Counted from the first letter of the stretch, positions 1 through 64,000 are shown. The stretch: 64,000 nucleotides of DNA from Limisphaerales bacterium (GCA_965657355.1 CBFHOE010000002.1:347856-411855); one strand, 5' to 3'. Translations and numbers: made by a program. The notes: a model not told the origin generated them from the letters alone.

Positions 1-1050
1 CTCATTTCAAAATACGGAGCAGACGCTCTCAGATTCGGAGTCATGAGGTCGGCACCATTAGGTCAGGATCTTCGCTTCGATGAGAAACAAGTCGAATTGG
101 GCAGGAACTTCTGCACAAAACTTTGGAATGGATGCCGCTTTCGTCAAATGCAGGGAGGTGGATTTGAAGGAGAGATCCGCCCAGAATTACTAACAGCTTC
201 AGACAAATGGATTCTCTTGCGCTTAGATAACGCTATCAGGAATCTTGATGCCGCTTACGAAGAATACAATTTCGTAGAAATAACCAACGCTCTGTATTCC
301 TTTTTTTGGACGGAATATTGTGATTGGTATTTGGAATCTGCTAAAGCTGCCTTTTATGGTGATGACGAAGCTATAAAAACAAACACACTGGCGGTCATGG
401 ATTTTATCCTTTCGCATATTTTAAGAATTTTCCACCCTTTCCTTCCTTTCATTACTGAAGAATTGTGGCATGGAATGGGATTTAAAAATGATCTCCCCGA
501 GAGTCAAGGAGGTAAAACTATTATGTTGTCTCATTGGCCAAAGCCGTTTGACGATCAGTTTAAGGATTTTTATGCACTTGATGAATCTGATGAGGCTTTA
601 CAAGATTCTAGACATGAACTGGTTGGGCAAGGGAGAAGCCTGAAGAGCACCTACAATATCCCATCAAATAAAAAGGCAAAGTTTATATACAAGCCAAATG
701 CTCCGATTTCTGATTATGAAAAATCTGTTTTAAGAATTCTATTAAATGCAGAGCCACTTGAAGTGGATTTGAATTACGTGGCTCCAAAAGGAGTACCTTC
801 AACTGTTTGCAACGCCGGTGAATTATTCCTACCGCTCGAAGGTTTGATTGACTTTGAAGAAGAAAAGAAACGCTTGGAGAAAGAACTGGAAAAAATCCAA
901 AAGGAGATTGATAAAGTGAATAATAAATTATCGAATCCTAATTTCATCGAAAAAGCGCCAGAAGAGAAAGTCAACGAACAAAAAGACAGACTCAGTGACT
1001 TTAAAATGAGAATAGAACATCTTTCCAAAGCCCTCGAAAATTTGAAGTGA
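1..1050 (+). CDS. valS: Valyl-tRNA synthetase, C-terminal part (5' end outside window)
   Basis: The frame is open from nt 1 (LISKYGADALRFGV precedes the listed Met). It has the class Ia anticodon-binding region (CDWYLESAK) and the ValRS-type C-terminal coiled coil (LEKELEKIQKEIDKVNNKLSNPNFIEKAPEEKV). Confidence 0.9.
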   Translation, partial: LISKYGADALRFGVMRSAPLGQDLRFDEKQVELGRNFCTKLWNGCRFRQMQGGGFEGEIRPELLTASDKWILLRLDNAIRNLDAAYEEYNFVEITNALYSFFWTEYCDWYLESAKAAFYGDDEAIKTNTLAVMDFILSHILRIFHPFLPFITEELWHGMGFKNDLPESQGGKTIMLSHWPKPFDDQFKDFYALDESDEALQDSRHELVGQGRSLKSTYNIPSNKKAKFIYKPNAPISDYEKSVLRILLNAEPLEVDLNYVAPKGVPSTVCNAGELFLPLEGLIDFEEEKKRLEKELEKIQKEIDKVNNKLSNPNFIEKAPEEKVNEQKDRLSDFKMRIEHLSKALENLK

Positions 1051-1102
1051 TTCCCATGAAAGCGCTCCAAATTCGAAAAGCAAAAGAAGCAAAAATTCAC
1101 AA

Positions 1103-1921
1103 ATGAATAAAAGTCAAATCAAGGCAGCCTTATCAGTCACTGAAGGAGCGGTATTGAAGGCTGGCGAAATCATGTATAAAAACTTCAGGAAATCAAAAGT
1201 AATAAATGAGGTTTCACGACATGATATAAAACTTGAACTAGACGTTCTATGCCAAAAAGCCATTGAAAAGCATCTTGCCAAATCATATCCCAGCTTTGCC
1301 GTGTTGGGAGAGGAGGGAACGTCAGGAGACATAAATTCTGAATACCGATGGGTTGTGGACCCAATTGATGGCACTGTTAATTTCACTTACGATATCCCCC
1401 ATGCTAATTCAACTATTGCTCTTCAAAAAAGAATATCCGATGGGGCAGAATTCCCCGACCAAAATTATCAAACTATTATAGGCGTTGTATTCGACCCATT
1501 CACCAAAGAATTATGGACAGCAACAAAAGGAGGTCCATCAAAATTAAATGGTGAGCGCATTAATGTTAGTAAAAGAACTTTGCGTGAATCCATTATCACT
1601 ATGGGTTTTTCCAAAAGCCAAAAAAATATCTCACGCATGATTCCCGTGTTTGAGAATCTTTCGCAAAGAGTGCGAAAAGTTAGAATGATGGGAGCCGCAG
1701 CTTTGTCCTTAGCTTATATAGCGTCAGGGCGATTCGATGCTTATATGGAAACGGGCATCAGGCTATGGGATATTGCGGCTGGCGGTTTAATTTTAGAGGA
1801 AGCCGGCGGTGATTTTTGTCATATCCCAATCAATAAAAACCATACCTACCGGCTCATTGCAAATAACGGAACCATATCGAAATCACTAAAAAAATATTTC
1901 CCTGAAAAACCAGAAAGTTAG
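1103..1921 (+). CDS. suhB: Inositol monophosphatase family protein (SuhB-like)
   Basis: Family motifs LGEEG, WVVDPIDGTVNF and WDIAAG; 272 aa is a typical length. Confidence 0.8.
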   Translation: MNKSQIKAALSVTEGAVLKAGEIMYKNFRKSKVINEVSRHDIKLELDVLCQKAIEKHLAKSYPSFAVLGEEGTSGDINSEYRWVVDPIDGTVNFTYDIPHANSTIALQKRISDGAEFPDQNYQTIIGVVFDPFTKELWTATKGGPSKLNGERINVSKRTLRESIITMGFSKSQKNISRMIPVFENLSQRVRKVRMMGAAALSLAYIASGRFDAYMETGIRLWDIAAGGLILEEAGGDFCHIPINKNHTYRLIANNGTISKSLKKYFPEKPES

Positions 1922-2098
1922 ATCTCACCAAGATGATACGAAAGAAGGCTCACTGAGAGGATTCAAAAACAGCGTCTTAGATTATATAAGCTAGTATTCC
2001 CAAATCGTTGTGAGTGATCTTATTCAGGCAATCTTCCCTTGCTTCCTCTAAACCCTCAAATTGTATTTTAATCCTGATCCTGCAAGATCATGAATGTG

Positions 2099-2428
2099 TT
2101 ATCCTGGACTACTGTAGGACTTCCCTAGCACCTCTATTATTGAGATCAATAATTGATCGGAACGTTTTCCTTTCATGAGATTTCTTATTAAGAAGATTTC
2201 GAAAGCACGATGAAGTTGATTATTTGCCAGTCTTTCGCCAGTTAATTTAGCTCTTGGATTGATTGTTGTGTCATGATCAAACAACAGTTTTCCATGTTGA
2301 TGGAATTTATATGAGAGATTGAATAGTTCTTTTCTTATCTATCCATAAATGAGTTTTCGATTTGTATCCCTATGATCTTGAGTTTCATGTTTTTGTTCTG
2401 GGAATTCTCTTTTTAAGAGGTTTTTCAT
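2099..2428 (-). pseudogene. Possible decayed ORF (ATG at 2428, in-frame TAG at 2339-2341, then the listed 61-aa ORF frame)
   Basis: Reverse-strand reading gives MKNLLKREFPEQKHETQDHRDTNRKLIYG-stop-IRKELFNLSYKFHQHGKLLFDHDTT... in one frame. No family was recognised. It lies in a 0.8-kb otherwise non-coding gap. Confidence 0.25.
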
Positions 2429-2698
2429 GATTAGACCTTTCTTTTGAAGGATTATGATTTATCGATCTTGTGAATTAACTTGGAGAGGAATTAAAACAGA
2501 TGGCTGATTAGAGTGATGAGTTCTCAGTGATTTAGGTAAGCCTGGATTATTATGGACCTAGATCTATTATGGGGACCTATCCACTGACTATAAAGATCTG
2601 ACTTCCCCCAGTTCTTTGGTGCTCAATAAGTGATACACCAAACTCAGAGTGAACATATCCAGCATCAAGCTCAATGACCCCACACAATCCCTGGGGCA

Positions 2699-2729
2699 AT
2701 AAAAAACACCTGGAAAAGATTTCCAGATG
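2699..2729 (-). terminator. Intrinsic terminator after the sigma54-activator gene
   Basis: On the minus strand the sequence is CATCTGGAA-ATCTT-TTCCAGGTG, a 9-bp stem with one G-U pair. TTTTTTATT follows, and the hairpin begins about 35 nt after the stop codon. Confidence 0.6.
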
Positions 2730-2763
2730 CTCCTAAATAAACGTAAAAAATTTGATATGTATT

Positions 2764-4110
2764 CTACACGGGAATACTGTAAGCCTTTATCTTGTTGTAT
2801 AGTGTTTGTCTTCCGATCCCAAGTCTGCGAGCGGCTTCCAACTTATTTCCACCAGTCTCTTTGAGGACCTGTTTAATGGTATTAAATTCCATAGCCTCCA
2901 TGAGAGTTAATGAGGGCTCGGGCGACTCTTGAGGAGCGCTAGACTTGATAGACAAATCTTGGTGATCAATGTATTCGCCCTCACACATTAAAGCTGCTCT
3001 CTGAATTTCATTCTGCAACTGGCGGACATTGCCCGGCCAATCGTATGATTTCAACTTCTCTTGAGCATTTTTGGTAAAACCTAAAACCTGCCGACCTGCC
3101 TGAGCTACGTATCTTTTTAAGAACATTTCACTGAGGGGAACAATATCAGGAATGCGCTCCCTAAGAGGCGGTATATTTACTTCAATAGTGCCAATGCGGT
3201 AGTAAAGATCCTCTCTGAGTTTTCCTTCCTTAATGGCTTCATCAACTTTACGGTTGGTCGCGGCAACGATCCGGCAATTGATTTTATAACTCTTTCTCCC
3301 CCCTACCCGGCGGGCCTCTCGCTCCTGAAGAACCCTCAGTAATTTACTTTGGGTTTCGACCGGCATTTCTGAAAGCTCATCAAGAAAGAGAGTTCCACCT
3401 TCGGCTTGCGTAAACAATCCTTCTCTGTCGATAGCATCTGTATAAGCTCCTTTGACAGAACCAAATAATTCACTCTCTATCAAGTTCACAGGCAGAGCCG
3501 CGCAATTAATTTTTACCAAAGGACCGTTGTTTCTTTTGCTGGTATTGTGTATGAGGTCGGCAACCACCTCTTTGCCTGTTCCGCTTTCGCCAATTATGAA
3601 TACCGAGACATCTGTAGGGGCAACTCTTTCAATGGTCTTTAGAGCAGCTTTCATAGATGGACTTTGGAAAACGGGAGATTCACCACCCTTTAGTGTCGAA
3701 ATGGCTTTCTTAAGATTGGCCGTTTCTTCATTCTGGACCTTTCTTTCCAATGCCCTTTCGAGGTGAATAAGCAATTGGTCCTGAGACTTGGCCAGACTAC
3801 TTTTTTCTAAAAAGTGAAAAGCGCCTTTCTTCATCGACTCCACGACTTTGTCAGTTGTGCTATTTCCAGTGAGGACAATTATCTCACATTGGCTCCATTT
3901 ATCTTTTATAATGGGGATCAAGGTTAACCCGTCGGAATCGGGAAGCCCGAGATCCAATATGACAACGTCGACAGGGTCACCGCTAAAGCGCTCTTGTAAA
4001 CCTTCACCGGAAGCAACCTCTTCTACATCATGAGAAGCCATCGTGAGGACATTTCTTAAGTAGTCCCTTATAGATGCTTCATCATCAACTATTAAAATTT
4101 TTGCGTTCAT
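2764..4110 (-). CDS. Sigma-54-dependent response regulator (NtrC family: receiver + AAA+ + Fis-type HTH)
   Basis: Receiver domain ILIVDDE...VVILDLGLPD. AAA+ Walker A GESGTGKE, Walker B LFLDEL and ESELFG. C-terminal HTH AARRLGIGRQTLYNKIK. Confidence 0.9.
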   Translation of the reverse strand: MNAKILIVDDEASIRDYLRNVLTMASHDVEEVASGEGLQERFSGDPVDVVILDLGLPDSDGLTLIPIIKDKWSQCEIIVLTGNSTTDKVVESMKKGAFHFLEKSSLAKSQDQLLIHLERALERKVQNEETANLKKAISTLKGGESPVFQSPSMKAALKTIERVAPTDVSVFIIGESGTGKEVVADLIHNTSKRNNGPLVKINCAALPVNLIESELFGSVKGAYTDAIDREGLFTQAEGGTLFLDELSEMPVETQSKLLRVLQEREARRVGGRKSYKINCRIVAATNRKVDEAIKEGKLREDLYYRIGTIEVNIPPLRERIPDIVPLSEMFLKRYVAQAGRQVLGFTKNAQEKLKSYDWPGNVRQLQNEIQRAALMCEGEYIDHQDLSIKSSAPQESPEPSLTLMEAMEFNTIKQVLKETGGNKLEAARRLGIGRQTLYNKIKAYSIPV

Positions 4111-4294
4111 TAGTTAATGCGAACAACCAAGTGTTACCGTTTAAAAAGAGGACAGAATGGCGACCATGACTAGAAATCTGACGATTTACTGTCTAAAAAA
4201 ACGGACACTAACCTAAGAACCGTTCTATCCTTCTATCATCTTTTCGGAAGACTTGGCAGGTTACTTGAGCGGTGAGTGTTAAAAAATGAGGCGA

Positions 4295-4579
4295 TTAGCG
4301 TACAGGTGGAGGTAAATCAGTGCCCGGATACATCCGCAAGATGGTTTGTCTTATATTTCTGCTCTCCTCGGGTTTCATAATCTGACGGTTAATTCTTCTG
4401 TCCACCCCGCTCAACAATTCTAACCAGTCTGAAAGCTCAGGAAGCTTCATCGGCTCCCAGTTATCAAATCTTTTTTGACGATGGTAAAAACCCCACGTTT
4501 TACCGGATTTTTTAGCATAAACCTGCCATTTTTCACCGTATTCGTCGGTTTTTTTCCAGCTTATTTCCTGCTTTGCCAT
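4295..4579 (-). CDS. Hypothetical small basic protein (94 aa)
   Basis: The ORF sits 5 nt downstream of ispF on the same strand. No recognisable motifs. Confidence 0.45.
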   Translation of the reverse strand: MAKQEISWKKTDEYGEKWQVYAKKSGKTWGFYHRQKRFDNWEPMKLPELSDWLELLSGVDRRINRQIMKPEESRNIRQTILRMYPGTDLPPPVR

Positions 4580-4584
4580 GGCCT

Positions 4585-5079
4585 CTAATCGATGGATTCA
4601 CGATCCATTCTCAGACTTGCGACGGCTAGGGCTGCAATCCCCTCTTTTCGGCCGACAAACCCCATCAATTCGTTTGTAGTTGCCTTAATACCGATCCTAG
4701 ATACAGGTATATCCAAGGATTGGGCAATCGATGTCTTCATTTCTTCGACGCGCGGATTTATTTTTGGGACTTCTGCAACTAATGTTGAATCGATATTTAC
4801 GATCTTGGCTCCAATTTCATTGCATTTCTGGGATATCTCTTTGAGAAAAACCAGGCTACTGACGTCTTTCCATTTCATATCGTCGTTGGGAAAGAAATGC
4901 CCTATATCTTGCAGACCCATTGCTCCAAGACAAGCATCAGCAATCGCGTGAACTAATACATCAGCATCAGAATGGCCGTCTAAGCCAAATGAGGATTCAA
5001 ACTCAACACCGCCGAGAATCATTTTTCTCCCCTCTTTGAAGGCATGAACATCATATCCTAGACCACTTCTGTAAATCAT
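4585..5079 (-). CDS. ispF: 2-C-methyl-D-erythritol 2,4-cyclodiphosphate synthase
   Basis: GLGYDVHAF and GHSDADVLVHAI motifs. I placed the start at the internal Met (MIYRSGLGYDVH, ATG at 5079) rather than the ORF-track start at 5136. Confidence 0.9.
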   Translation of the reverse strand: MIYRSGLGYDVHAFKEGRKMILGGVEFESSFGLDGHSDADVLVHAIADACLGAMGLQDIGHFFPNDDMKWKDVSSLVFLKEISQKCNEIGAKIVNIDSTLVAEVPKINPRVEEMKTSIAQSLDIPVSRIGIKATTNELMGFVGRKEGIAALAVASLRMDRESID

Positions 5080-5200
5080 GATTATAAATTCTGCCCTATA
5101 CTCTGCCCATTGGCCATTCCAAATACTAATAAGCATCTAAGGCGCAAGGTTTTGAAACCTTGATATAGATCCCCTAAAATGTTTTTCTTTCACACATATT

Positions 5201-6106
5201 ATGATTATTAAGGATATCCAGTCAGACCTGAAATCTAAAAAACAGCCATTGGTTTCTGTCGAATTCTTTCCCCCAAAAACGGAAAAAGGTATGAATTCCC
5301 TTTTTTCAAAAACTCTACCAGAGCTCGACAAATTGAATTTAGATTTTTGCTCTGTCACGTATGGAGCCGGGGGGAGTACGTCAGAAAAAACCTTAGACAT
5401 GGTAAAAAAAGTCCAGGTCGACTTTGAGATCCCGTCGATGATGCATTTAACTTGTGTCAATTCCACAAAAGAACAGCTTTCCGAGGTCTTAGAATCCGCC
5501 GTTCAAGCTGGAATCGAAAATATACTCGCGCTTAGAGGGGACCCCCCTGGGGGAGTAGGGGAATTTGTACCAACCGAGGGAGGCTTCGAGTTCTCCTACC
5601 AATTAGTTGATTTCTTAAAAAAAAGAGGGAATCTATGCATCGGCACTGCTGGCTTCCCTCAAGGACACATACATTGTAAAGCTGGCAAATACGCTGACTG
5701 GGACCACCTTATTAACAAAATAAATCATGGTGCTGATTTTATTGTCACTCAGCTTTTTTTCAACAACGATGACTTTTACGAATTTAGAGACTACATTTAC
5801 AATAAACTTGGCCGTGAAATACCAATTGAAGCCGGGATCTTGCCAATTCAATCCGGCAAGCAATTAAGAAAGTTCACAGAACTGTGTGGAGCAAAGATTC
5901 CAAAGGAAATGGATGAGAAATTAAACCAACTAGGAGATGATGATGCGGCTGTGTCAGAATACGGGATTGAATACGCCTCGTCCCAAATCGAGGACCTAAT
6001 CAAAAATGACGTCAATGGCATACATTTCTACTGTCTAAATAAGTCCCAATCTACTCTGCGTGTCTGTTCTAACCTTTCTCTGGAAGGAAGCCGAAAAACG
6101 GCATAA
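5201..6106 (+). CDS. metF: Methylenetetrahydrofolate reductase
   Basis: VSVEFFPPKT, CSVTYGAGGST, LALRGDPP and IVTQLFF are typical MetF blocks. Confidence 0.9.
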   Translation: MIIKDIQSDLKSKKQPLVSVEFFPPKTEKGMNSLFSKTLPELDKLNLDFCSVTYGAGGSTSEKTLDMVKKVQVDFEIPSMMHLTCVNSTKEQLSEVLESAVQAGIENILALRGDPPGGVGEFVPTEGGFEFSYQLVDFLKKRGNLCIGTAGFPQGHIHCKAGKYADWDHLINKINHGADFIVTQLFFNNDDFYEFRDYIYNKLGREIPIEAGILPIQSGKQLRKFTELCGAKIPKEMDEKLNQLGDDDAAVSEYGIEYASSQIEDLIKNDVNGIHFYCLNKSQSTLRVCSNLSLEGSRKTA

Positions 6107-6129
6107 TTTAGGAAGAGTTTGAGTGCCTT

Positions 6130-6699
6130 GTGATTTCAATTTTAAATAAGACGTCGATAAAATATAAACCTTCAACAATGGATTCAACCTGGAAGGTCTG
6201 GGGCACACTTATTTTTGATCAAAATAAATCAGAAGCTTCGAGAAATTCGTTTTGGAAGTTTATTCTGGAGAACGAGCTGGTTGTGGTGACCAAAACAATG
6301 AAACTTTCAAAAGAGGGAGAGATTTCAGCAATTTTAAATTTGGATCGTTCTGCAAAGAGTTCTTTCGGCTCATTAGAGTTATTCCAAAAATCTATTTTAG
6401 CGGCCCGACACCAGCTCCAGTGCCTTGCCCCATTATCTGATCATCTCGGCTTAAGGGAGTATCGTAAAGCGGTAGAAAAGAAAACATGCTTTGGGTTCCA
6501 ACCGATTGTTTACGGACTTTTCTTCGAAGCTTACTCTATCCCCATTCGTCAGGGGTTGAGTTATTATGCCGACCAGTATAGACACAATGTGCCAGAACTC
6601 TTCCAACCCAGTGACGGGTGGAGCAACCTGCTGACTACATCCATTAACCAGGTAATTTCTGAATCATTAAAAGACGCGCCTTTAATTCGGGCTTTATAA
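6130..6699 (+). CDS. Hypothetical protein (189 aa; GTG start, alternative ATG at 6178)
   Basis: The ORF lies 23 nt after metF on the same strand. No family was recognised. Confidence 0.45.
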   Translation: MISILNKTSIKYKPSTMDSTWKVWGTLIFDQNKSEASRNSFWKFILENELVVVTKTMKLSKEGEISAILNLDRSAKSSFGSLELFQKSILAARHQLQCLAPLSDHLGLREYRKAVEKKTCFGFQPIVYGLFFEAYSIPIRQGLSYYADQYRHNVPELFQPSDGWSNLLTTSINQVISESLKDAPLIRAL

Positions 6700-6919
6700 G
6701 CCCCTTCGGGAAGTTATTACCTCCCTTTGCAGGGGGGCATCACCATTTGAAAGTATCGGAGTGTAATAGTATATGTCGCGATTTTTATCGAAAGTAATGA
6801 AAGGCACGATTCCATTATCGCTAGCGATTAAATCTGTGTTCCCTTCAAAAAATTTAAAGCCAATATATAATGTTGATGCTGGGTGAATCTTTAATGGGTT
6901 AACTCAATACCTCTCTCAT

Positions 6920-8557
6920 TCATTCTGAAACAGTCTCCATGACATGGAAAATATAGTTTTGTTCTCGCACGCCTCTGAAAAGATAGGCACCCGGACCTTG
7001 TGCAAAAATGGGGACGTCTTCGCCGGCGTGAGTCTCGGAAGTTAAAGGAATAAGCGCCTCCTGAATATAATCAGGATCTGTAGTATCTACTTTTGTTAGA
7101 TCCGGCCTCCCAGGATGAGGGACTTTTATATACTCGTATTTACCCGAACTTGAGGACAATGGACCACCGAATTCTTTCCTGTATTTTTGTCCACCATTGA
7201 GAATCTCCAAATTCTCAACATTTATCATTGGCCCTGTGTAGCCGCCTCCATTGGCATATGCCAAAGCGGTAAAGGGTAACCCAAGCATATCGCGTTCTAT
7301 TTCCTTTTTAGGATTACCGGCAGCATCATTATAAAGCGCCTTTCCCAAAATCGGATTACCTCGGACACTGTAACCACCAATGGTCAAGGTATGACTATGA
7401 TCGGCAGTGACTATAATTAGTGTGTCCTTTTTCTCTTCTTCACTCAATTCTTTTAAAGCCGCAGCAACTGCATCAGCAAAGGCAATAGTGTCGATTAGAG
7501 CCCGATACGCGTTTCCTGCATGATGCCCATGATCAATTCGACCGCCTTCCACATTAAGAAAAAATCCGTTGGGATTATTTCTTAAAATACGAATCGCTGT
7601 GACAGTCATTTCAGCAAGGGAAGGTTCGCTTGGTTGCCCACTTGATGTCCGGTCATGTTCATATTGCATGTGCGACCTTTCGAATAAGCCAAGGAGCTTT
7701 TTAGTTCGCACAGTATCAATGTCGTCAAATTGCTGCTTATTCCAAACATAAATGGCATCTTTTTTGTTCACCCACTCATTAATTAAATTTCTTCCATCAA
7801 GACGCACACCTTGAGTACCTTCATCTTCTGGATCAGTAATATCACTTGGCAAAAATGATCGTCGCCCTCCCCCCAAAGCGACATCCACACCATCTCCATA
7901 GGGCATCTCAATAAGCTGCAACGCTATATCTTTAACCCCAGCTGAATATGCCTCTTTGTTTCTTTGCTTGATATCCCTGTCGTTTTCCCAATTCCTATCG
8001 GCACTATGAGCATAGCAGCTTGCAGGAGTCGCGTGCGTAATCCGTGAGGTTGTCACCAAGCCAGAAGACTTACCCATTTCCTCAAAAGACTGCAGAATTG
8101 TTTTCAATGGTTTTGCGTCCCCCCCGAAATCCTTTGTGGATGTATGGTCTCCACGCACAACTTCTTTGGAATAACTAATGATTCCTTGTTTAGTTTTGTG
8201 CCCTGTGACCATGGCTGTCATCGTTCCGGCCGAATCTGGTACCTGAGAATTAGAATTATAGGTTTTAGATAGGGCTAAATGGTCTAACTGTTCAAAAGAG
8301 AGAACATTCTCTTCGCCAGTTTCTCCTCTTATCTGACCATCGAGAATTCGGGCCGCGGTGATTGTAGAAATACCCATCCCGTCCCCCACGAAAAGTATAA
8401 TATTTTTGGCTTTTTTGGGATAGACAGGCATGTCCAATGCGCGTTGAACACTTGCAGCTTGGGCCTCATAAGACGCAGGATCTTTGCTTTGCTGCCCAAT
8501 AGAGCAACTGGCACTTAGCACTACAATGAAGAAACTTGCTATATATTTTTTTTTCAT
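6920..8557 (-). CDS. phoA: Alkaline phosphatase (PhoA family), probable lipoprotein
   Basis: FVGDGMG metal site, catalytic DSAGTMTAM, DHSH and EGGRIDHGHH motifs. The signal peptide carries a lipobox (LSASC). Confidence 0.9.
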   Translation of the reverse strand: MKKKYIASFFIVVLSASCSIGQQSKDPASYEAQAASVQRALDMPVYPKKAKNIILFVGDGMGISTITAARILDGQIRGETGEENVLSFEQLDHLALSKTYNSNSQVPDSAGTMTAMVTGHKTKQGIISYSKEVVRGDHTSTKDFGGDAKPLKTILQSFEEMGKSSGLVTTSRITHATPASCYAHSADRNWENDRDIKQRNKEAYSAGVKDIALQLIEMPYGDGVDVALGGGRRSFLPSDITDPEDEGTQGVRLDGRNLINEWVNKKDAIYVWNKQQFDDIDTVRTKKLLGLFERSHMQYEHDRTSSGQPSEPSLAEMTVTAIRILRNNPNGFFLNVEGGRIDHGHHAGNAYRALIDTIAFADAVAAALKELSEEEKKDTLIIVTADHSHTLTIGGYSVRGNPILGKALYNDAAGNPKKEIERDMLGLPFTALAYANGGGYTGPMINVENLEILNGGQKYRKEFGGPLSSSSGKYEYIKVPHPGRPDLTKVDTTDPDYIQEALIPLTSETHAGEDVPIFAQGPGAYLFRGVREQNYIFHVMETVSE

Positions 8558-9351
8558 GGCTGGTCTATTTTAACTCTGCAGACTTGGTGGGGTATGGAAT
8601 ATTTGTGGATTAAGCTCACCAAACCCGGCTCTTCTTCAAGGTCACCCAAGTCAGCAAAATCATAGCGTATAAATTGATCACTAATATCGGGTAATTGGTC
8701 CAAATAGCTGTGTCCCGACTCTACATCTTTCAATGTCACGGAAATGGTCATTGATTTGTTTTCAACAATCAATGATCTGGCAATTTGTAGTTCAGGCAGC
8801 CAAGATACTGTGTATTTAATTTCCCCAAAATTGTGAGAATAAATTTCTTCTATGTAAGAGTCTTTCCATTTGGAAACATCTTCCAATTTAAAATATTTTT
8901 TTACAGCAGATATTGAGGCAAAACAAGCTACCTCGTCCCATGATGATTTATAATCTAGTATCAACAAGTCATCATGAGAAAATTCAATAACCCGTTTTTC
9001 ATTCATAAAGACTCTTGACTGAATTACCTCACCACCCCTTCTTTTGGACCAGACCTCACAAGACTCGCCTAACCCACGGGCTCTTTCAAAAGGACCGATT
9101 GTTCTCTTCGTCTTAAAAACTTTGGAATCTCGCCAAAAAATCCAGTTAAAGGTTCGATTCTGGCCCAGATGACTTTTTTTGTAGATAATATCCGTTTGAC
9201 ACTGTCCAGAAATTTTAGGCAATTCCCCAGCATAGAGAAATCCAATACTTGTTAGGGCAAAAATGAAGAGTATAAAGGATTTAGACACCCTCAACATATT
9301 AAAGAGACTTGGTTTCTTGATTTCGACAATGCAAGTAATTCCGCTGCTCAT
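8554..9351 (-). CDS. Hypothetical membrane-anchored or secreted protein
   Basis: N-terminal hydrophobic segment (FILFIFALTSIGFLYA). Its stop overlaps the phoA start (ATGA at 8554-8557). No family was recognised. Confidence 0.55.
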   Translation of the reverse strand: MSSGITCIVEIKKPSLFNMLRVSKSFILFIFALTSIGFLYAGELPKISGQCQTDIIYKKSHLGQNRTFNWIFWRDSKVFKTKRTIGPFERARGLGESCEVWSKRRGGEVIQSRVFMNEKRVIEFSHDDLLILDYKSSWDEVACFASISAVKKYFKLEDVSKWKDSYIEEIYSHNFGEIKYTVSWLPELQIARSLIVENKSMTISVTLKDVESGHSYLDQLPDISDQFIRYDFADLGDLEEEPGLVSLIHKYSIPHQVCRVKIDQP

Positions 9352-9762
9352 TGGTGAATGATTCAGTATAAAAATATCTTGGAGATCGAATTGATGTCAA
9401 AGATTCATTTAATAAGTTTATACTTACCTTCGAACAAAAATAGTTGAGTTCCTCATAAAATCTAGGCCTCCAGCTTTAATTTTCACCACGGAATTCAAAC
9501 CGCTTTATAAAAAATTCTTAAAAAGAATCATCGACCAAAATCCTGTTATTGGATACTTCCAATTGAAAATCCTGCCAAACCTGCCTGTCAAGAATATAAT
9601 AGGCATTGCATCACAGGTCACATCCTGTTGTTATTATGTATTGAATCAAGGCGCACAGTTTATTCATGAGTTGGGAAGTCCATCTTGGCAGCATCATATA
9701 TTTTTGAAGTTAGCCCCCCAATTATTGTCATGTTTTTAATACTGGATTTTATTTTATAAAGA

Positions 9763-11079
9763 ATGAAGTTTAAATCGTATACAAGGAATGACCTAAAGAC
9801 GGTCGCTGAAAGACTGGATTTATCCAAAGATAAGGTCCTAGAAATGGAGGCAGTATCTGCAGTGCTTCCGTTTAGGGTAAATAATTATGTTCTGGAAAAT
9901 TTAATTGATAAGGATTCTTTGCCAAACGACCCTATGTATCAACTTACTTTTCCCCACAGGGAAATGTTAGATGATAGTGACTTCAATAGCATTTTCGATC
10001 TCGTGGCGACAAATGCTGACCCGAATACCATAAGATCGGCAGCTAATAGAGTCCGAAATAAATTAAACCCGCACCCAGCCGGCCAAATGGAATTGAATGT
10101 GCCAAATGTTGATGGGGATAAGTTGGATGGGATACAACACAAATATAATGAAACAGTCCTTTTCTTTCCAGCCCAAGGTCAAACATGCCATTCTTATTGC
10201 AGCTACTGTTTTAGATGGGCCCAATTCATCGGTAATGCTGACTTAAAATTCGCCTCAAAAGAAACCGATAAGCTGATTCAATACCTCAAAGAAAACCCTC
10301 AGGTTAGCAGCCTATTGATAACAGGCGGTGACCCGATGGTCATGAAAACCTCGATTTTAAAAAGTTACATTGAACCGATACTAAATGCTGATTTGCCAAA
10401 CCTACACAGCATCAGAATCGGGACTAAAGCACTCGCATACTGGCCTTATAGATTTACGGAAGGAGAGGAAGCTGACGGACTGATGAGGCTCTTCGAATCA
10501 GTAAAAAAGGCCGGCAAACATCTCGCCTTGATGGCACATTCAAGCCACCCAGTGGAATTGGAGCCAGCCATTGCAGAAAAAGCAATCTCTCGAGTCATTT
10601 CTTCTGGGGCAACAATTCGAGCCCAGGCCCCTTTAATAAAACGGGTAAATGATGAGTCAAATGTTTGGGCTGAATTATGGAGAAAGCAAGTCAGATTAGG
10701 GATTATACCTTATTATATGTTTGTCGAACGCGATACTGGGGCCAAAAACTATTTTGAAGTCCCACTGACACAGGCCTATCAAATTTTCACAAAAGCTTAT
10801 AGCAAAGTCGCAGGTCTTGCGAGAACAGTGAGGGGCCCATCAATGTCCACAGCACCTGGCAAGGTCATGGTAGATGGGATAACCACGATAGGTAATGAAA
10901 AATTGTTTGTCTTAAAAATGCTACAAGGCAGGGATCCGTCTTGGGTTAACAAAGTTTTCTTTGCTAAGTATGATGCAAATGCCACTTGGCTTAATGAACT
11001 CAAGCCAGCTTTCGGGGAACAGCATTTTTTCTTTGAGGATAAACTTACAAAAAGTGGCGAGCTGTTCACTGGAAAATAA
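9763..11079 (+). CDS. KamA-family radical SAM protein (lysine 2,3-aminomutase-like)
   Basis: CHSYCSYCFRW is a CxxxCxxC cluster. The LITGGDPM block and the overall length match the KamA/EpmB family. Confidence 0.8.
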   Translation: MKFKSYTRNDLKTVAERLDLSKDKVLEMEAVSAVLPFRVNNYVLENLIDKDSLPNDPMYQLTFPHREMLDDSDFNSIFDLVATNADPNTIRSAANRVRNKLNPHPAGQMELNVPNVDGDKLDGIQHKYNETVLFFPAQGQTCHSYCSYCFRWAQFIGNADLKFASKETDKLIQYLKENPQVSSLLITGGDPMVMKTSILKSYIEPILNADLPNLHSIRIGTKALAYWPYRFTEGEEADGLMRLFESVKKAGKHLALMAHSSHPVELEPAIAEKAISRVISSGATIRAQAPLIKRVNDESNVWAELWRKQVRLGIIPYYMFVERDTGAKNYFEVPLTQAYQIFTKAYSKVAGLARTVRGPSMSTAPGKVMVDGITTIGNEKLFVLKMLQGRDPSWVNKVFFAKYDANATWLNELKPAFGEQHFFFEDKLTKSGELFTGK

Positions 11080-11106
11080 TTTTCGGGAGATAATTTTTTA
11101 ATCTGT

Positions 11107-12759
11107 TTAATTCGTTTGGAGCTCGCTCAGGCGCTGATTGGTGAGGTCGCTCCAGTTGATAATATTGACTTTTGGCTCTTCTGAGCTCTGGCCAATTTTA
11201 TTATCTCGGAGTTGAACACGCCCTTCGATACTATCGATGATAATGTCGAATTTAGCATTGGAAATCTCAGTATCTTTAATGAACTTATTATCTGCTAATA
11301 CATAATTTGACTTCCAAAGGTTACTCCCCAAAAGAACAACGCCGGCCGAATTTTGAAGCCATGTTCCATAGTTTATGAATTGGTTCTTGAGAATTCTCAA
11401 ATCTCCATGCTGTGCCATCAATCCAAAATCTGTATTTCGAATAAATCGGTTATTGATTACATCCATATTTTTTAACTGAGCAGCCCCCCTATTAACACTA
11501 ATCCCGAAATCACATTCGATAAAATCATTATCTGTAATGTCGATATTTGTTAGGTCTTTCAAAGGGAATATGTTAACCCCGATGGAATATCCTTTAATTA
11601 AATTTCCATTTATTTGGATACCCAAGAGACCGTCGAAAACAATACCTGAACCTGAATTGGGATATCGATGTTCGATGAGGTTATTCCGAATAACTATATC
11701 CTTGTAGTGGTTACTAGGAGCATTAGTAGCAAAAACCATGATACCAATATTGTTAGAATCAAGTATCTCGTTTCCTTCAATCAGAATTCCCTGAGAGGGA
11801 AACCCAGGAAAAGCACCCTCTACTTCAACCCCACGATTACATCTTACAAAGGTATTGTTGAGAACATACCAGCTTGACCCAATGCCACTAATAGCTGCGC
11901 CGTCGTGAAATAATACTGGGACTGTCGCATCACCCCCATCTTCAAAATGACAATTTTCTATGTAGACGTTTCGACTTGCTCGAGGTGTATGTAATTGAGA
12001 AATGCCGTGGTTCCCAAATTTTACGAATCGACATTTATTAAATCGAATATCCTGGTTATAACCAGAGAGTTCAACTGTGGTAAATAATCGAACGGGATTT
12101 TCGGGTACTTCAGGTTTATCCCCTCGGAATTCTATTCCTTGTATTAAAATGTTCTCGCATCCAGCAATCCTCAAGAATTCTCCTGGCCCATTTCCTTTAA
12201 ATACAACTTCACCCTGCCCAATAATCTTAATGTCTCTTTTATTTTTTAATTCCAACATAGGTTTGATACGCTCAACACCATATGTCATGGTCGGGACTAC
12301 CTCGTAGAAACCTTCTTCTATGAATATGATATCGCCGTTTGCGCAAATCTGGAGAGCCTTTTGAAGCGATGCAAATGGCTCTTTCACTTTGTTGGGCTTT
12401 CCTAACGCATCGTCCCCACTTTTCGCTGATACGTAGAGGATGCGGGGTTGGGAATCAGTATAAACTGAAGGAATGACCCGAAAATATTTAGAAAGTTTCC
12501 AACCACCTCTAACAACGCAACTCCTATCTACAGGCATGATTCCATTATAAACCACCTTCCAATCCTTAAGATTAGAAGATCCCAGTATATCAGATCTCGT
12601 ATCAGGCAAATTAGAAACAACAAAAAAATCACCCTCTACAGGTCTTATTTTCAGTCGCCCAATCTCATTCCCGAAAGAAAAATGGTATACAGGTAGAACT
12701 ACCAAAGCTAAACACCAAAAGATCCAAAGCGTACTCATACAATAGCGTAATTTATTCAT
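11107..12759 (-). CDS. Secreted right-handed parallel beta-helix repeat protein
   Basis: N-terminal hydrophobic signal. Repeated about 22-residue I/V-x-N/G turns (IENCHF, NNTFVRC, GNEILDS, RNNLIEH, NGNLIKG, DNDFIEC, NNRFIRN). Confidence 0.7.
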   Translation of the reverse strand: MNKLRYCMSTLWIFWCLALVVLPVYHFSFGNEIGRLKIRPVEGDFFVVSNLPDTRSDILGSSNLKDWKVVYNGIMPVDRSCVVRGGWKLSKYFRVIPSVYTDSQPRILYVSAKSGDDALGKPNKVKEPFASLQKALQICANGDIIFIEEGFYEVVPTMTYGVERIKPMLELKNKRDIKIIGQGEVVFKGNGPGEFLRIAGCENILIQGIEFRGDKPEVPENPVRLFTTVELSGYNQDIRFNKCRFVKFGNHGISQLHTPRASRNVYIENCHFEDGGDATVPVLFHDGAAISGIGSSWYVLNNTFVRCNRGVEVEGAFPGFPSQGILIEGNEILDSNNIGIMVFATNAPSNHYKDIVIRNNLIEHRYPNSGSGIVFDGLLGIQINGNLIKGYSIGVNIFPLKDLTNIDITDNDFIECDFGISVNRGAAQLKNMDVINNRFIRNTDFGLMAQHGDLRILKNQFINYGTWLQNSAGVVLLGSNLWKSNYVLADNKFIKDTEISNAKFDIIIDSIEGRVQLRDNKIGQSSEEPKVNIINWSDLTNQRLSELQTN

Positions 12760-15058
12760 TCTTTAAAATGTGATATTGATTCGGCTCGACCTGAAATTTT
12801 TTCGAGGGTAGACCATTGGCCGGGGTGACTTCAATCTCACATTCATCGCGATATTTCCCTAAGCCAAATTTCAAACACCAGGGAGATTGAGATCTATACG
12901 ACTCACCATATATCATCCAACGGGTGAGAAGAGATTCATTGTCTTTCCTGCGTAATGTTACTTTCGTGCCAGGAGGTTGATCGTAAAGGTGAAAATTTAA
13001 CCCAACCCAACTATTACTATTAGATTGCGAATTATAAACAACTTTGAGCTTTTGCTGTACTTGTGGAAAAACCTCAAAGGTTGTATAGATAAGATCTTCG
13101 CAACCATCAAGATTTAGATCTGCAGCAACAACGGCTCTAGAATCTGACTGGTCTGCAAGCCCCAAAGATAAATTAATATCTATTAAAGAAGCCCTGTCTT
13201 GACTGGAGATACCCTTTAAAAATCGGTTCACCTCATACCCCCCGTATGAATATCCGGCTCCGCGAGTTTGTGGCATAGAAAGCTTAAAGTATTGATCTAC
13301 AATAGGACTCGAAATCGAATTTCCTAAATAAATATCATAACACCAAAAATAACTTTCGTAATCGGCAGTTGATTTTGAAGACTCATGACCATTCGTCAGG
13401 TAATAATCATCAAATCCGTCGTTGTCATAATCAAAGTTTTCCACCCCCCAAGCCCAGCCTGTTCTTTGCCAAGGGCCTTCAATATCTAATGGGCTAAATT
13501 GAGACCTTGAAGAAACTTCAAACCACCGATTTCCCTGCGAGATTATCGATCTTTCATTTAAAAAAACGGATTGCTTCGAAGGGTACGAATTTGAAGCGTT
13601 AAGTCTTTCGACTGTCGGAACATTCATACCTGTCATTAAAATTTCTGGAATGCCGTTCTGATTCGCATCAGTGACCAGATGACTCATACCAAACCCCTCG
13701 CGAATTCCCTCCATCTGTTTGTTTGCATTGAGAAACGCCCCATCACCTTTGTTCCAATATAAATCTAAGCCCGAAAAATCACTCGTCACAATAAGGTCAA
13801 GATTTTGATCTTGATCAAGATCAACGAAACTCCCAGCAAACGCTCTCCTAAATCTGTATTCGCCAAGCCCAACCTCCTCTGTCACATCGACGAAACTCTG
13901 TTCTTTGGTTTGTTTGAGAAGATAAAAGGGTTCTCCGTCGTTTGCGTCATAAAATGGCGTTGGCATTTGTCCTCCTGTATAAGGAGGTCGATATTGACCA
14001 AACCAGATATCTTGAAGTCCATCATTGTTTGTATCCCCGATGGAAAAATTTATCCCACCTCGTATCTTTTTTGGTGCTTTCCAAATCATTTCTGGAGGCT
14101 GAATGAATTTCCCTCCTACATTCTGCCTCCATAACCAGATACCTGAGGTATCACTGGCAATAAGCTGTATTGTCTTATCATTAAAAAGTGAAACCACAGC
14201 GGCAGCAGCCATCAAAGGCCTTGGAAACTTACACAACTCCTCAATCCGGCCTAATTCCCCTTCGTTATTCCAAATCACCTTATTCGCACCAGGCAAAGAA
14301 ACCTCAGGAAAATAGTCACCATTTAAATCTTGAATTATTAAAGGGCCAATTGGATACCCTTGACTAGATGGAGAAAATACTTTCTCCAAAACCTTCCCAA
14401 AACTATCAAAATCAACAGTCTCCTGTATTACATATTTAACAACTTTTATTGCAACCCCTTTGAAATCAAAAGATGCGTCTCGCCATCGAACTTCCAATAC
14501 AACGTCTATTTTTATCGGCTTACCATTTTGTTTAAATCTCAGGTATATTGTTCCGTATAGATGGCTAAGAATCTCCCCTCCAGATATTTTTGAAATTTCA
14601 TTTTGTCTCAGTTCAAGCTGAACAATTTCGATATCCATATCAGCTAGACTTTCAATGAAATCGTTGCCGCTTTTTATGACTATACCTTCTTTCCCGGAAA
14701 ATCCCTCGTTAATCTCTCCAACAAAAAGGTCAATACCTTCCACCATGCTTTTCACCCGTCTTTTTTGGGGAAATGTGATTTTTGAATCAGCCAAATAAGA
14801 TTTTAAAACAAACCAGTCGTCTCTATTAAAATTTATGGCATCCCACAACTGAACAAATTTACTCTCGGCTTTTCGAGCAAGAATCTCATTTTGATAATAC
14901 TCTTTGTCCCATCTTTTAACAATTTCCACCATTTTTTCTGCAGAAGGTGGAAAACCAGTTCCATCTATTAATTTCACCGAGCTTTCTGATTCAGTATTGC
15001 AGCCCGAATGAAATAACAAATTAATGATAATAAGTACAGCTAGTAAGATGAATCTCAT
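12752..15058 (-). CDS. FG-GAP/VCBS repeat protein with ASPIC/UnbV-like C-terminus (CRTAC1 family), lipoprotein
   Basis: Lipobox FHSGC. Repeated Ca-binding DxNxDG-type loops (DLNGDY, DTNNDGLQD, DLDQDQNLD, DANQNGIPE, DYDNDGFDD, DLNLDGCED). Confidence 0.75.
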   Translation of the reverse strand: MRFILLAVLIIINLLFHSGCNTESESSVKLIDGTGFPPSAEKMVEIVKRWDKEYYQNEILARKAESKFVQLWDAINFNRDDWFVLKSYLADSKITFPQKRRVKSMVEGIDLFVGEINEGFSGKEGIVIKSGNDFIESLADMDIEIVQLELRQNEISKISGGEILSHLYGTIYLRFKQNGKPIKIDVVLEVRWRDASFDFKGVAIKVVKYVIQETVDFDSFGKVLEKVFSPSSQGYPIGPLIIQDLNGDYFPEVSLPGANKVIWNNEGELGRIEELCKFPRPLMAAAAVVSLFNDKTIQLIASDTSGIWLWRQNVGGKFIQPPEMIWKAPKKIRGGINFSIGDTNNDGLQDIWFGQYRPPYTGGQMPTPFYDANDGEPFYLLKQTKEQSFVDVTEEVGLGEYRFRRAFAGSFVDLDQDQNLDLIVTSDFSGLDLYWNKGDGAFLNANKQMEGIREGFGMSHLVTDANQNGIPEILMTGMNVPTVERLNASNSYPSKQSVFLNERSIISQGNRWFEVSSRSQFSPLDIEGPWQRTGWAWGVENFDYDNDGFDDYYLTNGHESSKSTADYESYFWCYDIYLGNSISSPIVDQYFKLSMPQTRGAGYSYGGYEVNRFLKGISSQDRASLIDINLSLGLADQSDSRAVVAADLNLDGCEDLIYTTFEVFPQVQQKLKVVYNSQSNSNSWVGLNFHLYDQPPGTKVTLRRKDNESLLTRWMIYGESYRSQSPWCLKFGLGKYRDECEIEVTPANGLPSKKFQVEPNQYHILKNE

Positions 15059-15059
15059 A

Positions 15060-15950
15060 TTACACCTGACATCTCGTGCAAAAATAAGTTGGCCTATTCG
15101 ATTGTTTAACTTTAACTATTAGCTTTCCACAAATATAACATGATTTTGATTCACGCCCATATACATTAAATTCGAATTGTTGTTCTTTTATTTCGATGCC
15201 TTGTTGTGATTGATTGTTTTTTATACCGAAATAGAAGAGCTTTCCTTGGTGACTTTCATTTCCGAAATCAAGATCCAAAGAATTCCCTATTTTTACAGCT
15301 CTACGGATAACTTTAAAGATACAATCTTTAATTTTATTTCTTTGCTGATCATTCAAGTCGACAGCTCTTTTGCCTGGATGGACCCCTAGCTCAAAAAGAA
15401 TTTCATTGGCGTAAATGTTACCTATTCCGCAAAAAAGTGATTGATCCATGAGCAAGTCTTTCAACAACCTATGACTTTTGCGAAAGGCTTCAGGCAACTT
15501 TTCATTAAAGAAATTACGGTCAAGGGGGTCTAATCCAAGCTTGTCCAAAAAACCCATGTCATGCGTCAGGAAACCGAATTTCCGGACATCGGTAAATATC
15601 AGGAGTGAGGTGGAGAACTTAAAGGCGGTTACTATGTGCTTTGAAGACACTTTTTGAAGTGATCCTTTAGCCCAATAAAGTCGACCGGTCATCCCAAGAT
15701 GTCCCAGAATCTCACCATCTACATTACAACCAGCTTTATCACTAGAGAATTCCATGACCCAAAATTTCCCCTTTCTTCGAAACCTCCTCAAATGCTGTCC
15801 AATAAACTCTTTTCCCCAACCCTCTGATTTATGGCTCGTATCGAAACGTAATGCGCGTGGGTGAGGTGTTGTGACATCCACGACTTTCCCGGCGGGAATG
15901 TTTCGGTTTAAATATTGTTTGAGACATTCAACTTCTGGTAATTCTGGCAT
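15060..15950 (-). CDS. mutM: Formamidopyrimidine-DNA glycosylase
   Basis: MPELPEVE N-terminus, H2TH region and C-terminal zinc finger CYICG...CTRCQ. Confidence 0.9.
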   Translation of the reverse strand: MPELPEVECLKQYLNRNIPAGKVVDVTTPHPRALRFDTSHKSEGWGKEFIGQHLRRFRRKGKFWVMEFSSDKAGCNVDGEILGHLGMTGRLYWAKGSLQKVSSKHIVTAFKFSTSLLIFTDVRKFGFLTHDMGFLDKLGLDPLDRNFFNEKLPEAFRKSHRLLKDLLMDQSLFCGIGNIYANEILFELGVHPGKRAVDLNDQQRNKIKDCIFKVIRRAVKIGNSLDLDFGNESHQGKLFYFGIKNNQSQQGIEIKEQQFEFNVYGRESKSCYICGKLIVKVKQSNRPTYFCTRCQV

Positions 15951-15966
15951 TTTAATTATCCAGTTC

Positions 15967-16416
15967 TTAGGTTCTGTAATCTCTTCCTCCCATCAAACCA
16001 AATGCACGCGGGATATGATGAATAGAAAATTGCGAACGACCAGAATATTCAACAACAATAATATCAAATTGAATTCGAACCTTTGGGTTTCCGAGTTCTT
16101 TTAAATAATCCAAAGCAGCACTATTTATTCTTTTTCTTTGCCTAAGGCTCACTAGGTTAGAAGGCTTTAAAGTCATGTCTATAAAACTGCGCGTTTTTAC
16201 CTCAACGAATAAAAGTAGGGCTTCGCTTTTTGACCTAAATACTAGGTCAATTTCTCCTCTTTCTGTTTGATAGTTCGCAATTAAAAACCGGTATCCGAGA
16301 GTTTTCAAAAAACATTTTGCTTTATTTTCTCCGAAACTACCTATCATAAGGTGTTCGGGCTTTTTATGTTTATTCATCACATTTCTCATCCATTTCACCA
16401 TCTTCATTTTATTCAT
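15967..16416 (-). CDS. yraN: YraN-family (UPF0102) endonuclease
   Basis: GEIDLVF...LLFVEVKTR core of the YraN family. It sits in the usual position beside rnhB. Confidence 0.8.
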   Translation of the reverse strand: MNKMKMVKWMRNVMNKHKKPEHLMIGSFGENKAKCFLKTLGYRFLIANYQTERGEIDLVFRSKSEALLLFVEVKTRSFIDMTLKPSNLVSLRQRKRINSAALDYLKELGNPKVRIQFDIIVVEYSGRSQFSIHHIPRAFGLMGGRDYRT

Positions 16417-16459
16417 CTCATCAACACATTTTCTAAAATTTACATTGTAAAAGGTTTTA

Positions 16460-17140
16460 TCAAAACATCTCCAGCTGCTCTTGCCTTAGAGGGGCAAAAG
16501 AATGACGATGTAAAGGAGTCGGACCAAACCTTTTTAGGGCCTCGAGATGTTCTTTCGTGCCGTATCCTTTGTGCTTCCCAAAACCATACCCTGGATAATC
16601 TTTATCAGCCTGCTCCATTATTCTGTCCCTAGTAACCTTTGCGATAATCGACGCAGCTGCAATGGTGTATGATTTCGAATCACCTTTTATGACAGACTCA
16701 TGAATAAATGGAGATGGTTTCAGGGGTAAACCATCAACTAACGCAATATAGTTCTCTACCATCAATCCATCTAGCGCCGATTTCATGGCAATCTTGGTAG
16801 CTTCGAGAATATTCACTTTGTCTATCTCAGAAGCCTCTACAATACCTATCGAAAATCTAATATCCGCATGAGTGGTGAGAAAACCAAAAAGTCTTTCTCT
16901 ATTTCTCTCAGACAACTTCTTAGAGTCGTTTAAATCTGATAATTCCTGATTTTGAAACGAGTCCTCCTCTATCCAATTTTTCGGGAATAAGACCGCGGCA
17001 GCCACAACGGGCCCTGCCAAAGGCCCTCGCCCAGCCTCATCAATGCCGGGAACGGAGGTTTTAGTTCCCTTTGACAATGCCTGTATCAAGAGCTTTCTCT
17101 CTAGATGAAACCCTATTATTTTTTCAACCATTTCGAACAA
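16460..17140 (-). CDS. rnhB: Ribonuclease HII
   Basis: GIDEAGRGPLAGPVV, DSKKLS and ASIIAK motifs. Confidence 0.92.
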   Translation of the reverse strand: MFEMVEKIIGFHLERKLLIQALSKGTKTSVPGIDEAGRGPLAGPVVAAAVLFPKNWIEEDSFQNQELSDLNDSKKLSERNRERLFGFLTTHADIRFSIGIVEASEIDKVNILEATKIAMKSALDGLMVENYIALVDGLPLKPSPFIHESVIKGDSKSYTIAAASIIAKVTRDRIMEQADKDYPGYGFGKHKGYGTKEHLEALKRFGPTPLHRHSFAPLRQEQLEMF

Positions 17141-17318
17141 ATCTGATTATTTCATCACTGCGTGACCACCCACAATGCTTTTAAGAGACTCATTGTCGAC
17201 TGGAGATTTGGCACAAGCTGGCATTTGCAAAGGAAACGGGACATAAAAAAGAGCTAAATTTAATCAGGAAACCGATTTTTGGGGTGATTTTTACTTTTGC
17301 TTAGACTATGTTACCACC

Positions 17319-18851
17319 ATGTTAGCATATGTAATTGTCGGGGTAATTGCCGTATTGGCCCCAGTCATTGGCTATTTTCTAGGGGCGGTGAGGATGTTCA
17401 CCTGCTTTATAGGTGTTTTCGTCGGAGTTTTCACCGCACCAATGATCTCAGCAAGTATTAAAGGCCTGTTGCCCAAAATTAAAATCACAGATCCGTTTTG
17501 GCAGGACTTTTTTGGACCGGGTATCTCATTCCTCATCATTATGCTAATATTTTTGGGGATTAGTTTTGCCGTTCATATGATTCCATCCAATTTTTATCGT
17601 ATGAGGAGAGACGAGGTCACAAGATTAAAATGGAACAAAGTCATGCAGAAATCTGGAGTGGTTATGGGGCTGTTCACGGGTTTGGCCGTTTTGATAGCCA
17701 CAAGTTACTTGGTTTCCTCATTCGGATATCCTGCGAAATTATTTCCAGGATCATCTCAACCAAAAGGATTTTCAGAGCTTACAGAAACACAGGATGGATT
17801 TGATAAGGTTGGCCTCGGGCAAATCTCAGGTGGGCTCAACAAGACTCCAGATGAATTCTACGAATTGGTAGAGACAGTGGCGACCATCTACAACAACCCA
17901 AGTCCTGCCATTAAAAAACGACTCACTGCCTATCCTCCATTCCTCAACAAGCTCAAGGACGACTCGTTTTATAAAAGCATAGCTTCTGATTCTAGTCTCA
18001 AAGATGTATTCAGTAAGAAGGGAGATTTCACCAAGATTTACTCCAATGAAAATGTTCAGAATGCCCTGAAGGAAATGCCAATTTACCAAGAACTTGAGGA
18101 GATTGACCTAAGTGATATGAAGGAATTCCTCAAATCCGGGAAATCCAAAAAGTATGGCAAAAATAAAGTCGTTGGCCGGTGGAAGTTAGATTCCGGACAG
18201 ACGACGCGCGAATGCCTATCCGAGATGGATACTGTTTCGAAATCCATTCTGCCTGTGGTCAGAAAGGCATTTAACGATGTAAACATCGTAATGACAGCAA
18301 CTTTAGATGGAAAATTTACTTCATCTATCATTATTCCCGAAGCCCAGATCGCTCGCTACCTAAGTGAACAAGCATCCCAACAAAGAGATCGCCAAAAGAT
18401 CAATGCTTCCAGTCTTAGAATTCTTCAAGGAGCAAACTCCAACGGAGATTCCTTTGGCGGAGGAGGCCAAGATTTTGGAGACAGCTATAACACCCCGCCT
18501 AGAATGAGTCAGGATATGAGGGATTCTTATGGTCTTTCGGGAGGTGCCGGTGGACCGGGTGGAAATTCGGCTTCAAACTCTGAAGCCTTCCAAAACAACC
18601 AAGCCGCTCAGCAAAGAATTCTCAGTCAGAGAATGAAAAATAATAAATCGTCAGCTAAAGTTGATCCTGCAGCCGAAATCAGAAGAATACTCGCGGAACT
18701 AGGCCGTAACACTTCGGGTACTTGGAAAAAAGAAGGATACAAATACATTCTCAAATTTGGGAACGGAAGATCTCTGGAAGGACTTGTTGTCGGCGATGAA
18801 TTAAAAATTGTTGATAACATGAAAAAATACGTCTTTTACCCAGATATCTGA
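17319..18851 (+). CDS. Membrane protein with hydrophobic N-terminal region and G/Q/S/N-rich low-complexity segment
   Basis: About four hydrophobic helices in the first 140 aa, possibly CvpA-like. A low-complexity stretch follows (GGGGQDFG...GGAGGPGGNSASN). Confidence 0.55.
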   Translation: MLAYVIVGVIAVLAPVIGYFLGAVRMFTCFIGVFVGVFTAPMISASIKGLLPKIKITDPFWQDFFGPGISFLIIMLIFLGISFAVHMIPSNFYRMRRDEVTRLKWNKVMQKSGVVMGLFTGLAVLIATSYLVSSFGYPAKLFPGSSQPKGFSELTETQDGFDKVGLGQISGGLNKTPDEFYELVETVATIYNNPSPAIKKRLTAYPPFLNKLKDDSFYKSIASDSSLKDVFSKKGDFTKIYSNENVQNALKEMPIYQELEEIDLSDMKEFLKSGKSKKYGKNKVVGRWKLDSGQTTRECLSEMDTVSKSILPVVRKAFNDVNIVMTATLDGKFTSSIIIPEAQIARYLSEQASQQRDRQKINASSLRILQGANSNGDSFGGGGQDFGDSYNTPPRMSQDMRDSYGLSGGAGGPGGNSASNSEAFQNNQAAQQRILSQRMKNNKSSAKVDPAAEIRRILAELGRNTSGTWKKEGYKYILKFGNGRSLEGLVVGDELKIVDNMKKYVFYPDI

Positions 18852-18875
18852 TAATAATTACTAAATATTTTATAG

Positions 18876-18906
18876 AAAAAGCCCCAATACATGGGGCTTT
18901 TTTTTT
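18876..18906 (+). terminator. Rho-independent terminator
   Basis: GCCCCA-ATACA-TGGGGC hairpin (18881-18897) preceded by an A-run and followed by T9. It starts 25 nt after the stop at 18851. Confidence 0.75.
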
Positions 18907-19390
18907 CAACTATAAAGAAGGTGCTGTTGAATATTTGCTTCACCATTGATGTGCCCATAAATCAGAGGAATACATCATCACGAAATTGTTGAGTTCATGG
19001 ATCACGATAATAATCACATTTCCTTGCCTGCCTTTATTTGCAATTTTGACTAAGCATAAAGGTAGGACTTACGGAGGAACACAAAAGAATACAACATACC
19101 TTTTAAGTTACAAAATCACCCATTCGTAAAAATTTAACGAATTACCGTTTTCCTGACAAAATGGATCACTGGAGATGTAAGACTGAATTCATAGGATCGA
19201 ATGAAAATTACAGTCACGATATGACGACCGATTTCGGGAAACTCTATTTTATACATAGTGAATATAAAAATTAATGGTCCAGCCCAAATGTTTGTTCACT
19301 ATTTTTTTATTTTTATGAAATCTTATAGAGAATCCTTGTGCTCCCTAGAATAGAAATGAACAATGATTCAAACGACAAATCGCTTCGAAT

Positions 19391-20641
19391 ATGGCTAAAA
19401 AGTTAAACTGGAATCAGTGGAATCCTTGGTTAGATCAAACAGGCAAGTCCACTGGTCAAAAATTGAATAATTTAGAGGATGTCCCGTGCGACAGGACAGG
19501 GGCCTTGGAAAAGGGCCAGTTAGTTAAAGGAGTTGTATCAGATGTCGCCTTTGGGGGCGATGGTGTTATGCGTTGTGAAAACCAAGTCGTTTTCGTTCCA
19601 CATGTTATCACGGGTGAAACAGTCGAGGCTAAGATTGTAGAAACTAAAAAATCGTATGCAAAAGCCCAACTAGTGAAAGTTATTGATCCTAGTCCTGAAA
19701 GAATAGATCCGAAATGCCCGATTTACGGAGAATGTGGGGGATGCCAATACCAACATATTTCTTATCCAAACCAACTAATAATCAAGGAAAAGCAGGTAAG
19801 AGATATTTTTGAAAGAATTGGTAAATTGGATGGATCAAAGGTACGAGACGTCCTTCCTTGTCCTCAACCATTCAATTACCGCAACCGGATAATGGTCCGA
19901 ACTCAGTGGAATAAAGCCATGAAGAAAATGGTCGTGGGGTTTCTTCGTTACCATAGTAGACTGGTCGTACCAGTAGAAGAATGCCACATCGCAGAATATG
20001 ACTTGAACAAACAACTTGAAAATGTAAAAAAAGACCATTCGAGAAAGAATGGCGTTAAATATGTCCTGAGAAAATTTCCAGAAAACTGGATACTTCCTAA
20101 TGACTCATTTTTTCAAAATAACTTCTTCCTACTACCCGGAATGGTAGAGGAAGTAAAATCCTGCCTGAAAGACTTTGGTGGAGAGTATCTTGTGGATACA
20201 TACTGTGGTGTTGGTTTTTTTGCTCTTGAATTGGCATCAGAGGTGAAAGAATTCAAAGGAGTCGAAATCGACAGAATGGCAATTAAAGCTGCCAATCAAA
20301 ATGCCAAAGATAAAAATATTACTAATGGATCTTTTGTGGAGGGACCTACTGAGAAGATTTTACCAGAGCTAATGAAAGCTTATCCCCCAGAGCAGACGAC
20401 AGTCGTATTAGATCCCCCTCGCAGAGGAATTGATCCATCTGCCATCGAATTTCTTAAGTCCATTGGCCCGGGACAAATACTCTATATCTCATGTCACCCA
20501 GCTACCCAAGCTCGTGATCTGGCAACATTCTGCTCAGATGGAACATATTCTGTTAGGTTGGTTAAGCCGATGGATATGTTTCCTCAAACACAACACATAG
20601 AATGTGTAGCGGATATTAGATTAAACAAACAGGATACCTGA
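19391..20641 (+). CDS. rlmD: 23S rRNA (uracil-5)-methyltransferase, RumA/RlmD family
   Basis: TRAM domain, Fe-S motif CPIYGECGGCQYQH, SAM motif VDTYCGVGFF, DPPRRG and catalytic ISCHPAT. Confidence 0.82.
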   Translation: MAKKLNWNQWNPWLDQTGKSTGQKLNNLEDVPCDRTGALEKGQLVKGVVSDVAFGGDGVMRCENQVVFVPHVITGETVEAKIVETKKSYAKAQLVKVIDPSPERIDPKCPIYGECGGCQYQHISYPNQLIIKEKQVRDIFERIGKLDGSKVRDVLPCPQPFNYRNRIMVRTQWNKAMKKMVVGFLRYHSRLVVPVEECHIAEYDLNKQLENVKKDHSRKNGVKYVLRKFPENWILPNDSFFQNNFFLLPGMVEEVKSCLKDFGGEYLVDTYCGVGFFALELASEVKEFKGVEIDRMAIKAANQNAKDKNITNGSFVEGPTEKILPELMKAYPPEQTTVVLDPPRRGIDPSAIEFLKSIGPGQILYISCHPATQARDLATFCSDGTYSVRLVKPMDMFPQTQHIECVADIRLNKQDT

Positions 20642-20645
20642 ATGA

Positions 20646-23231
20646 ATGGAATACAAATTTAATGAAATAGTTCGACAGGCAACGCCAGGTGATAATGTGG
20701 TGATTGCTTTATGTGATCTAAAACCAGGAGACGTAATAAAACATCAAAATGGAAAATCCATTACCATTAAATATTTCGTTCTCGAAGGACATCGCATTGC
20801 TTTCTCAGAAATAAAAACCGGCGAGAAGCTTCTCTCGTGGGGCTTGCCATTTGGTCTGGCTATTCATGATATTCTTCCTGGTGAGGCCCTTTTCAATGAT
20901 TCGGTATTGAGAGACCTCAAAAAAAGAAAACTCAATATATTCACTCCCAATAACCCAAATTTTAAAGACTGGTCACAAAAATTTATACTGGATCACTCAA
21001 ATATTGCTTACTCTGAACAAGTAAGAATAACCTATTGTGATCGCACTTTCCAAGGGTTTGAAAGACCTAATGGAAGAGGCTCTGGTATCAGAAACCATGT
21101 GGTTGTCCTCGGAACGTCATCTAGGGTAACGCCTTTTATAAAACTTTTATCAAAATCTCTCCCAAATGAATTCACCTGCCACACTAAATCATTCGATGGG
21201 GTGGTCACTGTTTACCACTCTGAAGGAGGCGGATTTAAAAAAGAAAACAACCATGAATTAGTTCTTCGCACTCTATCAGGCTGGATTGTTCATTCAAATA
21301 TTTCTTCTATCCTATTAATCGACCACGGCGATGAGGCCGTAAACAACAAGGAGGTTTTTGATTATTTAAAGATAAAACAATACCCTATTAAAGGATCGCT
21401 GATAAAAACTTTAAGTATTTCCAAAAGGCAAATTAGTAGCTGTTTGAATGAGGCGAGAAATTCCATCGGGCTGATGGTAGACAATGCACGGAAAGAGCAA
21501 AGAACGTCATGTCCACTATCGGATATAAAAATTGCTCTTCAATGCGGCGGTTCAGATGCTTTTTCTGGCATGTCGGGGAACCCATTGGCCGGAATCATTG
21601 CAAAAGAAGCAATCCAACATGGAGGTTCTGCTAATTTAGCTGAAACATCAGAACTTATAGGAGCTGAGTCGTATGTCCTACAAAAAGTAAAAAACCTTGA
21701 TGTTGCAAAACGTTTTTTAAACACCATAGATAGATTCCAATCAATGGCACAATGGCATGGCCATTCAGCAGAAGGCAACCCAAGCGGAGGAAATTTATTT
21801 AGAGGCCTTTACAATATTTCAGTTAAAAGCATCGGCGCAGCAAATAAAAAACATCCCGACCTCAGATTGGACGATGTTATTGATTACGGTCAACGTATGA
21901 CTGAGAGTGGTTTTTACTTCATGGATAGCGCCGGAAATGACCTGGAAAGTATTGCTGGACAAGTTGCTTCAGGATGCAACCTTGTTCTCTTCATTACAGG
22001 CAATGGTTCTATAACCAATTTCCCATTTGTTCCTACCTTAAAAATAGTGACAACCACTAAAAGGTATAAGCAGCTCGAATTGGATATGGATATCAATGCG
22101 GGTGAATATTTAGATGGCACGACATTATCAGCACTTAAAGGTAAATACTTTAATCTAGCACTAGAAACATGTGAAGGCAGGAGGACAGTTGGCGAGAAAG
22201 CAGGACATTCTCAAGCACAAATCTGGCGTAATTGGCACATGGGTTCGGAGAGGCAACTAACTTCAGCCCTTCAATCACCATCACCTTCTGGAGTTCCATT
22301 AAAACTTACATGGACAAGTGAATTGATCTCTCAAAAACCACAAAAAATAAAAATCACGGAATCGTTATCCAAAACTTTTCAAAAGTCGATTATTATCCCA
22401 ACAAGTTTGTGCTCGAGTGAGGTTGCTTCTAGAATTGCGAAGGAATTAAACGATGAATCGCAAAAAGAAAACATAGTGGCCTTGTCACATACAGAAGGAT
22501 GTGGTGTTTCTAGAGGGCCATCTGAAGAGCTTTTCATCCGAACGATGGTCGGATATGCCCTTCACCCATCGGTCAAATCCGTTCTTTTTTTAGAACATGG
22601 TTGTGAAAAGACACATCATGCGGAATTCCAGAATTTCTTACTTTCGATGAATGAGTGTCCAGACAATTATGCGTGGGAAAGCATCCAGGCTGGAGGCGGA
22701 TTAGAGAAAGCGAAAGCCAGTATCAGAAGTTGGAAAGCCAGCATTAAAAATTCTGATATTCATAATATTAATCATCCGGCTTTAGGTGTATTTACGACCT
22801 CCGGAAAACAAAGCGAAGGATGGATGATCCGCTTACTGCAGTTAGTTCAATTAGTCACGAATGATTTGAAAGGGAGTGTGATTATATCAGAAAAAGATCC
22901 ATTTATTGATTTCATTAAAACAAACAAAATCCTCAGTAATAATTCCCAGACTAGCTTGAGCTATGGCGAGAGCCTGAAAATGAGGTTCGGATTTCATATA
23001 ATGGAATCTCAATCAACAGATCCTGTGGAAATTCTAACAGGGTTGGGTGCTTGCGGTGCCACCCATTTTTTTATGGATCCAGATAGTCTTGAAAATAATT
23101 TCCAGTATCCACCACTTTCCATACCCGTTAAATGGGATCGAGCGACACAAGATTTTATTGAACAATTTAATGAAAGTCATTTCCAACGCTCTTTTCAAAT
23201 TACGCGCGGACACCAAGGGTTTTCGCTGTAG
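20646..23231 (+). CDS. UxaA/GarD-family (altronate dehydratase-like) protein, enlarged to 861 aa
   Basis: N-terminal SAF-like region, GIRNHVVVLGT, and C-domain blocks LQCGGSDAFSGMSGNPLAG, FYFMDSAGND and CNLVLFITGNGS. A second partial unit follows, with PTSLCS, HTEGCG and LEHGCE. Confidence 0.8.
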   Translation: MEYKFNEIVRQATPGDNVVIALCDLKPGDVIKHQNGKSITIKYFVLEGHRIAFSEIKTGEKLLSWGLPFGLAIHDILPGEALFNDSVLRDLKKRKLNIFTPNNPNFKDWSQKFILDHSNIAYSEQVRITYCDRTFQGFERPNGRGSGIRNHVVVLGTSSRVTPFIKLLSKSLPNEFTCHTKSFDGVVTVYHSEGGGFKKENNHELVLRTLSGWIVHSNISSILLIDHGDEAVNNKEVFDYLKIKQYPIKGSLIKTLSISKRQISSCLNEARNSIGLMVDNARKEQRTSCPLSDIKIALQCGGSDAFSGMSGNPLAGIIAKEAIQHGGSANLAETSELIGAESYVLQKVKNLDVAKRFLNTIDRFQSMAQWHGHSAEGNPSGGNLFRGLYNISVKSIGAANKKHPDLRLDDVIDYGQRMTESGFYFMDSAGNDLESIAGQVASGCNLVLFITGNGSITNFPFVPTLKIVTTTKRYKQLELDMDINAGEYLDGTTLSALKGKYFNLALETCEGRRTVGEKAGHSQAQIWRNWHMGSERQLTSALQSPSPSGVPLKLTWTSELISQKPQKIKITESLSKTFQKSIIIPTSLCSSEVASRIAKELNDESQKENIVALSHTEGCGVSRGPSEELFIRTMVGYALHPSVKSVLFLEHGCEKTHHAEFQNFLLSMNECPDNYAWESIQAGGGLEKAKASIRSWKASIKNSDIHNINHPALGVFTTSGKQSEGWMIRLLQLVQLVTNDLKGSVIISEKDPFIDFIKTNKILSNNSQTSLSYGESLKMRFGFHIMESQSTDPVEILTGLGACGATHFFMDPDSLENNFQYPPLSIPVKWDRATQDFIEQFNESHFQRSFQITRGHQGFSL

Positions 23232-23425
23232 AATCATGCTCTTCAATGGCAAATTCACGCGAAGCAACCATGCTGTTTACTCATTCAATTAATACGATGA
23301 AGTTTATGATATTTAACCCCTTCACGAGATCGCTAACCAACAATTTTATAACTCGGCCTACATTAATTCATATCAAAACAAATTGTCACTCTGGAGACCG
23401 TAAATTAGTCATTACTTATAATCGG

Positions 23426-26400
23426 CTAATTCCATTCAAAATGAGAAATTAGCCAATTAATATCATTCATTGTCATTTCGTTATTCACAATCTGGTTTTC
23501 ATACCTTTTCACCAAATCTATCCTTGCATTTTCCTTGGAGTAAGATGGTACCTGAGAACAATAATTATTTTTGATAAAAAATTCTTCAAGATCATGAGTT
23601 TTTGCCTCTCGCCATCCAGCAACCTCTTTATCTCTTAAACACCTAATCACAGATTCTCCGTCCCCGTTGCATCTGCATACTAATTCAGATAATTGGTTTA
23701 TAAATTTATCACTCACCGCTCCGGATTCGAACAAAACATTTTTATCTACTGGTTTTCCTCGGCCAATTTTCCAAATGTTAATACAACTCTCAAGAATTTG
23801 GGATTTAAGAGTTATCCTTTCCAGCTTTTCAATTGAAATTATGACGGTTTCCTGGTTCTCACTATATGCCCTAAACTGACCTAAGTTTGATATCCCGACC
23901 GTTAAGAAACAATAAAGCATTTCTAGGTCATCGACTATATACCAAATATGCACGGTGCCACCATCATCCCATGGGTCGATACCCGGGACACCGATTCGGT
24001 CGGCATATGAGGAATGGTCAAGCCCTATCGGCTTTGGAATATTCAAAGGTTTTGATTCTTCACGCCTTGGCAAAACTCTTTGAAGGTTTTGCGAACGGAT
24101 GGATTCTAAATCAAATGTCTGAAAGTCTAAACCCGACTGGTCTAAGTATTGAATCCACTTTGCTACTTCATCATCCTGGGCGGTGAAATAAAAAATTTGG
24201 CGTCCACTTTTCGCTATCTCGATGACGCTTTTAATCATCTTAGTTGCTCTCAAGTCATCACTCGTCCCCAGAGCCTCATCGAGTATCAATGGCAATTGAA
24301 AATTCTCATCCTGCTCAAGAAAAGCTACCCTTACAGCCATCAATAGCTGTACCTTTTCACCAACAGATAAGTTTTGAATAGGACTTATCTCTTTATTGCT
24401 AGATCTTCGAGCGAAAAATTCGGGTTTATCACCTGAATCTGATATTTCTAAAGCCAGTGTGTGATTGGTAAACTCACCAATTAATTGGTTGGCACGCCTG
24501 AATACCTTAGGTCTTGAACGATCCACTGTGACTCGCTTCAACCACTGAATCATCTCATAACCGACGAAGGTTTTTAACCCCTTCTGGCATTCACTTTCAA
24601 TTTCCATCTTGATATCTTCAAGATTGTTCAGAGCATGTTCCAAATTGTAAGATTGCTCCATTCTTTCAATATCTTTCTCAATACCAACAATTTCTCTATG
24701 TAAATTTTCCCTCTCCTCGATAATTGATTCTAATTTTTGTATATTCTTTTCGATTTCTTCAATTTCTAATTCATCTGGATTTAATTCAAAACGGTTATAT
24801 CTCTTGATAGTTTGAAGACGATCGTGGGCTAATGTGTTTAATTTACTCAAGCGCTCTTTTACCTCTTTGAATTCTGATAACTGGTTCATCCACGACTCTA
24901 ACTTCCCTTCTTCACCGCCCCGAATGGATAGCCGGTCAAATAGCTTCTGCTTTTCTCCGATCACGCTACTTAAAGATTCATCAATACGGGATAATTCGCT
25001 TTGAGCAGATTCTTTTTTCTTTAAGGCATCATGAAATTGATCAAATTGAGTTTCCAGATTATTGATTTTTTCAAGCGACTCGTTAGCATCATCGCATGCA
25101 TGTTCGCCATACCTTTGGAAAATTTGATTAAGCTCGTTTTTTATTTTAGTGATTCTATTTTCAATTTCTTTATGGGAAACTTTTTTTCCGGATAACCGGG
25201 AATGGAATTTCTGCCTCCTTGATAATTTTTCAAGCAAATAAGGAAGCCATCTGGTATCGATTTCTATGCACAGGCCAGTTTCTTTTCTCACCGACAGCAG
25301 TATAGATTCGACCTCCTTCTCTTTTTGAGTGAGTTTTTCATTTTCTTTTTCAATCTGTTTCTTGAGTTTAGCAAACTCTTCAATTTGATGCTTCTTTTTC
25401 AGTAGTTCCAGGTGATTTTGAATTAAACTGACAATGGTCTCATGGTTCCATGATTCAGGATCTGAAAAACCTAGCGAAGAATAATAATTTTTGTGGATAG
25501 ATTTCTCACTTCTCGAATTCCGGTCTATCTGTCTGGATGTATTTCTCCATTCTATAAATACTAATAATATGGATATACAGAATGGAACCCACCAAAAGCT
25601 ATTTGAAATAATCCCGAGATATCCAGTGGTGCCCGATACTCCCGCTGCCAAGACTATACAAACCCATGATATTTTATTTGTTTTTTTATTTCCCGAATCA
25701 CCTGAGGTTCCATTGGAAGAAAGCCACCGGCTTAATGTCGCCAACGCTTCATCATGTGGTTTATTTAATTGGTCTTGTTGAAAGTCATTACTCTGTGCCT
25801 CGACCCACGCCTCTTTAAGTTGAATGGATTCTCTCAAGGCATTTCTCTCATCCACTTTGTCAGCTAATCGGTTTAGGCCTGGGATCGGAATACAATTTAA
25901 ATCATCTAACTGGGTTTCTGAAAAATAATCACCGAGAAGTTTTGAAGCATTATCTAGTTCACCCTTTATTTCTATTAAACCCCGCTCAGATTCTTTCAGT
26001 AACCCTTCATATTCTTTAAGACTTTGATTTAATCCCTTCAATTTAAACAAATCTCCTTTATCAAGGGAACCAGTGATTTCGGGGTATTTCTTTATGGTTT
26101 CGACTGCTAGATCGTATTTGGATTGTTCCTGAGCTTGTCTTTCTTCAAGTTTGTCTATTTTAGTTTGAAAGCTGTCTAATTGGTTTTTCTCGTTCCCATG
26201 GAGCAAAGATAACTGGTCTGGAAATTTTTCAAGTTCGTTTTGCGTAATGAGGATTTTGTTTTGGATCGCCTTTAATTCCAAGACCGCCCTCAAGTATTTG
26301 ACCTCTTCCGAATATTGTTGGGTGCTTTGGTATTTTCTTTTGAGTGAATTAAGATTTTGGGCTTTACGCCCTAAGTCATTTTGTTTTTCCCTGGCAGATC

Positions 26401-26917
26401 TTACGTCTGATCTCCTGGAATTATATTTCTTTTTTAATAAATTCTTTTGGCCAATAGGTTTATCAAAATTCAGTTTTTCAGCTGCTGAAGGCAAATCAAA
26501 TCCGCCTTGGCTTGCCGCCGAAATAACACGGGCAAACTCTAAATTCCTTGTTCCCTCTTGTAACAGATCATGCAAGGATAGATGATACTTCCCCTTTAAT
26601 TCTTTGGCACCTAACGAAGGGAGCGAATCTTCTTGACCATTTTTTAGATATTGAATGTTTCCAGGTTCCAATCGAGCTGACCAACCATCTTCAGCGATAC
26701 TCAACTGACCATCAATCGACCTTTTTTTATCACCACAGGACTGAGGCCACATTATTTCTTGCAAAGCCGAGGCCGTCGTACTTTTTCCTGAAGCATTAGG
26801 GCCAAAAATTATATTGATACCCTTTGAAAACCCATCGAGTGAGTATGCATCTTTGCCTTTAATGCCGTGGAGCTGATGGATGTGAATTGACTTAATATGT
26901 AAAGGAGTCCCGCTCAT
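23426..26917 (-). CDS. SMC/Rad50-like AAA ATPase (SbcC/YhaN-like) with central hydrophobic hairpin and C-terminal extension
   Basis: Walker A GPNASGKST, long K/E/L-rich coiled coils, hydrophobic stretch ISWVCIVLAAGVSGTTGYLGIISNSFWWVPFCISILLVFIEW, signature LSVGEKVQL and Walker B LPLILDEA. Confidence 0.85.
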   Translation of the reverse strand: MSGTPLHIKSIHIHQLHGIKGKDAYSLDGFSKGINIIFGPNASGKSTTASALQEIMWPQSCGDKKRSIDGQLSIAEDGWSARLEPGNIQYLKNGQEDSLPSLGAKELKGKYHLSLHDLLQEGTRNLEFARVISAASQGGFDLPSAAEKLNFDKPIGQKNLLKKKYNSRRSDVRSAREKQNDLGRKAQNLNSLKRKYQSTQQYSEEVKYLRAVLELKAIQNKILITQNELEKFPDQLSLLHGNEKNQLDSFQTKIDKLEERQAQEQSKYDLAVETIKKYPEITGSLDKGDLFKLKGLNQSLKEYEGLLKESERGLIEIKGELDNASKLLGDYFSETQLDDLNCIPIPGLNRLADKVDERNALRESIQLKEAWVEAQSNDFQQDQLNKPHDEALATLSRWLSSNGTSGDSGNKKTNKISWVCIVLAAGVSGTTGYLGIISNSFWWVPFCISILLVFIEWRNTSRQIDRNSRSEKSIHKNYYSSLGFSDPESWNHETIVSLIQNHLELLKKKHQIEEFAKLKKQIEKENEKLTQKEKEVESILLSVRKETGLCIEIDTRWLPYLLEKLSRRQKFHSRLSGKKVSHKEIENRITKIKNELNQIFQRYGEHACDDANESLEKINNLETQFDQFHDALKKKESAQSELSRIDESLSSVIGEKQKLFDRLSIRGGEEGKLESWMNQLSEFKEVKERLSKLNTLAHDRLQTIKRYNRFELNPDELEIEEIEKNIQKLESIIEERENLHREIVGIEKDIERMEQSYNLEHALNNLEDIKMEIESECQKGLKTFVGYEMIQWLKRVTVDRSRPKVFRRANQLIGEFTNHTLALEISDSGDKPEFFARRSSNKEISPIQNLSVGEKVQLLMAVRVAFLEQDENFQLPLILDEALGTSDDLRATKMIKSVIEIAKSGRQIFYFTAQDDEVAKWIQYLDQSGLDFQTFDLESIRSQNLQRVLPRREESKPLNIPKPIGLDHSSYADRIGVPGIDPWDDGGTVHIWYIVDDLEMLYCFLTVGISNLGQFRAYSENQETVIISIEKLERITLKSQILESCINIWKIGRGKPVDKNVLFESGAVSDKFINQLSELVCRCNGDGESVIRCLRDKEVAGWREAKTHDLEEFFIKNNYCSQVPSYSKENARIDLVKRYENQIVNNEMTMNDINWLISHFEWN

Positions 26918-28203
26918 ATACCCTGCTGCCTAATCAACTCTGAAATTAAAGCGACAGCGTTCTCTCTTACTATTTCAAGTATCCTGCCATCCTTGATGCT
27001 GTTGTGTTCGACATTACTAATACCCAATCTCTGTTCTACGCATGTGCTCTTCTGGTAGAGCATTTCTATGAGCTTACGCGTCGATGTTTCAATTTTATCC
27101 TCGTCTATTTGATTTATCACTCGCGCGAGTTCGCCAACCGCCGAATTGCTTTCGAGCAAACTTGCAAAATCTACAGAGGGTTGAGTTTTATTTTTTGCCG
27201 CTTCGATAAAAATATGAACATCTTCACATTGGTCCTCAAGATCAGGCAAACGTTCGATATTTTTTTGAATTCCATCATAAAGTGGGGTCTCCCCGGTAAT
27301 CGTAATTCTAAAGTTAATCTGCCTTAGATGCTCAACATTACTTTCCACTAAATATCGAGACCTTTTTGAAATGACCTGCATGAAATAGGAGTCAACAGAC
27401 TCAATGCTATCAATATTTTTTACATCGATCTCAAGCTGGTCGTATATAATTGTCGAAATAGGATAAAACTGAGGGAAGCTGAATCCACCTTTTGATATTT
27501 CTGTAATCCACACGCCATGATCTCCCGTTTCTCCAGGATCCAATGCCTGAGGTGAACCTGGGTATAATACCCATGGGTGGGACTCACTTTTGATCAATTG
27601 AGATTTATGAATATGGCCCAAATGCCAACCACTAACTACCGATGACTCAATCTGGGATTTATTTATTGGGGCGTAGGGAGACTTTGGATTACCCAAGTCT
27701 CCATGCACTATACCAAGAACAGGTATATCATGGCTCTCTAAAGTCTTATTTGGATAGGATTCCAGTGGGTCTCCGGCATAATATCTTTCGGGAAAAGACC
27801 ACCCATCCACATGAAGTAGTGGAACCTCATCGACGGCATGAGTATATCTCTCCCATTTCCCTCCTTTGCCGATGACCTTGAAGCAATCATCAGGCAACTC
27901 TCCTGCAAGCTTAGGCAATACGTCGAAATCATGATTTCCAGAAACTGCTATAGTTTTTATCCCAGCGTCAGCGAGTCGATTCAAGCCCATTTTCAGAGGT
28001 CCAATTGCCTCAAAAAATTTATTTTCCTGATCAGCCACGTCTCCCCCCAGGCAAACAAGAGTTACTTTTTGCTCAATCGCGAGATTGACAATTCTCAACC
28101 ATGCATCAGCGGCTCTGAATTGTCCTGAGCCCGCCTTGTCTCCTACCCGGGTAGAGGACCGACCGATATGTAGATCACTTGTTAGAAGAATACGATGGAT
28201 CAC
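26914..28203 (-). CDS. Mre11/SbcD-like metallophosphoesterase (YhaO-like DNA exonuclease), GTG start
   Basis: Calcineurin-like motifs SDLHIG, GGDVADQ, SGNHD, VHGD and GHIH. Its stop overlaps the downstream ATPase start (ATGA at 26914-26917). Confidence 0.85.
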   Translation of the reverse strand: MIHRILLTSDLHIGRSSTRVGDKAGSGQFRAADAWLRIVNLAIEQKVTLVCLGGDVADQENKFFEAIGPLKMGLNRLADAGIKTIAVSGNHDFDVLPKLAGELPDDCFKVIGKGGKWERYTHAVDEVPLLHVDGWSFPERYYAGDPLESYPNKTLESHDIPVLGIVHGDLGNPKSPYAPINKSQIESSVVSGWHLGHIHKSQLIKSESHPWVLYPGSPQALDPGETGDHGVWITEISKGGFSFPQFYPISTIIYDQLEIDVKNIDSIESVDSYFMQVISKRSRYLVESNVEHLRQINFRITITGETPLYDGIQKNIERLPDLEDQCEDVHIFIEAAKNKTQPSVDFASLLESNSAVGELARVINQIDEDKIETSTRKLIEMLYQKSTCVEQRLGISNVEHNSIKDGRILEIVRENAVALISELIRQQGI

Positions 28204-28265
28204 ACTAAGCTAATCAATTGATACAAAATACAAGTTTCGGAAATTACAAAGCAAAACGTGAATAC

Positions 28266-29504
28266 CTAGCTTGTTAATTGTGAATTTCCCTTCGCTCTAT
28301 AAACTAAGACAATAGAAATTATTGCAGCTAAAAGTATGAATCCAGCAAATCCAGGGCGAACAAATATCCATGAGACGCCGATCGTGAATAAAGAAAGGGC
28401 CATTGCGAGAAAAAATGTAACAAAAGCTACAGCTCCCTCTAACATGCGTCCTGCAAATGGAATAAAACTCACTATGGCTCTGAGTGGCTTCAAAATCATG
28501 ACCAAACCAAGCCACATAGCCAAAAAGCCACCACCTCGGAACCCCCATCTTTTAAGAGCTGCCTCGAACCTTTGAGCATCAATCACTTCTTCCTTCGATT
28601 TTTTTCCCATGTAGAGTAACTCCTTGCTAATATTATTTTCCGTTTGATAGGGAAGAAAAGATTGCCCGGATTGTCGGGCCATAATTGTGACCTCTTTTTT
28701 TGGTGGAACGATAAAGACCTTAACTCGCTCGTCTCCAATCTGAGGCGAGGTCGGATTATTTGAGTAAAAGACACCATCACTAACACTTCCCCCGGGATAC
28801 AAATCAGACACTAAGCCTGAATCTATATTGTATTTCTGCTCTCCCTTTATTTTTTTTATCAGGGACGGAGGTAGCTTGAATGCCCCAAACATGACGTTTG
28901 ATGCAAAGATATTACCACCTGAAAACTTCTTATTACTTCCATGGTTGGAGTGGCGTCCCCCTTCTTGACCACCACTGTTAAAACTAGAGGAATCTTGGAC
29001 GCGATCCACCCATTTTTTTGAATAACTATAAACTCTTCTGTCATTTTCAGTTTTAGAGCTTTCAACCCATTGATAAATTTCTGCTTCCCAAAATACCCGA
29101 ATGGCATTCTCTTTTATCCCGAACTCTTTAAATTCAAGAACATCCTGAGAAATGGCTTCGTATGCAGTATGAATTAATTTCCCATCATAATCAGGATTGA
29201 TTGTTTGGGCACTCACATCGGCAATGGCGACATCTTCTAGCTCAGCTATAGCAGCTTTTTGTCTTGTCGCGTCTTTTTCATTCCAACCTAATAAGACAAA
29301 GGATCCGACAAAAAGGCCTATTCCGAATACTGCAGCGGCAAAAGATCCGATAACCCTTCCAAAATAGCTATTTCTTCTTGCACTAGCCATAACTCGTTCA
29401 TTTGAACAAAAAACACTGTTAATATCAACTCTCGTTATTTGCAGTAAAAGTTCTTTGTAAATTCCAGTTTTCATTAAAAACGATAATTCTTGTTCATAAT
29501 GCAT
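28266..29504 (-). CDS. TMEM43/DUF1625-like membrane protein (alternative start at 29390)
   Basis: N-terminal TM (FAAAVFGIGLFVGSFVLLGWNEKD), a soluble middle region and about three C-terminal TM helices. This architecture is typical of the TMEM43 family. The assignment comes from architecture plus the GWNE motif only. Confidence 0.55.
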   Translation of the reverse strand: MHYEQELSFLMKTGIYKELLLQITRVDINSVFCSNERVMASARRNSYFGRVIGSFAAAVFGIGLFVGSFVLLGWNEKDATRQKAAIAELEDVAIADVSAQTINPDYDGKLIHTAYEAISQDVLEFKEFGIKENAIRVFWEAEIYQWVESSKTENDRRVYSYSKKWVDRVQDSSSFNSGGQEGGRHSNHGSNKKFSGGNIFASNVMFGAFKLPPSLIKKIKGEQKYNIDSGLVSDLYPGGSVSDGVFYSNNPTSPQIGDERVKVFIVPPKKEVTIMARQSGQSFLPYQTENNISKELLYMGKKSKEEVIDAQRFEAALKRWGFRGGGFLAMWLGLVMILKPLRAIVSFIPFAGRMLEGAVAFVTFFLAMALSLFTIGVSWIFVRPGFAGFILLAAIISIVLVYRAKGNSQLTS

Positions 29505-29527
29505 GGGAAGCGTTTTAATAAAGAGCT

Positions 29528-30343
29528 ATGAGATTTGGTTTTAGAAATTCACATAAATTTTGTGGATTTACGCTGATTGAACTACTTGTGGTCATTGCTA
29601 TTATTGCCATCCTTGCTTCAATGATCTTACCCGCTCTCGGTCGGGCAAAAGGAAAGGCAAAAGGTTTAAAATGTTTAAACAATGTGAAACAGCTCGGCCT
29701 TTCTTCAGCTATGTATGTCAACGATCACGGAGCGACTCTCCCATACGTTGGTTTCAGGGATCTATGGATGAGGCGTCTATTGGATTATTATGCAGAAGTA
29801 GACAAAATAAGAGTTTGCCCGTCTGCCCCTGAAAAAGAGAATATCAATCAAAGAAGGCACAGTGTTAGCGGTAGTCTAGATGAAACCTGGGGGTGGAATG
29901 GAGAGAACCGAAAACGATACGAGGGAAGTTACGCATTAAACGGATGGATGTATTCAGGAGATTGGCCTGCAGGATGGGGTATCAGAAGCTCATTTGCTTT
30001 TAGAAAAGAAGGCGAAATAAAACGCCCAGCACTAACCCCAACCCTTGCAGACTCCATTTGGGTGGATGCCTGGCCAGATTGGAGAGACAGGCCTGCTAGA
30101 AACCTATACACAGGAGACGATTTTAGCAGCCCTGGAATGGCACGGGTTGCTATCCCTAGACACGGTGGCGTACCTAGAAACCGAAAAGCCCTATCCAACT
30201 GGCCTAGCAAAGAACGGTTACCAGGAGCTGTTAATATTACTTTTGCCGATGCTCACGCAGAATTAATACCTCTAGAAAAACTTTGGAGTCTTCAATGGCA
30301 CAAAGAATTCAGAAGGAGAGCTTCTAGGTTTTTAAGAAATTGA
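29528..30343 (+). CDS. Prepilin-type N-terminal cleavage/methylation domain protein (H-X9-DG-like)
   Basis: [26 protein letters not shown]-terminus and C-terminal FADAHAE...KLWSLQWH. Confidence 0.85.
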
Positions 30344-30350
30344 TAAAACA

Positions 30351-30390
30351 AAAACCCATTGAAGATTTTCTAATCACCAACGGGTTTTTT
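30351..30390 (+). terminator. Possible weak terminator between convergent pilin-like genes
   Basis: AAAACCCATTG...CAACGGGTTTTTT, an 8-bp stem with one mismatch and a 16-nt loop, followed by a T-run. Confidence 0.3.
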
Positions 30391-30515
30391 GTCCTAAACA
30401 ATTGCTGAACCATTTACAAAAGGAGCGTTAATGGTATCCAGCGACGTTACAATCCATCAGCATATAAATGAAGATTGCGTTAATTTTTGTGACCTATTTA
30501 AAAATGTTTAAATAT

Positions 30516-31340
30516 TTATTCAATTCTTGAAGGTCTACTAGGACGATACCCTTTATGCCACCGCAGAGCCCAAAGTTTTCGGAGCCTGGACGAATCTGTA
30601 TGCCCGTCTATAAACCCAACGTTTGATTTTCCTAAATGTCTATCGACAACAAATCTGCCCATAAAATACCCCCTACGGTGTGGGTATCCTCCATTCCCGT
30701 ATCCTATACCAGTTTGATCTTTTGGCATACGGTCTCGGCTTTCTGGCCAAGAACCAACCCAAATGGAATCAGCAAAAACCGGGGAATCGGGGGAAGCCTC
30801 ATGAACCTTTGAAAAGTAATATTTACTTGGAAAATCGTCCTTGTATCGTCCTTCATCATCAAACCAAAGATTCATACCAAAACTCCCCTCACCCTCAAAG
30901 CTTCTCCATGAATTTTTGTCTGTCCCCCACCAGCGATCAGATTTTAAAGGTCTTGTTTTGGGTCGCCTTGTCTCAGGGCAAAATGAAATTTTCATAACAC
31001 CGGAAATATGGTCGGTTGGATCAAACTTATATTTTCTGTCTCCAATATATGGAGCTATTTGATGAAACCAATAATATCCAACCTTATGAACAACTGGCGG
31101 CCCCTTTTCTTTATTGTCATCCGCGTATAGTTGAAAACCCAAAGTCATTTGCTTTAAGTTGTTACGGCATAATATTGATTTAGCGGTTCTTTTTGCTCTT
31201 GCCAAAGCAGGCAACAGCATACTTGAGATGATCGCAATTATGGCAATCACAACCAATAATTCAATTAAGGAGAAACCTTTGTGAGTTCTCTTGAAATCCA
31301 TGCGAATAGTCCGTGTTACAGTGGATGCAAACCCATACAA
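30516..31340 (-). CDS. Prepilin-type N-terminal cleavage/methylation domain protein (H-X9-DG-like), paralogue of 29528-30343
   Basis: [26 protein letters not shown]-terminus and C-terminal FIDGHTD...KLWALRWH. Confidence 0.85.
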   Translation of the reverse strand: MYGFASTVTRTIRMDFKRTHKGFSLIELLVVIAIIAIISSMLLPALARAKRTAKSILCRNNLKQMTLGFQLYADDNKEKGPPVVHKVGYYWFHQIAPYIGDRKYKFDPTDHISGVMKISFCPETRRPKTRPLKSDRWWGTDKNSWRSFEGEGSFGMNLWFDDEGRYKDDFPSKYYFSKVHEASPDSPVFADSIWVGSWPESRDRMPKDQTGIGYGNGGYPHRRGYFMGRFVVDRHLGKSNVGFIDGHTDSSRLRKLWALRWHKGYRPSRPSRIE

Positions 31341-31379
31341 TTCGTCAAAATAGCCCCAAATTAACCAACAAAAATGACA

Positions 31380-32339
31380 TTAATTTTTTTCGAAATCGGT
31401 AATCACAATAGCGTGATCAGAGGGAAAGAAAGGTAAATTTTTATCGATCACATTGGAATAAATGGGTTTAAGGATTTCACCACGAGAGTATATAAAATCA
31501 ATACGATCCGCTTCTTGTGTCGTAAACTCAGGTGACCAGGTGCGATCTATTTGCCGATTAATTTTAGGGTGAAGTGCCCGGTATGTATCAGTGAAACCAG
31601 CATCAATCATAAGTTTTGATGTTGGCCATTCTATTTCCCAACCTCCGTATTGGTCACCAGCTTTTTTAACATAGTCAAAATGAGACATGGAGTTGAAATC
31701 TCCAGCAAAAATAATTGGCACTTTACTTAATCCTTCATTTTTTAATTTATTTTCTATCTCGGGGAGCATCTTGGATAAGACATTGTAGGAAGGCTCACAA
31801 ACAGCTAACATCTTTTCCTTGGTCACTTCTTTTCTACTGCCCTTAATCCAAATATCTCCATTGAATGGAAGCCAGATCGAAAAAAAAGCTATTTTCCCAA
31901 AATCAGGAACGTCAATTAAAGCACCTATACAATTCCATTCACCACCAACAGAGAGGTCTTTTAAAATTGGGTGTTTGGAAAATAGGGACAAATGAGGCCC
32001 GCGAAGTTTTAGCTCATAGCCAAGTTGCTTTTTAAGCCATGGCCCCGAGCCATATGTCTCTTGCATTGCAACAAGATCTGGATTTTGGCTTTTTATTATT
32101 TTGGCGACTTGATGGGGTTTTCCTGTTTCCTCTTTTTGGACTCCAGCTCGCCATATATTCCAACAAAGAACTTTCAAGGTAGGCCTATTTTCTTCAGCAC
32201 TAATGCTAAGAGTAAAACCAACCAACATGATAAAAGGTAACAGCCGCAACATACTTAAAATAATTAAAGGGGATTTAAGATTTCGATCAGTATCAAAATC
32301 TACTAATTTTTTATTTTTGTGAAGATTTTTATGTATCAT
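31380..32339 (-). CDS. Endonuclease/exonuclease/phosphatase (EEP) family protein, secreted
   Basis: N-terminal TM/signal segment, then LKVLCWNIW, PDLVAMQE, GDFNS and SDHAIV motifs. Confidence 0.8.
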   Translation of the reverse strand: MIHKNLHKNKKLVDFDTDRNLKSPLIILSMLRLLPFIMLVGFTLSISAEENRPTLKVLCWNIWRAGVQKEETGKPHQVAKIIKSQNPDLVAMQETYGSGPWLKKQLGYELKLRGPHLSLFSKHPILKDLSVGGEWNCIGALIDVPDFGKIAFFSIWLPFNGDIWIKGSRKEVTKEKMLAVCEPSYNVLSKMLPEIENKLKNEGLSKVPIIFAGDFNSMSHFDYVKKAGDQYGGWEIEWPTSKLMIDAGFTDTYRALHPKINRQIDRTWSPEFTTQEADRIDFIYSRGEILKPIYSNVIDKNLPFFPSDHAIVITDFEKN

Positions 32340-32785
32340 TTTTCAGGAAAACCTTTACTACCAAATGCATTAGTAAAGAATATTTTCCTACTCAATAATG
32401 GAAGACAAATAGAAAAAAATATATATTTAAATGACCAACAAGATGCAAGTGCCAATATTTTGTGAATACCGGTTTCCGCTCTGGAATTTTGAATAAAATT
32501 TTAATAATTTCCGAATATACAGTTAAAACCCAGTGTATTAGTGAATGATATCACTTATATTCCACAGACATGAATTCCAAAAAGATACCGAAAATAAGAG
32601 GGTCTTGGTAATCGCCAGGCCACACTCATTTTGCAAAGTTCATTTAACTTATGTTCGACCATCTCAGGTGTCAAAATGGATCTGGTTTTTAGTTCACTGA
32701 GCAACGGCCTCAGAAGATATGAGAAACACCTGATTAATGTTTTGGTAAAGAAATAAAAGAGATTATTAGAAAAAATAAATAAAGC

Positions 32786-34186
32786 TCAACTAAGAAAGTG
32801 CTTTATAGGCCCGGTTTGATCAATACCAAATTTCCCAAGACCAGTATCTAGGGCACCATAGTGCTCGATTGGATTTCCATAGGCATTGAGTATAGTTGTA
32901 TACCAGTTACCCAATGTTTTATGTCCCTTTTCACCATAGCTTGGAAGGCGAATATATTTACCCGATATATCAAGCTTACAATTTCTCCCTGCCAATACAA
33001 TAAATGGCCATTCTGTGCCGTGGCTATGATGAGTTTCACCGTTATCAGGAAAATACAGAAGCATAGTATTATCGAACATGGAGCCACTGTCTTCAGGAAC
33101 ATTCTTAAGTCGTTTCACAATTGTATTCACAACATCCATGTGATGAAGTCGAACTTTCTCTCTTACTTCCTCTGCAGCAAATCGCCCTACTCCCTTATTG
33201 TGTCCCACATCATGTAGATTCACATTCTCTCTCTCGATGTCTTTAATTCCAGTGTAGCGTGTACCCAGCTCGTCAGCAGTCAATGTGACAACATTTGTCA
33301 TACCAGAAATCAGAGTGGATAGAAGAATTTCTGCGAATCCCCTCTGCCTGTCTATGGTTGTTAAACTCCCTGAAAAATACTTTGGATCCAGTTGCGGAAG
33401 ATGTTTTCTGATAACATCTCCCATAGCTTCAACTTTGCGATTCCTATCAAGAATGGCTTCTATAGATTCAGAGTAATTTAAAATCTTAGATCTTTCTATT
33501 CCGCTCAATGGTTTTCCGATTCCAGCCTGGTTCTTGGCTGCAAATTCTAGAATCTTTCTTTCGAGCGCATACCTTACTTGAGCATCGCGCTCACCTGCGA
33601 CAGACTTGAAAAGCTCTTGCATTGCAACTTTTGGAGAGCCAAATGCATAATTTGGCTGCTGCGGTCCACGCGCAGAAAATCCTTTTTCAATGCCATTGAT
33701 ATTTCCTCGAGAGTTACCACCACCACTCGGGAAGCAGGCCAATTCAATGTGCTGCAATGGTGACGGGAAAAGTCGTGCCAACTCAAAATCTACAGTCGCC
33801 CATTTGATGGAGCTTAAACGTTCATTTGCTTTATAGACCCCCAAAGACGATTGCCAAGTATGGTGTCCAGTTGTGCACATCTTACCCGATAATCCCTGAA
33901 GAATTGTCATACTCTCTTTATGCTCACTTAGGACTTTCATCCAATAAGGGAGTTCGTGATCACTTAGAGAGACTTGAAAAGCTTCTTTACGTTTTTCTTT
34001 TAAAGCATCCTGACCGCTCAGTGTCGGAGGAACCATGACTTTTGGAAAAAGCCCGTTACCTTTATGCACAAAGATAAATCGCTTTGGGCCAACGCCTGTG
34101 TTGCCATTGGCAAACAGGTTTGGAATAAAGCCCATGGCGCTGACGCCAAGGATAGATTGTTTCAAAAAGTCTCTGCGATTGTTCAT
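32786..34186 (-). CDS. DUF1552 domain protein (Tat-type signal)
   Basis: MNNRRDFLK N-terminus, FIFVHKGNG and LQGLSGK...GHH blocks. It pairs with, and overlaps by 4 nt, the upstream DUF1592-type gene. Confidence 0.7.
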   Translation of the reverse strand: MNNRRDFLKQSILGVSAMGFIPNLFANGNTGVGPKRFIFVHKGNGLFPKVMVPPTLSGQDALKEKRKEAFQVSLSDHELPYWMKVLSEHKESMTILQGLSGKMCTTGHHTWQSSLGVYKANERLSSIKWATVDFELARLFPSPLQHIELACFPSGGGNSRGNINGIEKGFSARGPQQPNYAFGSPKVAMQELFKSVAGERDAQVRYALERKILEFAAKNQAGIGKPLSGIERSKILNYSESIEAILDRNRKVEAMGDVIRKHLPQLDPKYFSGSLTTIDRQRGFAEILLSTLISGMTNVVTLTADELGTRYTGIKDIERENVNLHDVGHNKGVGRFAAEEVREKVRLHHMDVVNTIVKRLKNVPEDSGSMFDNTMLLYFPDNGETHHSHGTEWPFIVLAGRNCKLDISGKYIRLPSYGEKGHKTLGNWYTTILNAYGNPIEHYGALDTGLGKFGIDQTGPIKHFLS

Positions 34187-36801
34187 TTGAATGGTGTGTC
34201 AGTAGGTTTACGATAAAGGAAAGAGTCAGAAGATAAAAGAGAAACAACGACAGCTTTGAAGCTGCCGCCACTGTCGAGGTAAGCCCTGTCAGCGTCGATC
34301 AATGTTTGCGAATCAGATAGCATTTCATTTCTTCCCATGAAAAATCTAAAAGCATGGCGAATAATTGATTGCCGGACACGATCGGATTTTGCCAATCGGT
34401 CAATTAGGTCGAGTGCGTCTCGGACATCGCCATCGAGGTTTGAGTCTCCCGTGCTATCCAGTCGGCCTTTTGGGTTAATAGGTTTTGTCTTGTAGGTATT
34501 TGCTCCATTTTTCTTCGTGGGTTTGGCGATAATGTTTTCCTGATGTTCGAGCGGCTCATTACGAGTATACCGACCGAAATCGTCATAAATTTCAAAAGGA
34601 TATCCAAGTGGATTCATTTTCTTATGGCATTTCCAACACTCGCCTTTTTCGGTGGCTCCTTCAATTCGCTCCCTCAAAGTTTTGTGGTGATCCTCAGGAA
34701 TTTGGGCATCAACTGTGATAGGTATGTCTGGCACTCTGCCTGCCAATAACTTCTCACGAATCCACCGGCCACGCTTAATCGGGTCGGTATGAAAATTAGA
34801 TGAGTGGGCCACTAACCAGGCAGGGTGTGTGAGAAGTCCTTTTCTATTTGGAATTTTAAATGGCTGTTCAACCGGGTAATCCCAGAATTCTTTATCATCC
34901 AGGCCCTTGAAATTCTTATTCTCAACACCACCGTATCTAAAAATACCGGGAGTTGGGGGCAAGTTATAAAAGGGTGAATGATTATATGTGTAACCGTGTG
35001 CAAACGAGACGGTAGTAAATGGAGTCCTCCCCTTGCCTATAGTCTCACCCCAAAAATACATGTGCCTAAGAAATTCTCTTCGCTGTTTATGGTGCCGCAT
35101 GAAAGCCAGAGATTTTTTAGTTTTAAGAAAATCTTGGTGCTCTTGCATAACACCTTCAGGATCTTCTTTCCAATTTGTATCCTTCAAGATTTTGTAGGCT
35201 TCAGTCCATTCTTCTATAATCCTACGTCCAGTCTCATTATCTTTGTCGTGGTATACAAAAAAGTTTTCAGTGGTCAAAAGATTTTTGAAAACGTCAACAT
35301 CCAGTTTGAGATACCAATCGACAACTCGGTCTGCTTCTTTAATCAGGAACCCGGGGGTTCCCAATGTTCCACGCGAAGGATTTTGGTAATAACCATCACT
35401 TCTTTCAATATCCTTGAAAACTTTCGATGCCATCGAATAACCAAAAAACTCACGGAAGAACCTTATGAGCTTAGGATGAGTTGTTTCGTGAGACCTCATA
35501 TTTTTCCCGCTAATACCAGGATCGACAGGGCCCGCGTAGTATTCGTTGTCTGCAAGAAGTCTTTTGACCTCTCGAGTAAAATCTTCTTTTGTCGACAAAC
35601 GCCCTTCTTTAGCTGCTTTCTCCAAAGCAGGGTCTGGGCCGCGATCTCCGAGAGCGTATGAAATGGCCTGGGCTGCTTCATTTGATGAGAGTTTTTTTCT
35701 GCCATACTCATCGGTTTCTCCGGCACCAAATTCAAGTCTGTATAGAAATTCTGACTCAAGTAAAACAGAGACAAGCATCTGCCTTAAACCCTCTGAATGA
35801 CCAGCTAAGTCAATTGAAAAACGAGTCAGTTTTAAATACTTCTTTAATTCTTCTTTCTGAGCTGGCCTTCCGAGCACGAGTTCAAATTGGGCGTGTATTG
35901 CTGATATAATCTCATCATCGCTTGGGGCTGAATCTTTGAGAATTATGGTTTCAAATGAAGAGTGGGTTTGTTTGGGCGCCCAACGATCTTTCGGATTTGG
36001 AAATTCATTTGCTTTCAACTCACCTTTCTTTACTTGAGCTGCCCTGATTTGTTTTTTAGAAATCCATTCTGCATTTGTCAACATGACAAGTAAGTGACCG
36101 CCATTAAGTGTATTGATATCGTAATCTCTGACACCAGAGCGGTCGGGTAAGATGAAGGGATTCGTTATACCATATAGAGATCTTTGCCTATCTCTTCCTT
36201 CTAACTGAAGAACATCTTTAACCCTCTCATTAAAAATTTGAGGACTAACCAACCATCGACGTGCAGGCGAAAAGGGGACATCTTCGATCTCGCCACTAAA
36301 TAATTGGTTATGATCCACATAATTACCAAAATCAGGATACCGCAATTTATCTTCTAGCTTAGGGGTTCCATGTTTACTTAATTCGTTAGACAGCCAATCA
36401 ATTATTAGTTGTCTTTCCAGTTGAGTGGGCTGCGATCTCTTTTTGGCCGGAGGCATCTCTTTGATATAGAGTTCCTCGTGCATTTTGTTAAATACTTCAA
36501 GCCGGTCGGCCAGAGGTAGAGAAGACAAGTTATCCAGCCGAATACCTCCTTTCGAGGTTTCCTCGTCGTGACAAGATAAGCAATAACTGTCCAGAGCAGT
36601 GCTGATTTTTTTGGGCAAAACTAGAACCTCGGCGACTTCATAGGCACCTGAAACAAGTTGCGATAATTTCAGCAAAAGAAAAAATATAGCGATTTTTGAT
36701 ATAAAGAATTTCAGCAGTGATTCCATGGGTGAGGAATTGTTCCAAGAAATCAGAACAAGGTTTGAGCTCGTGGAGGGCATTGAAAACCGGAATCCAAACA
36801 T
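34183..36801 (-). CDS. DUF1587/DUF1592/DUF1595/DUF1588/DUF1585-type protein (PVC cytochrome-like)
   Basis: N-terminal CLSCHDEETSKGGIRLD haem-like motif and C-terminal CWKCHKKMNPLGYPFEIYDDFGRY block. Size and partner gene are typical of the family. Confidence 0.75.
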   Translation of the reverse strand: MFGFRFSMPSTSSNLVLISWNNSSPMESLLKFFISKIAIFFLLLKLSQLVSGAYEVAEVLVLPKKISTALDSYCLSCHDEETSKGGIRLDNLSSLPLADRLEVFNKMHEELYIKEMPPAKKRSQPTQLERQLIIDWLSNELSKHGTPKLEDKLRYPDFGNYVDHNQLFSGEIEDVPFSPARRWLVSPQIFNERVKDVLQLEGRDRQRSLYGITNPFILPDRSGVRDYDINTLNGGHLLVMLTNAEWISKKQIRAAQVKKGELKANEFPNPKDRWAPKQTHSSFETIILKDSAPSDDEIISAIHAQFELVLGRPAQKEELKKYLKLTRFSIDLAGHSEGLRQMLVSVLLESEFLYRLEFGAGETDEYGRKKLSSNEAAQAISYALGDRGPDPALEKAAKEGRLSTKEDFTREVKRLLADNEYYAGPVDPGISGKNMRSHETTHPKLIRFFREFFGYSMASKVFKDIERSDGYYQNPSRGTLGTPGFLIKEADRVVDWYLKLDVDVFKNLLTTENFFVYHDKDNETGRRIIEEWTEAYKILKDTNWKEDPEGVMQEHQDFLKTKKSLAFMRHHKQRREFLRHMYFWGETIGKGRTPFTTVSFAHGYTYNHSPFYNLPPTPGIFRYGGVENKNFKGLDDKEFWDYPVEQPFKIPNRKGLLTHPAWLVAHSSNFHTDPIKRGRWIREKLLAGRVPDIPITVDAQIPEDHHKTLRERIEGATEKGECWKCHKKMNPLGYPFEIYDDFGRYTRNEPLEHQENIIAKPTKKNGANTYKTKPINPKGRLDSTGDSNLDGDVRDALDLIDRLAKSDRVRQSIIRHAFRFFMGRNEMLSDSQTLIDADRAYLDSGGSFKAVVVSLLSSDSFLYRKPTDTPFK

Positions 36802-36910
36802 GGGCTAGATTTTCGACTATGTGGAATACGAAAGTCAAGGCCACACCAGGCATTCTTTGATCAAATTCTGAGGATTAATGAATGCTACTATTTTACTGAA
36901 CAATAAAACC

Positions 36911-37609
36911 TTATTTCTTACTATCGAGTGTGGCAGCATCGACGATGGATCCATCGAAGAGATAGATTTGTCTTTCAGCCTGTTTGGCAAAACTCGGGTC
37001 ATGGGTTACCATGCAAATCGTGGATCCTTCTTTGTGAAGTTCTGATAACAAATCCATTACTGCAACACCATTTTTAGAATCCAAATTTCCCGTTGGCTCA
37101 TCAGCTAAAAGGATACTTGGATTTCCTACTAAAGCTCGAGCAACGGCGACCCTTTGTTGCTGTCCACCCGATAATTGGGATGGATAATGACCTGAGCGAT
37201 GGGTCATCCCAACCTTATCTAATGCTTCTCCCACAGCCTGAACCCGATCAGCAGAGGGCATCCCTCGATAGGTCAAAGGCAATTCGACATTTTCTGACAC
37301 AGTAAGATCGCCTATTAAATTAAAGCTCTGAAATATGAAACCAATTTCTCGATTTCGAATTCTGGCTCGAGTTCCAAAATCAAGATTGGAAACATCCATA
37401 CCATTGAGAAAATATTGTCCTGCGGATGGTGTGTCGAGCAGTCCGAGAATGGATAAGAGAGTGGATTTACCGCATCCTGACGGTCCCCCTATGGCGAGGT
37501 ATTCCCCTTGCTTAACTTCAAAATCAATCTCCGATAGAGCGTGTGTTTCAACTTCATCAGTCAAAAAAACTTTCTGAATTTGAGACATCTGTATTATCGA
37601 TTTTTGCAT
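36911..37609 (-). CDS. ABC transporter ATP-binding protein (MacB/LolD-type NBD)
   Basis: GPSGCGKST, LSGGQQQRVAVARAL and LLADEPTGNLD. Confidence 0.9.
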   Translation of the reverse strand: MQKSIIQMSQIQKVFLTDEVETHALSEIDFEVKQGEYLAIGGPSGCGKSTLLSILGLLDTPSAGQYFLNGMDVSNLDFGTRARIRNREIGFIFQSFNLIGDLTVSENVELPLTYRGMPSADRVQAVGEALDKVGMTHRSGHYPSQLSGGQQQRVAVARALVGNPSILLADEPTGNLDSKNGVAVMDLLSELHKEGSTICMVTHDPSFAKQAERQIYLFDGSIVDAATLDSKK

Positions 37610-37636
37610 CGGGTTAATAAGATTTATCGGGATTGA

Positions 37637-38899
37637 TTAATTGACTTTTACCTCATTAAAGTCCTCCCATTGTGTCATGTCTGAGAGGATAACTTGATTG
37701 CCCGGTTCAAGCCCCGATAAGACTTCAATGGTTGTAACCGAGGTTCTCCCAAATTCAACATCAACTTTTCTCCCTATCCCATCCTCACCCAAAACAAACA
37801 TCTTGAGAGTCGTAAAAGGCTGCCCGTTGACTGGGCGCTTAATGAACATCACACCCTCAAGTTTCTCTAGTTCGATGGTTCCATCAACACTTAAATCCGG
37901 TCTGGCCCCTTTAGGTAAATCACCAAGCAATCTAATATCTACGGTAACAGTACCGTTTTTCACAGCTGGATCCACTCGCTCTACGAGTCCAGAAATAATC
38001 GAATTTCTGGTATCAATTTCAGCTTTTTGACCAATCTGAACATCACGCGCCTGGGTTTCTGCGATTTCTATTTCAGCTTTTAGTTTGTCTGGTTGGACAA
38101 CCTTTGCCAGCGTGGAGGAGGGCCCAATCCTCTGACCTACGCGCAATCTCTGTTGGTCGCCAATTTCCTGTAAAACGCCATCTATACCAGCAAGAACCTT
38201 GAGCGCATTTAATTGCTTTATTTTGAGCTCCAGTGACGCTTTTAAATTATCGAGATCGGCTTGAGCAACTTTGAGTTGGGATTGCTCAGACTCGTCACCA
38301 ATGAGCAACCGCTTTTTCTCGAGGTCCAGCATAACTTTTGCATTGGCTGCTTTTGAGCTCGATTGCCTTCGTGTAATCTCAGGTATCACCTGTTGGCTAA
38401 ACAAAATCTCATCAGCTTCAGCTTCGAGTTTTGCCATCGTGTAGGAAGATTGCAATGTGGCAATCAAAGATTCTTTCTGTAAACGAGAACTTTGAAGAGT
38501 TACCACGAGATCATCCATACGAGCTTCCGATGCTTTTATACGTTGTTTCAGGTCGAAGATTGATTGCTCGAGTTGGCGGTTACTCAATTCCATGATTACA
38601 GTATCTGGTGTAACAATCGCACCAGGCAATACATTGATTTTCTCGATTCGCCCCTCAGTTTCAGATTGAAGGTAAACTATTTTTTCAGGCTCAAGGGCCC
38701 CATTTCCCCTCACATTTCTGATCATTGTCCCTTTTTGGACTGAATCAGTCCAAAGAGTTGATTTAGTAACGACAGGAATAGCAGGCTTTAAATTAAGGAT
38801 TCCGACACTGGCACCTATGAAAGCTACAATTCCGAGCCCAATCCATGCAGTGCGTATTTTTGCCTTTCGCTTTTTAATATCTGGTCTTGCAAAGTCCAT
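37637..38899 (-). CDS. Efflux periplasmic adaptor (HlyD/MacA family)
   Basis: N-terminal TM, barrel-sandwich segments flanking a long coiled-coil hairpin, and position between the permease and the NBD. Confidence 0.82.
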   Translation of the reverse strand: MDFARPDIKKRKAKIRTAWIGLGIVAFIGASVGILNLKPAIPVVTKSTLWTDSVQKGTMIRNVRGNGALEPEKIVYLQSETEGRIEKINVLPGAIVTPDTVIMELSNRQLEQSIFDLKQRIKASEARMDDLVVTLQSSRLQKESLIATLQSSYTMAKLEAEADEILFSQQVIPEITRRQSSSKAANAKVMLDLEKKRLLIGDESEQSQLKVAQADLDNLKASLELKIKQLNALKVLAGIDGVLQEIGDQQRLRVGQRIGPSSTLAKVVQPDKLKAEIEIAETQARDVQIGQKAEIDTRNSIISGLVERVDPAVKNGTVTVDIRLLGDLPKGARPDLSVDGTIELEKLEGVMFIKRPVNGQPFTTLKMFVLGEDGIGRKVDVEFGRTSVTTIEVLSGLEPGNQVILSDMTQWEDFNEVKVN

Positions 38900-38973
38900 G
38901 TCAGTATTGGATGTGCGAATATTTTATCATATTTGGTTCCACTTCAAAAATCGATTTTAGTACACGTTTCACG

Positions 38974-41427
38974 CTATTCATATCTAAGAGATTCAAGGGG
39001 ACTAACACGAGTGGCTCGAATGGCTGGCACCAAGCAGGCAAGCATACCAACAAATATGAGAATCACAGAAACCAGAAGAAACGTTTTTGGGTCGGTCGCA
39101 GTTATATTGTACAACCGATTAGCTAGAACGCGTGTCAATGCATAACTACCAACAAGCCCAACGAAAACACCTAAAACTGTATGCTTTAAACCATGGAGCA
39201 GAATCATGCGCAACAGGTCCATACGCCTTGCACCAAGAGCGAGTCGTATCCCCATTTCATTGGTTCTTTGTTCAACCGAATAAGACATCACTCCGTATAT
39301 TCCTACACTTGCAAGAATGAGGGCAGAGACAGCAAACATGGTTATTAACATTGATCGAAATCGGTCAATTGCAATGCTGGCATCTAGATACTGCTGCATC
39401 ACAACAAACCGACTCAAGGGTTGATCCGGATTAAGTTTTCTGACCTTCTCAGTGACTACAGGAGCCAAAATCAGAGGATCTGATTCAGCTCTGACAGTCA
39501 AGTGAACGGAAATCGCATCTGTTCCAGGCCACTGGGCATAAGGCATATTGACTTCAACATCAGGCTCACGTGTTAGTCCATTATTTTTGTGATTATCGAA
39601 CACGCCGATAATACGCCAATTCTTTCCATAATACTGAAGATATTTGCCGATAACTTCTTCATCTTTGAATGCGCTATCAGCAAAAGCTTTGTTGACCATC
39701 ATCACCCTCTCAGATGTCCAATTGTCACTTTTTTTGAAACCTCTTCCTCGTAGTATCCCAATCCCATAAGTTTCGTGATGATCAGGCATCACCGATCTCA
39801 ATCCAGCTCGAGGCTGCTCGTTTGGCAATGGGCGCGGTTTGTCCGCACGAGTATATGGATAGGGCCAGCCCTTACGGCTGGGCAGGACTGAAACAGCGGA
39901 CACGTTCTCAACCCCCGGAGTCGCTTTCATTTCATCGATAAGCCTTTCTAAAAATGTTATGCGTTGCCCCCGATCCTGGTAGGCAGCTCCATTCATAGTC
40001 ACCTCGACGGTGAGTAATTTTTCAGCATCAATACCGGGATCAATCGATTGCATCCTATTAAAACTTTGAATTAAAAGTACTGCGCCGATTAAAAGAACAA
40101 GGGCTAGAGCAATTTGGGTCACAGAAAATGCATTCCTAATAAAGGAATTAAATTTATCCCCAGTGAGTCTATTCGCACCTTGTCTAAGCGCGTCATTTAG
40201 GTTGGGGCGTGATGCTTGCCATGCAGGAGCGAAACCAAAAAGAATCCCGGTTAAAACAGAGATAAGCATAGTAAATGCGAGTACTCTCCAATCAACGCCG
40301 ATATCTGATGCTCGTGGGATTGCGCCAGCATTAAACTGGATAATAAGATTTGTCCCCCACCAAGAAAGTAAAACACCTGCTATCCCACCAATAAGCGCCA
40401 ACAAGACGCTCTCGGTAAGAAGTTGTCGAATTAAATGATGCCGCTGTGCTCCAACCGCCGCTCTCAGTGACATTTCACGCTGACGTGTCAGTGCCCGGGA
40501 AAGAAGTAAGTTTGCAACATTAGCAACGGAAATAAGTAACAACAAACCGACAGCCCCAGTAAAAATGAATAATGATGATTTAAAACCCTTCACTACTGAA
40601 TCCAGCATGGGTTCCAGCGCGATATTTGGCCCGATCACCCTGTCAGCACCAAGCAACTCCATACCTTTATAAGCATCGAATATCTGCCATTGGATCACAT
40701 TCATTTCGGCCTGTGCTTCCTGAATCGAGGTATCTTTTTTTAATCTCCCTATAACGGACATGACATCACCGCCTCTCCTGTGTTCTGACTCTGGCATATG
40801 AGCTATGGATACCCAGAGGTCAGAAAATGGATACCGGAATCCCTCGGGCATGACACCGATAATTTCATACGTATGCCTGCCATTGTTTTCCAAGTTTATT
40901 GTTTGACCGATAATGTCGTTATCTTGATTAAAAATCTGACTCCACAAGCGATGGCTTATAACGACAACTCTCTGCGCCCCACGCTTCTCTTCTGAAGGGA
41001 GAAAAGTTCTTCCCATGATCGGCTTTAGACCGAAAACATCGAAAAAGTTATTACTCACGAATCTACCCGATAAGCGGTGGGCTTCATCGCCGCCTGTGTA
41101 TATGAAGCTTCGAGTTATGAGCCCTCCATGATTCGCGAATAAGCCTAGTGTTTCAAAAGTGGTGTTTTGACTGCGCCAATCAAAATAATTAGCTGGAGAT
41201 GTTTGGTCATGATACCCATATGTCCAACCATCTTTGTGATCACCTTCCCAAACATTGACGATACGGTGAGACTCGGGGTAATCCAAAGGTTGAAGAAGCA
41301 CACCGTTGACGATACTAAACACGGTAGTAGATGCTCCTATGCCAAGAGCAAGGGTAATTACAGCGACTGAAGTAAAACCCGCATTTTTGCGTAATCTACG
41401 CCAAGCTATGCCCCATTCATTCATCAA
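38974..41427 (-). CDS. Duplicated FtsX/MacB-type ABC permease (2 x MacB periplasmic domain + FtsX)
   Basis: 817 aa. There are two FtsX blocks (REMSLRAAVGAQR... and NEMGIRLALGARR...), each preceded by a large periplasmic domain. Confidence 0.85.
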   Translation of the reverse strand: MMNEWGIAWRRLRKNAGFTSVAVITLALGIGASTTVFSIVNGVLLQPLDYPESHRIVNVWEGDHKDGWTYGYHDQTSPANYFDWRSQNTTFETLGLFANHGGLITRSFIYTGGDEAHRLSGRFVSNNFFDVFGLKPIMGRTFLPSEEKRGAQRVVVISHRLWSQIFNQDNDIIGQTINLENNGRHTYEIIGVMPEGFRYPFSDLWVSIAHMPESEHRRGGDVMSVIGRLKKDTSIQEAQAEMNVIQWQIFDAYKGMELLGADRVIGPNIALEPMLDSVVKGFKSSLFIFTGAVGLLLLISVANVANLLLSRALTRQREMSLRAAVGAQRHHLIRQLLTESVLLALIGGIAGVLLSWWGTNLIIQFNAGAIPRASDIGVDWRVLAFTMLISVLTGILFGFAPAWQASRPNLNDALRQGANRLTGDKFNSFIRNAFSVTQIALALVLLIGAVLLIQSFNRMQSIDPGIDAEKLLTVEVTMNGAAYQDRGQRITFLERLIDEMKATPGVENVSAVSVLPSRKGWPYPYTRADKPRPLPNEQPRAGLRSVMPDHHETYGIGILRGRGFKKSDNWTSERVMMVNKAFADSAFKDEEVIGKYLQYYGKNWRIIGVFDNHKNNGLTREPDVEVNMPYAQWPGTDAISVHLTVRAESDPLILAPVVTEKVRKLNPDQPLSRFVVMQQYLDASIAIDRFRSMLITMFAVSALILASVGIYGVMSYSVEQRTNEMGIRLALGARRMDLLRMILLHGLKHTVLGVFVGLVGSYALTRVLANRLYNITATDPKTFLLVSVILIFVGMLACLVPAIRATRVSPLESLRYE

Positions 41428-41727
41428 ATTATCCTATAGTTTATTTAGAAAATTCCGTACCTCTAATAACAACAATGAAAACTAGCCCTCAAATTCGTCA
41501 GGTATCATGTTAAAATAGGGTGCGCCTACAAACGGGTTATATTAACCTTGTATTATTTCTAATCCAGAAAACAAAAATGCTATGTCATTTATTTTATTTG
41601 AGAGGCAAAACTTAAATTGCTAATGCCCTTGACATGAAAAGCTGTAAAACTGGATAAACTGATACAAGATCTCAACATTTGAGAAGAGGTAAGAAAAGTA
41701 AATAGCTTTTCCAAATCAATTTAAATT

Positions 41728-42657
41728 ATGGAAACAGATAGACGGAAATTTATTAGTATGGCTTGTACAGCAACCACCGGCTTGCTTGCCGCGCCGCAGA
41801 CTTTCTCCAAAAACCCAGCTTTTCAACTGCACTACGTTCTATCCTCAGCAATGTTTGGAAACCTTCCACTTGAGCATGTTCTTAAAAGTGCGAAAGAAAC
41901 GGGGTCTGAATCAGTCGACATCTGGCGGAAGGTCCATGCGACACACCGAGAGCAAGTCACTAAAATGGGAGATGAGTCATTTCAGAATCTTCTCGAAAAC
42001 CACGGCACTAAAATGTCTGTCTCGACTTGTTACCCGCTTGGCCCATTCCGACAAGATTCAGAGCTCCGCTGGCTTAAAAAAAATGGAGGCATGATGACAG
42101 TCTGTGGGTCTGGCAACATGGGAATGAAAGACCCAACCGGCCTTGAAGCTAAAAAGCAAGTGCAGAGCTTTTTCAAAAAACTAAAACCACATTACCAGCT
42201 TGCAGAAGAGTTAGGAGTTACTATAGCCATTGAAAACCATAAGAATTCCATGCTTTCTTCCACGGACTCCATTCGTTATTTCGCTGAACTTAATCCGTCA
42301 AAGAATGTGGGGGTAGCTTTTGCCCCACATCACCTTTATGATGCCATTGATGAAATCCCAAAATTGATCAAAGATCTGGGCAAAGAAAATCTTCCTTTCT
42401 TTTATTTCCAAGAATTTCACCCATCCTCGAAAAAGAAAATGTCAAAAGAGGACGAGCTCAAACAATTACCAGGTTACGGAAAGCTGGACTATCTTCCTAT
42501 TTTAAAGGCATTAAAAGAAGTGAATTTTCAGGGGCTTTCTGAAATTTTCATGCATCCTGTTCCACGAGGCATCCCCATATTGCCGTCGGCAAAAGAAATC
42601 ACTGATGTCATAAATAAATCTCGCGATTACTTATCTGAATGTCTCCAAAAAATCTAA
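41728..42657 (+). CDS. Xylose isomerase-like TIM-barrel protein (sugar phosphate isomerase/epimerase family), Tat-type signal
   Basis: RRKFISMACTATTGLLAAP leader and AIENHKN core. Length and pattern fit the AP-endonuclease-2/TIM-barrel family. Confidence 0.75.
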   Translation: METDRRKFISMACTATTGLLAAPQTFSKNPAFQLHYVLSSAMFGNLPLEHVLKSAKETGSESVDIWRKVHATHREQVTKMGDESFQNLLENHGTKMSVSTCYPLGPFRQDSELRWLKKNGGMMTVCGSGNMGMKDPTGLEAKKQVQSFFKKLKPHYQLAEELGVTIAIENHKNSMLSSTDSIRYFAELNPSKNVGVAFAPHHLYDAIDEIPKLIKDLGKENLPFFYFQEFHPSSKKKMSKEDELKQLPGYGKLDYLPILKALKEVNFQGLSEIFMHPVPRGIPILPSAKEITDVINKSRDYLSECLQKI

Positions 42658-44732
42658 TGTATTGCCTCTTATTGACATTTTTTATCTTTTTCCTTCATAC
42701 ATTGGCATATACGGCGCCAATGGTGGCAAGCTACAATCGCTTCCACTCGAATGAGCCGACACCAGCAGGCGGTGCCATTCTTTTTTCAGAACTGGGATGC
42801 GCGAATTGCCACGGCGGCTCAGTCGTTGCAATCCCGAGAAAAGGCCCTTCATTGGAAAATATTGCAAGCAGAGTTAATTATGATTGGTTAATTAAATATT
42901 TAAAAAATCCTGAATATGGGCGCCAGGGATCAAACATGCCTAGTATGTTGCATGGGGCGACTGATGAAGATATAGAAGCTGTGGCCTCTTATCTTTCTAC
43001 TTACGGTGAAGGCCTATCGCTCACTGCTGGGCGCCATGCCAACCCTGAAATCGGGAAGGATTTCTATCATCAAAAAGGATGTGTAGCTTGTCATGGCCCA
43101 TCACCAAAACTGTCAGGCAACATCAAAACATCCACCGATACCCATCCAAACCACATGGTCAGCTTTCCTGATTTAAAGCAAAAAACGAGCCTAGTGGCGA
43201 TGGAACATTTTCTAACAAATACCAGTAAGTATAGAACTGATGGGCGGATGCCCCATATGGATTTGGGCCGTGATGGAGCAATTAACATAGCCGCACACTT
43301 ACTCAATTTTCAAGGGAGTGACCCCAGAGACCAAATCGGTATTAAACCATGGCCAAAGCCGACAGAGGAACAGCTCATAAGAGGCAAAGTCTTGGCTAAA
43401 GAAGCCTCCTGCGCAGCTTGTCATGATTTACCAGAAATTAATGTTCCCGGTGTTGTAGCTATAGATCCGCAAATTCAATCTGATGAGGGTTGCTTATCAC
43501 CAGAGCCAAAAAAAGGATTACCCCGGTATCTATTAAACGATCATCAAAGAAAGTCGTTACTTGCTTTTCTGAAAAAGCCAATGGCAGAGAGGACAACCAA
43601 TGCGTCGCTAACGCTTCAAGCATTGAATTGCCTGGCTTGCCATGTGAGAGACGAGATTGGCGGACCACCACCTCATATCGATCCATTTTTTAAAGGTGAA
43701 GATAGCTTGGGGGATTCTGGCCGATTACCACCACCTCTAACGGGAATTGGCCACAAACTACGGAGAGAGTGGCTCGAAGGCGTTCTTAATGGCGATAAAG
43801 AAAAACGTGCAAGGCCATACGTGCAGACAGTAATGCCAGCTTACCCGGGCCATGCAAAAGCCATTTCGGAGATGCTTTTACATACAGATAAGAAAACAAA
43901 TGCCATACATTTAGCAGAGGTTTCTGAAAATCTTGAAGCGGGAAAAAAAATTCTAGGCACCCAAGGAGGTGCCAATTGCATCACATGCCATCACTGGGGA
44001 AAACAAAAATCGCTGGGAATACCCGGCCTAGATATATCCTCGCTTGACCAAAGATTAAAACCGGAATGGTTCCGTTCTTACCTTTTAAAACCAAGCTCAT
44101 ATCGCCCAGGCACTTTAATGCCATCTTTTTGGCCAAATGGCCGATCATCGATTCCTGAAATTCTTAAAGGAGATACGGAAAAACAGATAGCTACAATCTG
44201 GAAATACATAGCCGAAGGCACTGGAACCCCAGAAGGATTTCCAAACCTGACCGGAGGAAAGTTTGAACTAAAGCCTACTACCCACCCAATTGTCCAACGT
44301 TCCTTTTTTGAAGGGGTCGGAACGAAAACAATCGTCGTTGGTTTTCCTGAAGGCATCCACCTCGCTTACGATGGCGACAAAGCAAGACCGGCAAAAATCT
44401 GGAGGGGAGCTTTTTTTGACGCCTACTCCACGTGGTTCATGAGGATGGCGCCATTTGAAAAACCACTTAGCGATGATGTCTTTACATTTCCAAATCCAGA
44501 AGAAGCAAGGAGATTTCGTGGATACACCTTGGATAAGGATGGGGTTCCTACTTTTCTTTTTACTGAAGCAGGAAGGCTCGTAAAAGAACGCTTCGAAATT
44601 CAGGACGAAAATTTAATCCGCATTTTATTCTGGGATACTGGTTATCCCCCGAAAATCACACATCCAGATTTAGTAGAATTCGATGAAGTAAAATCAACTA
44701 ATAGCTTAAAAATTATTTATAGATGGAAATGA
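42639..44732 (+). CDS. Multihaem c-type cytochrome (five CxxCH)
   Basis: CANCH, CVACH, CAACH, CLACH and CITCH motifs, plus an N-terminal signal or TM segment. Confidence 0.8.
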   Translation: MSPKNLMYCLLLTFFIFFLHTLAYTAPMVASYNRFHSNEPTPAGGAILFSELGCANCHGGSVVAIPRKGPSLENIASRVNYDWLIKYLKNPEYGRQGSNMPSMLHGATDEDIEAVASYLSTYGEGLSLTAGRHANPEIGKDFYHQKGCVACHGPSPKLSGNIKTSTDTHPNHMVSFPDLKQKTSLVAMEHFLTNTSKYRTDGRMPHMDLGRDGAINIAAHLLNFQGSDPRDQIGIKPWPKPTEEQLIRGKVLAKEASCAACHDLPEINVPGVVAIDPQIQSDEGCLSPEPKKGLPRYLLNDHQRKSLLAFLKKPMAERTTNASLTLQALNCLACHVRDEIGGPPPHIDPFFKGEDSLGDSGRLPPPLTGIGHKLRREWLEGVLNGDKEKRARPYVQTVMPAYPGHAKAISEMLLHTDKKTNAIHLAEVSENLEAGKKILGTQGGANCITCHHWGKQKSLGIPGLDISSLDQRLKPEWFRSYLLKPSSYRPGTLMPSFWPNGRSSIPEILKGDTEKQIATIWKYIAEGTGTPEGFPNLTGGKFELKPTTHPIVQRSFFEGVGTKTIVVGFPEGIHLAYDGDKARPAKIWRGAFFDAYSTWFMRMAPFEKPLSDDVFTFPNPEEARRFRGYTLDKDGVPTFLFTEAGRLVKERFEIQDENLIRILFWDTGYPPKITHPDLVEFDEVKSTNSLKIIYRWK

Positions 44733-46222
44733 AAAATTTGATTCCAACTATAGTTCTGTGCTTAACGACAGGTTTATTGTCTGGCTACAGCCAGGATTCG
44801 AAATCTTATAAAAGATTTGAAATCCTCACGGCGCACACACCGGCACATTCCCGGTCAACGGAATGGAAACCTGCGGAAGGGATTCCTCTCGAGGTGAGCG
44901 GGATGGAATGGTTGAATGAAGACAGATTGGCCGTCTGCATACGAAAAGGTGAAGTTTGGATACTCGAAGGAGTGCTTGCAAAAAATAAAGACGATATCAA
45001 ATATCACCTGTTTGCCTCAGGACTTCATGAACCATTAGGCCTACTCAAAGACGGCGATGACTTACTTGTGTGCCAAAGAGGGGAAGTCACAAGGTTAAGG
45101 GACAAAGATGGAGATAACATCGCCGATTCGTATCTAACCGAGTGCGATGGATGGAATGTTTCTGGAAATTACCATGCCTATGCCTATGGCCCTCAAAAGG
45201 ATGGCCAGGGAAGCCTTTGGGTCACCCTTAATGTAGGGATGGGTAAATTGGCTAATAACTCAGTCGGGTGGCGTGGTTGGGGAGGCATCGTTGGAGAGGA
45301 TGGCCGATTTGCTCCAAAATCATTGGGAATGCGATCCCCTTGCGGTTTGGGAGTAAATCGTGATGGCGATGTTTTTTTCTCGGACCAACAGGGGACCTGG
45401 ATTCCAACGACGCCTATCCATCATTTAAGAGAAGGCGTTTTCTATGGCAACCAGGAATCGGCAGGCACATTAGAGTTGCCAGAAGCCCCATTCACGATGA
45501 CCATGCCAGAACCGAATCAACTTTACCCGCAGGCGCTGAAATCTTCCAAGCGATTTGTCCCACCTGCAGTTTGGCTTCCTTATAACAAGATGGGACGAAG
45601 TGCAACGGATATGGAACGAATTGAAGCCGAAGGAAAATTTGGACCATTCGATGGTCAATTCCTGGTAGGTGAATTCACCAATGCTGCCATTAGCAGACTT
45701 TTTCTGGAAAAGATTAAAGGCCAATACCAGGGAGCATGCTTCCCGTTTCTCGATAGATTTCCTTCAGCAGTTTTCCGACTCCGCTTTGCATCAGATGGTT
45801 CCCTTTTTGTCGGGCTTACAAACCGAGGATGGTCATCTCTGGGAAGCAAGGCATATGGATTAGTGCGTGTCAGAGGCACCGGAGAAACGCCTTTTGCTAT
45901 TCGCCAAATGAGGGCTAAGCCAGATGGCTTTGAGCTCGAATTCACCAAGAGGCTATCAACAGAAAACCTCGATAATGCTTTTAATATAAGCAGCTACACC
46001 TATGAGTATTCCTCGCGGTATGGAGGTCCAGAAATTGATATTCAAAGCCACACCATTTCATCAGTTGAATTATCAGATGATAATAAAACGGTAAGACTCG
46101 TAGTAAACAGTCTTCGCCCTTTATACATCCATGAGTTGCAATGCAATGGAATTCATTCCATAGACGGAGAACCTCTAACCCATCCCAACGCATATTATAC
46201 CCTTAACAAAATCCCTGAATAG
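44723..46222 (+). CDS. Beta-propeller protein, glucose/sorbosone dehydrogenase-like (PVC membrane-bound dehydrogenase-type)
   Basis: Signal peptide, repeated blade-like segments (LRDKDGDNIAD, GVNRDGDVFFSDQQG), and overlap with the upstream cytochrome gene. Confidence 0.6.
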   Translation: MEMKNLIPTIVLCLTTGLLSGYSQDSKSYKRFEILTAHTPAHSRSTEWKPAEGIPLEVSGMEWLNEDRLAVCIRKGEVWILEGVLAKNKDDIKYHLFASGLHEPLGLLKDGDDLLVCQRGEVTRLRDKDGDNIADSYLTECDGWNVSGNYHAYAYGPQKDGQGSLWVTLNVGMGKLANNSVGWRGWGGIVGEDGRFAPKSLGMRSPCGLGVNRDGDVFFSDQQGTWIPTTPIHHLREGVFYGNQESAGTLELPEAPFTMTMPEPNQLYPQALKSSKRFVPPAVWLPYNKMGRSATDMERIEAEGKFGPFDGQFLVGEFTNAAISRLFLEKIKGQYQGACFPFLDRFPSAVFRLRFASDGSLFVGLTNRGWSSLGSKAYGLVRVRGTGETPFAIRQMRAKPDGFELEFTKRLSTENLDNAFNISSYTYEYSSRYGGPEIDIQSHTISSVELSDDNKTVRLVVNSLRPLYIHELQCNGIHSIDGEPLTHPNAYYTLNKIPE

Positions 46223-46390
46223 TCGTATCCCATATCCACGACAGCTATCAGAGCAATATGATTTTTTATCTCACAGTCCCCTTTCCTTTCGTTTCATCAT
46301 CCCCAGAAACCACTTGGAAAATGGTCATTTATTCAAGGATTACGTGCTGAAGTCAGATCAATTCTCCGAGAAAATACATCGACCACAAAT

Positions 46391-46406
46391 TGAGAATTGA
46401 TTCTCA
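46391..46406. promoter_or_regulatory. Candidate Fur-family operator (TGAGAAT-TG-ATTCTCA)
   Basis: Perfect 7-bp inverted repeat about 25 nt upstream of the Fur-family gene's ATG. Confidence 0.5.
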
Positions 46407-46431
46407 TCGTCCTATCTGAAAAGATTATTCT

Positions 46432-46803
46432 ATGGAGCTAAAAACGCAGCAAAGAGCTTCGATTCTGCAGGCGCTGGATACTCATGACAGGCCGGTAACT
46501 GCAAAAGAATTACTAAATGCGGCTTCAGCTAATTCGCCAAAGCTTGGATTGGCGACGGTCTATAGAAACTTAAAAAGATTGGTTGAGGCGGGTGAGGTTC
46601 GAAAAATTGAGGTAGCAGGAGTCCCTCCACACTACGAATTGGGTGGTAAAAAGCATCACCATTTTTTTGTTTGCGAAGACTGCCTTAAGATGTTCGATCT
46701 AGAGGGTTGCCTGGAAGGTTTTAAAAAATTATTACCTCCAGGGTTTAAAATGAATTCTCACGAGGTCATTATTTATGGCGCCTGTCGGGATTGCAAATCG
46801 TAG
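46432..46803 (+). CDS. zur: Fur-family transcriptional regulator, probably Zur
   Basis: wHTH LGLATVYRNLKRL, HHHFFVCEDC and GACRDC metal-site motifs. It lies next to a COG0523 GTPase. Confidence 0.8.
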   Translation: MELKTQQRASILQALDTHDRPVTAKELLNAASANSPKLGLATVYRNLKRLVEAGEVRKIEVAGVPPHYELGGKKHHHFFVCEDCLKMFDLEGCLEGFKKLLPPGFKMNSHEVIIYGACRDCKS

Positions 46804-47148
46804 AGATATAAATGTATTGTTTGAGTGTTTAGGGGATTTGTTGGAGTAAAAGTTTTTTCTGTCCAGAGAACCGAAATGGTCAATGTTGCACGAAAGCCAT
46901 TTTAATTTATTCTTGATTATAAAATTCTATAATCTCCGTCCATAGAGCTCATATGAATCGAGCATTACGTGAAACTAGAAATTTTTTGGTGTGAATATAA
47001 ATGTGGTGTAAAATCCTAAAAGCGTACGCTTTGTCTTTTTCAAGAAACTACTTTCAAAATAGATAAGCTGATTAAAAATATCATTAAATGTAGGTTCTCA
47101 ATACGTCTTGGAATCTGAGGCTCGCAGATTTGACGTAACGACTATGTT

Positions 47149-48408
47149 TCAGTCATTTAGAATCATAGTATCATCCATTTCATCGGGAAATTCGCCCTCG
47201 GTCACAGCCCGCCATTCATAAAATGGGTCGGTGAATCTCTCGCTCCAGCCTTCGGGACCATACGCCATTTCCTCATCACTCAAAAGGCATGAGTCAAATT
47301 TTTTAGTGATCATTTCTTCATCAACATTTTGTCCAATAACCACGATTTCTTGCCGGCGATCACCCCAAGGCTTTTTCCAAAGTTTAACGATTTCCTCACA
47401 TTGATCTTGTTCATCAGGCCATTGTGATTTTTTAACAGCGGCCCACCAATAGCCCGCGGCTTCAGTTCGACAGGCAGCACCCGCTTGCGAATACATGCCA
47501 GCCCATTCCATTCGAGTTGCCAACCAGAAAAAGCCTTTGCTACGAAGAACGCCCGGCCACTCTGTTCGCAATGCATTCATAAAACGCTCTGGGTGGAAAG
47601 GACGTCGCGCTTTATAAACAAAGCTGCTGATGCCATACTCATCAGTTTCAGGTGTATGCTCGCCTCTTAATTCTTTAAGCCAACCCGGAGATTCTTGAGC
47701 TTGCTCCATACTAAATCGATTAGTGTTGAGAACGTGATTCAATGTTACTTTTCCAAACTTAGAAAACACCAATTCAGCTTGTGGATTTAAACCTTTTAAA
47801 ATTCCTGTGACTTGTTTTAGTTCTTGTGGTGTCACCAAGTCTATTTTGTTGAGGATGATCACATCGGCGAATTCAATTTGATCAACCAACAAATCAACTA
47901 CACAGCGATCATCGTCTTCGTCACGAGCTTGACTGCGATCCACCAACGAATCGGTTGAGCCAAAATCACGAACAAAATTGAAGGCATCAATGACAGTGAC
48001 CATTGTGTCGAGGCGGGCAATATCATTTAAACTACCTCCCTCCTCGTCCTCGAAGGTAAACGTCTCAGCGACGGGTAATGGTTCAGAAATGCCCGTACTT
48101 TCAATAACGATTTGATCAAATCGCCCTTCTCGTGCTAATCCAGCAACCTCCTTCAATAGATCTTCCCGCAGTGTGCAGCAAATACAGCCGTTGGACATTT
48201 CAATAAGCTTTTCATCAGCACGGTTTAAAGCTGCACCTCCACCTTTAACCAATGCAGCGTCAATATTCACCTCACTCATGTCGTTAACAATCACAGCAAT
48301 TCGCCGTTCCTCTCGATTATTGAGAATGTGGTTCAATAAAGTAGTTTTACCTGCTCCTAAAAAACCGGAAAGAACGGTTACAGGTAGACTTTGGTTTTTA
48401 TTCTGCAT
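47149..48408 (-). CDS. COG0523 (CobW/ZigA/YeiR-type) G3E GTPase metallochaperone
   Basis: [16 protein letters not shown]-loop, the CICC motif in [11 protein letters not shown], and a CobW C-terminal domain with an acidic tail. Confidence 0.88.
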
Positions 48409-48865
48409 TTTGAGTTAAAAATTAAATAGCTTAGTTATTGATTTTAAATATCAGGGCTCCCAAGCAAACGATGCCAATTACAAAAAAGTATCCTTTGAAA
48501 ATACATTAGGACCTCAAACTCATATTACAGAAGCTTAAACCAGTGCAAATTTGCACTATTTATCAAAGTTTAATAACAGAGCTCAATGAGTCATAAAAAC
48601 AATCGACAATTTTATTTGATTATATAAGAGCCGTCTTAGTTGGCAGAAAAATAAAAAATACATTCCGTTCAAATGCTGGTTTTATTGACATGGGAGCCTT
48701 GATAACAACGTGCCTTTACCAACATTTCCCGAACCTAGAACAATGACAATGCTCCTTTTTTTCCCGGAGCTCCCGTCATTAAATTTGTCTTTTTATCGTT
48801 ATTCATAAACAGAATGTGCGGTTCAGTCTGATTATTGAATATATTTTTTATTATCCCCCCCCAGC

Positions 48866-48889
48866 TTGAGAATGCGTTATCATTCTCAA
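48866..48889. promoter_or_regulatory. Fur-box-like palindrome TTGAGAATG-CGTTAT-CATTCTCAA
   Basis: Perfect 9-bp arms. The half-site GAGAATG resembles the Fur-box half GATAATG and shares TGAGAAT with the box at 46391. Confidence 0.4.
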
Positions 48890-49401
48890 AATAAAACAAC
48901 CATACGTCAATCTTATTTTTATAATTGGAAATGATGGGGTTTCAGTTGGAGTCCTACGATTCCAAAAGGGACTGAAGCCGTATTGAAAATGGGTCATACG
49001 AAGAAGCGAGCAGCGCCAATGACTGAAGTTTGAGGTAAAAAGAAAAAGCTTTTGGGTGGCGAAAACTATTTATCCAGGATCCCGAAGCAGAGGAAAACCC
49101 TGGCCGTTCCCAATTTTTTTTCGTTCAAAAAAAACTTGGTGCACTAAATCCTGATAATGAATAATAGAAAAGACTCTAATATGATCCTTAATTAAAGGAG
49201 CGTTGCCTCTGATCGAATTCATAGATATTGGCTTGATAGCCAAAATTAGCAGATTCAAGATATACTCTGTTCTTTTTATGGAGAATCGCAGACTGGTCAA
49301 TGTGATGAGAACCTAATTACAGATAAGCCTCACCCATTAAGGACGAACTGAGTTAATTGACCTTCAACTTGTAACACTTCCTTTTGAAAGAATAATAGGT
49401 T

Positions 49402-50988
49402 CTAGGAGGGCTTTACAGCCGGATTCCCAGACTCAATAACGAAACGAGCACGCGTAAAGGTCTTCCCCCCCGGCTTTACCACATCGTTGACAACTTTGTA
49501 ATCACTAACCCAATGTTTTGGGGTGACTGTACATAAAATATATCCACGTTCTCGATTGTGATATTTAATACACGGATTGGCAGCCTTGAGGGCGTCTAAA
49601 CCTGATGGTTTATCGACTCCGTTACCACCGCTTGAGAGTGAAGTACATACGAATTCTGAAGCCACTGGGGCTAGATCGGGTTTTCTATCATCGAACCTGA
49701 GATCGTTGGCCCAGTTTGAGTGAATGTCACCGGTCAAAACCACAGGGTTAGGAATTTTCCGGTCAGAAATGAACTCCAAAACTCTGCGGCGTTCATCTGT
49801 ATAACCCGGCCATTGATCCATTGAATAATTTAGTCCTGAATCCGTTGGTCGACCAACCATACCCATCATGACTTGTTGCGCTAAAACATTCCAATTTGAT
49901 CGAGAATCAATCAAAGACCGGTATAGCCAATTTCTCTGGTTGGCGCCGAGTAAAGTATTTTCTGGAGCAAGTGCAGCGGCATTGAGTGGTGATCTACGAT
50001 CATCGTTCGGCTGGTCTGTGCGGTATTGGCGCGTGTCGAGAACGAGTAGTTCGGCAAGCCGTCCGAATGAGGCTTTTCGATAAAGTTGAAGATGTGGACC
50101 TTTAGGCAGTGAACGTTTTCTCAAAGGCATCATTTCATAGTAGGCCTGATAAGCATTAGCTCTTCTTCGCAGGTAGGCCACTGGATCGACATCTTTTTCT
50201 TCTGAGATTCCATTCGCGCAGTTGTTATCGAATTCATGGTCGTCCCATGTGACAAGCCAGGGGCATTTCGCATGCATACCATGGAGCAATGGATCCGAAC
50301 GGTATTGTGAATACCTAACACGGTACTGATCCAGGGATTCAATCTCTGGTCCTAAATGGGTTCGGACATTACCATTCTGCCCTGACTTATACTCATAGAT
50401 GTAGTCTCCCAGGTGAAATACGAGATCGACTTCGTCCTTTGCCATTTGCTCATAGGCTGTAAACAATCCCTGTTCAAAATTTTGGCAGGATGTCATAGCG
50501 AATTTTAATTTATCTGGCGAGCTAGAGGCTTCAGGAAAAGTGCGAGTGCGCCCAACTGGACTCACTGCATCACCAGACATAAATCGATACCAATACCAAC
50601 GATCTGGTTTTAACCCCCCAGCTTCCACATGGACAGAATGACCCAACTGCGGTGTGGCGATTGTTTTTCCGTCTTTCACAACCTTTGAAAAACTCTCATC
50701 TTCTGAAAGCTGCCACCGAACCTCAACTGGCTTCGTCCTCATTCCTCCCCCTGCTTCAAGAGGCCTTGGTGCAAGTTTAGTCCATAGAACAATACTATGA
50801 CTATCAGGGTCTCCAGAGGCGACACCAAGCGTAAAAGGATACGAATCAAACCGGGGTCGCCCTTGAGCGCTAGCAGCTCTCCCCAGCAGAGGTATCGAGG
50901 CAAGAGCAGCACCGTAGTGTAAAAAAAGCCGGCGAGAAACTCCGCCTTCATGACGAATTGAACGTTCTATATCAAATGAAGAATTCAT
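49402..50988 (-). CDS. phoD: PhoD-family alkaline phosphatase/phosphodiesterase (Tat signal)
   Basis: SRRLFLHYGAALASIPLLG leader, FTLGVASGDP, HLGDYIYE, WDDHEF and GDIHSNW motifs. Confidence 0.9.
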   Translation of the reverse strand: MNSSFDIERSIRHEGGVSRRLFLHYGAALASIPLLGRAASAQGRPRFDSYPFTLGVASGDPDSHSIVLWTKLAPRPLEAGGGMRTKPVEVRWQLSEDESFSKVVKDGKTIATPQLGHSVHVEAGGLKPDRWYWYRFMSGDAVSPVGRTRTFPEASSSPDKLKFAMTSCQNFEQGLFTAYEQMAKDEVDLVFHLGDYIYEYKSGQNGNVRTHLGPEIESLDQYRVRYSQYRSDPLLHGMHAKCPWLVTWDDHEFDNNCANGISEEKDVDPVAYLRRRANAYQAYYEMMPLRKRSLPKGPHLQLYRKASFGRLAELLVLDTRQYRTDQPNDDRRSPLNAAALAPENTLLGANQRNWLYRSLIDSRSNWNVLAQQVMMGMVGRPTDSGLNYSMDQWPGYTDERRRVLEFISDRKIPNPVVLTGDIHSNWANDLRFDDRKPDLAPVASEFVCTSLSSGGNGVDKPSGLDALKAANPCIKYHNRERGYILCTVTPKHWVSDYKVVNDVVKPGGKTFTRARFVIESGNPAVKPS

Positions 50989-51406
50989 TTAGGCTATGAT
51001 AAGTGTATAGTAAATAGATAGGCAAGTGAGCTTTTTAACAAGGCAAACACTATTTCTAATTACCTCTCAGCTATTTCGAAATCAAATCAAAAACCATTAA
51101 AAGCCAAATTCATTTTTTCAAGAAAAGGGATAATACTCGAACGGATAAAAAAGCCTAAATAAGGCAATCCTTGAAGAAGGCAAAACGAAATTTATCAAAT
51201 TGTCCCCATAGTATTTAATAACAATATTAATACAATGGCGAAATCCAATACCCTCTACAAATCGGTATGACTATTTGAAACCAAAGCGAGCATGCAGGTC
51301 AGATTCAATCGGGCTAATCTTACTGATATTTGGGGAAGGTATTACGATCAGGGATATCAAAATACAAATTCGCAATCAAAAAGCATTAGCTCTAACATGT
51401 AGGACT

Positions 51407-52723
51407 TTACTCCGGTTTCCCCCATTCGTATGTGGGTGAATATCCAACATCCCAATTGTGATCGAATCGTCTTCGAGTAGTTTTACCGAAAAACCTCCAT
51501 TCAGCGAACTCAAGCATGGCGTTCCAATCTTCCTCCAAATTTTCATGGTCGCCAGCTCGAATATGCAACCCGATATTTCCGGGAACACCCAGGAACCTGT
51601 AGACGTGTCTTGCGGATTCGAAAGCCGCTTGGCTCCCGAGGGGGTTTGCCCACCTGTCCTCTTCTGCCTCGGTGGATATGAGAAGCCGGGGTGCCACAAG
51701 AGCATGCAACCAATGCTGATCAAAAGGGAGGTTTTCTGTGCGGCCGCCGAAACGGTGGAAGTCCTTATGAAACCATGAAGCAAATCGTTGCGTACTACTG
51801 ATTGATGCCAAGGTTTCCGCACCAGGGTTTCTGACCCTAAATACGCTCGCACCTCCAGTGCCAGAGCCATTAGGAGCAACCATGGCAAATCTCTCATCCA
51901 TGGCACCAGCAAGCAATGCAGCCTTTCCCATGCGTGAATGACCGCGGACAATCACACACTCCGTCTGAGCGTCGTCTCGGGTTTCGAGATAATCCATCAC
52001 GCGGCTGGCACTCCACGCCCACACCGCTAGCGCCCCCCAATCATAAGCCGGGTATGCAAGTTGGGCAGGACCAACAACGTCTTTTCCTTCCAGGTCGGGA
52101 TCCAGGTCGAGTTCTGGCGAGCACGTCATCATCATAAATCCACGGTCCAGAGCTAATTTTGCTTTCGAAGAATCATCACCGATGTTTACAACGACAGGGA
52201 ATGGCCCGTCCCCAGCTGGCCGGTAAACATTAACTGACATCTCTAAAGAGTGTCCTATACCGCTATTGAGAGCCAATTTGACAAGTATGATCTCTCCCCC
52301 CTGCCAAGCTTTTCGAGAAATGACTCTCGCGGACCAGTCATCGGGAGCTGGCGGCATACGGCCGTATTCATACTCAAGCAGAATATCCTTTATCTCAAGA
52401 CGCCTAGCCGCCCACTCCTTTTGATCGCGAACACGCTGCCCATTAGCAAAGAGAAAAGGATCAGGAAGCTCTTTCATTTCTGGTAAGTCTTCCACTGAGT
52501 GAACCACCAATTGTGGCTTCACAGAACCAGGGTTACGACACCCTAAAATAAATATTAACGAAAAAAGGAGACAATAAATTAACGATTTCAGCTCACCCGG
52601 ACGATACCCTGGAGCCCTCGAATTTCTCTTTCTGAATAATAAACGGAATGGGCAGAGAACCGAATGTAAATCATATGATTCAGTATCCGCGTCCGATTTT
52701 TCTGTATGAAGGCACTCTTTCAT
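51407..52723 (-). CDS. Alpha/beta-hydrolase, glucuronoyl esterase (CE15)-like lipoprotein; true start probably downstream of 52723
   Basis: GHSRMGKAAL nucleophile-elbow block resembles the CE15 G-x-S-R-x-G motif. Lipobox ILGC. Confidence 0.6.
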   Translation of the reverse strand: MKECLHTEKSDADTESYDLHSVLCPFRLLFRKRNSRAPGYRPGELKSLIYCLLFSLIFILGCRNPGSVKPQLVVHSVEDLPEMKELPDPFLFANGQRVRDQKEWAARRLEIKDILLEYEYGRMPPAPDDWSARVISRKAWQGGEIILVKLALNSGIGHSLEMSVNVYRPAGDGPFPVVVNIGDDSSKAKLALDRGFMMMTCSPELDLDPDLEGKDVVGPAQLAYPAYDWGALAVWAWSASRVMDYLETRDDAQTECVIVRGHSRMGKAALLAGAMDERFAMVAPNGSGTGGASVFRVRNPGAETLASISSTQRFASWFHKDFHRFGGRTENLPFDQHWLHALVAPRLLISTEAEEDRWANPLGSQAAFESARHVYRFLGVPGNIGLHIRAGDHENLEEDWNAMLEFAEWRFFGKTTRRRFDHNWDVGYSPTYEWGKPE

Positions 52724-53067
52724 ATTACTGATCGTATGTCTTGCAGGCTACCTGATTTACTAACTTCATCACGAATTTCATCCACCATTATTTTAAAATA
52801 ATTATGGTTTATCTCATTTCAGAAAGTTCAGGCCAAAATAAATCCTCGGTGCCCCCTTGGAATATTTTCTGATCTCATTCTTTACAATGCTTGATTTTAA
52901 AGAAACAACCATGGATTTATTTTGATTTGAAGTAATACCAACTGTTCTCTTTCGATCTAAAGTGGACATATGCTAAGAGATCCCGAAAGAAAAACGGATA
53001 AAATTTCATTCATGAATTTTAGAATGAGTCGGACATCATCGTGCCCTGGTTTGGGAACTCAGGGTAT

Positions 53068-53424
53068 TGGTGGAGGCGGGGGGAGTTGAACCCCCGTCCT
53101 TGGTTAAACGAATCAGAGACCTCTACATGCTTAGTCGGGAATTGCTAATCCTGGTGACATACTTCCCGACAGGCCGGCACCCGGATTTGTCCGCATGAAA
53201 AGATTCGGCATTGGGCGCGCGGTCCCCGCTTTGAGCCTAACCGACTAATCGTCGTCCAAATACACTAGTCGGTGTCGAGTATTGGACGTCGTGGCATTAA
53301 TTAAGCCGCGAGAGCGTATTCTTCGTTAGCAGTTATTGCTTGAACCGATGATTAACGAGGCCAACGGCTCATCCTCGACATGCAATCAAAGATCAATCCA
53401 ACAAGTCGAAACCATTTCGCCCCC
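53068..53424 (-). ncRNA. ssrA: tmRNA (transfer-messenger RNA)
   Basis: The minus strand reads 5' GGGGGCGAAATGGTTTCGAC ... GGACGGGGGTTCAACTCCCCCCGCCTCCACCA 3', 357 nt in total. The internal tag ORF is GCU AAC GAA GAA UAC GCU CUC GCG GCU UAA (ANEEYALAA). Confidence 0.9.
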
Positions 53425-53749
53425 AATGAACCGTCTTATGATTATCCACAAGTCGGATAATGCAGCGGTTTGGTGTGATTTTAAATCTTCTTTACCACAC
53501 ACCAGGATTTGGAAAGCTCATCTTCTCCTACTCCTTAAATCGCCTTATGATAAGCGAAAGCTAATATTAAATTGAACCTTGTTTAGTGGCGAGGAAAATA
53601 GTCGTATTTATCCTGCTGGCTGGTGGCGGTGTGGCTCACAGTCATTTATTTTCTTTTTTAAAATGGTCGAACTTCAAATTGATTACGGTCCGAGTTCTAG
53701 TCATCAGTCCTACACCCTGAAAAGTGTCATTTGTTGGATTAGCAAAAAC

Positions 53750-55141
53750 TTAAACAATGAATTTTTGTTTTTCCACCGGGATTTGGACATCCGGGAATCC
53801 ATGGTCATGGAGAGTCTGAGCAAAGGGTTCTTGTTGATCTAATTCACCGTGCACCAAAAATGTTTTTGAGGGCTTTTTCTTGAAGCGCCCGCAATAATTC
53901 AGAAGTTCATCTTTATCAGCATGAGCGCTCAATCCGCTGATAGTAGCAACTCGAGCCCGCAGAGGATATTTATCTCCAAAAATTCTAATTTCGGGTCTTT
54001 TTTCCACAATGCGACGACCAAGGGTATGAGGAGCCATAAACCCAGAAGCGAGTATTGTATTTTTATCAGAAGGAGCGATGTGCTTTAGGTGATGAAGAAC
54101 CCGGCCCGCCTCGCACATTCCAGAGGAAGATATAAGAACGTATGGAAAATCTATTTTTGCGATGGCTTTTGAGGCTTCGACCTGACGAATGTAGGTCAAT
54201 TTTTCAAAACCAAATGGGTCATTATTTTTCTGAACCAAAGCGTATGCATCATCGTCGTAGCATTCCCTGTGTTTGCGAAAAACGTCCGTAACATTTGATG
54301 ACAATGGGCTGTCCACGAAAACGGCTAGATCATCAATCTCTCCTGTACTTACTAAATCATTCAAATGATATACAAGCATTTGCGTTCTACCCACGCTAAA
54401 AGCCGGCATTAAAATTCGCCCGCCGGCCTCTACAGTTTCAGTCACAACTTTTTTAATGTGGTTTCGCACGTCGATTGTCGGGCCGTGCTGCCTATTTCCA
54501 TAGGTGGATTCACAAATAAAAATATCAGCCTCGGTCGGCGGCACAGGGTCTTTTAAGATGACCCGGTCAAAACGCCCAACATCACCCGAAAAAACAATCC
54601 GCTTTGTTTTTCCATTGTCATCGATATCCAAATGGCATGAAGCAGAGCCCAGGATGTGACCGGCCTCTTCAAAACGCACGCGTACACCGTCAGTCACATC
54701 TACCCATTCGTCATAAGGATGCCCTTCAAATTGAGAGAGGCATTTTTCTGCATCTGCAAATGTGTAGAGAGGATCAAATAAGGATTGGCCTTTTCGTGCT
54801 CTCTTTTTGTTCACATATTGGACGTCTTTTTCCTGGATGTGGGCGGAGTCTTTTAGCATGCAGTAGCATAATGACGAAGTTGCACTGGTGCAGATGATCT
54901 TTCCATTAAATCCAGCCTTTGCTAGTTGAGGTAAATTACCGCTGTGGTCTATGTGGGCATGAGATAATACGACAGCGTCGATAGTGGAAGGATCAAACGG
55001 GAGCTCTCGATTCTTTTTCCAGGATTCTTTTCTCTTTCCCTGGAACAAACCAAAATCCAGAAGAATTCTTGATCGCCCGTTATCGATAAGGTGACACGAA
55101 CCCGTAACAGTGCCGGCCGCACCAAAAAACTGGATAAACAT
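53750..55141 (-). CDS. MBL-fold beta-CASP family RNA-metabolising hydrolase
   Basis: HAHIDHSG motif plus beta-CASP blocks (ESTYG, SGMCEAGRVLHH, SAHAD). 463 aa. Confidence 0.85.
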   Translation of the reverse strand: MFIQFFGAAGTVTGSCHLIDNGRSRILLDFGLFQGKRKESWKKNRELPFDPSTIDAVVLSHAHIDHSGNLPQLAKAGFNGKIICTSATSSLCYCMLKDSAHIQEKDVQYVNKKRARKGQSLFDPLYTFADAEKCLSQFEGHPYDEWVDVTDGVRVRFEEAGHILGSASCHLDIDDNGKTKRIVFSGDVGRFDRVILKDPVPPTEADIFICESTYGNRQHGPTIDVRNHIKKVVTETVEAGGRILMPAFSVGRTQMLVYHLNDLVSTGEIDDLAVFVDSPLSSNVTDVFRKHRECYDDDAYALVQKNNDPFGFEKLTYIRQVEASKAIAKIDFPYVLISSSGMCEAGRVLHHLKHIAPSDKNTILASGFMAPHTLGRRIVEKRPEIRIFGDKYPLRARVATISGLSAHADKDELLNYCGRFKKKPSKTFLVHGELDQQEPFAQTLHDHGFPDVQIPVEKQKFIV

Positions 55142-55338
55142 ATTTTCAATATAAAGTGAAATAATAGTTTAATCAATGAGATTGAGTTATCACCGTATTC
55201 GCATACACCTCACACCAATTTCTGCTCCGTATCAAAAAAGGATAAAACAAAAACCTAGACGCCCCATATGTGAAAACTTTGTTTGATTATGAAAAGCAAT
55301 CTCGACAACCCACTTTTTTATAAATATCAACCGTTCAT

Positions 55339-56172
55339 CTAATAAGCACTGTAATTGACGCCGCTAGGTTGACTGCGAACCGTTTTCTTTGGAATCATAC
55401 TCGGAGTAGGTATCGGACTGTCACTAAAAAATTTCCATAAAGATATATCCAAATCTTTTGGAGCTAAGTTAGCTTCCAGAAATGCTGACCCTGGTCGAAT
55501 CCTTGCACGATCATTCTGATTCCAAAAAATCTGCCTGGTCACTACCGAGCCACTGACATTTCCTCTGAGGACGAGTCCGGAGTAGGCATAGATACTCGGC
55601 ATGGAATATGAATCTTGACGAATACCATGCAATTGGCACGCTACGACACCAGCGTCCTTTTTACCATATTTAATCAGGGCGTCCCAGGTTCTTTGCCTGA
55701 GATGAAATGGGTGGAGGTAACTGAAATCAATAGGCTGAGGGAATGGGTTTCCCACACGTGATGGTTCGCTATTCGGACTCATACCGGGAGGACCAGAACT
55801 CGCTTTCTCATTCATGCTGGCCAAAAGAGATGGACCTTCAGCTACCAAGCCTCCCCAGTTACCTATTTTATCACCCGGGCAAGAAAAGATTCCCCGCGTT
55901 GGAAGATAACCCAAACTGTTGAGCTGAATTAAGCTTTTTGGAACCCGGTTTTCATCGTCCAGGAACATCTGTATGGCCATAGATATTTGTCTTAGGTTGC
56001 TGCTGCACTTCGCTATCTGAGCCCGTTTTTTTACATTCAAAGCAGCTGATAGAAACATCGTCGAAAGAACAGCGATAATGGCGATGACAGTCATCAACTC
56101 AATAAGAGTGAACCCATACCTTCTTTCGGCAAATTGAATTCCTGTTCTCTCTTTAAAAGTTTCCTTGATCAT
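55339..56172 (-). CDS. Prepilin-type N-terminal cleavage/methylation domain protein
   Basis: GFTLIELMTVIAIIAVLSTMFL N-terminus. Confidence 0.8.
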   Translation of the reverse strand: MIKETFKERTGIQFAERRYGFTLIELMTVIAIIAVLSTMFLSAALNVKKRAQIAKCSSNLRQISMAIQMFLDDENRVPKSLIQLNSLGYLPTRGIFSCPGDKIGNWGGLVAEGPSLLASMNEKASSGPPGMSPNSEPSRVGNPFPQPIDFSYLHPFHLRQRTWDALIKYGKKDAGVVACQLHGIRQDSYSMPSIYAYSGLVLRGNVSGSVVTRQIFWNQNDRARIRPGSAFLEANLAPKDLDISLWKFFSDSPIPTPSMIPKKTVRSQPSGVNYSAY

Positions 56173-56211
56173 TTTTATGATATATAATTGGTTAAACTGA
56201 CACCTCTCAAA

Positions 56212-57156
56212 TTAAGCGACAACTGCAAATTGCTCGGGATGCCTCCATTGGTGGAATACCTCATCGGGGCTCTCCATAAATTCTATAAACAATTGCTCAA
56301 GACTCAGAGTAAACTCGTTTACCTGAAGACCTGGTGTCTTTCTTAAGTTTTTCAAATATTCATTATCCTGCCATCGAACCAGTGCTGTAACAACTGGGCC
56401 AAGTACTTCCACTTTGAGCGATGAAGGAATTTCTATCTCGTCCTTCGTCACAGGACGGTCGTGTATTATTTGGATTTTTTTAACCTGAGACTGTAGCTCA
56501 TCCATGGAAATTGAGACTGGTATTTTGCCCTCATACATAAATCCAACTTGGTCGGCTAACTTCTCCAAATCAGAGACCTGGTGCGTACTTATAAGGACTG
56601 TTGTCTCTGAGTTGTAGTCAACCAACTCAATGAGTTGTTGGTTAAGTTCTTTTCGAGACATCACATCGAACCCCTCTCCCGGTTCGTCGAGAATCAAAAG
56701 TTCCGGGTTCGAAGCCAGACTCATGACAAAAGCCAATTTCTTTTGCTCTCCATGCGAAAGCCGCCCAATTTTACGCTTCCAAGGTAAATCCCATCGATAA
56801 GCAAGATCGAAGGCCTGGCTGGCATTGAAACGTGAAGAAAGTCGTCCCCAATACCGTGTCAATTCTTCAGGTGACATCCAAAAAGGAAGTTGGAAACTTT
56901 GAGGGACGTATGCTATCTTTTCTCTGATGGATAAAGGGGCTCTCAACGGGTCTTCGCCCAAAGTCCGAAGAGAACCCCCATCCTGATGTAACAACCCTGT
57001 TAAGACGCGCAGAAAAGTTGTTTTTCCTGCGCCATTGCAACCGAGCAATCCATACACCGAACCGCGGTGCACATTGAGGTCTAAACCGTTAAGGATTACA
57101 AGCCCACCTGGGAAGGTTTTGACCAATTGGCTCGCTTCGATTGCAAAATTATTCAT
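56212..57156 (-). CDS. ABC transporter ATP-binding protein (ABC-2/YtrB-like) with C-terminal extension
   Basis: GCNGAGKTT, LSHGEQKKLAF and LILDEPGEG. Its start overlaps the GntR stop (ATGA at 57153-57156). Confidence 0.88.
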   Translation of the reverse strand: MNNFAIEASQLVKTFPGGLVILNGLDLNVHRGSVYGLLGCNGAGKTTFLRVLTGLLHQDGGSLRTLGEDPLRAPLSIREKIAYVPQSFQLPFWMSPEELTRYWGRLSSRFNASQAFDLAYRWDLPWKRKIGRLSHGEQKKLAFVMSLASNPELLILDEPGEGFDVMSRKELNQQLIELVDYNSETTVLISTHQVSDLEKLADQVGFMYEGKIPVSISMDELQSQVKKIQIIHDRPVTKDEIEIPSSLKVEVLGPVVTALVRWQDNEYLKNLRKTPGLQVNEFTLSLEQLFIEFMESPDEVFHQWRHPEQFAVVA

Positions 57157-57605
57157 GGCGAACCTCCGCCAATGATCTTGAGGTTCGGCTCCGGCCCGGG
57201 TTTAACCACTGGGTCGGAATCGACCTCATCAATCACTTGCCCAACTATGTGTTTGATTTGATCGATTGTGTATCCTGCATGTTGAGCTTCCACTAAAATT
57301 GACCGAAGACTGTCATTTAAATGCTTGTCGTAATCTATACCAACCAAGGCATGGGCACCTTCTGTAAGGAACGCTCCTCTACCCCTTCTCATTTCAAGGA
57401 CCCCAGCATGCTCTAACTCATTGTATGCTTTCACGACAGTCTGTGGGTTGACGGCTATTTGTGAGGCTAATTCTCTGATTGAAGGCAGTTGGTCGCCATT
57501 TTCCAATATCCCGACAACAACGTATTTCCTTATCTGATCCATTAACTGCCGGTAAACCGGCAGTCCACTCGAGTCTTCAACCTGAAAATGGAGCTTTTTG
57601 TACAC
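57153..57605 (-). CDS. GntR-family transcriptional regulator (YtrA subfamily)
   Basis: LPSIRELASQIAVNPQTVVKAYNELEHAGVLEMRRGRGAFL wHTH. The effector region is short. Confidence 0.85.
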   Translation of the reverse strand: MYKKLHFQVEDSSGLPVYRQLMDQIRKYVVVGILENGDQLPSIRELASQIAVNPQTVVKAYNELEHAGVLEMRRGRGAFLTEGAHALVGIDYDKHLNDSLRSILVEAQHAGYTIDQIKHIVGQVIDEVDSDPVVKPGPEPNLKIIGGGSP

Positions 57606-57911
57606 TTAATGCCTCTTTTCTTACTTCCCTATGATGAAAACAATTCGTAAAAATTTCCTATCCCCAAATCACCAGTCAAAATTAGCCTATATAAAAACAG
57701 ATGTTTTGGTTTATAAGTGTACTGTAACACCAATACGGTGGTAATCAATCTTGTTTTTATAAATTTTTAATTTTTTCAAGCCTTGAAGCTCCAATTTCAT
57801 TTTTGACTCCGCGATTGAGGAATTATCGAGGGACCAAATTTTAGATAAATAATAAAAAAACTAACATAGCCGGGCTTGACAGAACGCACTTTGCATCACA
57901 AAGTAAGTCAA

Positions 57912-58535
57912 ATGTCTGAGAATTGGGCCAATGAAAATTTGCAAACGATTCGTACGTTGATGGAGCGTACGGCTATATATCGTCGAGCACTTGCCCCAAT
58001 CAGCTTGGTCGCCGGCAGCTTAGGAGTTTTGTCGGGAGCCTTGGCGTGGAGGCTTGGGATAGAGGACCCAAGGAATTTTATTTTTTGGTGGATTGGCACG
58101 GGAGTTTTGGGCGCTTGTATTGGCTTTTTTCAAATGAGGTCTCAGGCAGTGAGAGACCAGGAGGCATTGTTTAGCCTGCCAACACGAAGAGTCTTACAAG
58201 CCATGAGTCCAACTTTCCTATCCGGAATCATTGTCTCAATTGTATTTTTAGCTCTGGATTTTGGCCGTGACGTGGGCGTGACGATTTTACCCATTATTTG
58301 GATGCTTTTTTTTGGTAGTGCATTGCACTCAGCAGGATTTTTCATGAAGCGAGGTATAAGACTTCTTGGATGGATTTTCATAGCCACTGCAATCGTAGAC
58401 CTGCTGCTAATGGCCAATTTTGAAGAATTAAGGGAAAACACTAATATAAGCCATTTTATGATGGCGACCGTGTTCGGTGGATACAATTTGGCCTATTGCT
58501 TCTACTTATATGCCACTGAAAAGGAGGAAGTATAA
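57912..58535 (+). CDS. Hypothetical polytopic membrane protein (ORF track starts at TTG 57876; ATG at 57912 preferred)
   Basis: Five to six hydrophobic helices. The stop lies 1 nt before the next gene's ATG. Confidence 0.55.
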   Translation: MSENWANENLQTIRTLMERTAIYRRALAPISLVAGSLGVLSGALAWRLGIEDPRNFIFWWIGTGVLGACIGFFQMRSQAVRDQEALFSLPTRRVLQAMSPTFLSGIIVSIVFLALDFGRDVGVTILPIIWMLFFGSALHSAGFFMKRGIRLLGWIFIATAIVDLLLMANFEELRENTNISHFMMATVFGGYNLAYCFYLYATEKEEV

Positions 58536-58536
58536 A

Positions 58537-58869
58537 ATGGACACTGAACCATTCATTGAGTTGAACAAAATAATCCATGAAAAAGGCAGGCTAGCTATCG
58601 TTTCCATCCTTGCAGCCTCTCCCAACCTTTCATTTACAGAGATTAAAGAAATGCTGAAAATGACAGATGGTAATGTCACGGCCCACATGCGCACATTAAA
58701 GCAAGCTGGCTTCGTCGCTGTCACCAAATCTGTATCCAAAAAGCGCCCTCTCACTACCTATTCACTCACGGAGGAAGGCCATAAAGCATTCAACCAGTAT
58801 CTCAGCCACTTAGAAGCTATACTTGACTTGTCCAGGTCACAATCACCTACAGAAACCACAAAAATATAA
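58537..58869 (+). CDS. Winged-helix transcriptional regulator (HTH_34/ArsR-like)
   Basis: IHEKGRLAIVSILAASPNLSFTEIKEMLKMTDGNVTAHMRTLKQAGFV. I placed the start at the internal ATG preceded by GGAGGA. Confidence 0.72.
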   Translation: MDTEPFIELNKIIHEKGRLAIVSILAASPNLSFTEIKEMLKMTDGNVTAHMRTLKQAGFVAVTKSVSKKRPLTTYSLTEEGHKAFNQYLSHLEAILDLSRSQSPTETTKI

Positions 58870-58936
58870 TGCATGTGAAAAGAGATGGCACCTTGAATTT
58901 GATAAATCTCCATTTACTTTGCAACACAAAGAAAAA

Positions 58937-59818
58937 ATGAAAATACAAATCAAAAGAGCTCAGCATTATGGCATGTGCTTCGGAGTCCATGATGCGATCG
59001 AGTTGGCGCGCGAGGAATCCAGCAGCGGCCCAATGACGATATTGGGAGATCTGGTTCATAATGAGTCGGTCATGAGTGAATTGAAAGCGTCAGGAGTCGA
59101 AGTCGAGAGAAATGTGGGAAGCTTGAAGACTCAAAAAGTGATGATAACGGCACACGGCGCATCCGAGAAAAGAGTTGAACTTGTCAAAGCGCGCGGGCAC
59201 GAGGTTGTTGAGGCGACATGCCCATTAGTAAAATATGCACACCGATCTGTATTTAAGTTGGTCAATAAGGGGTATTACCCAGTAATCATAGGTAAGCGGG
59301 GTCATGTAGAAGTCACCGGAATGACGGAAGACTTAGATGAGTTTACGGTCATAGAGAACCAGGACGAAATTCCACTTATTCCATTGAATGCGAAATACGG
59401 AGTCGCTTCTCAGACGACACAGCCGATTGGCAAAGTTAGGGCCATTGTCGATAAGATGTCATCCTTGTTTAATGAGAGTGAAGTTAAGTTTATCGACACG
59501 GTATGCCGCCCTACGAAGGATCGTCAGCAGGCAGCGGAGAAGTTAGCTTTGGAATGTGATGTGGTTCTCTGCGTTGGAGGCAAGGATTCTAATAATACGA
59601 GACAGCTCATGGTTAAATCTCAGCAGTTAGGTGCGAACGCGTATCACATTCAAGGCCCAGAAGACGTTCATGCCGAGTGGTTTAGAGACTCAAAAATTGT
59701 AGGTTTAACGGCCGGAACCTCCACACCTATGGAGATTGTTGATAAGGTAGAGCTTCGATTGGAAGAAATCGTCAGAGAAATAGACTATTCGCCTGTTCCA
59801 GCTGCCTTGCATGCCTAG
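58937..59818 (+). CDS. ispH: 4-hydroxy-3-methylbut-2-enyl diphosphate reductase
   Basis: GMCFGV, ATCPLV and TVCRPT Cys motifs, plus GGKDSNNT. I placed the start at MKIQIKRA. Confidence 0.92.
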   Translation: MKIQIKRAQHYGMCFGVHDAIELAREESSSGPMTILGDLVHNESVMSELKASGVEVERNVGSLKTQKVMITAHGASEKRVELVKARGHEVVEATCPLVKYAHRSVFKLVNKGYYPVIIGKRGHVEVTGMTEDLDEFTVIENQDEIPLIPLNAKYGVASQTTQPIGKVRAIVDKMSSLFNESEVKFIDTVCRPTKDRQQAAEKLALECDVVLCVGGKDSNNTRQLMVKSQQLGANAYHIQGPEDVHAEWFRDSKIVGLTAGTSTPMEIVDKVELRLEEIVREIDYSPVPAALHA

Positions 59819-59941
59819 ATGCATTTTTAATTGCAAAAAACACCTTCAAAACCAAATTAATAAGGAGTCAATAAAGGTCATAAAAAGCCATTGAGAACAA
59901 CTTAGTATTTCGGTTCTATTCGATATAGATACAATTTGGGC

Positions 59942-62900
59942 ATGATTTTAATGAAACCCAGTTGTGTTCTCATACTTCAGAGTTCTCTAATGACTCTATT
60001 GCTGGCATTGATTCCTTTGAAGAATCAGGCCACCACCCCAGTAGATCCCTCCGTCAGTATCACTCGGTCCTTAATTGAAAGGTATGAATTAGATCTTGGA
60101 AACCTGAAGAGGTTTTACAGAGTCGACTTTTCAGAAACGACATTTAAAAGAATTGATAAGCACCATCAGGAATACCAAGAGAAGCTTGCATCGCTAGATT
60201 TTGATAAGCTAAGCCAAGCAGGGAAAATTGATTACCTCCTTTTTAAAACCCATCTTCATTATGAAAGAAAGGACCTTAATACCGAGAGAAAGCGAATTTC
60301 AGAAGTCATGGAAATAGCGCCATGGGCTATAGACATTATCAAACTGATTGAAGATAGGCAGAGTGTTGAGCCAGTAGATGCTGGAAAATTAGCCTCATAT
60401 TTATTCAAGTTGAATCAAACCATTTCTAAACAAAAGAAAAATTGGGCAAAAACAGGGAATAAAGGGTTCGATAAGATCATCGCTAATAGGTCGGCAAATT
60501 TATTAGATAAATTAAACAGCCACTTATCGGAGTGGTACCGCTTTTACGACGGATATAATCCAGTCTTTTCCTGGTGGGTAAAAAAACCATATGAAAACAT
60601 AAAAAACAATATCCAATCTTCCTCTGATTGGTTGCGAAAAGAGGTAGCTGGTTATAAGGATGGAGAAGATGCTCCGCTTCTCGGCGACCCCATTGGGAAG
60701 GAAGCTCTTATGGACTCCTTGGCTAGAGAATGGATCCCCTACTCTCCAGAGAAACTTATAGAGATAGCTAAAATAGAAATGGCATGGTGCTTGAATGAGA
60801 GAAAGAAAGCCGCGAATGAAATGGGGTTTGGTGACGACTGGAAAGCAGCACAAAACAAGGTGAAATCTCTTCATGTTGGTCCAGGGGGACAGCCTCAGTT
60901 AATTAAAAAACTAGCTAAAGAAGCAGAGCTGTTTTTAGACGAGAGAGACATGCTTACAATTCCTGATATTGCGAGGGAAACCTGGCGGATGAATATGATG
61001 AGTGCTGAAAGACAAAAATATACACCTTATTTTACAGGTGGAGAGGTGATTTCTGTTTCTTTCCCAACAGATGAAATGGGCCATGATCACAAGCTTATGA
61101 GCATGCGAGGAAACAATGTCCATTTTTCAAAGGCTACCGTTCACCATGAGCTCATCCCCGGCCACCACCTTCAAGGCTATATGGCGAGAAGATACAATAC
61201 CCATAGAGATATTTTTAAAACCCCATTTTTTATCGAAGGGTGGGCATTATATTGGGAAATGCTACTGTGGGATCAGGGATTTGCAGACTCACCAGAAGAT
61301 AAAATTGGTATGCTGTTCTGGCGTTCGCACCGGTGCGCTCGAATTATTTTTTCTCTCAGTTTTCACCTCGGTTTAATGACCCCGGAGGAGTGCATTGATT
61401 TTCTAGTTGATAATGTCGGCCATGAGAGAAGAAACGCGACTGCGGAGGTCAGGAGATCCATACAAGGCGGTTACAGCCCATTATACCAAGCCGCTTATAT
61501 GTTGGGTGGTTTACAGATTAAAAACCTAAGCGAGCAATTTGTTACCAAAAAAGGATGGAGTTGGAAGAAATTCCATGACGCTATTTTATTGGAGAATTCG
61601 ATTCCAATAGAATTTATCAAAGCGTCCCTGGAGAACGTAGAACTGACTCCAAGCCAAACAAGCGTTTGGGAATTTTACCCAAACTTAAAAGACATAAAGA
61701 GACAAAACAACAAAGCGGCAAAGAAGATAACGCATCCACGAGCATTTCGAGACCAGGTAAGAGCACATTGGTATGATGACAATGAAAAATTTTGGTACAA
61801 GCTACAGAGCGGAAGGGATAGCCATGAATTTATAAACGTCGATGCAAAGACGGGTAGCCGGAGACCTGCATTTGACCATGTTAAAGTTGCTGAATTGATT
61901 TCTGAAGAGACAGCAAAATCAATCCAACCAGATAATCTTCCAATTAATGAAATAGAATATCTGAATGATGGGGATTTAATTAAATTCAAAGGTAAAAATC
62001 AAAGCTGGTTGTATGACACAAAAGAACACAGCTTGATTGATTTGAAAGGCCAATCAGCCAATGGGCTGACAAAATATGATACAGTTATTCCATCTGGTAA
62101 TGGAGGTGAAGAGTCCGAAATATCTTTCATTAATAAGCTTGGGGAAAGAGTAAAAATATACTGGGTAGATTCTGATAAAAACGAAGTCCACTATAACGAC
62201 CTAGCGCCTGGCAGATCTATTGACCAGCATACATTTGGCAATCATGTGTGGACCGTCCGATCAGGGGACGGAAGACTGCTTGGAGTGTATACCGCAAGCG
62301 GGGAGCCATCAGTTGCGATTATTGACGAACGAAAGGCTCAAAAAAGAAGACAGAAAAAAATCAAGTCAAGAGCAAGTCAGTCGCGTGTTACTGAAGGCTT
62401 ACTATCTCCCGACAAACAATGGCTTGCATTTGTCAGGGAAAATAATCTTTTTGTAAAAAACATTAAAAATAATGCATTTATTCAGCTGACAGATTACGCA
62501 ACGGATGATGACTCTTTTTCACAGAATGGGCAGCGAGAGAAATTCATGGGTATGAGATATGACTTCAAGGGCCACCCAGAACATTTACCCAAAGCATCCT
62601 GGTCCCCGGACTCTCAATTCCTCATAGCATTTAGTAATACAAAGGTTCCGGAACATTTAGTTCACATGGTGCAATCTTCCCCGAAAGATCAAATACAACC
62701 TAAATTACATACGATAAGTTATTTCAAGCCGGGAGATCCAATTCCAGAGGAGAAGCCCCATCTCTTTAATATTAACACGGGTAAAGAAATCGAAATAAGC
62801 AACAAGCTTTTCTCTAGGCCGTGGAGATTAGGCACAGTCGAATGGACGAATGACTCGAAAGAATTTTTATTCTCATATAACCAGAGAGGCCACCAAGTCA

Positions 62901-64000
62901 TGCGGGTCGTCGCCGTGGAAACTCAAACGGGTAAAACACGCGCAGTAGTCAGTGAAAACTGTACAACTTTTTTTGACTATGCATACAAATTCTATTGGAA
63001 CTGGTTAAAGAAGACGGACGAAGCCGTTTGGATGAGTGAAAGGGACGGATGGAATCACCTCTACTTAATCGATGTCAAAAATGGCACAGTGAAGAACCAA
63101 ATAACAAAGGGAGAATTCGTTGTTCGAAAAGTTCAAGAAGTAGACCCCAAAACACGAACAATTCTCTTTACAGCCGGTGGATTCACAAAGGGCGAAGATC
63201 CTTATCACGTCCATTATTTTAGGGTCAACTTCGATGGGTCTGGATTGACTCAATTGACAAAGGGTAAAGGGACCCACTCTATTGAGATTTCCCCGGGTAA
63301 AAAGTATTTTATAGATAAGTACTCGAGGGTCGACATGCCACCTATTCATGAATTGAGAAGTTTCGAGACAGGTCAATTAATAACGAATCTGGAGAAAGGA
63401 GATGCCTCTGAATATAAGTCGTCTGGCATCCCTCTACCTGAGAGGTTCGTGGCAAAAGGCCGGGATGGAATAACAGATATTTACGGTATCATCCACTGGC
63501 CAAAAAGAGTTAACCCAAATCAAAAATACCCTGTCATTGAAAACATATACGCGGGCCCTCATTCGGCGCACGTTCCAAAAGCGTTCAGAAACAGCTACCG
63601 ACAGCGACAACTTGTAGACATGGGATTTGTCGTCGTTCAAATCGATGGGATGGGCACGAGCCATCGATCGAAAGCGTTCCATGATGTCTGTTGGAAAAAC
63701 CTTGTGGATGCGGGATTCCCCGATCGAATTGCTTGGATTAAAGCTGCAGCAGAAAAATATCCCTCACTCGATATCACAAAAGTCGGAATTTATGGAGGCT
63801 CTGCAGGCGGGCAAAATACCCTTGGGGCACTTCTTACGTTCCCTGAATTCTATAAAGTCGGTGTTGCAGATTGTGGTTGCCATGATAATAGAATGGATAA
63901 GATTTGGTGGAATGAATTGTGGATGAGCTACCCAATTGAAAAGCACTACAAAGATCAATCTAACGTCACCCTGGCAAAAAATTTGGAAGGTGACTTACTT
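59942..64000 (+). CDS. Large secreted fusion protein: DUF885 + VHL-beta-like + DPP-IV N-terminal propeller + S9 peptidase (3' end outside window)
   Basis: This ORF is not in the supplied track. I translated frame 2 by hand from ATG 59942 and found no stop through 64000 (1353 codons). It has a signal-like N-terminus, the DUF885 motif HHELIPGHHLQ, SERDGWNHLY (DPP-IV) and GIYGGSAGG (S9 nucleophile). Confidence 0.85.
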   Translation, partial: MILMKPSCVLILQSSLMTLLLALIPLKNQATTPVDPSVSITRSLIERYELDLGNLKRFYRVDFSETTFKRIDKHHQEYQEKLASLDFDKLSQAGKIDYLLFKTHLHYERKDLNTERKRISEVMEIAPWAIDIIKLIEDRQSVEPVDAGKLASYLFKLNQTISKQKKNWAKTGNKGFDKIIANRSANLLDKLNSHLSEWYRFYDGYNPVFSWWVKKPYENIKNNIQSSSDWLRKEVAGYKDGEDAPLLGDPIGKEALMDSLAREWIPYSPEKLIEIAKIEMAWCLNERKKAANEMGFGDDWKAAQNKVKSLHVGPGGQPQLIKKLAKEAELFLDERDMLTIPDIARETWRMNMMSAERQKYTPYFTGGEVISVSFPTDEMGHDHKLMSMRGNNVHFSKATVHHELIPGHHLQGYMARRYNTHRDIFKTPFFIEGWALYWEMLLWDQGFADSPEDKIGMLFWRSHRCARIIFSLSFHLGLMTPEECIDFLVDNVGHERRNATAEVRRSIQGGYSPLYQAAYMLGGLQIKNLSEQFVTKKGWSWKKFHDAILLENSIPIEFIKASLENVELTPSQTSVWEFYPNLKDIKRQNNKAAKKITHPRAFRDQVRAHWYDDNEKFWYKLQSGRDSHEFINVDAKTGSRRPAFDHVKVAELISEETAKSIQPDNLPINEIEYLNDGDLIKFKGKNQSWLYDTKEHSLIDLKGQSANGLTKYDTVIPSGNGGEESEISFINKLGERVKIYWVDSDKNEVHYNDLAPGRSIDQHTFGNHVWTVRSGDGRLLGVYTASGEPSVAIIDERKAQKRRQKKIKSRASQSRVTEGLLSPDKQWLAFVRENNLFVKNIKNNAFIQLTDYATDDDSFSQNGQREKFMGMRYDFKGHPEHLPKASWSPDSQFLIAFSNTKVPEHLVHMVQSSPKDQIQPKLHTISYFKPGDPIPEEKPHLFNINTGKEIEISNKLFSRPWRLGTVEWTNDSKEFLFSYNQRGHQVMRVVAVETQTGKTRAVVSENCTTFFDYAYKFYWNWLKKTDEAVWMSERDGWNHLYLIDVKNGTVKNQITKGEFVVRKVQEVDPKTRTILFTAGGFTKGEDPYHVHYFRVNFDGSGLTQLTKGKGTHSIEISPGKKYFIDKYSRVDMPPIHELRSFETGQLITNLEKGDASEYKSSGIPLPERFVAKGRDGITDIYGIIHWPKRVNPNQKYPVIENIYAGPHSAHVPKAFRNSYRQRQLVDMGFVVVQIDGMGTSHRSKAFHDVCWKNLVDAGFPDRIAWIKAAAEKYPSLDITKVGIYGGSAGGQNTLGALLTFPEFYKVGVADCGCHDNRMDKIWWNELWMSYPIEKHYKDQSNVTLAKNLEGDLL

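What the first reader, a model, noticed from the sequence alone, without database searches (positions are those of the whole stretch)
23426..29504. Membrane-associated Rad50/Mre11-like three-gene module (TMEM43-like protein, SbcD/YhaO-like nuclease, 1163-aa SbcC/YhaN-like ATPase)
Seen: three co-oriented minus-strand genes. 28266-29504 encodes a protein with one N-terminal and about three C-terminal hydrophobic helices, which I read as TMEM43/DUF1625-like. A GTG-initiated phosphoesterase follows 62 nt downstream and carries all Mre11/SbcD motifs (SDLHIG, GGDVAD, SGNHD, VHGD, GHIH). Its TGA overlaps the ATG of the ATPase (ATGA at 26914-26917). The ATPase has Walker A GPNASGKST, about 800 aa of coiled coil, signature LSVGEKVQL and Walker B LPLILDEA. 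Established: the nuclease/ATPase pair resembles the poorly understood Bacillus YhaO/YhaN (SbcF/SbcE) second Rad50/Mre11-type machine. Inference: the combination of a dedicated membrane protein, a nuclease and a membrane-inserted SMC-like ATPase with an extra C-terminal domain could form a membrane-tethered DNA-end sensor or processor. Possible roles are anti-phage or anti-plasmid defence, or surveillance of incoming DNA, rather than plain repair. I know of no named defence system with this composition.
Basis: partly seen in the sequence, partly recalled or inferred. Interest (0 to 1): 0.8.

Follow-up and report, generated by a model that had tools for sequence, protein, structure and literature searches.

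The report
Membrane-anchored Mre11/Rad50-like nuclease pair
Two of the three genes form a widespread but unstudied DNA-end-cutting machine of the Mre11/Rad50 type, whose long arm apparently ends in a membrane anchor instead of the usual zinc hook, while the third gene (TMEM43-like) is just a neighbour.

Summary
The conserved unit is two genes, not three. An SbcD/Mre11-type nuclease (26914-28203) is translationally coupled to a 1163-aa Rad50/SMC-like ABC ATPase (23426-26917).

The pair recurs in about 50-60 loci from many bacterial phyla and on 11 haloarchaeal plasmids. The TMEM43-like gene accompanies it only in the window and its closest relative. A syntenic relative (L067) has the TMEM43 gene without the pair.

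The ATPase family is large: 2,691 clusters at E<=1e-30, and the best 150 are near full length (148 of 150). It has three defining features:
- a hydrophobic hairpin at the coiled-coil apex (158/158 members) and no CxxC zinc hook;
- T-A-Q or a close variant (T-A-R, S-A-Q) where ABC ATPases have the H-loop T/S-His;
- a confidently modelled all-helical, acidic C-terminal domain with no structural or Pfam match.

It fails the Pfam YhaN model (17 bits against 232 for a true YhaN protein) and all SbcC/Rad50 models, so it is a sister family, not YhaN or ordinary SbcCD. Neighbourhoods show no recurrent defence genes, and no viral copies were found. A defence role is neither supported nor excluded.

Verdict: a new variant of a known kind, of moderate interest.

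The parts
26914..28203 (-). SbcD/Mre11-type metallophosphoesterase nuclease, 429 aa, GTG start. The catalytic core is about residues 4-230. The C-terminal approx. 200 aa are poorly conserved except for a patch near residues 341-360.
   Evidence: Pfam Metallophos E=1.8e-9. NCBIfam SbcD subfamily E=1.6e-9, below cut-off. PDB sequence match to Thermotoga Mre11/SbcD E=2.6e-5. Motif I-V residues are >=98% conserved in 52 homologues. A homologue lies immediately upstream of the ATPase in essentially every locus with upstream sequence.
23426..26917 (-). Rad50/SMC-like coiled-coil ABC ATPase, 1163 aa, translationally coupled to the nuclease through a 4-nt ATGA overlap.
   Evidence: The full-length AF2 model has pLDDT 79, with head, antiparallel coiled-coil arms (159-400 and 492-816), apex helices and a C-terminal domain. 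Foldseek PDB hits are Smc5/6, condensin, Rad50, MukB and JetC at E 1e-15 to 1e-9. The best PDB sequence match to the family profile is P. furiosus Rad50, E=6.4e-10.
26780..26803 (-). Walker A / P-loop GPNASGKS (residues 39-46).
   Evidence: G39, N41, G44 and K45 are invariant in alignment A1. The G.N..GK[ST] pattern was tallied over 158 members, and the commonest forms are GPNASGKT/S.
25517..25675 (-). Apex hydrophobic hairpin: two predicted helices (415-437 and 440-467) flanked by basic residues and by the conserved motifs LxxWL (395-399) and PxxW (487-490). It is read as a membrane anchor that replaces the Rad50 zinc hook.
   Evidence: Hydropathy scans: 40/40 full-length homologues from loci and 158/158 diverse representatives have it at the same relative position. 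None of the 158 has CxxC there. AF2 places two helices here with pLDDT of only 62-69. L395 is invariant and W398, P487 and W490 are nearly invariant.
24329..24370 (-). ABC signature region LSVGEKVQLLMAVR (residues 850-863).
   Evidence: S851, Q857 and R863 are invariant. The region aligns with the signature region of P. furiosus Rad50.
24272..24295 (-). Walker B LPLILDEA (residues 875-882), with the catalytic Glu881.
   Evidence: P876, D880 and E881 are invariant. The P-h-h-h-D-E pattern is present in 148 of 158 members.
24176..24205 (-). H-loop-equivalent strand GRQIFYFTAQ (residues 905-914). The canonical T/S-His is replaced by T-A-Q.
   Evidence: R906, Q907 and Y910 are invariant in A1, and T912 is nearly invariant. 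G905, F909, F911, T912 and Q914 are invariant in the closer subset A2. T-A-Q is found in 134/158 members, S-A-Q in 5 and T-A-R in 9; no T-H form appears among the listed variants. hhalign places FTAQ opposite FTHH of a true YhaN family protein.
23429..24070 (-). Family-specific C-terminal domain (residues 950-1163): all-alpha, about 11 helices, net acidic, with invariant G1052-R1053 (the GRG[RK]P motif).
   Evidence: AF2 pLDDT 91.8, pTM 0.83. No Foldseek match in the PDB (best E 0.83, TM<0.2) or in BFVD (best E 0.29). No Pfam hit at E<=1. A profile search finds it only as two short-contig fragments outside full-length family members. Net charge is 0 to -22 across the 18 aligned members, 17 of them negative.
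28266..29504 (-). TMEM43/DUF1625-family membrane protein. It is an adjacent resident gene, NOT part of the conserved module. It has one N-terminal TM, a large loop domain and three C-terminal TMs. Its likely true start is Met39, near 29390.
   Evidence: PF07787 E=1.5e-55. TM scan. It is absent from all other loci carrying the pair. It is present without the pair in the syntenic L067 and in L068-L070.

Best explanation
The functional unit is a two-gene operon that encodes an Mre11/Rad50-type ATP-dependent nuclease complex of a distinct, widespread and uncharacterised family.

The SbcD/Mre11-like phosphoesterase supplies the nuclease activity. Its partner is a coiled-coil ABC ATPase whose two head lobes would engage on ATP binding to clamp DNA, as in Rad50/SbcC. 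This mechanism is inferred from homology.

Instead of a CxxC zinc hook, the apex of the roughly 35-nm coiled coil carries a conserved hydrophobic helical hairpin flanked by Trp and basic residues. The most economical reading is a transmembrane hairpin. It would tether the complex to the cytoplasmic membrane, probably dimerise it there, and leave the heads and nuclease in the cytoplasm. This step is also inferred.

Two further family-specific features suggest altered regulation. The H-loop histidine is replaced by Ala-Gln, so ATP hydrolysis is probably slow or differently gated. An acidic all-helical C-terminal domain of unknown fold follows the head. It is likely a regulatory or partner-binding module rather than a DNA binder.

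The most likely role is processing of DNA ends or hairpins close to the membrane, a second Rad50-like repair or DNA-intake pathway analogous to Bacillus SbcEF.

The TMEM43-like gene upstream is a lineage-specific neighbour. Its promoter may drive the pair by read-through, but it is not a component.
For: Pair conservation: a nuclease homologue sits immediately upstream of the ATPase in about 50 loci from Acidobacteriota, Chloroflexia, Bacteroidota, Planctomycetota, Gemmatimonadota, Myxococcota, Gammaproteobacteria and other groups. The exact 4-nt overlap occurs in 25 of 50 loci. The pair is also on 11 haloarchaeal plasmids, where PGAP calls it 'DNA repair exonuclease' plus 'SMC/AAA family ATPase'.

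No third conserved gene: clustering of neighbours gives at most 4 loci per cluster, and Pfam gives at most 3 of 129 neighbours per family.

TMEM43 is independent.

Rad50-class identity. The catalytic residues are conserved in both proteins.

Apex hairpin universal and zinc hook absent.

H-loop substitution.

Novel C-terminal domain.

Precedent: B. subtilis SbcE has a unique, hydrophobic, insoluble central domain, lacks CxxC, pairs with the SbcD-like YhaO, and acts in DSB repair and transformation with polar foci (PMC2811018).
Against: Membrane insertion rests only on hydropathy and flanking residues. AF2 confidence at the apex is modest (pLDDT 62-69), and the hairpin could instead be a buried hydrophobic dimerisation core.

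There are no expression, localisation or phenotype data for any family member. Loss of the H-loop His might mean the ATPase is a poor hydrolase, so the Rad50 mechanism may not transfer directly.

Some features fit a conflict system better than housekeeping repair. These are the patchy, cross-domain distribution, the presence/absence polymorphism at a syntenic site and faster divergence than the flanking genes.
Confidence: 0.6

Rival explanations
1. The two-gene pair is a stand-alone anti-phage or anti-plasmid immune system. In this reading it is a membrane-tethered DNA-end sensor and nuclease that attacks linear DNA as it enters the cell by injection, conjugation or transformation.
For: The distribution is sporadic across many phyla and across domains, including haloarchaeal plasmids. 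The pair is present or absent at an otherwise syntenic site (L001 against L067). It diverges faster (51-56% identity) than the flanking genes (66-89%). Haloarchaeal plasmid neighbourhoods contain DEAD/DEAH helicases, an RNase H-like protein, DUF3883 and nucleotidyltransferase genes. The coiled-coil ABC ATPase plus nuclease composition recalls Lamassu, Wadjet, PARIS and Gabija, and there are weak LmuB, AriA and JetC hits.
Against: There is no significant match to any PADLOC system. Among 129 immediate neighbours in 33 bacterial loci, no defence family recurs (at most 2 members, helicase and methyltransferase type), and the commonest Pfam families are housekeeping. No copy was found in IMG/VR viral contigs or GenBank phages. 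No integrase or transposase flanks the pair in the window. The window is ordinary chromosome carrying a tmRNA gene.
Confidence: 0.25
2. One reading: a dedicated three-gene module in which the TMEM43-like membrane protein partners the nuclease/ATPase pair.
For: The three genes are co-oriented. The 62-nt gap has no terminator-like hairpin. The arrangement is kept in the nearest relative, L001. Both TMEM43 and the ATPase are predicted membrane proteins.
Against: No TMEM43 homologue lies next to the pair in any of the other roughly 50 loci. L067 has the same N_methyl / TMEM43 / Usp / cadherin synteny as L001 but no pair, with TMEM43 ending 6 nt from the convergent Usp gene. Three more TMEM43 orthologues (48-57% identity) sit in unrelated contexts without the pair. 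TMEM43 diverges at the rate of the flanks, not of the pair.
Confidence: 0.05
3. The pair is ordinary SbcCD, or a bona fide YhaO/YhaN (SbcF/SbcE) orthologue, doing standard hairpin and DSB processing.
For: Both proteins have Rad50/SbcD-like motifs. One family member is labelled 'YhaN' by JGI. AAA_27 is the Pfam family hit most often, in 13 of 19 members, but weakly.
Against: There is no CxxC hook in any of 158 members. Scores are far below the curated cut-offs of the SbcC, Rad50 and SbcD models. AAA_27 gives 16.9-19.9 bits against a cut-off of 22, and 232 bits for a true YhaN family protein. That protein also lacks the hairpin and the C-terminal domain and keeps the T-H-H H-loop.
Confidence: 0.1

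Closest known systems
Bacillus subtilis SbcF/SbcE (YhaO/YhaN), Krishnamurthy et al. 2010, PMC2811018
   Same: An SbcD-like nuclease gene lies immediately upstream of an SMC-like ATPase. The ATPase lacks the CxxC zinc hook and instead has a 'unique central domain' whose first half is hydrophobic and insoluble, with a conserved proline. This parallels the apex hairpin and conserved PxxW found here. The operon logic and presumed DNA-end processing are the same.
   Different: The window ATPase fails the Pfam YhaN N-domain model (16.9 bits against a cut-off of 22, and 232 bits for a named YhaN protein). It carries an extra 210-aa C-terminal domain and has T-A-Q in place of the H-loop His, which the YhaN family protein compared here keeps as T-H-H. 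I could not obtain the B. subtilis sequence itself, so the comparison of central domains rests on the paper's description.
Canonical Mre11-Rad50 / SbcCD
   Same: It has a metallophosphoesterase nuclease with all Mre11 motifs, plus a coiled-coil ABC ATPase. The best sequence match to a solved structure is P. furiosus Rad50. The structural match covers Rad50 and SMC heads and arms. The two genes are translationally coupled.
   Different: There is no zinc hook, and a hydrophobic hairpin occupies the apex. The H-loop His is absent. A C-terminal domain is added. All curated SbcC, SbcD, Rad50 and Mre11 models score far below their cut-offs.
Proteobacterial 'YhaN family protein' plus 'DNA repair exonuclease' (e.g. 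Sphingomonas paucimobilis plasmid, WP_197939295.1)
   Same: The two-gene layout has overlapping stop and start codons, and the ATPase is of similar length (1154 aa). The C-lobe is homologous (hhalign probability 98%).
   Different: It has no hydrophobic segment at all and no C-terminal domain, since its ATPase C-lobe ends the protein. It gives a full AAA_27 match and has a canonical T-H-H H-loop.
SMC-like defence systems (Lamassu LmuB, Wadjet JetC, PARIS AriA, Gabija)
   Same: A coiled-coil or ABC ATPase is coupled to a nuclease effector. There are weak profile hits to LmuB, JetC and AriA through the P-loop and coiled coil.
   Different: No model reaches a convincing score. The effector here is an Mre11-type phosphoesterase rather than a Cap4, TOPRIM or JetD-type nuclease. 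There are no kleisin/KITE partners and no defence-island context in bacteria.
Eukaryotic TMEM43/LUMA family (PF07787)
   Same: The upstream gene is a clear member, with a full-length Pfam match at E=1.5e-55 and the 1+3 TM topology. Bacterial homologues are already annotated as 'TMEM43 family protein'.
   Different: It is unrelated to the nuclease/ATPase module. Bacterial TMEM43 proteins have no known function.

Membership tests
YhaN/SbcE family (Pfam PF13514 AAA_27; PGAP 'YhaN family protein') | Full-length match to the AAA_27 N-terminal head domain above the gathering score (22 bits) | tested here: not met
   The query scores 16.9 bits over profile positions 24-51 only. A haloarchaeal family member scores 19.9 bits. 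A PGAP-named YhaN family protein scores 232 bits over positions 1-206.
YhaN/SbcE family | SbcD-like nuclease gene (yhaO type) immediately upstream | tested here: met
YhaN/SbcE family | Non-zinc-hook central domain with a hydrophobic first half (PMC2811018) | tested here: inconclusive
   A hydrophobic hairpin is present and CxxC is absent. Homology of the central domains could not be tested because no Firmicute YhaN sequence was available. The proteobacterial YhaN protein examined has no hydrophobic segment.
Canonical Rad50/SbcC | CxxC zinc hook at the coiled-coil apex | tested here: not met
   None of 158 members has CxxC in the central third.
Canonical Rad50/SbcC | Score above the curated cut-off of the NCBIfam Rad50 or Pfam SbcC_Walker_B/SMC_N models | tested here: not met
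   NF003034 gives 20 bits against 700, and SMC_N gives 13 bits against 40.
Canonical Rad50/SbcC | ABC head with Walker A, signature, Walker B D-E and H-loop His | tested here: not met
   Walker A, the signature Ser/Gln and Walker B D-E are invariant. The H-loop His is replaced by Ala-Gln or Ala-Arg in 148 of 158 members: T-A-Q 134, S-A-Q 5, T-A-R 9.
Mre11/SbcD nuclease family | Phosphoesterase motifs I-V with the metal-binding Asp, His and Asn residues | tested here: met
   D10, H12, D55, N90, H91, H167, H197 and H199 are >=98% conserved in 52 members. Pfam Metallophos is above its cut-off.
Mre11/SbcD nuclease family | Score above the curated SbcD/Mre11 equivalog or subfamily cut-offs | tested here: not met
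   TIGR00619 gives 38 bits against 77.65, and the other models fall far below their cut-offs.
TMEM43 (PF07787), upstream gene only | Full-length Pfam match above the gathering score, with the 1+3 TM topology | tested here: met
   188.7 bits against 23.3, covering profile positions 1-250 of 250. TM scan.
Known anti-phage systems (PADLOC-DB v2) | Significant match of the components to a system's models, and co-location of that system's genes | tested here: not met
   Only weak partial hits from the ATPase to LmuB, JetC and AriA (best E=5.5e-8 over the coiled coil). Nothing for the nuclease or TMEM43.
Archaea-specific SMC-related proteins (ASRP, NF045487) | Score above the cut-off (300 bits) | tested here: not met
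   39 bits for the window ATPase, matching over the coiled-coil region 499-897; 44 bits for the haloarchaeal member, matching residues 29-273.

The most novel reading that the evidence does not exclude
The pair is a new class of Rad50-like machine in which the zinc hook has been replaced by a transmembrane hairpin. The nuclease head would hang from the inner membrane on a roughly 35-nm tether and police DNA as it crosses or touches the membrane, whether by phage injection, conjugation or natural transformation. In this reading it works as a self-contained two-gene immune or DNA-intake gatekeeper, with the acidic C-terminal domain as an autoinhibitory or sensor module.
Probability: 0.25. Interest if true: 0.8.

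Novelty: new variant of a known kind. Interest (0 to 1): 0.55.

Why it matters
Rad50/SbcC complexes are thought to need apex dimerisation through the zinc hook to sense and clamp DNA ends. This family has thousands of members across many bacterial phyla and on haloarchaeal plasmids. It replaces the hook with what looks like a membrane anchor, changes the catalytic H-loop and adds a domain of unknown fold. That makes it a natural experiment on how the Rad50 architecture works.

It would also give a molecular explanation for the never-explained 'hydrophobic central domain' and polar localisation of Bacillus SbcE. It makes one question directly testable: do bacteria have a membrane-tethered DNA-end processor for repair, DNA uptake or immunity? 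At present the family has no Pfam or NCBIfam model and no literature.

Tried and rejected
- The search for related loci with the 19-sequence alignment failed for lack of a conserved stretch. It was rerun with a 10-sequence subset.
- The exact window ATPase is not in the gene-position index, so the organism could not be named.
- The cluster look-up gave no names.
- The promoter/terminator scan of 23000-30000 found nothing above the shuffled expectation. The 62-nt TMEM43-nuclease gap folds no better than shuffles (z=-0.24) and is barely conserved against L001. Co-transcription can therefore be neither shown nor excluded.
- Foldseek of the C-terminal domain against the PDB and BFVD gave no meaningful hit.
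- A profile search for the domain in other architectures found only two contig fragments.
- The scan of IMG/VR viral contigs and the tblastn of GenBank phages found no family member.
- Literature searches for a membrane-anchored Rad50 or SMC-like protein found nothing beyond the 2010 SbcE paper. The Krishnan et al. 2020 ABC-ATPase classification is not held, so I cannot exclude that it names this clade.
- A 562-aa gene upstream of the pair on two haloarchaeal plasmids was considered as a possible partner. It is shared only by those two closely related plasmids (95% identity) and is absent elsewhere.
- The ASRP, LmuB and JetC hits were rejected as coiled-coil or P-loop noise.


Full report
OBSERVATION. 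They are the ATPase at 23426-26917 (1163 aa), the nuclease at 26914-28203 (429 aa, GTG start) and the TMEM43-like protein at 28266-29504 (412 aa). The nuclease stop and the ATPase start overlap by 4 nt. The TMEM43 stop and the nuclease GTG are 62 nt apart. Pfam confirms TMEM43 (PF07787, E=1.5e-55, full-length profile match) and a calcineurin-like phosphoesterase (E=1.8e-9). The ATPase gives only sub-threshold P-loop hits to AAA_27, AAA_29 and SMC_N. A hydropathy scan gives a 1+3 arrangement of hydrophobic helices in TMEM43, none in the nuclease, and a central hydrophobic stretch in the ATPase.

WHAT THE CONSERVED UNIT IS. A word-indexed search found 19 full-length homologues of the ATPase, 1080-1202 aa long. 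An exhaustive profile search then showed the family is large: 17,849 hits at E<=1e-3 and 2,691 at E<=1e-30. Of the best 150 representatives, 148 match nearly the whole profile, and all 150 score at least 990 bits.

A scan of one genome per species returned 63 loci. They come from Acidobacteriota, Chloroflexia, Bacteroidota (Bacteroidales, Balneolaceae and other groups), Planctomycetota, Lentisphaeria, Kiritimatiellia, Gemmatimonadota, Myxococcota, Elusimicrobia, Gammaproteobacteria (Wenzhouxiangella, Arhodomonas) and a haloarchaeon. In six-frame ORFs of these loci, a homologue of the window nuclease lies immediately upstream of the ATPase wherever upstream sequence exists. The gap is exactly -4 nt in 25 of 50 loci, and most other values are artefacts of longest-ORF start choice.

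By contrast, a TMEM43 homologue is found only in the window and in L001/L002, which are one organism with an ATPase 51% identical to the window's. Clustering all ORFs within 5 kb of the pair finds no other recurrent neighbour, with at most 4 loci per cluster. Pfam on 129 immediate neighbours gives at most 3 members per family.

TMEM43 IS A RESIDENT NEIGHBOUR. L067 carries a TMEM43 orthologue (55% identity) in the same synteny as L001. The order is a 630-aa Metallophos gene, N_methyl genes, TMEM43, then convergent Usp and cadherin genes. TMEM43 there is followed after 6 nt by Usp, and there is no nuclease or ATPase. Three further orthologues (48-57% identity) sit in unrelated contexts without the pair. 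Between the window and L001, the flanking genes are 66-89% identical and TMEM43 is 76%, but the nuclease is 56% and the ATPase 51%. The pair is therefore an indel next to a pre-existing gene. The gap has no terminator, so read-through transcription is possible but untested.

ANATOMY OF THE ATPASE. Alignment A1 shows these invariant residues:
- Walker A: G39, N41, G44, K45.
- Signature region: S851, Q857, R863.
- Walker B: P876, D880, E881.
- A block GRQIFYFTAQ (905-914).

The full-length AF2 model (pLDDT 79) shows an ABC head and coiled-coil arms at 159-400 and 492-816. It also shows two apex helices (415-437 and 440-467, pLDDT 62-69), a disordered linker (944-957) and a C-terminal helical domain. 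Foldseek matches Smc5/6, condensin, Rad50, MukB and JetC at E 1e-15 to 1e-9. By sequence profile the closest solved relative is P. furiosus Rad50, E=6.4e-10, over both lobes.

Three features define the family.
1. All 40 full-length proteins from loci, and 158 of 158 diverse representatives, have the central hydrophobic segment. None has CxxC there. The hairpin is bracketed by the conserved LxxWL and PxxW motifs and by Lys/Arg on both sides, as expected for a hairpin whose two ends both face the cytoplasm. That last point is my inference.
2. Where ABC ATPases have T/S-His, this family has T-A-Q in 134 of 158 members, S-A-Q in 5 and T-A-R in 9. hhalign puts FTAQ opposite FTHH of a genuine YhaN protein.
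3. Residues 950-1163 form a confidently predicted all-alpha domain (pLDDT 91.8). It has no Foldseek match in the PDB or BFVD and no Pfam hit. It has an invariant Gly-Arg, a net charge of 0 to -22 (17 of 18 members negative), and does not occur outside this family apart from two contig fragments.

THE NUCLEASE. All Mre11/SbcD metal-binding residues are >=98% conserved in 52 members. The closest solved sequences are Thermotoga Mre11/SbcD. It is below the curated cut-offs of the SbcD and Mre11 models.

COMPARISON WITH KNOWN FAMILIES. The pair is not ordinary SbcCD: it has no hook and all its scores are sub-threshold. It is not YhaN by the Pfam definition either. A PGAP 'YhaN family protein' from a Sphingomonas plasmid, with its own upstream 'DNA repair exonuclease', scores 232 bits on AAA_27, against 16.9-19.9 bits for this family. 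That protein shares only the C-lobe with this family (hhalign 98%). It has no hydrophobic segment, ends at the ATPase C-lobe and keeps the H-loop His.

The functional analogy with B. subtilis SbcEF is nevertheless strong. The 2010 paper describes a unique central domain whose first half is hydrophobic and insoluble, absence of CxxC, the SbcD-like YhaO upstream, roles in DSB repair and transformation, and polar foci in competent cells (PMC2811018). The paper does not mention membrane insertion. I found no later work on it.

REPAIR OR DEFENCE? Evidence against defence:
- There is no PADLOC system match.
- No defence family recurs among bacterial neighbours.
- Housekeeping families dominate the neighbourhoods.
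- No viral or phage copies were found.
- The window is ordinary chromosome with a tmRNA gene.

Evidence for defence:
- The distribution is patchy and crosses domains, with 11 haloarchaeal plasmids.
- There is indel polymorphism at a syntenic site.
- The pair diverges faster than its flanks.
- Haloarchaeal plasmid neighbourhoods are rich in helicase, RNase H-like, DUF3883 and nucleotidyltransferase genes.

I rate membrane-proximal DNA-end processing of the SbcEF type as most likely (0.6 for the architecture and mechanism package). A dedicated immune role gets 0.25.

VERDICT. The real entity is a two-gene, apparently membrane-anchored Mre11/Rad50-like module. It belongs to a large, unnamed sister family of SbcCD and YhaON, which makes it a new variant of a known kind. 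The TMEM43 link and the YhaN assignment are rejected. Interest is 0.55.

Noticed in passing
window 53068-53424 (-): A tmRNA (ssrA) gene: Rfam RF00023 at 164 bits, with tag peptide ANEEYALAA. ARAGORN also reports a second, overlapping 'tmRNA*' at 52629-53163. It overlaps the ORF at 51407-52723 and is probably a false permuted call.
   Followed up: partly
window 29390-29504 (-): The 412-aa TMEM43 ORF starts only 24 nt from the divergently transcribed gene at 29528. The L001 orthologue is 378 aa and aligns from about Met39. The true start is therefore probably near 29390, which leaves a divergent promoter region of about 138 nt.
   Followed up: partly
window 29528-30343 (+) and 30516-31340 (-): Two paralogous prepilin-type N-terminal methylation (N_methyl) proteins of 271 and 274 aa. 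Their L001 orthologues cross-match at 34-38% identity. They are conserved next to TMEM43 in L001 and L067. Together with the PSCyt/DUF1501-type genes seen in relatives, they point to a PVC-group genome.
   Followed up: no
L024; H1-H11 (haloarchaeal plasmids); L008, L009, L029, L037, L038, L045, L050, L056: The family is conspicuously frequent in halophiles. These include Haloarchaea (mostly on plasmids), Balneolaceae, Rhodothermaceae, Cyclonatronaceae, Wenzhouxiangella and Arhodomonas. This suggests cross-domain horizontal transfer within saline habitats.
   Followed up: partly
L001 13510-17277, compared with window 23232-23425: Between the ATPase and the GD_AH dehydratase gene, L001 carries three extra genes (Usp, a 906-aa cadherin-repeat protein and a 304-aa protein). 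The window lacks them, so this chromosomal spot is indel-prone in the lineage.
   Followed up: no
L072 762-6556 and L075 1-2404: On the Haloarcula and Halosimplex plasmids, the same two large genes lie upstream of the pair: an ATP-binding protein of about 1285 aa and a 562-aa hypothetical protein that is 95% identical between the two plasmids. They are not found next to the pair in any other locus examined.
   Followed up: yes
L071 6405-7259: The Sphingomonas plasmid YhaN-family/exonuclease pair is followed by a GIY-YIG nuclease family gene. It may be relevant to how true YhaN systems work.
   Followed up: no
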